The notes below the pieces were generated by a model. It searched no databases. It was not told where the DNA came from and saw only the letters and a program-made list of their open reading frames with translations. From the IMG/VR virus record IMGVR_UViG_3300025277_000081, positions 1 through 32,349 of that record: a stretch of DNA of 32,349 nucleotides; one strand, 5' to 3'. Within the stretch, counting starts at the first letter, position 1. Each line of letters starts with the position of its first letter. This DNA comes from a virus (taxonomy: Duplodnaviria > Caudoviricetes). Positions 1 through 32,349 of this stretch are shown in pieces. Both the position numbers and the translations under genes were made by a program.

Positions 1-1
1 C

Positions 2-1030
2 GACTTGAGTTGCTGTCAACTGCACTTTGCGGGGTCTGCTACCGTTGTTACGGGTAGCGGGTGCGACCACCGATTGGGTATTTCTAGGTGTCGCAGTCTC
101 AACTTCAACATTTTCAGTGTCTCCGTCTTTTGAGCTAGTAGTTTCCACCTCGAAATAATCTGGGAAGCGTTTACGCATTCGCTTATCCACTTCCACATAA
201 TACTGGTCTGACGTAGGAGATATACCTTCTTTAGTAACTAAAGTTTCATGTATCCCGTAAGCCAAAGCCGTCATTTCCTTCTGATCCTCCGCCCCAAACC
301 AAGAATTATCCTTCAACCACGTTACCGCTTTTGGATCAACTTGCGGAGGATTCTGCATTCCGTAAGCTTGCTGTGATTGTTGTTGCTGTTGCTGTACGTT
401 GGGTGGTCGAGCAAATTTTTGTTGTGCTTCCAATCTATTAAAATGATCGTTAGCTACTTTTAATTCACTCTGAGCCGATAACATCTGTTCAGTGGCATCG
501 GTTAAACGCTCTGAATCACCCGACTCATAAGCTTCCTTGTGTTGGTTTTTGGCTTTATCAAGCTCGGCTTCCGCCTTTGCTTTTACCTGTGACATTAAAG
601 CACCTTCTCCACGTTGTACCAACGCTTGCAATCTTTGATTTTCCCCCTGTTGTTTACGGGCAAAATTTACCGATTCGTCTCGTAAGCGTTCAGCCGCTTC
701 CTTGGCTCTGCGTTCTTCATGGAATTCGTACTTTAATTTATTGATACGTTTTTTAACTTTATCGTCAACGTCATCAATCTCTTCCTCTACTTCTACTCGA
801 TCAGCTTTTTTCTGTTCTTGAGAACGAGGCTTTTTACGATCTTCTTCAGGTCGATCATCAATGATCTCTATATCTAAGTCAGACGGTTCTTCTACTTGAG
901 GCTTCTTTATCTCTACTTGACTACGGATGCCTAAAAACTTTTCTTCCCTAGAAATAGGTTCTTCGATCACTTCTGCTTCTTCAATGTTTTCTTCTGGTTC
1001 CTGATTTACCATTTCTTCTTGTGTACTCAT
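2..1030 (-). CDS. Putative head scaffolding-like protein (3' end runs off the window)
   Basis: Not in the ORF track; translated by hand from ATG at 1030, which overlaps the GroES stop (ATGA): MSTQEEMVNQEPEENIEEAEVIEEP...KVKKRINKLKYEFHEERRAKEAAER...DPKAVTWLKDNSWFG...QYYVEVDKRMRKRFPDYF..., open to the window edge. Acidic and coiled-coil-like; lies downstream of portal and GroES. Confidence 0.7.
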   Translation of the reverse strand, partial: MSTQEEMVNQEPEENIEEAEVIEEPISREEKFLGIRSQVEIKKPQVEEPSDLDIEIIDDRPEEDRKKPRSQEQKKADRVEVEEEIDDVDDKVKKRINKLKYEFHEERRAKEAAERLRDESVNFARKQQGENQRLQALVQRGEGALMSQVKAKAEAELDKAKNQHKEAYESGDSERLTDATEQMLSAQSELKVANDHFNRLEAQQKFARPPNVQQQQQQSQQAYGMQNPPQVDPKAVTWLKDNSWFGAEDQKEMTALAYGIHETLVTKEGISPTSDQYYVEVDKRMRKRFPDYFEVETTSSKDGDTENVEVETATPRNTQSVVAPATRNNGSRPRKVQLTATQV

Positions 1031-1416
1031 ACCTTAACAACCCCCCTTGGGTCTTGAACAACAGCTTCTACACTGTCGTCATTGATTAAACGAAATTCTT
1101 TACCGTGCACTAAAAATCGAGTGCCCGTATATGAACGCATTAATATCCAGTCTCCTTCTTCGCAGTAAGGTCCATTAGGAAAACGCCTTTTGTCGTTGTA
1201 AGCGTCAGGTCCTAACTTCATTACAAATCCGCATATTGAACCTACGGATTCCCTTTCTACAAGTGAAGCAGCTTTGATAATTCCCCCTTCCGTTTTTTCA
1301 TCGGCTTCGGGTAATGCTATCAAAATTCGATAACCAGAGGGTTCTGGTAATTGTTTCGCTATGGGAACAGCTATCTCTTCAGGGAGCTGTTCTTCTATTT
1401 TTTCTACGGTTTTCAT
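1027..1416 (-). CDS. groES: Phage GroES/Cpn10-like co-chaperonin
   Basis: P.GYRILI, mobile-loop-like EKTEGGII, G.V..LGPDAY, GDWIL...Y.G, FRLINDDSVEAVV; RBS AAGGTG upstream. Confidence 0.85.
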   Translation of the reverse strand: MKTVEKIEEQLPEEIAVPIAKQLPEPSGYRILIALPEADEKTEGGIIKAASLVERESVGSICGFVMKLGPDAYNDKRRFPNGPYCEEGDWILMRSYTGTRFLVHGKEFRLINDDSVEAVVQDPRGVVKV

Positions 1417-1469
1417 AGTTCACCTTGTTTGCACTGGATAGGGTCCAGAGTCCCTGCGTCATTATGACG

Positions 1470-1667
1470 TTATTGATCTGCTATTTCCAATAGGTCTAAC
1501 AAATCCCGCTCTATTAAAGCTAAACCAGCAATAACTCCCGTTAAATACCGATATTCGCCAAAATCCTTACATCCTCCACCACTGATTGCGTCAGAATGAT
1601 CATTCATTCTTTCTCTTATTTTTCCTCTCAGTGCGTCAGGAAAATTCTCTCTGCTCATTTCAGCCAT
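1470..1667 (-). CDS. Small hypothetical protein of the portal operon
   Basis: 65 aa; start overlaps the portal stop; GG.KDF.EYRYL.G.I.GL pattern is typical of the small gene between portal and GroES in such phages. Confidence 0.75.
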   Translation of the reverse strand: MAEMSRENFPDALRGKIRERMNDHSDAISGGGCKDFGEYRYLTGVIAGLALIERDLLDLLEIADQ

Positions 1668-4090
1668 TATTTTTTACCTTTTTTCTTACTGTCTATATCC
1701 AATAAGGTTTCTGCTACATCTTTACCGATCTTTGCCCCCGCTATCTTCTCTTGCGAAGTAATGGCTTCTTTATCGGTAATTAGGTCTGCTCCTATCTTGG
1801 CTCCTGCTATTTTTTCCTGCGATTCAATCTTCTTGAGATCAGCCGCTATCTTCTCAGCATCAGCTTTCATCTTGCGTTGTACGTCTTGTTCTCTAATATC
1901 CAACTCACGTTCACGTTGTTGAATTACAGGGTCTTCCATCTTCTCTTGAATTTCTTTTTGACGTTGTTCGGCTAGGTCTTTATTAAGAACTCGCTGTGCT
2001 GCTTCTGCTACCAGTTTGGATAAACGTACTTCTATATCCTCTGGAAGCGGTTCTTCTGGAGGAGGTAACGGCACACCTAGTTGTTCTTCTATTTCCTTAC
2101 GGTACTGGAAGCCTATGTGTTCAGTAACGTGCTCAGAGAATGCTCCAAGTATTGCATTAGCATTAGGACTTTGCCCGATTAATTCTTTTATCTTCGGATC
2201 ATCTGCCATCGCCATATGAGTTATGATGTGGGCTTCGTGATCTTGATACATGAATGCTTTCACTGGCGTTTCATTCAATATATTCATATTTTCAGAAACT
2301 GGGTTAAGCGGTTCTATATCATCTTCTAAAGGCACGATTGAATCTGGATCACGGATACCTAATACTTCCAGCATCTGACGGTGTAATTCCGCCATGTTAT
2401 ACATTTGCGGTGCTTGCTGTGCTAACTGCAACGCAGCTTGGTACTGCATGATTCTCTGTGCTGTGGTTGAAGCATTTGGATCAGCTACAGGAATAACATC
2501 AATTCTGTCATCGAAATCTTCTGGTAATAATTCCTGTCCTTCAGTCGCATAAGGATATTCAGTGGGTCCAAAGTCCCTCACAATACCCGTCAATATTTTT
2601 AGTTCCTGTTTCATCGAAGCAAAAATTCTGGATTGTACTGATCCCATGACTTTCATGGATCGTTCCAGAATAGCTAAAGTCGTTCCTACGGGAGCCTGAT
2701 TATTCATGTCAGCCACTTTCATATCAGCTACTGACGCAAATCTTCTCCCCTCTTCCACCAAATTATCCAGTAATTGATAGAGTACGGCAGACGGTTCCTT
2801 GTAGGGCAAGAAGGTTATGTTGTCCCTGATTGCACCTCCGGGAATATCCACATCCCGAAACTCTCCGGGCATAATGGGCGTATCGTCCCCCTTAATTCTT
2901 AGTCCTCTGGCTTTTAAACCTCCGGGTAGGTTGGAGAGCGTACCAGCATCCACTAATTGTCGTAACAAACTGGTAGCCGACTTCGCTATACCACCAATTA
3001 AATGAATAAGCCCGAAGCCATAAAATCCTAGTCCGGGGAGATATTGGTAGTGAACGAAATGCTGTCGAGGCATCTTTTGTTCATCATCTTCATACCAGTT
3101 TCGTCTTATAGATAAGATGGTTCTGGATGCCAACTCTATTGTTACGATATAGGGGAGAGCTATGCCCGTAGGCTCTCCGTCCTTCATATCAGGAAAGTCT
3201 TCTAAATCTAAATTTACCATCATCTCCAACAGCGTATGGCGTTGGTCATAATCATAATTAGCGTTATCGCCTGTTAATTGATTGTATTTTTCTTGTATAT
3301 CATCTACTACGTCTGAGGGAGAAGATAACTTTACATCCCTATAAAAACCATTGACCTGTAATTTTCTGACCTCATTCGCAGTCTTCTTCATTACATGGGT
3401 AGCTCGTTCACAAGTGGAGAGATCGGAAGCTCCGTAACTCACCACAAAATCTTCAGCAGGTACAAACATGGAACAGGGTCTATCCATATTGTGATCAAAA
3501 TAAACTTTACGAAAAGCCGAACCCGCCAAAGGTAAACTGAATAAAAGCTTCTCCGTCTCTATACGATATTCCGTCATCTTATCGGTTAAAAGATAGTTTA
3601 AATAATCTTTAACCCGATTAGCTTGCTCTTCCTTTTCCGCATCAACGGTTCCTATTATTTGTGTGCGTACAGGACCCTTGGGCGGAAATACCTCAGTGAT
3701 TGCTTGAGCCTGAAAACGTACTACTGCTTCAGTTAATAATGGGTGAAATACACCGCAAGCTCCATCCCAAGGATCGGTTCGATTCTCTATCTTCAAGCCT
3801 AGTTGATCTAAACCCTTAATATAAGTATCTTCCCAATCTTTTCGGGATTCCTTATCTCCCATGTAATAACCTACCAGTTCAGAACCCAACGACTGCAAAA
3901 CTGGATCGTCCATGTGTTCCGCAAGATTGTCATTGAACTCCTCACCTAAGTCTTCTGACGCAGGATCAAAGTCAATGATCATGCCACCGTCTTCTGTATT
4001 AATAGCTACCTCGTCTGGATTAGATACAAGTATCTCCAAAGGGGAACCTTCAACAGTTACTTCTGGTGTCTGTAGCGGTTTATCAGCCAT
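1667..4090 (-). CDS. Portal protein
   Basis: 807 aa downstream of terL; PWDGACGVFHPLLTEAVVRFQA, GSAFRKVYFD, GFYGFGLIHLIG, LRQLVDAGTLSNLPGG, PVGTTLAILE; long helical C-terminus. Confidence 0.9.
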   Translation of the reverse strand: MADKPLQTPEVTVEGSPLEILVSNPDEVAINTEDGGMIIDFDPASEDLGEEFNDNLAEHMDDPVLQSLGSELVGYYMGDKESRKDWEDTYIKGLDQLGLKIENRTDPWDGACGVFHPLLTEAVVRFQAQAITEVFPPKGPVRTQIIGTVDAEKEEQANRVKDYLNYLLTDKMTEYRIETEKLLFSLPLAGSAFRKVYFDHNMDRPCSMFVPAEDFVVSYGASDLSTCERATHVMKKTANEVRKLQVNGFYRDVKLSSPSDVVDDIQEKYNQLTGDNANYDYDQRHTLLEMMVNLDLEDFPDMKDGEPTGIALPYIVTIELASRTILSIRRNWYEDDEQKMPRQHFVHYQYLPGLGFYGFGLIHLIGGIAKSATSLLRQLVDAGTLSNLPGGLKARGLRIKGDDTPIMPGEFRDVDIPGGAIRDNITFLPYKEPSAVLYQLLDNLVEEGRRFASVADMKVADMNNQAPVGTTLAILERSMKVMGSVQSRIFASMKQELKILTGIVRDFGPTEYPYATEGQELLPEDFDDRIDVIPVADPNASTTAQRIMQYQAALQLAQQAPQMYNMAELHRQMLEVLGIRDPDSIVPLEDDIEPLNPVSENMNILNETPVKAFMYQDHEAHIITHMAMADDPKIKELIGQSPNANAILGAFSEHVTEHIGFQYRKEIEEQLGVPLPPPEEPLPEDIEVRLSKLVAEAAQRVLNKDLAEQRQKEIQEKMEDPVIQQRERELDIREQDVQRKMKADAEKIAADLKKIESQEKIAGAKIGADLITDKEAITSQEKIAGAKIGKDVAETLLDIDSKKKGKK

Positions 4091-4375
4091 CTATTTCCTT
4101 TTCTTTTTCTTTTTCTTTTTCTTGTGAAGCCCGCTCTTACTGGGTGCCTTTCCGCTTTCCCATGCCTCGTTTACATCAGGTGTGGATTTATCATCTCCAC
4201 GATACTGACCCTTCTTGTCTCTGGCACGTTTGGATTCTTCTTCTTCCCACACCGTGTCCTCACGCCAAGAGTCATCAGGTTCATTTTTGCGTATTACCGC
4301 ACTTGCTTCTTCTTTTTTTTCTGGGTCTGGATATTCTATCGCCCACTTAAAAAATGCTTTTATTTTATTCCACAT
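4091..4375 (-). CDS. Hypothetical protein with poly-Lys tail
   Basis: 94 aa, RBS GAGGAG; RARDKKGQY.GDDKSTPDVNEAW motif; abuts the portal start. Confidence 0.7.
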   Translation of the reverse strand: MWNKIKAFFKWAIEYPDPEKKEEASAVIRKNEPDDSWREDTVWEEEESKRARDKKGQYRGDDKSTPDVNEAWESGKAPSKSGLHKKKKKKKKRK

Positions 4376-4404
4376 AACTGCTCCTCTTTATTGTTAAGTT
4401 TTTT

Positions 4405-4656
4405 TTATTTTTTCTTGGCTTTTATTTTACCGCCTTTTGAATAGCCACCCGGACCTGCTTTTTTTCTTTTTTGACCTGCTTTGGGTCGTCTAAAACTTTT
4501 GTATATCTGTGGGTCTTTCGCTGCATCAGCCATGCGTGCTGGTCCAATTTTTTCCCAGTCTTCCTGTCTGGAAACTATACCACCAGCTTGTTTTTTTATT
4601 TGACCGCCACCAAACTTTCTCATAACCTGATCCTGATATTTTTCTACTTTTACCAT
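4405..4656 (-). CDS. Small basic Gly/Lys-rich hypothetical protein
   Basis: 83 aa, RBS AGGAG; repeated xGG(Q/I/K)(I/V) motifs; co-oriented between terL and portal. Confidence 0.65.
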   Translation of the reverse strand: MVKVEKYQDQVMRKFGGGQIKKQAGGIVSRQEDWEKIGPARMADAAKDPQIYKSFRRPKAGQKRKKAGPGGYSKGGKIKAKKK

Positions 4657-4669
4657 AATTTTCTCCTAG

Positions 4670-6163
4670 TTAATAGTATTCTGCTCGTCTAATGGGTAGT
4701 TCTTCATCCTCTTCATCTGAGTAGAGGGGAATGAAACCACCCTGTCGAAAGCGTAACAACGCTTGCGTTGAAGAGTCCACCAAGTCATCGTGATCCCCGC
4801 TAGGGAATGCAGCAAATTCCTCGATAACCTCTTCGGAAAATCTTCTCTCTGGTGCCCACACCACACCCGAAGCAAATAGATCAGCTACGGCATTGACCCT
4901 CGCTATCTTATCATTACCACGACTGGGTGTGTACTCGGACACGGGTATCCCCATCTGTCGCAGTTCAAAGATCAAGGGCATCCCAGCCGCTTTACCTTCC
5001 ACGATAAAGGCATCGGGTTGCCATTCTTTCCAGTGATCAAACGCCCTTTTCTTCAGGGCGGGAAACTCCATGCGGTCTTTTAAAGCATCGAGCAGGATGA
5101 TGTTGGGTTGTCTTATCCCCGTATCTTCATCCTCTTGATAGAACACCCCCCAAGTCGTACACGCTGAATAGTCAGCCCGTTGAGTCTTGAGGAAAGCCGT
5201 ATCCCACGACTGGATAACAAATTCACATTTTGGCGGATCATCGTGTTCCCAATCCTGCCACCACTCCCGTTTTACAATCGCCCCTTCTTCCGCAGTGGGG
5301 TCTTGTTGGTACTGAGCCGACCATTTGGCTACAGGCAGTTCCGATCTTAACTTCTCCAGTTCCTTGATGTCCCAGAACTCCTGCCATAAACTTTTTCCCG
5401 AAGGCAGTATGGCGGGGAACTCTATGACTTCCCATTCGTCCACCCCTTCCCGTTGGGCTTGGGCTTTCAGTATCTGTCCCGTTAAGTCCCGTTTGTGCCA
5501 GCGAGTCATCACGATCACGATGGAACCTCCCGGTTGCAGACGCTGACGTGGACCTGAAGTGTAGTATTCGTACACTCGGTCAAATACTTGAGGATCACCG
5601 CTCTGTCCTTCCTGCTCTGAATGCGGGTCATCAATGATAAGGACATCCGCACCTTTACCTGTTACTGCTCCGCCTACACCAATCGCAAAGTATTCTCCGC
5701 CTTTGTTGGTGTTCCAACGTCCCGCAGCTTTGGAGTCGGCTTGCAAAGCCACTGTAGGAAATATTTCCTTAAAGTCTTCTGAACCCACAAAGTTTCTAAC
5801 CTTACGTCCAAAGCCCACCGCCAGTTCTGCGGTGTGGGCAATCTGGATGATCTTGCGGTCAGGGTACTTTCCCAAGTACCAAGCGGGTAGTAGATACGAG
5901 GCAAACTCTGATTTCGTATGACGGGGAGGCATATTGATAATCAGTCGTTTCAGTTCACCCCGTGAAACCCGATTAAAGGCATCCGCCATTTTAGTATGGT
6001 GGTAGCCTTCAATAAAAGCTTTCCAAGAATGTTTTACAAAAGGAAGGAAGTCTTCGGTGCATTCCTTTCTGTTCTTAGATTGTTCGTATTCTTCCAACAG
6101 CCCCAGTAAAACTTTCTTCTCATGGTCAGGCAGTTGTTGTATTTTCTGTAAGTAGTTATTCAT
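4670..6163 (-). CDS. terL: Terminase large subunit
   Basis: Walker A-like NMPPRHTKS, Walker B LIIDDPH, coupling motif MTRWH, nuclease acidic motifs QSWDTA and HDDLVDS. Confidence 0.95.
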   Translation of the reverse strand: MNNYLQKIQQLPDHEKKVLLGLLEEYEQSKNRKECTEDFLPFVKHSWKAFIEGYHHTKMADAFNRVSRGELKRLIINMPPRHTKSEFASYLLPAWYLGKYPDRKIIQIAHTAELAVGFGRKVRNFVGSEDFKEIFPTVALQADSKAAGRWNTNKGGEYFAIGVGGAVTGKGADVLIIDDPHSEQEGQSGDPQVFDRVYEYYTSGPRQRLQPGGSIVIVMTRWHKRDLTGQILKAQAQREGVDEWEVIEFPAILPSGKSLWQEFWDIKELEKLRSELPVAKWSAQYQQDPTAEEGAIVKREWWQDWEHDDPPKCEFVIQSWDTAFLKTQRADYSACTTWGVFYQEDEDTGIRQPNIILLDALKDRMEFPALKKRAFDHWKEWQPDAFIVEGKAAGMPLIFELRQMGIPVSEYTPSRGNDKIARVNAVADLFASGVVWAPERRFSEEVIEEFAAFPSGDHDDLVDSSTQALLRFRQGGFIPLYSDEEDEELPIRRAEYY

Positions 6164-6334
6164 AAGTTAGTCCCTGCAACCTATATGTGTATAGATTTTG
6201 AGGGAACCATAATGAAGGTCACAGGGACTTAGTATATAACCAGATAGTTTATTACTAACTATATTATTACTTAGTTTAAAACTAGGTAGTAATAAACTAG
6301 AAGGCATATCTCTCCGAGATTTTAACAATCATAC

Positions 6335-6727
6335 CTACCTTCTCATGTTCGTCAAGTGTTTTCCAAACAGCTCTTCGAGTTCGTCTTTCTCAGGTTCCTC
6401 GATCAACGAGCCGAGCCCCGCCTCTTTTTGTTCATCTAATGTTCGGGTTTGAACTGATTCCGAAATTTTTTTTTCAACTAAGGGGGTAGTGGGGGAGGTA
6501 GGGGGTAAATTCTGCAGTGGGGAGTTCCTTGCCGACATCATGGTTCGCCAGCGTTTGGGTTGCATGGTTATCCAACCATCCTCTTCTAACTTCTTCACGA
6601 TTGCATGAACTGTACTCCGAGAAGAAACTCCGACCATCTCTGCTATTGCTTCCAAGGACGGACCACAGTGTTGTGTCTCCCAATAGGATTCTATCGCTTC
6701 CAATACCTTCAACTGTTTAGGAGTCAT
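6335..6727 (-). CDS. LexA-type winged-HTH DNA-binding protein lacking the peptidase domain
   Basis: MTPKQLKVLEAIESY....CGPSLEAIAEMVGVSSRSTVHAIVKKLEEDGWI matches the LexA N-terminal domain pattern; the C-terminus is low complexity, with no S24 autoprotease domain. Confidence 0.8.
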   Translation of the reverse strand: MTPKQLKVLEAIESYWETQHCGPSLEAIAEMVGVSSRSTVHAIVKKLEEDGWITMQPKRWRTMMSARNSPLQNLPPTSPTTPLVEKKISESVQTRTLDEQKEAGLGSLIEEPEKDELEELFGKHLTNMRR

Positions 6728-6798
6728 GCTACTAACGCCAGACAGATTAAGAAAGATATTGCTATTATGCCTATCAGTATCTCGTCTTTTGAAAACAT
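6724..6798 (-). CDS. Putative 24-aa single-pass membrane peptide
   Basis: Hand-translated MFSKDEILIGIIAISFLICLALVA*; G-rich RBS upstream; stop overlaps the start of the LexA-like gene (ATGA). Confidence 0.5.
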   Translation of the reverse strand: MFSKDEILIGIIAISFLICLALVA

Positions 6799-7106
6799 AT
6801 ATCCCCCCACTATAGATGAGACTCTAACGTTTAGCAAACGTTTAGCGAAAGTTAAGCGTATATTATTAAGCCAATCGAGGTTTTATGAAAATATTGGGAA
6901 ATTAATGAGCAAATTAGTGTTTAGGGGGAGACAATCAAAAAAAAATAAAAAGGGGGGGATGGGGAGGGTAGGGTTAGCTTTTTTCTCCTTTAGTATCAGT
7001 AACTTAGGGAAACTTCTTAACAAACTGCTTCACTCTCCTGAAATGGTGAAGATATCCTGAACTCCTTCAGTCCTTAAATAGCCATTGTGGATATATGCCA
7101 TTAAAC

Positions 7107-7120
7107 ATTGAACGTTCAAT
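7107..7120. promoter_or_regulatory. Palindromic operator-like site, copy 1 (ATTGAACGTTCAAT)
   Basis: Perfect 14-bp palindrome just past the terS stop, in the context TTAAAC-ATTGAACGTTCAAT-ATTT. Confidence 0.7.
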
Positions 7121-7131
7121 ATTTGTTCTAG

Positions 7132-7587
7132 CTATGTTGCACTCCCTATAACTTTCTCTAGCTTCTCCTCAATCTCGCTCATTACTTCTTCTGGAGTTCT
7201 ATCCTTAGTGATGGTTTCGATCCTCTCTATAAAGAGTCCAACGTCTGAACTCTTCCCTAATAGTTCCAAGGCTCTAATTCTTGCACTCTCATTATTGTTC
7301 TTGTCCAAGGCTTCCTCTCTTAGTCTCTCCAAGACTAGGTGTCTTAAAGAGAGGGAGGAAGTTAGTGCATACTCCTCTTTACGCTTCAATAGTAACTTGT
7401 ATCTATGGGAAACCTTATGGTGGCTTTTTAACTTACTGGCTTCGCAGTGGATAGCGGAAGCTTTCATTCCCTTGGCATTGTAAGCAGTTCTATACGAGTC
7501 ACTTGCTGAACTCCCTTTGAGGAGTTCTTGTACAAATACTTCTTGTTTAGGTGTTAGTCCATGTATGTCTTTTACTTTGTTTGTCAT
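7132..7587 (-). CDS. terS: Terminase small subunit
   Basis: LTPKQEVFVQELLKG.SASDSYRTAY N-terminal HTH and ARIRALELLGK oligomerisation-type motif; upstream of terL on the same strand. Confidence 0.85.
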   Translation of the reverse strand: MTNKVKDIHGLTPKQEVFVQELLKGSSASDSYRTAYNAKGMKASAIHCEASKLKSHHKVSHRYKLLLKRKEEYALTSSLSLRHLVLERLREEALDKNNNESARIRALELLGKSSDVGLFIERIETITKDRTPEEVMSEIEEKLEKVIGSAT

Positions 7588-7679
7588 AGTCCCTAATTGT
7601 AGCTGTCCTACGGACAGTTTGAAACCGTCCTACTCGAACATACATTGAACATATACAAGGTTTATTTGGTGGGTTGTTG

Positions 7680-7707
7680 TTGCTCTTTGTTGTACAGATG
7701 ATATACT
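7680..7707 (+). promoter_or_regulatory. Candidate sigma70-type early promoter
   Basis: TTGCTC (7680-85), 16-nt spacer, TATACT (7702-07), with an extended -10 TGn; points into the structured leader and early operon. Confidence 0.55.
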
Positions 7708-8140
7708 GAATCCGAATTCAGAAAGACTGCTCCCCGAATCGGGGAATTCCAACGGACGGATAACGAGTCTAGGGTACTGAAGGAGGCAATCAAGAACGGG
7801 ATTGAGTGACCAACCCTCCGAAAGAGGAAAACCCAGTCGGACAAGGATGGCACCGACCACAAAAAAAGTGCCTTTCTGCTCCAAGTCGAGGAGTAACAGA
7901 GGAGCCAGAGCAAAAGCTTCCAAGGAAAGAAAAACAAGAGACAAACATTTTAGGTCAGTAAGCAAAAAGCCTACTCATTTAGAGAAAGACTTTAGTACAA
8001 GACGAGAGACACAATAAACGGAGTTAACGGTTCGGGTTAGCAGAAGTTACGAGACGGTTCAGAAAGGAAAGAGAGAGACTTTAGAGAGAGAAGCTTAGTA
8101 ACGGAAGGGGCAAGTCATTATGTAGGTGGCGAAGAAGAAG
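7706..8140 (+). ncRNA. Candidate structured non-coding RNA or long 5' leader
   Basis: No convincing gene; purine-rich + strand with many consecutive hairpins (see findings). Confidence 0.45.
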
Positions 8141-8205
8141 GCGACCTCTTCGGAGGTCGTTTCTTTATTGGTGCTGTTCGGCATCAATAAGGAAGCGAAA
8201 GCTTC
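8141..8205 (+). repeat. Three-hairpin intergenic element, copy 1
   Basis: GCGACCTC-TTCG-GAGGTCGT / TTCTTTATTGGTGC-TGTTCG-GCATCAATAAGGAA / GAAGC-GAAA-GCTTC. Confidence 0.9.
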
Positions 8206-8227
8206 AATGTATAACTAAGGAGAACCA

Positions 8228-8389
8228 ATGAAAGGAAAACATATAGCTAAAAAAATGGAAGCAAGTGCAACTATGAAAGGCTTTGCCCCAATAGTAGCGG
8301 AGATGCCTGTTGTTACTCGTAATGACTTGGAAGAGTTATTGCCTGATTATGTAGCAGGTGGAGACATAACAAAGTTATTTAATAACTAA
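8228..8389 (+). CDS. Hypothetical 53-aa early protein
   Basis: Hand-translated MKGKHIAKKMEASATMKGFAPIVAEMPVVTRNDLEELLPDYVAGGDITKLFNN*; strong RBS TAAGGAG. Confidence 0.7.
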   Translation: MKGKHIAKKMEASATMKGFAPIVAEMPVVTRNDLEELLPDYVAGGDITKLFNN

Positions 8390-8397
8390 GGAGAACT

Positions 8398-8913
8398 ATG
8401 GAAATAATTTATAACAAAGACAGTTTTGAAAATGCAATCGAGGTAAACAATTACCCTTGGGGTTATAGACTCAAAACTGATAGACGGTACTGGATCGAAA
8501 CCACTAAGAGAGGAGACAGACTTTGCTATCAGACTTTGAATCCAAAGACTGGTAAATGGTGCAAGGTCAAGAAGTCCACTTATAGCGGAATCATGTTGCT
8601 TTATTTTGACGAGAACAACCACGTTAAAACCTACGGTATAGATGTCGGTTGGTCAGATGCGAAAGCGGTACATAAATTCGGTAAGGTTGTTGACGTTGAG
8701 AAGTTAAGCAACGAGCAAAGAAAGAAAATGTGCGAAGCTAAAACGGTCAATCATATTAACAGTAAGATCGAAGTTAGCTTCACTAATGTAACTATGTTGA
8801 GCGAAGCGGAGAAGACTGTTCGCAAGGAAAAAAGCGAAGCGGAAAAAGCTAAGATTAATGCTTATGCAAATCATGTTTATAACAAGTGTCTAACAAAAAA
8901 TAATCTTAACTAA
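8398..8913 (+). CDS. Hypothetical early protein
   Basis: 171 aa, RBS TAAGGAG; YPWGYRLKT..RYWIE and QT.NPKTG.W.K.KKSTY motifs. Confidence 0.8.
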   Translation: MEIIYNKDSFENAIEVNNYPWGYRLKTDRRYWIETTKRGDRLCYQTLNPKTGKWCKVKKSTYSGIMLLYFDENNHVKTYGIDVGWSDAKAVHKFGKVVDVEKLSNEQRKKMCEAKTVNHINSKIEVSFTNVTMLSEAEKTVRKEKSEAEKAKINAYANHVYNKCLTKNNLN

Positions 8914-8922
8914 GGGGGATTT

Positions 8923-9177
8923 ATGAGAGACAGACTAGAAGAAGCTATGGAAGAATCAATGCAGAAGGGCATCAAGTTTAAACTTGAGGACGGAACTAAT
9001 ATCTCTATCCAACAGAACAGGTTTGTTTACTGTAATGCAGGAAAGAGTTGCGAGGTTGGAATTTGGAAGGACGGAGCAGAAGACAAATTGAAAGTTCTTG
9101 GTTGGGTTCCTCCAGAAAGGCTTGGATCACTTTTGATTAAAGTCGTGAACGGAGAAGAGATTGAAGGAACAGTCTAA
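8923..9177 (+). CDS. Hypothetical early protein
   Basis: 84 aa, RBS AAGGGGG. Confidence 0.7.
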   Translation: MRDRLEEAMEESMQKGIKFKLEDGTNISIQQNRFVYCNAGKSCEVGIWKDGAEDKLKVLGWVPPERLGSLLIKVVNGEEIEGTV

Positions 9178-9182
9178 AGGGA

Positions 9183-9248
9183 GCGACCTCTTCGGAGGTC
9201 GTTTCTTAATGGGTACTCACAAGGTATTCATTAAGAAGCGGAAGCTTC
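9183..9248 (+). repeat. Three-hairpin intergenic element, copy 2
   Basis: GCGACCTC-TTCG-GAGGTCGT / TTCTTAATGGGTAC-TCACAAG-GTATTCATTAAGAA / GAAGC-GGAA-GCTTC. Confidence 0.9.
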
Positions 9249-9271
9249 ATGTCTATAACCAAGGAGAAACT

Positions 9272-9412
9272 GTGAATAAAAAACAAAAAAGAATAAGATT
9301 GAAAAATCTTAACAAGCAAAGAAAATTTTACTTAGCTAAAAAGAGAGCAACGGTAAATGCTTTTATAAAAAATCTGAATACAGTATTTGATCCTACTCTA
9401 TTTGTAAAATAA
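9272..9412 (+). CDS. Hypothetical 46-aa basic protein
   Basis: GTG start after RBS AAGGAG; the ORF-track start at 9161 would run through repeat copy 2. Confidence 0.6.
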   Translation: MNKKQKRIRLKNLNKQRKFYLAKKRATVNAFIKNLNTVFDPTLFVK

Positions 9413-9419
9413 AAGCGGA

Positions 9420-9487
9420 GCGAACTCTTCGGAGTTCGTTTCTTTATTGGTTCTAATAATTGGGATCAATAAAGAAGCGGAAGCTTC
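9420..9487 (+). repeat. Three-hairpin intergenic element, copy 3
   Basis: GCGAACTC-TTCG-GAGTTCGT (C-G to A-T compensatory change) / TTCTTTATTGGTTCTA-ATAAT-TGGGATCAATAAAGAA / GAAGC-GGAA-GCTTC. Confidence 0.9.
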
Positions 9488-9508
9488 ATGGTTGTTGGAC
9501 ATTCATGT

Positions 9509-9522
9509 ATTGAACGTTCAAT
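9509..9522. promoter_or_regulatory. Palindromic operator-like site, copy 2
   Basis: ATTGAACGTTCAAT ending 27 nt upstream of the AAA ATPase start; flanks are in inverted orientation relative to copy 1. Confidence 0.7.
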
Positions 9523-9549
9523 GTTTATAATAGTATAGGAGCAGAAATT

Positions 9550-10551
9550 ATGCTTAGACCTAAAGAACTGGAGAGAACACTCAAGACAATAATTGAGTTG
9601 AATCAACCAGTATATATTGAAGGTGGAGCAGGTATCGGTAAGTCTGAAATCATAACCAAAGTAGGCAAGAGTCTTGGCTACAACGTTGTTGATGTCAGAG
9701 TATCTTTGCTTGATCCAGTTGACCTTCGTGGGGTGCCATCAGTGGAAGATGGTGTAACTAAATGGAACCCTCCTGTCTTTCTTCCAAGGGAAGAGGACGG
9801 AAAATCAATTCTCTTTTTAGACGAGTTGGTTCATGGTTCCCCAAGTGTGCAGAAGGCACTCTTTCAGTTGATCAAGGATAGAAAAATTGGAGAGTACACA
9901 ATGCCAAAAGATACTGTAATTATCGGTGCAGGTAACAGAGTAGCCGATAGAGCAGGTGCTAACCAAATGAATAGTGCGTTGGCTAACAGGTTCATTAACT
10001 TGGAATTAGAAGTTAATGAAAATGACTGGTACGAGTGGGCGATAACAGAAGGGAACATTGATCCCAGTGTTATTGCTTTCATAAGATACCGTCCCGAACT
10101 GTTATATGACTTTCCCGAAGACAAGAATGAAAAAGCTTGGGCGAGTCCTAGAACGTGGGAGTTTGTATCCAACATCATCAAGGCGAAACCCGAACAAGGA
10201 AGAATCGAGGAAGAGTTGATCAAGGGTACAGTAGGAGAAGGAGCAGGGATAGAATTCGTAGGCTTTATGAAGACTTCGAGGGAACTTCCCGACATTAAGG
10301 AAATCTTAAAGAAACCTAAGACTTATCCTATTGGCGACAATCCTGCGGTTAACTACGCAATTACTGGTGCGTTAGCAAACAGAGCGACTGCAAGTAATCT
10401 TGGAAACATTATCACTTTCGTTACGAGAGAAGAAATGAGTCAAGAGTTCGCAGTTATAACTATGAGAGATATCAGTATGTTATATCCTCAATTAACCAAG
10501 ACAAAAGAGTACATTAAATTCACGGAAGATTTTAAAAACTTAATGTCGTAA
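9550..10551 (+). CDS. MoxR-like AAA+ ATPase
   Basis: Walker A GGAGIGKS, DPVDLRGVP, Walker B LFLDE, sensor I GAGN, ALANRF (arginine finger), SPRTW. Confidence 0.9.
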   Translation: MLRPKELERTLKTIIELNQPVYIEGGAGIGKSEIITKVGKSLGYNVVDVRVSLLDPVDLRGVPSVEDGVTKWNPPVFLPREEDGKSILFLDELVHGSPSVQKALFQLIKDRKIGEYTMPKDTVIIGAGNRVADRAGANQMNSALANRFINLELEVNENDWYEWAITEGNIDPSVIAFIRYRPELLYDFPEDKNEKAWASPRTWEFVSNIIKAKPEQGRIEEELIKGTVGEGAGIEFVGFMKTSRELPDIKEILKKPKTYPIGDNPAVNYAITGALANRATASNLGNIITFVTREEMSQEFAVITMRDISMLYPQLTKTKEYIKFTEDFKNLMS

Positions 10552-10562
10552 TTGGAGAAGCT

Positions 10563-11462
10563 ATGAAACTTAATGAAAAAGCAGTTCTAGTGGCACCAGT
10601 TTTAAGGAAGTGGAACCCACGAAAAGTTGACAAGAGACTTGCTAGAGAAATGGCAGACAAGTACGGAGTCCATTCGGATATGGTCAGTGCTTCTAAGAGA
10701 CTGGTGGCTCTGAATGAAAAGTCTTTCTCAAATCTTCAAACCATTGATAAGAAAATTAGGAATCACTGTTTCTATTCAGTTGGTTTGGGATGCAAAGGAT
10801 TTTGTGTGCCTTTTGACGGTAAGGGGTGGCACCTATTACCGACAGAATTGCATGAAAAATTTGTTGCAAGGTTCAACGGTTACAAGGACGAGAGAGAAAG
10901 AGTTGTTAAGAGACTTCTTGGCGATTACGATTCTATTGTTAAGGAAGCCAAGGAATCTTTGAAAGATATGTTTGATCCTTCGGATTATCCTTCTAAAGAA
11001 GAGATTGCAGGTTTGTTTGAGTGTGACTACAGGCAAAAAGTTCTTAATGAAGAAGGCTATATCGGGAGTGAAGGAAATATAGCTTCTGATCCTAGATTTG
11101 GAGTGAGCGGTGCTGAAACTGCGGAGGTTCAAACCAGAGAGAGATCGGCTATTGAAATGGCAACAGAACAAGCTACCCTTAAAATGGGTGCGTTGCTTAC
11201 TCACTTAGCGGATTGCTTGAAGGAAGATAAAACTTTCAGAGACAATTCTTACAACAAGGTTGCGGAAGCAGTTGAAAGTTTTGAATCTTGGAACTTCAAC
11301 GGTAGCGAGGAACTTACGAAAGTGAGTACCATTCTTAAAGAAGCGATAGCAAATATAGACGGTGCATCTGATCTTAGAAAAGATAAAGATAAAGCGGATA
11401 AATTTGTTGAAGCTTCCGAAGAAGCGAATGCAATTTTAGATAATATGGAGGGGATTATATGA
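10563..11462 (+). CDS. Helical hypothetical protein of the AAA/VWA module
   Basis: 299 aa, RBS GGAG; stop overlaps the start of the VWA gene; MFDPSDYPS motif. Confidence 0.75.
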   Translation: MKLNEKAVLVAPVLRKWNPRKVDKRLAREMADKYGVHSDMVSASKRLVALNEKSFSNLQTIDKKIRNHCFYSVGLGCKGFCVPFDGKGWHLLPTELHEKFVARFNGYKDERERVVKRLLGDYDSIVKEAKESLKDMFDPSDYPSKEEIAGLFECDYRQKVLNEEGYIGSEGNIASDPRFGVSGAETAEVQTRERSAIEMATEQATLKMGALLTHLADCLKEDKTFRDNSYNKVAEAVESFESWNFNGSEELTKVSTILKEAIANIDGASDLRKDKDKADKFVEASEEANAILDNMEGII

Positions 11463-12799
11463 TCGAATCAAAAGCGACAGACATTATGTCTAAAGCTAGA
11501 ACCAGATTAGTGACTGGACATCCCTTCTTTGGGAACCAAGCTATGAAGTTGAAGCTGATTGAGGACGAGTCAGTAAATACTATGGCGACAGACGGTTATG
11601 TTATCCGTTTCAATCCCTCTTTTGTTGAAGGCGAGTTACTTGCTGATATCACTGGAGTTATTGCTCACGAAGTGATGCACGTTACTAACGGACATCACTT
11701 GAGGCAGGGAGACAGGGATCATACCGCTTGGAATTACGCTACGGATTTCGCTATCAACAGAGACTTAGTGAGGGGAGGGTTTACTCTTCCCGAAGGTGGG
11801 TTGATCAGTGACGAGTACGGAAACAAAAGTGCAGAGGAAATATACTCAATACTTTATGAAGAGTACGAACAAGCCAAAGAGGAAGCTTCTAATTCCGAGG
11901 GTTCAGACGAGTCCGAAGAGTCGGAAGACTCCGAAGGTTCGGGATCATCTTCGCAGGGTAAATCTGGCGAGGGAGACGGAGAGGAATCTGGCGAGGGAGA
12001 CGGAGAGGAATCTGGCGAATCTTCCTCGGAGGGTACTGGCTCAATCGAAGATTACTTCAAGGATAAATTTGGAGAACAGGCAGGAGAAGTGACTGCTCAA
12101 ACTAAGGAGGACGGAAAGAAATTAACTGAATCCGAAGTGAGAGAGAAGCTAGAAGAGTTACGAGTAGATGTTGTGCAATCAGAAATGAGAGCAAGAGCAA
12201 GGGGTTATGGATCGGGAGGTTCAGAACTTACTCGTGATCTTAAAGGCTATGTTGAAGACAAGATAAACTGGAGAGATAGATTATTAAATCTATGTCAAGA
12301 TGCCATAGCTTCTGATTTTACTTGGAACTATCCGAATAGAAGACACATAGCCGAAGGCTTATATCTTCCTAGTGAAGACAAGGATCAGCTTAATACTTTA
12401 GTTATTGGAGTGGATCAGTCTTCATCAGTACGAGACGAGGAAGTTTCCCTGTTTGAAGGTGCTATGAAAAATATAATAGGGCAAGTTGGGTTTGAAAAAA
12501 TCTACATCCTTTACTATACAGGCATACTTAAAGAGGTGGTTGAACTGGATGCAGGAGATAACTTCTCTATGAAGCCAACTAGGTACTACGGAGGTACTAA
12601 CTTTAACGTGGTTACTGATTGGATAGAGCAAGAAGGAATCATTCCTTCATGCTTGTTAATGCTGACAGACGGAGAGTGCAGGGTTCCTCTTGAACCTAGC
12701 TATCCTGTTGGGTGGTGCTTAACTCCTAACTACAATGACTATTATCTTCATGCTATGGGATTGGATAGGTATGGAGAAATAATCGAGTTGGAAATGTAG
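11459..12799 (+). CDS. HExxH metallopeptidase-like plus VWA-domain protein (DUF2201-like)
   Basis: TMATDG, AHEVMHV...HH.R, WNYATDFAIN; acidic Ser/Gly/Glu linker; MIDAS-like DQSSSV, GGTNF and LTDG. Confidence 0.88.
   Translation: MIESKATDIMSKARTRLVTGHPFFGNQAMKLKLIEDESVNTMATDGYVIRFNPSFVEGELLADITGVIAHEVMHVTNGHHLRQGDRDHTAWNYATDFAINRDLVRGGFTLPEGGLISDEYGNKSAEEIYSILYEEYEQAKEEASNSEGSDESEESEDSEGSGSSSQGKSGEGDGEESGEGDGEESGESSSEGTGSIEDYFKDKFGEQAGEVTAQTKEDGKKLTESEVREKLEELRVDVVQSEMRARARGYGSGGSELTRDLKGYVEDKINWRDRLLNLCQDAIASDFTWNYPNRRHIAEGLYLPSEDKDQLNTLVIGVDQSSSVRDEEVSLFEGAMKNIIGQVGFEKIYILYYTGILKEVVELDAGDNFSMKPTRYYGGTNFNVVTDWIEQEGIIPSCLLMLTDGECRVPLEPSYPVGWCLTPNYNDYYLHAMGLDRYGEIIELEM
11961..12018 (+). repeat. 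In-frame 24-bp tandem repeat (~2.4 copies)
   Basis: AATCTGGCGAGGGAGACGGAGAGG twice plus AATCTGGCGA, encoding SGEGDGEE repeats in the linker. Confidence 0.9.
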
Positions 12800-12867
12800 C
12801 ACGGCACGACACTGGGCATGTTTTTGGGGTAGTCGTTACGGATATTTGACGGCTATCCCAATTAAAC

Positions 12868-12881
12868 ATTGAACGTTCAAT
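12868..12881. promoter_or_regulatory. Palindromic operator-like site, copy 3
   Basis: TTAAAC-ATTGAACGTTCAAT-ATTTAA, intergenic, between two hairpins. Confidence 0.7.
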
Positions 12882-12925
12882 ATTTAACTAGATGACAAGT
12901 CATCTAAAATTTATAAGGAAACTAT

Positions 12926-13279
12926 ATGAAATATGATAAAGACTATAAGTATAAAGGCTACACTATCCGAAGAAGGAAAAGATTTGGAGAGTGGAAGTAT
13001 ATAGTTGTTGATCCGAATGGAGAATATGCAACCGAATATACGAATGGCAATACAAATATTCGCACCTTAGACTTAGCTAAGTGGAGAATTAATTATTTAA
13101 TTGAAGAAGAAGCGGAAGCTTCTTACGAATGTTCTGATAAGTATTTCTTAATCCAAGAATTTGAAACTGCGGAAGCTAGAGATAAAGCTTTGGATAAAGT
13201 AAGTGATGAAATAACTTGTTACTTTTCAGAAAATACTGGCGGTTATTACAACAGTGGTAAGTGGGTATTTGTTTGTTAA
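12926..13279 (+). CDS. Hypothetical early protein
   Basis: 117 aa, RBS TAAGGA; N-terminal YKGYTI motif common in small phage proteins. Confidence 0.75.
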   Translation: MKYDKDYKYKGYTIRRRKRFGEWKYIVVDPNGEYATEYTNGNTNIRTLDLAKWRINYLIEEEAEASYECSDKYFLIQEFETAEARDKALDKVSDEITCYFSENTGGYYNSGKWVFVC

Positions 13280-13286
13280 AAAGTAA

Positions 13287-13352
13287 GCGACCTCTTAGGA
13301 GGTCGTTTCTTTATAGGTATTCACAAGGTATCTATAAAGAAGCGGAGGCTTC
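13287..13352 (+). repeat. Three-hairpin intergenic element, copy 4
   Basis: GCGACCTC-TTAG-GAGGTCGT / TTCTTTATAGGTAT-TCACAAG-GTATCTATAAAGAA / GAAGC-GGAG-GCTTC. Confidence 0.9.
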
Positions 13353-13380
13353 ATGTGTATAACTACAATTAGGAGAACTA

Positions 13381-13656
13381 ATGATATTAGTTAGAATAAA
13401 TATAGAAGACGGAGACAAGACTTATAGTGAATATCAATATTATAAGAATTTTAATCTCGAAGACTATCAACAAGACGTAGGAAAAATAAATGATGAAACA
13501 ATTTTATCCGAGTTTTTTGGAGAAGAGTTTTCTGACGATGATCTTTATGAATCACATAGCTACGAGTATGGCGATACGGTTGTTCGTGTAGGTAAAGTTT
13601 CAACACTTAACCAAGAACAATTAGAGGTTTTTAAAGAACTGCGTATTCTTTATTAA
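13381..13656 (+). CDS. Hypothetical acidic protein
   Basis: 91 aa, RBS AGGAG; bounded by repeat copies 4 and 5. Confidence 0.75.
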   Translation: MILVRINIEDGDKTYSEYQYYKNFNLEDYQQDVGKINDETILSEFFGEEFSDDDLYESHSYEYGDTVVRVGKVSTLNQEQLEVFKELRILY

Positions 13657-13663
13657 AAAGTAA

Positions 13664-13728
13664 GCGACCTCTTAAGAGGTCGTTTCTTTATGGGTACTAT
13701 TCGGTATCCATAAAGAAGCGGAAGCTTC
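13664..13728 (+). repeat. Three-hairpin intergenic element, copy 5
   Basis: GCGACCTC-TTAA-GAGGTCGT / TTCTTTATGGGTAC-TATTCG-GTATCCATAAAGAA / GAAGC-GGAA-GCTTC. Confidence 0.9.
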
Positions 13729-13762
13729 ATGTGTTTAACGAGAACTTATAAGGAAAATTATT

Positions 13763-14182
13763 ATGGTTGATATAACGACAGATAGGTTTGAATCTAGGAA
13801 GGTTCGTGCCAAGGAGATTGAAGCGAAGGAAGAGAAAACTACGGAAGACTTATTATTCTTAGACTTTGTGGACTTGTTAGTAAGCATGGTTGATATCGCT
13901 AGAAATATGGAAAAATTTCTTTTGGATAATCCATATTCTGACTTCAATTCTTACTGTGGCTTTTTTCGGAACGAGTTTCTTCAATCTAAATCTATAACAA
14001 ATAGAATAACTGGAGAGAGTGTTCCATTTCTTACGGATCATGAAGAACGTCAATGCTATTCTCTAAAGCAAGGAAGAGTTCTTGAAGATGTTTTTAATAC
14101 TCTTCAAGATTCTATAAGAAAGGGCGAAGAATATAATCCAGTTGATGCTATTGAAGTAGCGGATATGTGGTACAACTCTTAA
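13763..14182 (+). CDS. Hypothetical protein
   Basis: 139 aa, RBS TAAGGA; bounded by repeat copies 5 and 6. Confidence 0.75.
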   Translation: MVDITTDRFESRKVRAKEIEAKEEKTTEDLLFLDFVDLLVSMVDIARNMEKFLLDNPYSDFNSYCGFFRNEFLQSKSITNRITGESVPFLTDHEERQCYSLKQGRVLEDVFNTLQDSIRKGEEYNPVDAIEVADMWYNS

Positions 14183-14188
14183 AAGTAA

Positions 14189-14251
14189 GCGACCTCTTCG
14201 GAGGTCGTTTCTTTATAGGTACTACGGTATCTATAAAGAAGCGGAAGCTTC
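14189..14251 (+). repeat. Three-hairpin intergenic element, copy 6
   Basis: GCGACCTC-TTCG-GAGGTCGT / TTCTTTATAGGTAC-TACG-GTATCTATAAAGAA / GAAGC-GGAA-GCTTC. Confidence 0.9.
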
Positions 14252-14276
14252 ATGTGTATAACTAAAAGGAACTAAT

Positions 14277-14444
14277 ATGAAATGTATTATTTGTAAAAAT
14301 CCTATCGAGGAAAAAAGAACTCCCGAAGGTAAAGTCTATTGGGACAGTGGTAACAATGCTGAACCAGTAGCAGAAGGTAGATGTTGTGATGTCTGTGATG
14401 CAGACATTGTTATCCCTACTAGATTTATGGGGGTGGCTAAATGA
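14277..14444 (+). CDS. Small putative zinc-binding protein (55 aa)
   Basis: Hand-translated MKCIICKNPIEEKRTPEGKVYWDSGNNAEPVAEGRCCDVCDADIVIPTRFMGVAK*; CxxC...GNNAEP...GRCCxxC; RBS AAGGA; ATGA overlap with the next gene. Confidence 0.8.
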   Translation: MKCIICKNPIEEKRTPEGKVYWDSGNNAEPVAEGRCCDVCDADIVIPTRFMGVAK

Positions 14445-14632
14445 AATTTTTAGTTGCGTATATAGTGTGTGGTATGAGTTCACTTTTCCTAACTCTCTAT
14501 GTGGGAAATGACCTCATTCAATACGGTTACTCTACTTATGGACACATTACGTTTCTGTCTCTCTTCTCTTTCCTAAGTGGATCATTCCTTTTCTTAGGAA
14601 TAGATAAGTATTGGGAGGTGTCTAGTGAGTAA
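14441..14632 (+). CDS. Small membrane protein with two predicted TM segments
   Basis: 63 aa with two hydrophobic stretches; translationally coupled on both sides. Confidence 0.65.
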   Translation: MKFLVAYIVCGMSSLFLTLYVGNDLIQYGYSTYGHITFLSLFSFLSGSFLFLGIDKYWEVSSE

Positions 14633-14897
14633 AAAATATAACTACGCTGTAGTGCGAACAATCACAACTACTAGATTAATGTATGCAGAAAATGATCAAG
14701 AGTTGCGTGAGTTATATAGTGAGGGAATTGTTGATCAAGAGTTATCCTTTAATAGAGAGTATGAAGATTATACTTTTTATAGAATTGATAGTGACGGAGA
14801 AACAATGGTTCCTCTCCTAGATAAAAATAAGTTTGATATATGGGGGAAAGATTCTCCTATTATAACTAATGAAAAAGAGGAGGTGCCTAGTGAGTGA
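14625..14897 (+). CDS. Hypothetical protein
   Basis: 90 aa, GTG start, RBS GGAGGT. Confidence 0.7.
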   Translation: MSKKYNYAVVRTITTTRLMYAENDQELRELYSEGIVDQELSFNREYEDYTFYRIDSDGETMVPLLDKNKFDIWGKDSPIITNEKEEVPSE

Positions 14898-15519
14898 AGT
14901 AATACCTAAAACTAATATGGAAAAGCTAAGACACTTCTCAACAGAAGGTAATCTTAGTGAGTGGGAATCTAACTTTGCCAACAGTGTGATTACGCAGTTG
15001 GAAAAGAAAGGCGACCTTTCAGAGAAGCAGTGGGGTTGTATTGCTAAGATTGTAGATCAAGTAGAGAACCCTAAGAAACCAGACTTCCTAAGTAAGAGTA
15101 CCAAAATCGCTAATATGAGCGGTGTGGTGGCACTTATGAACAAGGTTAAGGGTTTCCCCAAGCTTTGGTTCAAATTGCCTAATGACGCTGACCTATGTAT
15201 CTATAAGGCTACGGATAGATCGAAGTACGCAGGTCAATTGCAGTTGACTGGCGGTAAGTATGGATCGGCTTACTACGGAAGGATTACCCAAGGAGGAGAA
15301 CTGTTTACTTATCCCGAAGGGAAAGAAGTTGAGCAGGAACTAACCGACCTATTAACTAGGTTAGGCTCTAACCCTTCCGAGGTTGCAAGTGAGTACGGAA
15401 AGCTGACTGGTACTTGTAGCTTTTGTCATAGAAAATTGAGTGACGAAAGAAGCAAGAAGGTTGGTTACGGTGCTACTTGTGCAAGTAATTATGAGTTGCC
15501 TTGGGGTAAGGTAGCTTAA
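14890..15519 (+). CDS. Hypothetical protein with C-terminal Zn-finger (DUF6011-like)
   Basis: GTG start at 14890 after GGAGGT; C-terminal YGKLTGTCSFCHRKLSDERSKKVGYGATCA pattern. Confidence 0.75.
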   Translation: MSEVIPKTNMEKLRHFSTEGNLSEWESNFANSVITQLEKKGDLSEKQWGCIAKIVDQVENPKKPDFLSKSTKIANMSGVVALMNKVKGFPKLWFKLPNDADLCIYKATDRSKYAGQLQLTGGKYGSAYYGRITQGGELFTYPEGKEVEQELTDLLTRLGSNPSEVASEYGKLTGTCSFCHRKLSDERSKKVGYGATCASNYELPWGKVA

Positions 15520-15619
15520 AGAAACAATGCCCCTCTCCTATACAACCAAGTGAGAGAATTGGTTTAGTTGAACCATTGGGGGCAGAGTAATAGCGTGGTG
15601 GTTCAACATTCTCTTAGTG

Positions 15620-15655
15620 AGGGATAGATGTCAAAGTCTATCCCTTTCTTTTTTT
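15620..15655 (+). terminator. Intrinsic terminator
   Basis: AGGGATAGA...TCTATCCCT stem followed by TTCTTTTTTT. Confidence 0.8.
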
Positions 15656-15707
15656 GTATCTGATCTAAACAGATATTTCAACGACATCTTATTAAGAGGG
15701 AATTATT

Positions 15708-16760
15708 ATGAAACTTTATCAAAAGATAAAAGAGAAATTGTTATCGGCTCATTGGTTAGTAGTGAATGATCCAAGTAAGTTCGTAAATGAATTTATCCCT
15801 CCTCCCTATTTGGAGGAACACAATAAGAATCTTAATGACAATAATAAATTTTATTTGGATTCAAAAGAGGGACTTTCTATATTGAAATCAATATCACAAG
15901 AAATACAAAAAGCTAACAAATTTTATTTAGATTTTAATAACTCTAATGTAGCTGAAAATTTAACCCCAAAGGAAATGGAAACAGTTGCACAAGACATAAA
16001 GATATTTCTTCCTTATGAAAAAACATTTATTCAGTTTGAAGACGTAAACGTTGTGCATAATCTTTGTTTACGAGAAGCCAAAGACGTTCAAGCTAGTAGT
16101 ATCAAGAATAAATCCATATATAGAATTCTTAAAAAGTTTGGATTACAGGGAAGGTCGTTAAATAAAGATACTACCCTTTACTCAATGTTTCATTCAGTAT
16201 ATTTTAAGGATAATTTTCCCCATAAAGAATTTGTAAACAAAACCATACTTGATCCTAGTGTTTATCTGATAAACCCAGAGGGCGAGTATTGGCAAGAAAA
16301 AGGAAAGAGTGCCATTTTTGGTTGGGGAGTCTTAGACGAATCCGAACAATTTCACGGAGGAGGTTATCGAATAGGTGCTAGTAGTCCCTTCTTTGACGAC
16401 ATGGAACACAACACCTTAAGGATTTGGTTCCTCCTTAATCTATTACTTAGCTATCCTGCTTTGTCCAGTACCAAAACAATAAAAGGAAAAACAGGTGTCC
16501 ACATGGGCGGTACGCATGGGTACAAGTCTAGTCACTTGATAGGAAGACCTACTTGGGAGCATAAGGTATTGAAGCTTGATCTCTACGGTAGTGCTTCTGG
16601 TGGTCACAATGGTAATGGTTCTCCTAAAGCATTCCATTCAGTTAGAGGACATCTAAGAAGACTGGCTAAAGGAAATGTCACTTTCATTAAGCCACACTTT
16701 AGAGGAAGCAAAGAAGTAGGAACTGTAGAGAAAGAATACGCACTACAAAAAAAGAAGTGA
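15708..16760 (+). CDS. Hypothetical protein with basic His-rich C-terminal motif
   Basis: 350 aa, RBS GAGGG; LPYEKTFIQF and PKAFHSVRGHLRRL...TFIKPHFRG motifs recurrent in phage proteins of unknown function. Confidence 0.8.
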   Translation: MKLYQKIKEKLLSAHWLVVNDPSKFVNEFIPPPYLEEHNKNLNDNNKFYLDSKEGLSILKSISQEIQKANKFYLDFNNSNVAENLTPKEMETVAQDIKIFLPYEKTFIQFEDVNVVHNLCLREAKDVQASSIKNKSIYRILKKFGLQGRSLNKDTTLYSMFHSVYFKDNFPHKEFVNKTILDPSVYLINPEGEYWQEKGKSAIFGWGVLDESEQFHGGGYRIGASSPFFDDMEHNTLRIWFLLNLLLSYPALSSTKTIKGKTGVHMGGTHGYKSSHLIGRPTWEHKVLKLDLYGSASGGHNGNGSPKAFHSVRGHLRRLAKGNVTFIKPHFRGSKEVGTVEKEYALQKKK

Positions 16761-16777
16761 TGATAGTAGTAAAGAAG

Positions 16778-17077
16778 AAGAAACACCGAACCAAAACTGG
16801 TTCAAGTTTGCTGAACTGGTTTGGGTTTCTTGAGGGAAGAGGCATTTTAGGGGGTACTACTACCCCTCCTCCCCTAGAGATCGGCTCTCTATGGCTACGC
16901 ATTTAAGCCGAAAATCAAAAAAAGGAGTTGATTTTGCCCTTTGTTTACTTTGACGGTAAATAAAGGGGAACGTCAACGTTCCAATATAGACGAGATAAAA
17001 ATAAGGGTTACGAAGGAAAACACAACCGGGCGTTTTTACCGGGAACTAGATTATCCGTTACGGATATCTCGTCTATA
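16778..17077 (+). ncRNA. Candidate structured RNA or regulatory region
   Basis: At least seven inverted repeats in ~300 nt of intergenic DNA, including a perfect 13-bp long-range stem (16985-97 with 17065-77). Confidence 0.4.
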
Positions 17078-17089
17078 GAGCAGTTAAAC

Positions 17090-17103
17090 ATTGAACGTTC
17101 AAT
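17090..17103. promoter_or_regulatory. Palindromic operator-like site, copy 4
   Basis: GTTAAAC-ATTGAACGTTCAAT-ATTTAAC: a 28-bp palindrome with one mismatched pair. Confidence 0.7.
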
Positions 17104-17151
17104 ATTTAACTTTTTTTAACTCCGGGTAACACCGGGAATGACTGGAAAATT

Positions 17152-17982
17152 ATGAAAGAAATAACAGTAAAAGAAAACCAGATATGGACAAAACTTGCAG
17201 ACCATTATGGAGAGGTAGAAAATAAAATGCCTCAAAATAAACTCAAGGCTAGAGTCTATACAGTGGTTAATATCTTTAGGGATGAAATAGATACCATAGC
17301 AATCCTAAGAAACTTTAAAACTCAAGGAGTGAAAGCTATAGATGTAAGAGAAATGCTAGGCAATTCAAGTTGGAAATATCATCCAAACGCATCTGTTACT
17401 TGGAGACAAGTTGCAGATATTGAATGGGACGAGTCCTCTTATACTAGGGATAAACCCAAGAAGAAATCTAAACCCAAAAAGAAAGCCAAACCCAAGAAAG
17501 AGGTTAAGGTTAGTTTGGATATTGCCAAGACAGTAAAAGAGATTACTGGAAATAGAGATACCCAAATATCCAAGGCACTTAACGGTGCAGTTGAAAAAGC
17601 TGATAAGAAAAAGAGCAAGAAAATTCCCACTGATCAAGAATCATGGGAAAGATTTGCTTCATATATGTATGACGACTTGGGTACTTTCGGAGAAATCTTT
17701 AAAGACACCGAAGTTCTAAGTGATCCTAACTACAGGGGTAGGTGGATGAATGGCAGGTATGCTTTACAAGGTCAACAGTGTTTGGATATGTACCGAGACG
17801 AAGGAGTTACTATTCGTAGGATACTGTCAAAACAAATGGTAGAAACTTACGAAGGATCGGGTATTTGGAAGCCATTAAGTTATCAAGCCATAATTAAAAG
17901 ATTGTTCAAAGCTATCTGGAAACATGGTAAACCCGAAGAAAGGAAACTTTTATTTGGGGATTTATACAAGGGGGGAAAATGA
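17152..17982 (+). CDS. Hypothetical protein with Lys/Pro-rich linker
   Basis: 276-aa ORF, coupled to the next gene by ATGA overlap. Confidence 0.75.
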   Translation: MKEITVKENQIWTKLADHYGEVENKMPQNKLKARVYTVVNIFRDEIDTIAILRNFKTQGVKAIDVREMLGNSSWKYHPNASVTWRQVADIEWDESSYTRDKPKKKSKPKKKAKPKKEVKVSLDIAKTVKEITGNRDTQISKALNGAVEKADKKKSKKIPTDQESWERFASYMYDDLGTFGEIFKDTEVLSDPNYRGRWMNGRYALQGQQCLDMYRDEGVTIRRILSKQMVETYEGSGIWKPLSYQAIIKRLFKAIWKHGKPEERKLLFGDLYKGGK

Positions 17983-18179
17983 AACAGGAAATAAATGTTT
18001 ATTGGAAAAACAATTATGGGGTGGATCATTGTTACCCCTTTTGTAGAACTGCCAAGAAGCTAATCAAGCTTACTGGTTCTAAAACCTTCAATGGTTATCA
18101 CTTGTCTGTTATTGAGGACTTGGGTTACTCTGTTAATGTAGTGCCTTATGTTCCTGCTCAAATGAGGGGTGGTGTCTAA
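17979..18179 (+). CDS. Hypothetical protein
   Basis: 66 aa; KNNYG....YP.C..AK....LTG.KT........IE.LGY pattern common in small phage proteins. Confidence 0.75.
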   Translation: MKQEINVYWKNNYGVDHCYPFCRTAKKLIKLTGSKTFNGYHLSVIEDLGYSVNVVPYVPAQMRGGV

Positions 18180-18442
18180 TGGTTAATGAAGAATTACTGG
18201 AAGATACTATTCAACCAGTCATGGAAATTTGTAATAGAATTTACACTAAGATTGATCGTACTCCTAAAGAAGAAATGTCAGAGATTGACTTTGAGTTGGT
18301 AAAAACTTTTAATGAGTTAGTGGACATCAACCAAAGGAACTTGGATATTCTTTTCCCCGAAAGGGGTAGGTTTCCGAGGAAACATCTTTCTTTCAAGAAG
18401 CAAGGATTTGCTACTGGTATCGAGGAGGAAATTGATGAATGA
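18179..18442 (+). CDS. Hypothetical protein
   Basis: 87 aa, TAATG overlap. Confidence 0.7.
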   Translation: MVNEELLEDTIQPVMEICNRIYTKIDRTPKEEMSEIDFELVKTFNELVDINQRNLDILFPERGRFPRKHLSFKKQGFATGIEEEIDE

Positions 18443-18645
18443 GTGATTTTAGTGTACAAGGCGGTGGGGATTTTTATTTATTAAATCCCCATACAGAAAA
18501 AGCCTTTATTTGGATTTCGGAGAATACCGAATTGCCTTTTTGGAATATCCCTTACTGCGGAATAGCAGTACCAAGGGAAACCTTTATAGCAATTTGGGAA
18601 GACATTGTTAAATCAGACTTAAATTTTACAGGAGCAATACAGTGA
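18439..18645 (+). CDS. Hypothetical protein
   Basis: 68 aa, RBS GAGGAGG, ATGA overlap. Confidence 0.7.
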   Translation: MSDFSVQGGGDFYLLNPHTEKAFIWISENTELPFWNIPYCGIAVPRETFIAIWEDIVKSDLNFTGAIQ

Positions 18646-18839
18646 GTAAAAAAGAAGAATATCTAACTATAAGAGTTACAACTTATACCAAGAATACCTT
18701 AGAAAAATTAGCCAAAGATCAGGGAAGAAGTATGTCAGGGCAGGTGCTTTATATGCTCAAGCAACTTTTACCACAGATTGTAGAGCCAGTAGAGGAGACA
18801 GATTTGGAGAGTATCCAATCCCAACAGAGGCTTGGATAA
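18642..18839 (+). CDS. Arc-like ribbon-helix-helix DNA-binding protein
   Basis: YLTIRV...KNTLEKLAKDQGRSMSGQVLYML; RBS AGGAG. Confidence 0.75.
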   Translation: MSKKEEYLTIRVTTYTKNTLEKLAKDQGRSMSGQVLYMLKQLLPQIVEPVEETDLESIQSQQRLG

Positions 18840-19293
18840 TATCCAATCCTCTACGGACTAAATCCAGATCGTCTTGTGTTCTTATGGGGTGGTTTAATAC
18901 CACAACATTAAACACATAATTAGATTCCCCTCCTAATTCTCGTCTTAACACACGCATTATTCTTGCTATTCGCAAGGATCGTAAAGCATAGTTTGAGGCA
19001 GAAGAAGGGGGGGAATTTTTTTGCGTTTGGGTTTCGTAATTAATTGGGTTTAAAAAGTAACCACTCTTAACTGCCATTTCTAACAGGTACTCTCCTGCGG
19101 AGTGTTGGTGGTTGTCTATCAATTCTAGGACATGGAGCAAGTCAAACATGGTTTGATTTCTCACTCTGGAGCGAATTAACTTATCGCTTTTACCCATTCT
19201 TTCCAACATCATCATAAAATGTTGGTGCAGAAACGGACTGCCTAAATCGTTAAATTCAGAACTCAATCCAAGAGTCGTCTTCTTCTTCTTCAT
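18757..19293 (-). CDS. Hypothetical protein downstream of the primase-helicase (true start possibly TTG at 19266)
   Basis: Up to 178 aa; overlaps the helicase 3' end and converges with the RHH gene. Confidence 0.7.
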   Translation of the reverse strand: MKKKKTTLGLSSEFNDLGSPFLHQHFMMMLERMGKSDKLIRSRVRNQTMFDLLHVLELIDNHQHSAGEYLLEMAVKSGYFLNPINYETQTQKNSPPSSASNYALRSLRIARIMRVLRRELGGESNYVFNVVVLNHPIRTQDDLDLVRRGLDIIQASVGIGYSPNLSPLLALQSVVKVA

Positions 19294-21094
19294 CTATTGA
19301 ACCTTCAATACTTGATCCCATAGGATCATACATACCAAAATCAGACTGCTCTAAATACCTTCCACATACTTCATCAAAACCTAATTTAATCATACCTTGT
19401 TCGCCAAGCCAACGGAATCTACACTTCCAACACAGTATCGTTACGTCTCCGTCTCCCCTATCTATGCTGATCCCGTGATCGGTTTTAGCGAACCACGAAG
19501 CACTTCCTGATATGTGATGTCCTGTTGGTATCGGAGTTTTCCCGTTACTGTCGGGATACATCTTGTGGGGATGGGCACAAAAAATAACATGAATATCTGC
19601 ACTCTTAGCGAATAACTGTAACTCGGTTAGCATCTTAGATATCTGGTTGGTTTCACTCGTCTCTCCCTTTGGCAACGTCACATAATTAAACGGATCAATC
19701 AACAATCCCCTAATACCCAACCTCATACAAGAGGTTTGGGCGAGTTGGATTATAGACTTTACGTCACTACTTGCCCCTCCCATGTGATCTATGAAAACGA
19801 AATGATCATCTACAAACTTCAAAGCCTCTCGCTTTTCTTCTTCGTTCATCTTGTTATCAGACTCAAAAAAACTTTTTCCAACATACATTTCGCACATACT
19901 GGCGATTAAGATTTCTATGGGATTTTCAAAACTGCACACACACCATTTCCAATCGTCACTTATGGCAGTGTTCAACATCAGTTGGGAACTGAATTGTGAT
20001 TTCCCACTGGACGGTATTCCCGTGATCGTAGTCAGCATACCCGTTGACAGGGTGTAAAGCCTATCCAATGATTCAAAGCCAGTTGAAATACCCCTGTACT
20101 CCCCTCCTTCATAGAGGGTAGATAATCTATCCTCATAAAAGTTTGCTCCGTTCAGACCTTTGATTGGTACTGGCTTGGCATTTTCTACAATCTCTACAAG
20201 TTTTTCTGCTCCATGATTGATTAATACATCATTCGCATCTTTACAGTCTTCGGGATAGGTAACGGTCAGACACTTGCCTTTGCCAATCCTTCGGCTTAGT
20301 TCTTCGGCTAACGCCAATCCTGCTGAATCATTATCCACTGCTAAGATTACCTTGTCGCACCCCTCTAATACGTCTCTCGCTTCCCAGACATAAGAAAACT
20401 TTCTGTCCTCCGAGGGATCAACCTTGTTGTTGTTGGATACTTTAATCGGTGCCCCATTAGGAACTGAAACACAGGGTGTTTCTACCCCTGCTTGTTCCAT
20501 AGAAATACAATCAAGTTCGCCTTCACAAATAAGTATTGAACCTTCAATGTTTAATCTATCTAGGTTAAAAAAAGTATTTGCCGATCCTTCTTGGGTAAAA
20601 CCTTTCTCTGAAATGTTTCGCCATTTGACGGCATAAATTTCTCCGTCTCTTTTGTAAGGAAATCCTATTGCATCTGTTGTTCCTGCACCATTGAACCCTC
20701 TCGTATCCGCTAGTATTCCGAGTTTGTCACACACCTCAGATGAGATGTGGCGTTGAGATATAAAATCCTTGAATGCTGAATTGTCGGTACTTCCAGACTG
20801 AATATCCGTTATGACTGGAGCGAGGCGGGGGGAACCAACTGCTACATTACGATCTCCTCTGGTTATGGAAATGTCGGTATTGGTGGGAGTTGTATTACTC
20901 TTGGTGTTGTACCCTCCGCTTATTCCGCAGTGCCAACATTGATATAAAAACTTACCGTCTTTACGAGTGACACTTAAAGTTCTCTCGGTTTTCTTTTTCC
21001 TTTGGCTTGAACATTCGGGACATTTAATTCTAACTGGGTTATTTTCTCCTTTTAAGTCGGTGTTTCTGACTGTGGCTTCTAAAACTGATTCCAT
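19256..21094 (-). CDS. Primase-helicase (T7 gp4/Twinkle type)
   Basis: Zn ribbon CPEC...CWHC; TOPRIM ICEGELD, DND, KDAND; SF4 helicase Walker A GIPSSGKS, LLIDPFN, AHPHK, ISGSASW. Confidence 0.93.
   Translation of the reverse strand: MESVLEATVRNTDLKGENNPVRIKCPECSSQRKKKTERTLSVTRKDGKFLYQCWHCGISGGYNTKSNTTPTNTDISITRGDRNVAVGSPRLAPVITDIQSGSTDNSAFKDFISQRHISSEVCDKLGILADTRGFNGAGTTDAIGFPYKRDGEIYAVKWRNISEKGFTQEGSANTFFNLDRLNIEGSILICEGELDCISMEQAGVETPCVSVPNGAPIKVSNNNKVDPSEDRKFSYVWEARDVLEGCDKVILAVDNDSAGLALAEELSRRIGKGKCLTVTYPEDCKDANDVLINHGAEKLVEIVENAKPVPIKGLNGANFYEDRLSTLYEGGEYRGISTGFESLDRLYTLSTGMLTTITGIPSSGKSQFSSQLMLNTAISDDWKWCVCSFENPIEILIASMCEMYVGKSFFESDNKMNEEEKREALKFVDDHFVFIDHMGGASSDVKSIIQLAQTSCMRLGIRGLLIDPFNYVTLPKGETSETNQISKMLTELQLFAKSADIHVIFCAHPHKMYPDSNGKTPIPTGHHISGSASWFAKTDHGISIDRGDGDVTILCWKCRFRWLGEQGMIKLGFDEVCGRYLEQSDFGMYDPMGSSIEGSIDEEEEDDSWIEF
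19296..19309. promoter_or_regulatory. Operator-like site variant inside the helicase 3' end (ATTGAACCTTCAAT)
   Basis: One central mismatch; lies just upstream of the next minus-strand gene. Confidence 0.5.
20535..20548. promoter_or_regulatory. Operator-like site variant inside the primase domain
   Basis: Minus strand reads TTAAAC-ATTGAAGGTTCAAT-ACTT, so the flank also matches the extended consensus. Confidence 0.5.
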
Positions 21095-21195
21095 TTTTAC
21101 TTGCTCTCTTATATAACTAATACTATTATTAAACTATCTAGTTTATAACTAGACAGTTATATACTAGACAGATCAAGAAAAATCCTACCAAAAAC

Positions 21196-21224
21196 AACCC
21201 GTCTTCAAAGACGGGTTTTCTTTT
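21196..21224. terminator. Candidate intrinsic terminator, possibly bidirectional
   Basis: AACCCGTCT-TCAA-AGACGGGTT with a T-rich run on the right and an A-run on the left. Confidence 0.55.
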
Positions 21225-21498
21225 GCCAGAGAGAAGCACGGAGACTTGAAATGGTATCTTCCGTTACTTGTTTTCTTTCTGTATCTGTCCCCTCTAATAT
21301 TTTCATCATAGCTTCTCGCAAACTGTCGGCATCCAAGTTCATGTTTTTACAGAACACGATAAAGTCTTCTGATATGAACCAATCTATAGCTTTAGTAACA
21401 GTCCAATGATTAATGGAAGCTAAGTCCCTTATAGCTTGTGCCAGAATAGAGAAGTTTAACTCTTCCGTCCCTTCCCACTCTGTAGCTACTTGGTTAAT
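21205..21498 (-). CDS. Hypothetical 97-aa protein with putative ATT start
   Basis: Hand-translated (I/M)NQVATEWEGTEELNFSILAQAIRDLASINHWTVTKAIDWFISEDFIVFCKNMNLDADSLREAMMKILE...; the IL.QAI.D...A..WF.S.DF...C...LD pattern resembles a common phage family; SD GGGAG precedes the ATT. Confidence 0.65.
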   Translation of the reverse strand: MNQVATEWEGTEELNFSILAQAIRDLASINHWTVTKAIDWFISEDFIVFCKNMNLDADSLREAMMKILEGTDTERKQVTEDTISSLRASLWQKKTRL

Positions 21499-21597
21499 TT
21501 TCGCTCTCCCTTTGAAAAATCTACATTGAAAATATGTTTACATTATTTCATAAATAATCTATCCTTACCACTATAGATTTTTTTGAGGGATCAATCA

Positions 21598-21738
21598 ATG
21601 GGCAGATTAAAACAGTTGGCTATTCAGCTTGAACAAGAAGGCAAGGAAAAACTAACCATGCAAAACCTTCTTGATTTAGATGAAAAAAATAAGGAGAAGA
21701 AAGATGTCGGAGAATCCGAACAAGACAAAGGTAATTAG
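21598..21738 (+). CDS. Hypothetical 46-aa protein
   Basis: Hand-translated MGRLKQLAIQLEQEGKEKLTMQNLLDLDEK...; RBS GAGGGA; first gene of the rightward operon. Confidence 0.55.
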   Translation: MGRLKQLAIQLEQEGKEKLTMQNLLDLDEKNKEKKDVGESEQDKGN

Positions 21739-21898
21739 CCTAAGAATTTCTAGCGAAACCGAAAAGATATTGGAGGGCATTGAAGATGCTACGGGCAAAA
21801 GTAAGTCTGATCTGGTGGAAGAATACCTACAGGAAGACTGGAAAAGAAATCGCAATAAGTACAACCAGATATTGAGTTTACAAAAGAGAGTTAAATGA
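21704..21898 (+). CDS. Ribbon-helix-helix (CopG-like) DNA-binding protein
   Basis: Start at MSENPN after AAGGAG; VISLRIS....KILEGIEDATGKSKSDLVEEYL. Confidence 0.75.
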   Translation: MSENPNKTKVISLRISSETEKILEGIEDATGKSKSDLVEEYLQEDWKRNRNKYNQILSLQKRVK

Positions 21899-22038
21899 AC
21901 ATTGAACCTTCAATATATAACTTAGTGGTGGAAGCCGACCAGAACTGTAAGAAAATGGTTAAGACTCTAAAGGAATGTCAAGCTAGTTTAGACCGCATGA
22001 GTAAGCTTGTGGACGAACTAGAACACAAGAAAAAATAA
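21895..22038 (+). CDS. Hypothetical 47-aa protein
   Basis: Hand-translated MNIEPSIYNLVVEADQNCKKMVKTLKECQASLDRMSKLVDELEHKKK*; ATGA and TAATG overlaps on either side. Confidence 0.6.
   Translation: MNIEPSIYNLVVEADQNCKKMVKTLKECQASLDRMSKLVDELEHKKK
21901..21914. promoter_or_regulatory. Operator-like site variant (ATTGAACCTTCAAT)
   Basis: AAC-ATTGAACCTTCAAT-ATAT at a gene junction. Confidence 0.55.
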
Positions 22039-22226
22039 TGAAACGATACCTAGGCACGGCTCGTAGGGATGGAGTCGAAAATCAAAAACCAAAGTGGTTT
22101 TTGAAAGTAACGGACACCTCAACCAATGAGATAGTGGAAGAGGGTTCAATAGTAACTCTTAGTGGAGAAACGGCTATCGCTAAAGCTTTTGAATTAGCTA
22201 GAAAATGGAATGAAACTAACAAATAA
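22038..22226 (+). CDS. Hypothetical protein
   Basis: 62 aa, overlapping neighbours in the operon. Confidence 0.65.
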   Translation: MKRYLGTARRDGVENQKPKWFLKVTDTSTNEIVEEGSIVTLSGETAIAKAFELARKWNETNK

Positions 22227-23106
22227 AACAAACCTACCACAAGTTTTCGTCAACCTCGTTCAGAGAATTGTTTATAGTCGTGGAGCCTCCGATATCTCCA
22301 TATCAGACGTTAAAGATGCACCGCAAAAATCAGTGCTTAAAAAAATGTATAACGATCACATCACGGAAGACGTAGCAGACAGATACTACGCAGTTATGGG
22401 AAGTCTCATGCACAAGGTTTTAGAGGTGGGAGTAGATGAAGACGAGAACACCATAACGGAAGAGAGGCTTTTCCAAGAGATTAATGGGTGGAAAATATCT
22501 GGGGCAATAGATGTCCAGATCACAGAAGAAGACGGAGTTATCCTACAAGACTATAAGTTTGTCGGGGTGTTCAGTGTCATTCTGGGCGAACAACCTAAAC
22601 CCGATTGGGTTAAGCAGTTGAACTGCTATGCCTACCTAGTACGCAAAGCCAAGGGATTAAAGGTTAAGAAGCTACAGATTGTCGCTATCTACCGAGACTA
22701 CAAACAAAACGGAGCCGAACAGAACAGTGATTATCCGAAGGCACCTATCGAGGTAATTGATCTACCCCTATGGACAGACGAAGAACAAGACAGGTATATG
22801 GAAGAGAGGGTGTTACTGCACCAACAAGCACTGAAAGACAACATGGAGGGAAAACCTTTAGTCCCATGCAGTGCAGAGGAAATGTGGGCGAAGGACGACA
22901 AGTTTGCCATTATGAAGGAAGGCAGGAAGAGAGCCATTAAACTATACGATAGTAAGAAAGAAGCCGAGGAAGCTTTAAAGAACAATGACCATGATGATTA
23001 CTACTTAGAAGAACGCAAGGGCGAACCGACCTTCTGTATCGGCTACTGCCCTGTGTCTAAATACTGTGATCAGCATAAGGAGTGGAAGAAAAACAATGGT
23101 GTTTGA
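22210..23106 (+). CDS. PD-(D/E)XK exonuclease (Cas4/RecB-like)
   Basis: GSLMHKVLE, EERL, ISGAID, LQDYK, QLNCYAYL and a C-terminal C..YC.V..YC Cys cluster; adjacent to the annealing protein. Confidence 0.85.
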   Translation: MKLTNKTNLPQVFVNLVQRIVYSRGASDISISDVKDAPQKSVLKKMYNDHITEDVADRYYAVMGSLMHKVLEVGVDEDENTITEERLFQEINGWKISGAIDVQITEEDGVILQDYKFVGVFSVILGEQPKPDWVKQLNCYAYLVRKAKGLKVKKLQIVAIYRDYKQNGAEQNSDYPKAPIEVIDLPLWTDEEQDRYMEERVLLHQQALKDNMEGKPLVPCSAEEMWAKDDKFAIMKEGRKRAIKLYDSKKEAEEALKNNDHDDYYLEERKGEPTFCIGYCPVSKYCDQHKEWKKNNGV

Positions 23107-23332
23107 TGAAGAGCAACAAGATGAATACTTGCGATCCATTATAGGTTTTATGCAGTTGTGTTCCAGAAAGGGTATTAGTCCCGTAATAACTGAACACGGG
23201 GACGAGATTAGCATAAACCTTGAAGTTGACGGGATACAAGTCAGTCATACGACCAAGAGAGAGAATTTTGCACAAGCAAATAAAAGAGAAATACTTAATT
23301 TATTAACCAATGGGAGCAAAGATAATGAGTAA
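23096..23332 (+). CDS. Hypothetical protein
   Basis: Probable start MVFDEE at 23096; fills the gap between nuclease and annealing protein. Confidence 0.6.
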   Translation: MVFDEEQQDEYLRSIIGFMQLCSRKGISPVITEHGDEISINLEVDGIQVSHTTKRENFAQANKREILNLLTNGSKDNE

Positions 23333-24149
23333 AGACTATAAAGAAATATGGGACACCTTGAATAAGGTTAGCATGGATAAAATAAAAGATAAAAAAGGTA
23401 AGTTCGATTATTTAAGTTGGACTGATATGTGGCAAGAAATTCACAAATACTTTCCAGAAGTAGATTATGAATTCAAAGAGTTTGACAACCCAGTACACGG
23501 AACAATGGATTGTATGGTTTATCCAAACGGAAGTGCTTCTGTTCACTGCACCGTTACTATAAAAGGTGTGAGTCGCAGTATGTGGTTAGCGATAACAGAC
23601 CACAACAATAATGCTAAAAAAGTTTGGGATGTTACTGATGTTGCCAATACTAAAATGAGGTGTTTAACCAAATGTATAAGTATGTTTGGCTTGGGTGCTC
23701 ATGTTTACAGGGGAGAGGAACTAGAGGACAGAGAAGAACCAAAAAAAGATGATAGTAGTAAAGAAAAAGAAGAAATGCCTGTGGTAGAGGACAAGCCTAA
23801 ACCAAAGCCTAAAGCTAAAGCCAAACCTAAGAAGGAAGAGATAGTGGAAGAGACGGAAGAGACAGAGGAAGATACTCTTCTGTTCAACGATAAGCCTTGG
23901 ACACCAGAGTTTTTTATTGACTCTCTAAAGAGTAGCCTAAAGGCTTTCCCTCCAGAATCAGTTGAATCTTTTAACGAAATGATTAATGACACGGACAAAG
24001 AGGACGAGAAGAAGGCAGGTGTAAATAAAACTCAAATAAAAATGGTCAAGGAACACGATCCAGAAGCTTACCAAGAGTTGATAAAATTCCTTACGGAAAA
24101 GAAAGAAGAACTGTTAGAAGAAACGGAAGAGGGGGGAGAGAATGACTGA
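23325..24149 (+). CDS. Single-strand annealing protein, Sak/Rad52-like (DUF1071-like)
   Basis: KKGKFDYLSW, V.CTVTI.G..R.MWL.I.D..N, NTKMRCLTKCISMFGLG.HVY.GE.L; start MSKDYK after GGGAG. Confidence 0.85.
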   Translation: MSKDYKEIWDTLNKVSMDKIKDKKGKFDYLSWTDMWQEIHKYFPEVDYEFKEFDNPVHGTMDCMVYPNGSASVHCTVTIKGVSRSMWLAITDHNNNAKKVWDVTDVANTKMRCLTKCISMFGLGAHVYRGEELEDREEPKKDDSSKEKEEMPVVEDKPKPKPKAKAKPKKEEIVEETEETEEDTLLFNDKPWTPEFFIDSLKSSLKAFPPESVESFNEMINDTDKEDEKKAGVNKTQIKMVKEHDPEAYQELIKFLTEKKEELLEETEEGGEND

Positions 24150-24357
24150 ACCTACCTTTTTAAAGCTTAGACCTAAATACATATTGGTTGTGCAGTATGG
24201 CGATCCCAATAGCAACGAAGCATTAAAAACTTCATTCGGAACTTTCGATAGTAAGGAAGAGGCAGATGCTTTCAGAGAAGCTAACTATACTGAAACGAAC
24301 CACATCTGCACCATAATACCCTTGAACGATTATAAAATAATGGAGAAAAATAACTGA
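24142..24357 (+). CDS. Hypothetical protein
   Basis: 71 aa, RBS GGGGGAG; FGTFDSKEEA motif. Confidence 0.7.
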   Translation: MTEPTFLKLRPKYILVVQYGDPNSNEALKTSFGTFDSKEEADAFREANYTETNHICTIIPLNDYKIMEKNN

Positions 24358-24479
24358 TGAATAAAAAAATGACAAAGTACGAAAGAATTTTATGGGAACA
24401 TGACTGTTTCCCACTAAACAAAATTACCGCAGATGCAATAGCAGACGTTAAAAAAACAGAGGAAAAAAAGGAGAAATAA
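24357..24479 (+). CDS. Hypothetical 40-aa protein
   Basis: Hand-translated MNKKMTKYERILWEHDCFPLNKITADAIADVKKTEEKKEK*; TGATG overlap; RBS GGAG. Confidence 0.5.
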   Translation: MNKKMTKYERILWEHDCFPLNKITADAIADVKKTEEKKEK

Positions 24480-24480
24480 A

Positions 24481-24819
24481 ATGGCAGATGAATACATACA
24501 GGCAGAAGGTAAGATATTTACCAACGATTACAAACAAAACAAGAATCATCCCGACAAGAGGGGCAAGATAGTTTTCCCAAGAAAGCTAGTCAGACAAATG
24601 GCGAATGCCTTTGCGGATGATAAAAACCTAACAGAAGTGGAAGCTAATGTTGCAGTTTGGGAAAGAACCTCAAGGAATAAAAACAAGAGGGGAGAATATA
24701 CCCAATACCTTTTCACTAGAATAGAAATGCCTAGGGAAAAGAAAGTGGACAAGGAAGAAGCCAAGCAGGTAGCAGAGACAGTGGTTACTTCCGAATCTAA
24801 TGACGACATACCGTTCTAA
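24481..24819 (+). CDS. Putative single-stranded DNA-binding protein
   Basis: G.IF.N.YK....HPD.RG motif, acidic C-terminal DDIPF tail, located in the recombination module. Confidence 0.7.
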   Translation: MADEYIQAEGKIFTNDYKQNKNHPDKRGKIVFPRKLVRQMANAFADDKNLTEVEANVAVWERTSRNKNKRGEYTQYLFTRIEMPREKKVDKEEAKQVAETVVTSESNDDIPF

Positions 24820-25093
24820 AGCTTATCTCAAGCACATTCGCTCCCATCCTTGCTTGATATGTGGAAGGGAAGGAGAACACGCACATCACTTACGTCATGC
24901 AGAGCAACAGGGGTGGGGAATTAAAAATTCAGACGAGTTTGCAGTTCCCCTCTGTGCAAAACATCACATGGATTGTCACACAACAGGGAATGAAAGTCTT
25001 TGGTGGGCATTACATGGGATAGATGCCTTGAGTTGGGCAACATTGACATACGAAGAATTTAATAATAACTTGGACAAGGGAGGGGAGAAATGA
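24800..25093 (+). CDS. DUF968-like HNH/Zn-binding protein
   Basis: RSKAYLKHIRSHPCLICG....HAHHL...G.G.K.SD.FAVPLC..HH...H..G.E..WW. Confidence 0.8.
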   Translation: MTTYRSKAYLKHIRSHPCLICGREGEHAHHLRHAEQQGWGIKNSDEFAVPLCAKHHMDCHTTGNESLWWALHGIDALSWATLTYEEFNNNLDKGGEK

Positions 25094-25347
25094 CTCAATA
25101 CGAAGATATAGTTGAGAAGGCGAGAAACGTAGAACGGGAACGGAAGGACGGGTGGAAACCGAAGTACAGGGAATACAATCATCCTACCGTCAAGTATGGA
25201 TTTAAGAATGGGGTTGAGGTGGTTATCCATTTAGACAATCAACCAAATGAGATTTTGGTTCCTCATGGGAGTTCAAGATACACCAGACAGGAAGCTTCTA
25301 ACTTTTTAAAAGAAGAATTGCGTCTAAGGAAAATGGCAGAAGCTTGA
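25090..25347 (+). CDS. Hypothetical protein
   Basis: 85 aa, RBS GGGGAG, ATGA overlap. Confidence 0.7.
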   Translation: MTQYEDIVEKARNVERERKDGWKPKYREYNHPTVKYGFKNGVEVVIHLDNQPNEILVPHGSSRYTRQEASNFLKEELRLRKMAEA

Positions 25348-25432
25348 GAAACGTTGAGTTTAGGTTGAACCTTCCCCCTTACTTACTTCTCGTTTGGAGC
25401 GTGACGAGGCTTATATGGCTTCCAATCTATAC

Positions 25433-25446
25433 ATTGAACGTTCAAT
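25433..25446. promoter_or_regulatory. Palindromic operator-like site, copy 5
   Basis: AC-ATTGAACGTTCAAT-ATTTAA ending 9 nt before the methyltransferase ATG. Confidence 0.7.
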
Positions 25447-25455
25447 ATTTAAAAA

Positions 25456-26625
25456 ATGACTGAAAACAGGTTTAAGTACCTTTCAGTCTGTAGCGGGATA
25501 GAATCAGCTACCGTTGCATGGGAACCCTTGGGGTGGGAAGCTATCGCTTTCTCTGAAATTGATCCCTTCTGTTCTGCTGTACTTGAACATCACTATCCTA
25601 ATATAATTAATTTAGGAGACTTCACGGAGATAACTAAACATGACATACGAGAAACCACACCAGACCTCCTTGTTGGAGGAACCCCGTGCCAGTCGTTCTC
25701 GATTGCGGGACTTAGGGAAGGACTTGGAGAAGATAGAGGGAACCTCGCCCTTGAATTTATTCGCCTTGCTCAAAGACTACATCCGACATGGATACTTTGG
25801 GAAAACGTTACTGGGGTTTTGTCCTCGGAAGGAGGACGGGACTTTGGAACCTTCCTTGGAGGGTTGGCGGAATGCGGGTATGGGTTCGCCTACAGGGTTC
25901 TTGACACTCAATACATCAGAACACAACGATTTCCAAGGGCAATCCCACAAAGACGAAGGCGTGTGTTCGTTGTGGGATATCTTGGAGACTGGCGAAATCC
26001 CGCCAAGGTTCTTTTTAACCGAGAAGCACTGTCAAGGAATAGTAAACCGAGCAGAAAACAAAGGGAAACGTCTTCCCGAAGCACTACGCACCGCATTACT
26101 AGAAGCGATAAGTACGTTCAAGACGAAATAGCAAGTACAGTACGAGCAAGAGACTGGAAAGAACCAACTGATTTAGTAATAAATCCAGATGAACCAATGG
26201 CAATACAGGCGGGTAATACCAACTGTAACGGCATAGGATTAAATCAAGAAGGGGTTAGCTATACATTGACTGCTAACGATAGGCATTCAGTATATTGTTT
26301 TGAACCACGATCCCAAGACGGGGTACCAAGAATACAAAAGGAACCGATCTCTCCTACCCTTAATGCCATGAAGGGAGGGCAGAGACAACCTTGTGTCTTC
26401 ATGGACGGGGTTGTACCGAGGAATAAGATTATAAGACGATTAACCCCGTTAGAATGTGAGAGATTACAAGGATTTAGCGATAACTTTACCCAAATCCCCT
26501 ATCGGGGAAAGTCGGCAGATCAATGCCCTATTGCTCCCAGATATGAAGCCTTGGGTAACAGTATGTCCGTAAACGTTATGGAATTTCTGGGTAAACGCAT
26601 AGAGGCAGTGGAAAAGAGTTTGTGA
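25456..26625 (+). CDS. DNA (cytosine-5)-methyltransferase
   Basis: Motif I variant SVCSGIE, catalytic GGTPCQSFS, WENV.GV, PQRRRRVFVVG, RRLTPLECERLQGF, LGNSM. Confidence 0.93.
   Translation: MTENRFKYLSVCSGIESATVAWEPLGWEAIAFSEIDPFCSAVLEHHYPNIINLGDFTEITKHDIRETTPDLLVGGTPCQSFSIAGLREGLGEDRGNLALEFIRLAQRLHPTWILWENVTGVLSSEGGRDFGTFLGGLAECGYGFAYRVLDTQYIRTQRFPRAIPQRRRRVFVVGYLGDWRNPAKVLFNREALSRNSKPSRKQRETSSRSTTHRITRSDKYVQDEIASTVRARDWKEPTDLVINPDEPMAIQAGNTNCNGIGLNQEGVSYTLTANDRHSVYCFEPRSQDGVPRIQKEPISPTLNAMKGGQRQPCVFMDGVVPRNKIIRRLTPLECERLQGFSDNFTQIPYRGKSADQCPIAPRYEALGNSMSVNVMEFLGKRIEAVEKSL
25640..26131 (+). CDS. Nested out-of-frame protein within the C5-MTase gene (M.EcoHK31I beta-like arrangement)
   Basis: 163 aa open in the +1 frame with its own GGAG 10 nt upstream; C-terminal SLWDILE...PPRFFLTEKHCQGIVNRAENKGKRLPEALRTAL motif. 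Confidence 0.65.
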   Translation: MTYEKPHQTSLLEEPRASRSRLRDLGKDLEKIEGTSPLNLFALLKDYIRHGYFGKTLLGFCPRKEDGTLEPSLEGWRNAGMGSPTGFLTLNTSEHNDFQGQSHKDEGVCSLWDILETGEIPPRFFLTEKHCQGIVNRAENKGKRLPEALRTALLEAISTFKTK

Positions 26626-26659
26626 ATAACCTGTGTATAAAAACTAAGAAGGAGTAGAA

Positions 26660-27070
26660 ATGAGCAGTATAAGAGAAATGGCTATGTCTTTTGAGGCAGT
26701 ACAAAGCTACATGAGGAAGGATGTTAAGGGGGTTAATATAACTCTGGTCATACATCCAGACGATGTACCCGAAGATTTGTTTAGACAACCTACGGGATCA
26801 CGGTATCAAGTGGCTATGGTACTTATCAATGACCAAGAAGAACCCGTGATGCCAAAGATTAAAGGCGAAGGCAAGAAAGCAGTCGCTCAAGCAGGGTTGT
26901 TGTGTCGGGAGATTGAGTTCTGGGATTATCTAGGAGTTAAATCAGAGATAGAAGCCGTTAAGGAATTAAGGGAAAGGCTTGAGATAGAGAGTCGTTCCGA
27001 GTTAGCGGAAGACAAAGATGCGAGAGCAAAATTTAAGGAGTTGTTAGATGACTTTAACTCCAATACATGA
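26660..27070 (+). CDS. Hypothetical phage protein
   Basis: 136 aa, RBS AAGGAG; IHPDDVP.DL...P.GSRY.V.MV and AGLLCR...FW motifs. Confidence 0.8.
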   Translation: MSSIREMAMSFEAVQSYMRKDVKGVNITLVIHPDDVPEDLFRQPTGSRYQVAMVLINDQEEPVMPKIKGEGKKAVAQAGLLCREIEFWDYLGVKSEIEAVKELRERLEIESRSELAEDKDARAKFKELLDDFNSNT

Positions 27071-27419
27071 AGAAAAAAAGAAGAAGTGGTGGAGGTGGCA
27101 TAAGAAGAATCCGCATGTGTGGACTCTTTTCCAGAAGTTTACTTTTGAAGCCATACGATCAGGCAGGAAGAACTATAGCCATTGGGCGATAATTCAACGG
27201 ATACGGTGGGAAACTGATATAGTAACCAAGGGTAATCCTTTCAAGATATCTAATGATTGGATAGCTTACTACGCAAGATACTTCATACACACCTACCCGC
27301 AACACAAAGGATTTTTTAAGATTAAACCATTAAAACATGAGAGAGGGAACCATGCGATTATTCAAGAAAAAGAAGAAGAAACCCGTCTTAAAGCCGAACA
27401 CAGATTTAGAAGCCATTGA
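27048..27419 (+). CDS. Hypothetical phage protein
   Basis: 123 aa, RBS AAGGAG; NPHVW..F, YS..AII.RIRW, FKISN...AYYAR motifs. Confidence 0.8.
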   Translation: MTLTPIHEEKKKKWWRWHKKNPHVWTLFQKFTFEAIRSGRKNYSHWAIIQRIRWETDIVTKGNPFKISNDWIAYYARYFIHTYPQHKGFFKIKPLKHERGNHAIIQEKEEETRLKAEHRFRSH

Positions 27420-27510
27420 ATTACCTGTGGGATTGGAAAAGAAAAAAGCCCGGCAAAGCTCAGAAGGGCTATCCGTTACGGATAATGGCTCTGAAACCAT
27501 TGATAAATAA
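27352..27510 (+). CDS. Hypothetical 52-aa basic protein
   Basis: Hand-translated MRLFKKKKKKPVLKPNTDLEAIELPVG...; RBS GAGGGA; overlaps the previous gene by 68 nt. Confidence 0.4.
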   Translation: MRLFKKKKKKPVLKPNTDLEAIELPVGLEKKKARQSSEGLSVTDNGSETIDK

Positions 27511-27588
27511 GGATTACATTTTTCCCAGCTCTTCACCAGCGAGCTGCATTTTACTTTTCATAACGAATAATAGGGAGGAAACGTTGAT

Positions 27589-27747
27589 ATGGTAAGGATG
27601 TTTAGACAACCAACCAAGATGGATGAACACAAGTCTCCTAAGAGGACTCGTCAGTCTAGCACTAAGAACATAGCTACCTCAACGATGAATAAGCACACAC
27701 GCAGAATGAGGGGTAAGTCTCTGCGTTACAGAGGACAAGGGCGATGA
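27589..27747 (+). CDS. Small basic protein ending in YRGQGR
   Basis: Hand-translated MVRMFRQPTKMDEHKSPKRTRQSSTKNIATSTMNKHTRRMRGKSLRYRGQGR*; RBS GGGAGG; ATGA overlap. Confidence 0.7.
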   Translation: MVRMFRQPTKMDEHKSPKRTRQSSTKNIATSTMNKHTRRMRGKSLRYRGQGR

Positions 27748-27926
27748 AGCCAATTAAATTACCAAAAAAGAAACTGAAAACTGTACACCTAGGAGTAAGA
27801 GTAGAACAAAAAACACAGGATAGATTTAGGAAGATGGTTAAAGAAAATGGTGTAGGACATGGCGATTTACTTACCTGTATGGTTGATTATTTTTGGGAAG
27901 AATTAGGGGACAAGGGCGATGAGTGA
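27744..27926 (+). CDS. Putative ribbon-helix-helix protein
   Basis: 60 aa; VHLGVRV strand followed by two helices. Confidence 0.6.
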   Translation: MKPIKLPKKKLKTVHLGVRVEQKTQDRFRKMVKENGVGHGDLLTCMVDYFWEELGDKGDE

Positions 27927-28170
27927 GATAGAAGAATTGGTAGCGAACTCTTATCATTTTTCAAGAAAGAAAGTGTTAAAAGAATTAAAAGAGTTAAACG
28001 ACATGGGCTTTAGCGATAAGGTGATCTGTCAAATCCTAGAGGTAAATCCAGCGGTATTACAAAGTTTTAAAGATGGTCATAAACCACAGAAAGTAAATTT
28101 CATAAAACTAAAAGAAGGTTTACCTGAAATAAGGAAACAAGACAAGGACAGTTACTGGAAAGGCCGATGA
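27919..28170 (+). CDS. Putative HTH protein
   Basis: 83 aa; LKELNDMGFSDKVICQILEVNPAVLQSFKDG resembles an XRE-type HTH. Confidence 0.6.
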   Translation: MSEIEELVANSYHFSRKKVLKELKELNDMGFSDKVICQILEVNPAVLQSFKDGHKPQKVNFIKLKEGLPEIRKQDKDSYWKGR

Positions 28171-28185
28171 ATAAACCAGACCGAC

Positions 28186-29853
28186 ATGAAACTACGACCG
28201 TATCAGCAGAGCGCACTTAAAGCGCTAACCCACCATCTCCAGACCGAACCCACGGCAGACCGTCCCCTTATGGTGTTGCCAACGGCAGCTGGCAAGACGG
28301 TGGTATTCGCGCATTTAATCCAACAGCTCCATCGGGAAGATCCCAACCGTCGCTTTCTGATCCTGGCCCACCGCCAGGAACTGATTAGCCAGGCGGTCAA
28401 TAAACTGTTGGAAGTGTGGCCCGAAGTACCCTACGGGATCATGAGTGCGTCTCTGCGTCGCTTTGACGACGCCCCGGTGTTGGTAGCCTCCAGGGACACG
28501 ATCGCCTCAGAGAAGCGCTTAAAATCGCTGGCAGGCATCTATTTGACCGTCATTGACGAAGCCCACCACGTCGGACCCGATGGCAACACCCGTTACCGCA
28601 AGGTATTGAACAGCTTGCTGGACAAGGCCGCCGACACGCGCGTCCTCGGTGTTACCGCTACGCCCTACCGCATGGGTCAGGGTTACATCTACGGCGATGA
28701 AGACCATCACTATTTCAGCAAGGTCGCCTACGAAATCAAACTGCCGAAACTGGTTCAACAGAATTACCTGGCACGCCTGAGTGCTTTTGCCGTCTCTAAA
28801 GACGCGGTTATCAATGCACGTGAAGTCAAGGTGAAGTTTAAAGGGGGCGACTACAGCGAAGGCGAACTGGAAAAGGTAGCCCTCGACGACCGCCTGGTAT
28901 TAGAAATTATTGAAGATTGGATTTCCAAAGCCTATACGAAAGGCCGAACTGCGAGTGTGTTCTTCTGCGTCTCGGTGTTACACGCCATCAAAATGGCAAA
29001 AACATTGAAGGACTTGGGGGTAGCCGCCGCGTGCGTTACGGGAGCGACTCCCAACGACGAACGCGAAGCGATCTTACGACGCTTCAACGACGGTGAGATT
29101 CACGCCCTCTGCAACGTAGGCGTCCTGACGGAAGGCTGGGACGCGCCGCGTACCGATTGCATCGCTTTACTGCGCCCGACCAAGAGTCTGGGCCTGTACG
29201 TGCAGATGTGCGGACGTGGCATGCGTCCCTTTCCAGGCAAGGAGAATTGTTTGATGCTGGACTACGGCGAGAACATGATACGCCATGGCTGTATTGACGA
29301 GGCGGTCCCCGCTGATGAGGGCTTTCAGCACCGTATCCGCATTTGTCCCGAATGCGACGCCATTAATGCTTATGTGGCCAAAGTATGCTGTGAATGCGAA
29401 AACGTCCTTAAACGCTCGGTATCGAGTTCCTACACGCCTTTATACAAGGAACCCAGTGTGGCTTCCAAGAATAAAGCGGGCAAAGGCTACATCCTTTCCG
29501 ATGAGAAAAACGGCAGCGTACGTGAACCGTCTAAGGAAAGTATCTCCAATGTGTACGCACGCATACACACGTCCAAGCAACAGAACACTTATTGCCAGCT
29601 GGTCCTGGAGACCGGCGACTCTTTTGCCCATCGCATGCTGCCGTTGATGTTTGAGCATCCGCGCATGAAGTACGTCACGCGTAACCGTTGGCGTCGCATG
29701 ACCGGGCAGAACCCACCGAGCAGCAGTGACGAAGCCGTGGCGCGCGTTAATCAAGGCGCCTTAAAGCATTTAACTCACATGCTCATTACCACCGAAGGCC
29801 AATACAATAATGTTAAGGCCGTTTATATCGACAACAGGAGGATAGATCTATGA
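28186..29853 (+). CDS. Superfamily 2 DExH helicase (RadD/YejH-like) with Zn finger
   Basis: Q motif LRPYQ, LPTAAGKT, DEAHH, TATP, VLTEGWD, QMCGRGMR, CPEC...CCEC. Confidence 0.92.
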   Translation: MKLRPYQQSALKALTHHLQTEPTADRPLMVLPTAAGKTVVFAHLIQQLHREDPNRRFLILAHRQELISQAVNKLLEVWPEVPYGIMSASLRRFDDAPVLVASRDTIASEKRLKSLAGIYLTVIDEAHHVGPDGNTRYRKVLNSLLDKAADTRVLGVTATPYRMGQGYIYGDEDHHYFSKVAYEIKLPKLVQQNYLARLSAFAVSKDAVINAREVKVKFKGGDYSEGELEKVALDDRLVLEIIEDWISKAYTKGRTASVFFCVSVLHAIKMAKTLKDLGVAAACVTGATPNDEREAILRRFNDGEIHALCNVGVLTEGWDAPRTDCIALLRPTKSLGLYVQMCGRGMRPFPGKENCLMLDYGENMIRHGCIDEAVPADEGFQHRIRICPECDAINAYVAKVCCECENVLKRSVSSSYTPLYKEPSVASKNKAGKGYILSDEKNGSVREPSKESISNVYARIHTSKQQNTYCQLVLETGDSFAHRMLPLMFEHPRMKYVTRNRWRRMTGQNPPSSSDEAVARVNQGALKHLTHMLITTEGQYNNVKAVYIDNRRIDL

Positions 29854-30920
29854 ACTTAATCGAATCACTGGACCAGGCACTGATCAACGAAAACGAACCT
29901 TACCGCGCCCACCTCGGCTTCAGTCAGATCGGCAGCGAAGACGAGCGTAAGCTGTGGCTGCAATTCCGTTGGTGTTTTCCCGCGGGATTAGGCGGACGTA
30001 TCCTACGCCTGTTTGACCTGGGCAATCACATCGAGGATCAGATTGCGGAAAATCTCGGCAAGGTAAAAGGCATTGAGATTCACGCCAACGATAAAAACGG
30101 CAAACCCTTTGCCCGTTCTACATTAGGCGGACACTTTGCGGGGTCCATCGACGGCATCGTGCGCGGAGTAATGACCGATCGACCTAACCAACGCATGATT
30201 CTGGAAGTTAAATCGGCCAACGACAAGCGCTTCAAGGATCTGGTTTCACGTGGAACCTATCGTGGCTGGTCCAAAGAATACTCCGTCCAGATCGACTGTT
30301 ACATGAGTATGTTTAAGACGCCTTACACCTTAGTGGTGGTATGCAACAAGAACACTTCCGCCCTCTACACCGAGATCATCGAAGAACAACCCGAAGTATT
30401 CAGCGAAATGAAAAACAAGGCCAAGTATCTGTTGAACAGTCAACGCCCACCCGATCTGCTCTATCCGCCTACGGATTACCGCATCAAGTCCTACATGACG
30501 CCACAGCAGCAGCGCGTTTACCTCGGTCGCGAACTGCCACCCGATATTAATTGCCGCAACTGTCGCTTCAGTAAACCCGTTCTCAATGGCAAAGACGCGC
30601 CCTGGCATTGTCTGCGTAAGGAGAAGGAGCTGACCGTGGACGACCAGCGCGAAGGCTGTGGCCAACACCAGTGGATTCCACACCTGATGCCGTTGCCCGT
30701 TCTCAAGGTGGAAGCGGACCGCGTTCTCTATAAGAAGGACGAACAGACATTAATTAACACCGACGACGCCGCTTCCCACAGCTCCGGCGACCATTACAGC
30801 AGTGCCGATTTGCGTGAGCTATCCAAGGCGGATTTTAATAAAGAGTTGCTAACTAAAGTAAAATCGGTTAGGGATGCAGTTGACGGCTCCATTACAAATG
30901 TGCAATCTACGGGGACCTAA
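29850..30920 (+). CDS. PD-(D/E)XK exonuclease (Cas4/YqaJ-like)
   Basis: RAHLGFSQIG, RLFDLG..IE, GSIDG, LEVKS, Q...YM and C-terminal Cys motifs (NCRNC); ATGA overlap with the helicase. Confidence 0.85.
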   Translation: MNLIESLDQALINENEPYRAHLGFSQIGSEDERKLWLQFRWCFPAGLGGRILRLFDLGNHIEDQIAENLGKVKGIEIHANDKNGKPFARSTLGGHFAGSIDGIVRGVMTDRPNQRMILEVKSANDKRFKDLVSRGTYRGWSKEYSVQIDCYMSMFKTPYTLVVVCNKNTSALYTEIIEEQPEVFSEMKNKAKYLLNSQRPPDLLYPPTDYRIKSYMTPQQQRVYLGRELPPDINCRNCRFSKPVLNGKDAPWHCLRKEKELTVDDQREGCGQHQWIPHLMPLPVLKVEADRVLYKKDEQTLINTDDAASHSSGDHYSSADLRELSKADFNKELLTKVKSVRDAVDGSITNVQSTGT

Positions 30921-30924
30921 CTGC

Positions 30925-31146
30925 ATGAATGAATGTATGAATAAAAGCGACCGGCTGAAAATTCTCAGTCCTTATGCGGACAAACTCTATGAAATCGTCA
31001 CCGTGGCGGCCAATGGGGGTATTCCCTATGAGGACCTGCAAGCCTGGGCAAGCGACGTGGTAGAGATCATAGAACCGCAATTGACGGGGAAAAAATTTAA
31101 TCCAAACCCATTAACTTCTCTAACTCCTTCTGACGCAGAGCAATAG
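30925..31146 (+). CDS. Hypothetical protein
   Basis: Probable start at 30925 or 30937, just after the nuclease stop; converges with the last gene. Confidence 0.55.
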   Translation: MNECMNKSDRLKILSPYADKLYEIVTVAANGGIPYEDLQAWASDVVEIIEPQLTGKKFNPNPLTSLTPSDAEQ

Positions 31147-32347
31147 CTGCCGCGCTTTGCGGTGCTTGCGTTTGCGCACGATACGGCGCTGGCGGTTTGT
31201 AAGGTTCGGGCGGAGGCTGATAATAAGGACGCGTAATGGTTTCACGCGGCAATATAGGTTCCCTGGCACTTTGAATAAACTCTTGACGTATCTGTGCTTC
31301 TGGGAACATGGTAGCGCGGTGACTCTCGGTGTTGGCTTGCATGTAGGCCAACGTTTCTTCCGAAGGAAAATAAGGGATGAATCGACCCGCCATGATGTCA
31401 TCCACATGCGTTACCTTGGCCTTCTTTAACTGACGGCGAATCACTGGGTCTGAGATTCCCAATGTCCTGGCGTCTTCAATAGCCATGGCCAGATCTCTCA
31501 AAGCTCGAAAGCGTCCTTCATTAGACGCCACGTAGGCTTTGGCTACACCTTCGGGATCTACCACGTTGGGATTACGCACGGCCTGGTTAAAAATAGAAGC
31601 GGCTTGACGTACTTCATCATTGGCTTCAAAGCCACGGTAAAGGATGGTGCGTTCTACCGCAGGCTTCATTACTTTAAAACCCGTCAACGCTTGACCTATT
31701 TCAGTATAAGGATCCAACTCTTCTCCGCTTTTACTGAGCGAACGGTCGGGGGCTAACAAGCCAGCTCCGGACATGACCGAGCGGGGAAAATCTTTCAGAT
31801 CAGTAGTCACATAAAACGGATCAGCAGCTGTGCCTTTTAAACGCACGGGTGAGAAGTTAGGACTCAACGTATTGAAAATATGGGCCATTGATTTAGTGGT
31901 CTTTAATCCCAGTGGATCAGCGTCGTTATAAACCTTACGACCGTACACGGTTTGATTACGTGCCAGGTCAACGACAGCTGCGGTCAAAATCGACTCATCG
32001 AAGAATGGATTAAGCAATTCATTAAGTGCGCCCGTGCCTTGAGTATTAAAGATGGAGTTCATAGCAATGGTGGATAGTTCTTCGCCACTGGTAACGCCAT
32101 TATTAAAAGCATTAAACACCGCGTTGAAAGGTCTGCGCAGATATTCGTAAGGATTCGTGTAAGTAAAGTTATAGAACTCAGTGATGTTGCCTTGTTTATC
32201 GGTAGCGATGGGGACTAAATCAGCATTACGTTCCCACGGTGCCGCGAAACTACGCTTGTAGGCATCTATTTGTTCATCGTCTGCCCCGGTCATGTATTTA
32301 GCAAACTCTTTAACTCCTTTCGGTACTAAATAGGAGACTGCCATACC
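31097..32347 (-). CDS. C-terminal part of a large protein, possibly an internal virion/ejection protein (likely 5'-truncated)
   Basis: At least 415 aa, frame open to the window edge; APWERNADLVPI...FYNFTYTNPYE and helical Ala/Gly-rich character resemble podoviral internal proteins. Function is inferred. Confidence 0.55.
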   Translation of the reverse strand, partial: GMAVSYLVPKGVKEFAKYMTGADDEQIDAYKRSFAAPWERNADLVPIATDKQGNITEFYNFTYTNPYEYLRRPFNAVFNAFNNGVTSGEELSTIAMNSIFNTQGTGALNELLNPFFDESILTAAVVDLARNQTVYGRKVYNDADPLGLKTTKSMAHIFNTLSPNFSPVRLKGTAADPFYVTTDLKDFPRSVMSGAGLLAPDRSLSKSGEELDPYTEIGQALTGFKVMKPAVERTILYRGFEANDEVRQAASIFNQAVRNPNVVDPEGVAKAYVASNEGRFRALRDLAMAIEDARTLGISDPVIRRQLKKAKVTHVDDIMAGRFIPYFPSEETLAYMQANTESHRATMFPEAQIRQEFIQSAREPILPRETITRPYYQPPPEPYKPPAPYRAQTQAPQSAAAIALRQKELEKLMGLD

Positions 32348-32349
32348 TC

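Follow-up and report, generated by a model that had tools for sequence, protein, structure and literature searches.

A repeated, covarying hairpin cassette as a candidate cut-and-cap signal at early gene junctions of a tailed phage

The early region of the phage in IMG/VR record IMGVR_UViG_3300025277_000081, analysed here as one stretch of 32,349 nt (the window), carries the same three-hairpin element (H1, H2 and H3) at several gene junctions, raising the question of what this element does and where it came from. The initial annotation placed six copies at 8141, 9183, 9420, 13287, 13664 and 14189, and this is borne out by a 25-nt pattern that has exactly six matches in the window, namely these six copies, and none in 100 shuffles:

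8141..8205, + strand: element copy 1 (H1 8141-8160, extended H2 8158-8197, H3 8192-8205), at the ancestral position
9183..9248, + strand: element copy 2
9420..9487, + strand: element copy 3, upstream of the AAA ATPase gene, in the slot where the sister clade has a type I hammerhead-like motif
13287..13352, + strand: element copy 4
13664..13728, + strand: element copy 5
14189..14251, + strand: element copy 6

As first reported, copies 2–6 lie just 3' of a stop codon, with 5, 7, 7, 7 and 6 nt between the TAA and the start of the copy, and a gene starts downstream of every copy, the gap from H3 to the start codon being 22, 23, 62, 28, 34 and 25 nt for copies 1–6, respectively (the start codon after copy 2 is a GTG at 9272). 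At the sequence level, the element has a stem-loop with terminator-like features, and an RBS lies downstream of it.

The structure of the element was assessed in 35 distinct copies from related phages. The H1 loops, the C-G to A-U swap in copy 3 and the H2 variants that differ between copies are as originally described, and in all 35 copies the 8-bp H1 stem is followed by 5–6 U within 8 nt. The extended H2 measures 16–19 bp in 35/35 copies, is 99.8% paired with two-sided changes in 7 of 18 pairs (33 of the 35 distinct copies), and tolerates a 35-nt insertion in its loop. Covariation, claimed for the element as a whole, exceeds a tree-aware control in H1 and H2 but is lacking in H3 (0 of 5 pairs), because the H3 arms, which together with the loops otherwise match their description, are invariant around a variable loop of 4–6 nt. 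Compensatory branch events number 14, versus a null mean of 1.3 (maximum 9; none of 2000 as high). The loops of all three hairpins differ in sequence and length between copies, with UNCG and GNRA loops among them. The claim that selection acts on RNA structure on the + strand gains support from an excess of G-U over A-C cells (160 versus 1, of 1085), from folding z-scores of −5.5 to −7.6 for the copies on the + strand, and from a − strand that is about 10 kcal/mol weaker in the two of six copies folded on both strands. Mutually exclusive folds had also been proposed; two competing folds are indeed predicted, yet the three-hairpin fold dominates in the model (mean share 0.82 over the 35 copies), leaving the extended H2 fold a minor one (mean 0.16, median 0.09). 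Two purine words, one at the 5' base of H1 and one at the 3' base of H2, would compete for a single pyrimidine word, and the second of them could also close H3. The 5' base of H1, the shared base and the 3' base of H2 are altered together in 2 of 35 copies, probably by one event, and this joint change at three positions supports both of the predicted competing pairings. A closed three-way junction with a terminal GCUUC was also considered and set aside; its junction strands are variable.

The initial annotation contained neither a parent leader RNA, nor the clade-restricted multiplication of the element, nor gene-cassette shuffling at its copies. Relatives were collected with the terminase small subunit gene as anchor (alignment A1), and the region upstream of copy 1 holds the following features:

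7132..7587, − strand: terminase small subunit (TerS) gene (PHROGs phrog_51, E 4e-12), divergent from the leader
7680..7707, + strand: predicted sigma-70-like promoter (TTGCTC, 16 nt, TATACT; TG upstream of the −10)
7714..8140, + strand: conserved non-coding leader, rich in purines, in which several hairpins covary; its presumed 5' end is set by the promoter

Rather than standing alone, copy 1 forms the end of a conserved, structured leader of ~430 nt. The promoter has 8/12 consensus matches, relatives have comparable hexamers at the corresponding position, and it is predicted to start both the leader and the early transcript. Five leader helices are 96.8% paired in alignment A2 (26 loci), with two-sided changes in 16 of 25 pairs, and whole-leader folding z-scores are mixed (−2.7 to +0.9; four leaders, 12 shuffles each). 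At this position the phage family has four mutually unrelated long conserved non-coding regions, of which the parent leader is one. In four RNA runs of one study, available as contigs at depth 2–3, four assembled pieces of 139–180 nt cover the leader, one piece spans 8144-8294, and five pieces of 124–151 nt fall in the next 19.9 kb; because the leader itself served to select these runs, which may also contain DNA, the pieces do not demonstrate expression or RNA ends. An apparent second read start at 13667 equals the 8144 piece in length and depth; it is most likely the same record and was dropped.

Copy number differs between clades. In the sister clade, each of 3/3 records (80–96% complete) has one copy with conserved structure, and the early genes there are still variable, whereas the clade of the window has 2–6 copies, which bound swappable gene cassettes. 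A pattern scan gave 108 matches, 10 of them true elements; the remainder were dropped as chance matches after folding, and a locus picked by the same pattern in an unrelated context (L041, 29.8 bits) was not counted. The element would have originated at the single junction between the ~430-nt leader and the first early gene, as in the sister clade, and would then have multiplied in the clade of the window, taking over junctions that carry hammerhead-like motifs in relatives. This order, single copy first and multiplication second, is the likely reading of the observed distribution, with a TerS tree that leaves the root unfixed. In the window the copies delimit the following genes:

8228..9412, + strand: variable small-gene cassettes (53, 171, 84 and 46 aa) between copies 1–3, with contents that differ among close relatives
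9550..12799, + strand: conserved block of an AAA ATPase, a 299-aa protein and a DUF2201 metallopeptidase/VWA protein
13381..14182, + strand: two cassettes of one gene each (91 and 139 aa), bordered by copies 4–6; none of the 14 related loci tested has them

One gene, encoding 46 aa, changes position between clusters and is followed by a chimeric copy. Among seven close loci, 42 of 66 alignment ends, which are non-independent, fall at copies; counted as distinct ends in the window, 8 of 22 do so, the copies making up 9% of the region. It is likely that the ~70-bp repeat copies also act as crossover points that swap small early genes.

Orthologous junctions in relatives are occupied by a different motif. 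In the slot before the ATPase gene, the element is present and a hammerhead core absent in 5/5 close loci, whereas the hammerhead core is present and the element absent in 19/19 sister loci. The end of H3 coincides with the predicted hammerhead cut place, ~61 nt upstream of the ATG, in homologous DNA:

9488..9549, + strand: spacer after copy 3, homologous to the sequence 3' of the predicted hammerhead cut of the sister clade, containing a 14-nt palindrome (9509-9522) and an RBS

With a purpose-built scanner that was tuned over three rounds after the sequences had been seen, hammerhead-like matches were found on the early sense strand of 18/18 sister loci, 15/15 family B loci, 6/6 family C loci and 1/1 family D locus; none lay antisense to early genes in the loci scanned, and the late side gave one match in ~535 kb, both strands counted. 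Core position 9 is U instead of A in 17/19 sister motifs, Rfam made no hammerhead calls in six sister loci, and its type III hammerhead matches all score below the gathering threshold. Scanner matches inside the leader (L199 and L201), which have a 2-bp stem II, were judged spurious, as were at least two in family B. Several hammerhead-like motifs are preceded by a hairpin and a U-run, the same layout as H1 and its U-run. No hammerhead match, with a CUGANGA and GAAA core joining three stems and an NUH site, falls at any copy of the element. Since relatives carry hammerhead-like motifs at the same junctions, the slot is likely an mRNA cut site, which lends independent comparative support to the processing role suggested by the initial annotation.

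On balance, the conserved covarying motif is probably a cut-and-cap signal whose H2 is cut by a host double-stranded RNA nuclease, most likely RNase III, which is favoured over a new ribozyme because the element has no conserved unpaired core. In the predicted folds, cleavage of the extended H2 by host RNase III would be followed by strand exchange that releases two RNAs, the upstream one with H1 at its 3' end and the downstream mRNA with H3 at its 5' end, so that one RNA would show a long stem before the cut and a self-capped end on each product after it. The H1- and H3-capped products envisaged at the outset are reproduced in the model: after an in-silico cut, separation of the products is predicted (+0.4 to +4.9 kcal/mol), versus −5.5 to −9.5 without H1 and H3, and in the best register the modelled downstream product has 0 unpaired 5' bases in 35/35 copies. 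For copy 1, the best-fitting predicted cuts fall between 8165 and 8166 and between 8191 and 8192. In the same register, 35/35 copies have A-U or U-A at the two positions where G-C is rejected by E. coli RNase III, and both neighbours accept G-C. Under relaxed E. coli box rules, 26/35 copies reach at least 5/6, but so do 21% of shuffled stems, and the strict rules give a fit no better than the null. One register has the proximal box at 4/4 in 32/35 copies without the distal box, which was placed at pairs 9–10 following the text of a paper, and another averages 5.0 of 6 under the relaxed rules. The helix extends 8–11 bp above the best register and 9 bp below the alternative one, the reported minimum being 11 bp. 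Termination would yield a nearly identical upstream end because a U-run follows H1 in all 35 copies.

This last point bears on a competing reading, which we consider possible at a clearly lower level of probability: H1 and its U-run would form a leaky intrinsic terminator or attenuator that grades early expression, H2 and H3 would tune read-through or stabilise the RNA, and no cut would occur. The G+C-rich hairpin with a U-run in every copy, the position 5–7 nt past stop codons, and terminator-like calls at copies 1 and 3 on the + strand and copies 1, 4, 5 and 6 on the − strand all agree with it. However, H2, with its strong covariation, and the invariant H3 would be made past the termination point, the orthologous slot in relatives holds a predicted cutter, and the copies contain no promoter from which transcription could resume, the best sigma-70 scores being 4–8/12 in five copies and the single score of 9/12 falling in the spacer downstream of copy 3.

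It is unlikely that the element is a new self-cleaving ribozyme class replacing hammerheads, and equally so that a self-cleaving or self-processing RNA class arose from the 3' end of the leader, spread, displaced hammerheads and doubles as a cassette crossover point. The element does sit in hammerhead slots and lacks an Rfam match, and new classes have been found by searching such contexts, according to the accessible part of PMC6765202; that same text reports that candidates picked by context often failed to cleave. One or other of the two folds pairs nearly all invariant bases, and the three loops are all variable, leaving no apparent catalytic core, and a flush 5' hairpin would be needed more after a cut that leaves a 5'-monophosphate (PMC7509114, available portion). 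Cutting by a different protein nuclease, for instance Mini-III or an enzyme encoded by the phage, is distinctly improbable: the near-invariant GGU of H2, paired with A-Y-Y, resembles the Mini-III sites AGGU/ACCU or AGGU/AUCU given in the part of PMC5141509 at hand, yet the base before GGU is G in 14/35 copies, no gene with the RNase III domain PF00636 was found in 5/5 phage records (that of the window being 54% complete), and a search of genome contigs for the host gave one distant TerS match. We give little credence to a mainly DNA-level shuffling cassette, like T4-type PeSLs, with incidental RNA structure; cassette contents that differ among close relatives, the mobile 46-aa gene and the share of distinct alignment ends at copies fit it, but the single copy of the sister clade keeps the same structure although early genes vary there anyway, the strand bias and the presence of UNCG/GNRA loops speak for RNA, and the element has no promoter. 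The promoters of the N4 virion polymerase are single-stranded DNA hairpins with a 3-nt loop on the template strand, which H3, a 5-bp GAAGC/GCTTC hairpin with A residues ahead, presumably resembles; a promoter of this kind can be dismissed, as the H3 loops are variable and never 3 nt, the orientation would yield antisense RNA, and no polymerase match was found among the 42 window proteins scanned.

The statement that the element belongs to no named RNA family agrees with Rfam, which has no match to the window at E up to 1 and, in seven related loci, one snoRNA chance match (E 0.91) outside the element. Cultured phages have no DNA match to 8000-14500 and only chance matches to the leader (E 2 or more), model R1 has no match in HTVC027P or DSL-LC04, and no tRNA or tmRNA was found. 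Six short motifs are absent from the searchable part of the supplement of Fremin et al. (PMC10690425), elsewhere in which they may be listed, and no description of the motif was found in a literature consisting mostly of non-subscription papers. We conclude that the cut-and-cap candidate is an undescribed variant of phage early-mRNA processing signals.

What self-cleaving ribozymes between phage genes are for is described as an open question in PMC6765202. One phage family appears, from sequence comparison, to have exchanged the hammerhead at an orthologous junction for an unrelated hairpin cassette that is probably cut by a protein, suggesting that selection keeps the cut and the capped ends. 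Matched natural pairs of hammerhead and cassette are available to test what selection keeps; moreover, the 65-nt element is a cheap ribozyme candidate to assay and a possible compact cut-and-cap part.

Among known systems, lambda sib/tI is a terminator overlapping an RNase III site; there, as in the element, a terminator-like hairpin overlaps in sequence with a longer stem, for RNase III in lambda and probably so here, but sib cleavage removes the protective hairpin whereas the predicted cut of the element keeps it. The leader resembles the large phage-associated ncRNAs ROOL and GOLLD, as far as the available descriptions go, in being a long, conserved, structured-looking non-coding phage region, and differs from them in having no Rfam match at E up to 1. 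T4-type PeSL cassettes combine a sigma-70 promoter with a stem-loop, are repeated and flank variable genes (parts of PMC2839356 and PMC4122927). Like them, the element is a short repeated intergenic cassette with a stem-loop and an RBS, and likely serves as an exchange point for the variable small genes that it flanks; unlike them as described there, it has no sigma-70 promoter, forms three helices with alternative folds, probably descends from a leader and occurs in another phage group. Clustered hammerhead ribozymes flank phage genes (Perreault et al. 2011, PMC3088659, in part; Rfam RF00008) and have been proposed, like the element here, to cut long transcripts into gene-sized mRNAs; the element, however, lacks the CUGANGA/GAAA core and appears to replace them. 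The T7 early transcript has five RNase III processing sites (PMC3867540 and PMC1540722): these too are intergenic stems in phage early polycistronic RNA that leave hairpins as stability determinants, and the element is predicted to be cut by a host enzyme as they are. In contrast to the T7 sites as presented in those sources, the element has a fully paired stem between two competing hairpins that would, by prediction, cap the two products, and its copies are near-identical repeats that probably derive from the end of a leader.

The three-hairpin element (H1, H2 and H3) is present in six copies, at 8141, 9183, 9420, 13287, 13664 and 14189, exactly where the initial annotation had placed them, and the pattern describing it returned no matches in 100 shuffles. 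Copies 2-6 start 5-7 nt past a stop codon and a ribosome-binding site lies downstream of all six, as had been claimed; a copy is present in five of the eight intergenic gaps longer than 40 nt in the interval 8389-18645. The window covers part of a phage genome (54% complete), near-identical sequence is present in runs labelled marine metagenome, and the closest cultured phage is Pelagibacter phage HTVC027P, with 55% identity in the large terminase. Its layout is as follows.

Portal, minus strand
Large terminase, minus strand
6335-6727, minus strand, LexA-type DNA-binding protein
7132..7587, minus strand, small terminase (TerS)
7714-8140, leader, conserved non-coding region ending in copy 1
Small genes, plus strand
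AAA ATPase gene, plus strand, after the small genes and preceded by copy 3 (9420..9487, the ATPase junction)
DUF2201 protein gene, plus strand, after the small genes

Many of the collected loci are near-duplicates, and 61 parsed instances were reduced to 35 distinct copies, with one truncated match removed. When all 35 are aligned with hand-set anchors, H1 and H2 covary in their variable parts, bearing out the initial annotation, with 14 compensatory branch events against 1.3 under a re-pairing null (maximum 9 in 2000). Extended H2, a longer stem that competes with the base of H1 and the 5' arm of H3, is 99.8% paired with two-sided changes in 7 of 18 pairs, counted over 33 copies after setting aside two whose H2 carries a long insertion. 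Across the 35 copies G-U outnumbers A-C by 160 to 1, many of the G-U cells being invariant columns, and the H1 loops include UUCG, UACG, GUAA and GAAA. H3 shows no covariation, but fixed arms surround a loop varying from 4 to 6 nt. In two copies, probably through one event, three positions change together such that neither the H1 base pair nor the bottom pair of extended H2 is lost, which supports the two folds. The three-hairpin fold reaches about 0.8 in the model. One copy in L206 (4796-4904) carries a 35-nt A-rich H2-loop insertion similar to a repeat found at 16760 and 23749 in the window.

A looser pattern run on viral contigs gave 108 matches, of which 10 were true elements, and all 10 end a long non-coding region adjoining TerS and homologous to window 7714-8140. 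Among loci collected through TerS (the best 80 of 176 viral and the best 80 of 173 metagenome loci), a profile search detected the element in 14 close loci, where TerS identity is 83-100%, and in 25 sister loci, where it is 68-75%; loci at 58% or less gave no match. Where enough DNA is available, close loci have 2-6 copies; sister loci have one, as confirmed on three whole records. The leader ending in copy 1 has five helices in the RNAalifold consensus, 96.8% paired over 26 loci with two-sided changes in 16 of 25 pairs, under controls that are lenient because the structure was derived from the same alignment; whole-length folding scores are mixed. A putative sigma-70-like promoter lies upstream.

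The gap between TerS and the first gene measures ~640-790 nt in all relatives with enough DNA, apart from four longer values, one of which (L131) proved to be a missed ORF. By sequence these gaps sort into four families (40, 28, 7 and 2 loci), none of which matches another. The second (28 loci, including L131, L133, L137, L139, L142 and L154) has ~500 nt of conserved non-coding DNA unrelated to the window's leader, and the loci scanned gave no Rfam match; the third and fourth include L238, L153 and L243, and L152 and L237, respectively. The L238 gap contains words that we took to be reminiscent of RNase P RNA; Rfam returned no RNase P RNA match there. Close-clade leaders share a conserved CUGAAGGA word (window 7785-7876); the hammerhead scan picked it up in just two loci, L199 and L201, where stem II has 2 bp and the match is probably due to chance.

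In more distant relatives, Rfam gave type III hammerhead matches, all sub-threshold (E 0.0011, 0.2, 0.0021, 0.83, 1.0 and 0.008). The last version of a custom-written scanner, tuned over three rounds, detected early sense-strand hammerhead motifs in 18/18 sister loci, 15/15 of family B, 6/6 of family C and 1/1 of family D, while the antisense strand gave none and the late side one; eight close loci gave only two matches, both doubtful and inside the leader. Many family-B leaders end in a type III motif lying 60-76 nt upstream of the first start codon, the position of copy 1 in the window's clade; other motifs come after a hairpin and U-run. The scan found no leader-end motif in L134, L139, L140 and L148. 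In the type III hammerhead-like motifs of L131, L137, L142 and L154 the CUGA core is lengthened by a single base and GAAA is preceded by extra bases; weak activity is reported for a comparable core insertion in PMC3088659, where Perreault et al. describe clustered phage hammerheads and show cleavage for three clusters.

The two motifs appear to replace one another at the ATPase junction, which is orthologous across clades. The three-hairpin element occupies it in 5/5 close loci and a type I hammerhead core in 19/19 sister loci; in family B (n = 12) the core is intact in seven, degenerate in three and missing in two. Stem III of the sister motif occurs in five mutually compensated versions, the predicted cut falls 60-62 nt upstream of the ATG (six loci displayed), and the DNA directly 3' of that cut is homologous to window DNA 3' of H3. 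The sister motifs have a non-standard U at core position 9 in 17 of 19, and Rfam did not call type I motifs in six sister loci. Those before the ATPase gene (L122, L129, L220 and others) carry a two-hairpin insertion in stem III. Because hammerheads occur in all other groups, the distribution suggests that they are older than the element in these slots (junctions holding either motif); the TerS tree does not place the root.

Eight window sites (7107, 9509, 12868, 17090, 19296, 20535, 21901 and 25433; 0.11 matches expected) carry a 14-nt palindrome, two of them after a related long hairpin. The palindrome recurs upstream of the sister-clade ATPase gene and may serve as operator for the LexA-type protein. 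The 391-nt intergenic region 16760-17152 contains several hairpins and this palindrome. The adjacent 350-aa protein (15708-16760) resembles clusters with PF26125 (AcrVA2-like) in 20-78% of members (atlas score 0.97-0.98), a lead only.

The element is conserved and covaries, its positions are established and its distribution complements that of hammerheads; a cut site in this slot, cutting of the element itself and the identity of the cutter are inferences. Every RNase III register was scored with E. coli rules (PMC1540722 and PMC3867540). Register 1 matches the proximal box in 32/35 copies, with no distal box; register 2 averages 5.0/6 under relaxed rules, a fit that is not significant because shuffled stems reach 5/6 in 21%. 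A cut in register 2 would put the 5' end of the downstream RNA exactly at H3 and the 3' end of the upstream RNA at extended H1. For both registers, separation of the products is predicted to depend on formation of H1 and H3. The 5'-monophosphate that RNase III produces stimulates RNase E (PMC3867540 and PMC7509114), which would make a flush hairpin at the 5' end useful. Five phage records yielded no RNase III gene, and the enzyme would therefore be the host's. Termination at H1 stands as a rival, one that could operate alongside cutting. The element might instead be a new ribozyme, but it has no visible core.

Gene cassettes between copies vary among close relatives. A 46-aa gene precedes copy 3 in the window, whereas L206 has it in the second cluster, where the bases upstream are unchanged but H2 differs. 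Pairwise alignments end at copies in 42 of 66 cases, the pairs being non-independent; for the window alone, 8 of 22 distinct ends fall at copies against a 9% share of sequence. The element thus flanks exchanged genes in the same way as PeSL cassettes (PMC2839356 and PMC4122927), but it fails the promoter criterion, which rules out its being a PeSL. Rfam returned nothing for it, fitting the claim that it belongs to no named family, and it has no description in the literature searched or the searchable supplements of PMC10690425. Processing signals between phage early genes are a known kind of system; what appear undescribed are the motif, its derivation from the end of a leader and the swap between it and hammerheads at an orthologous junction.
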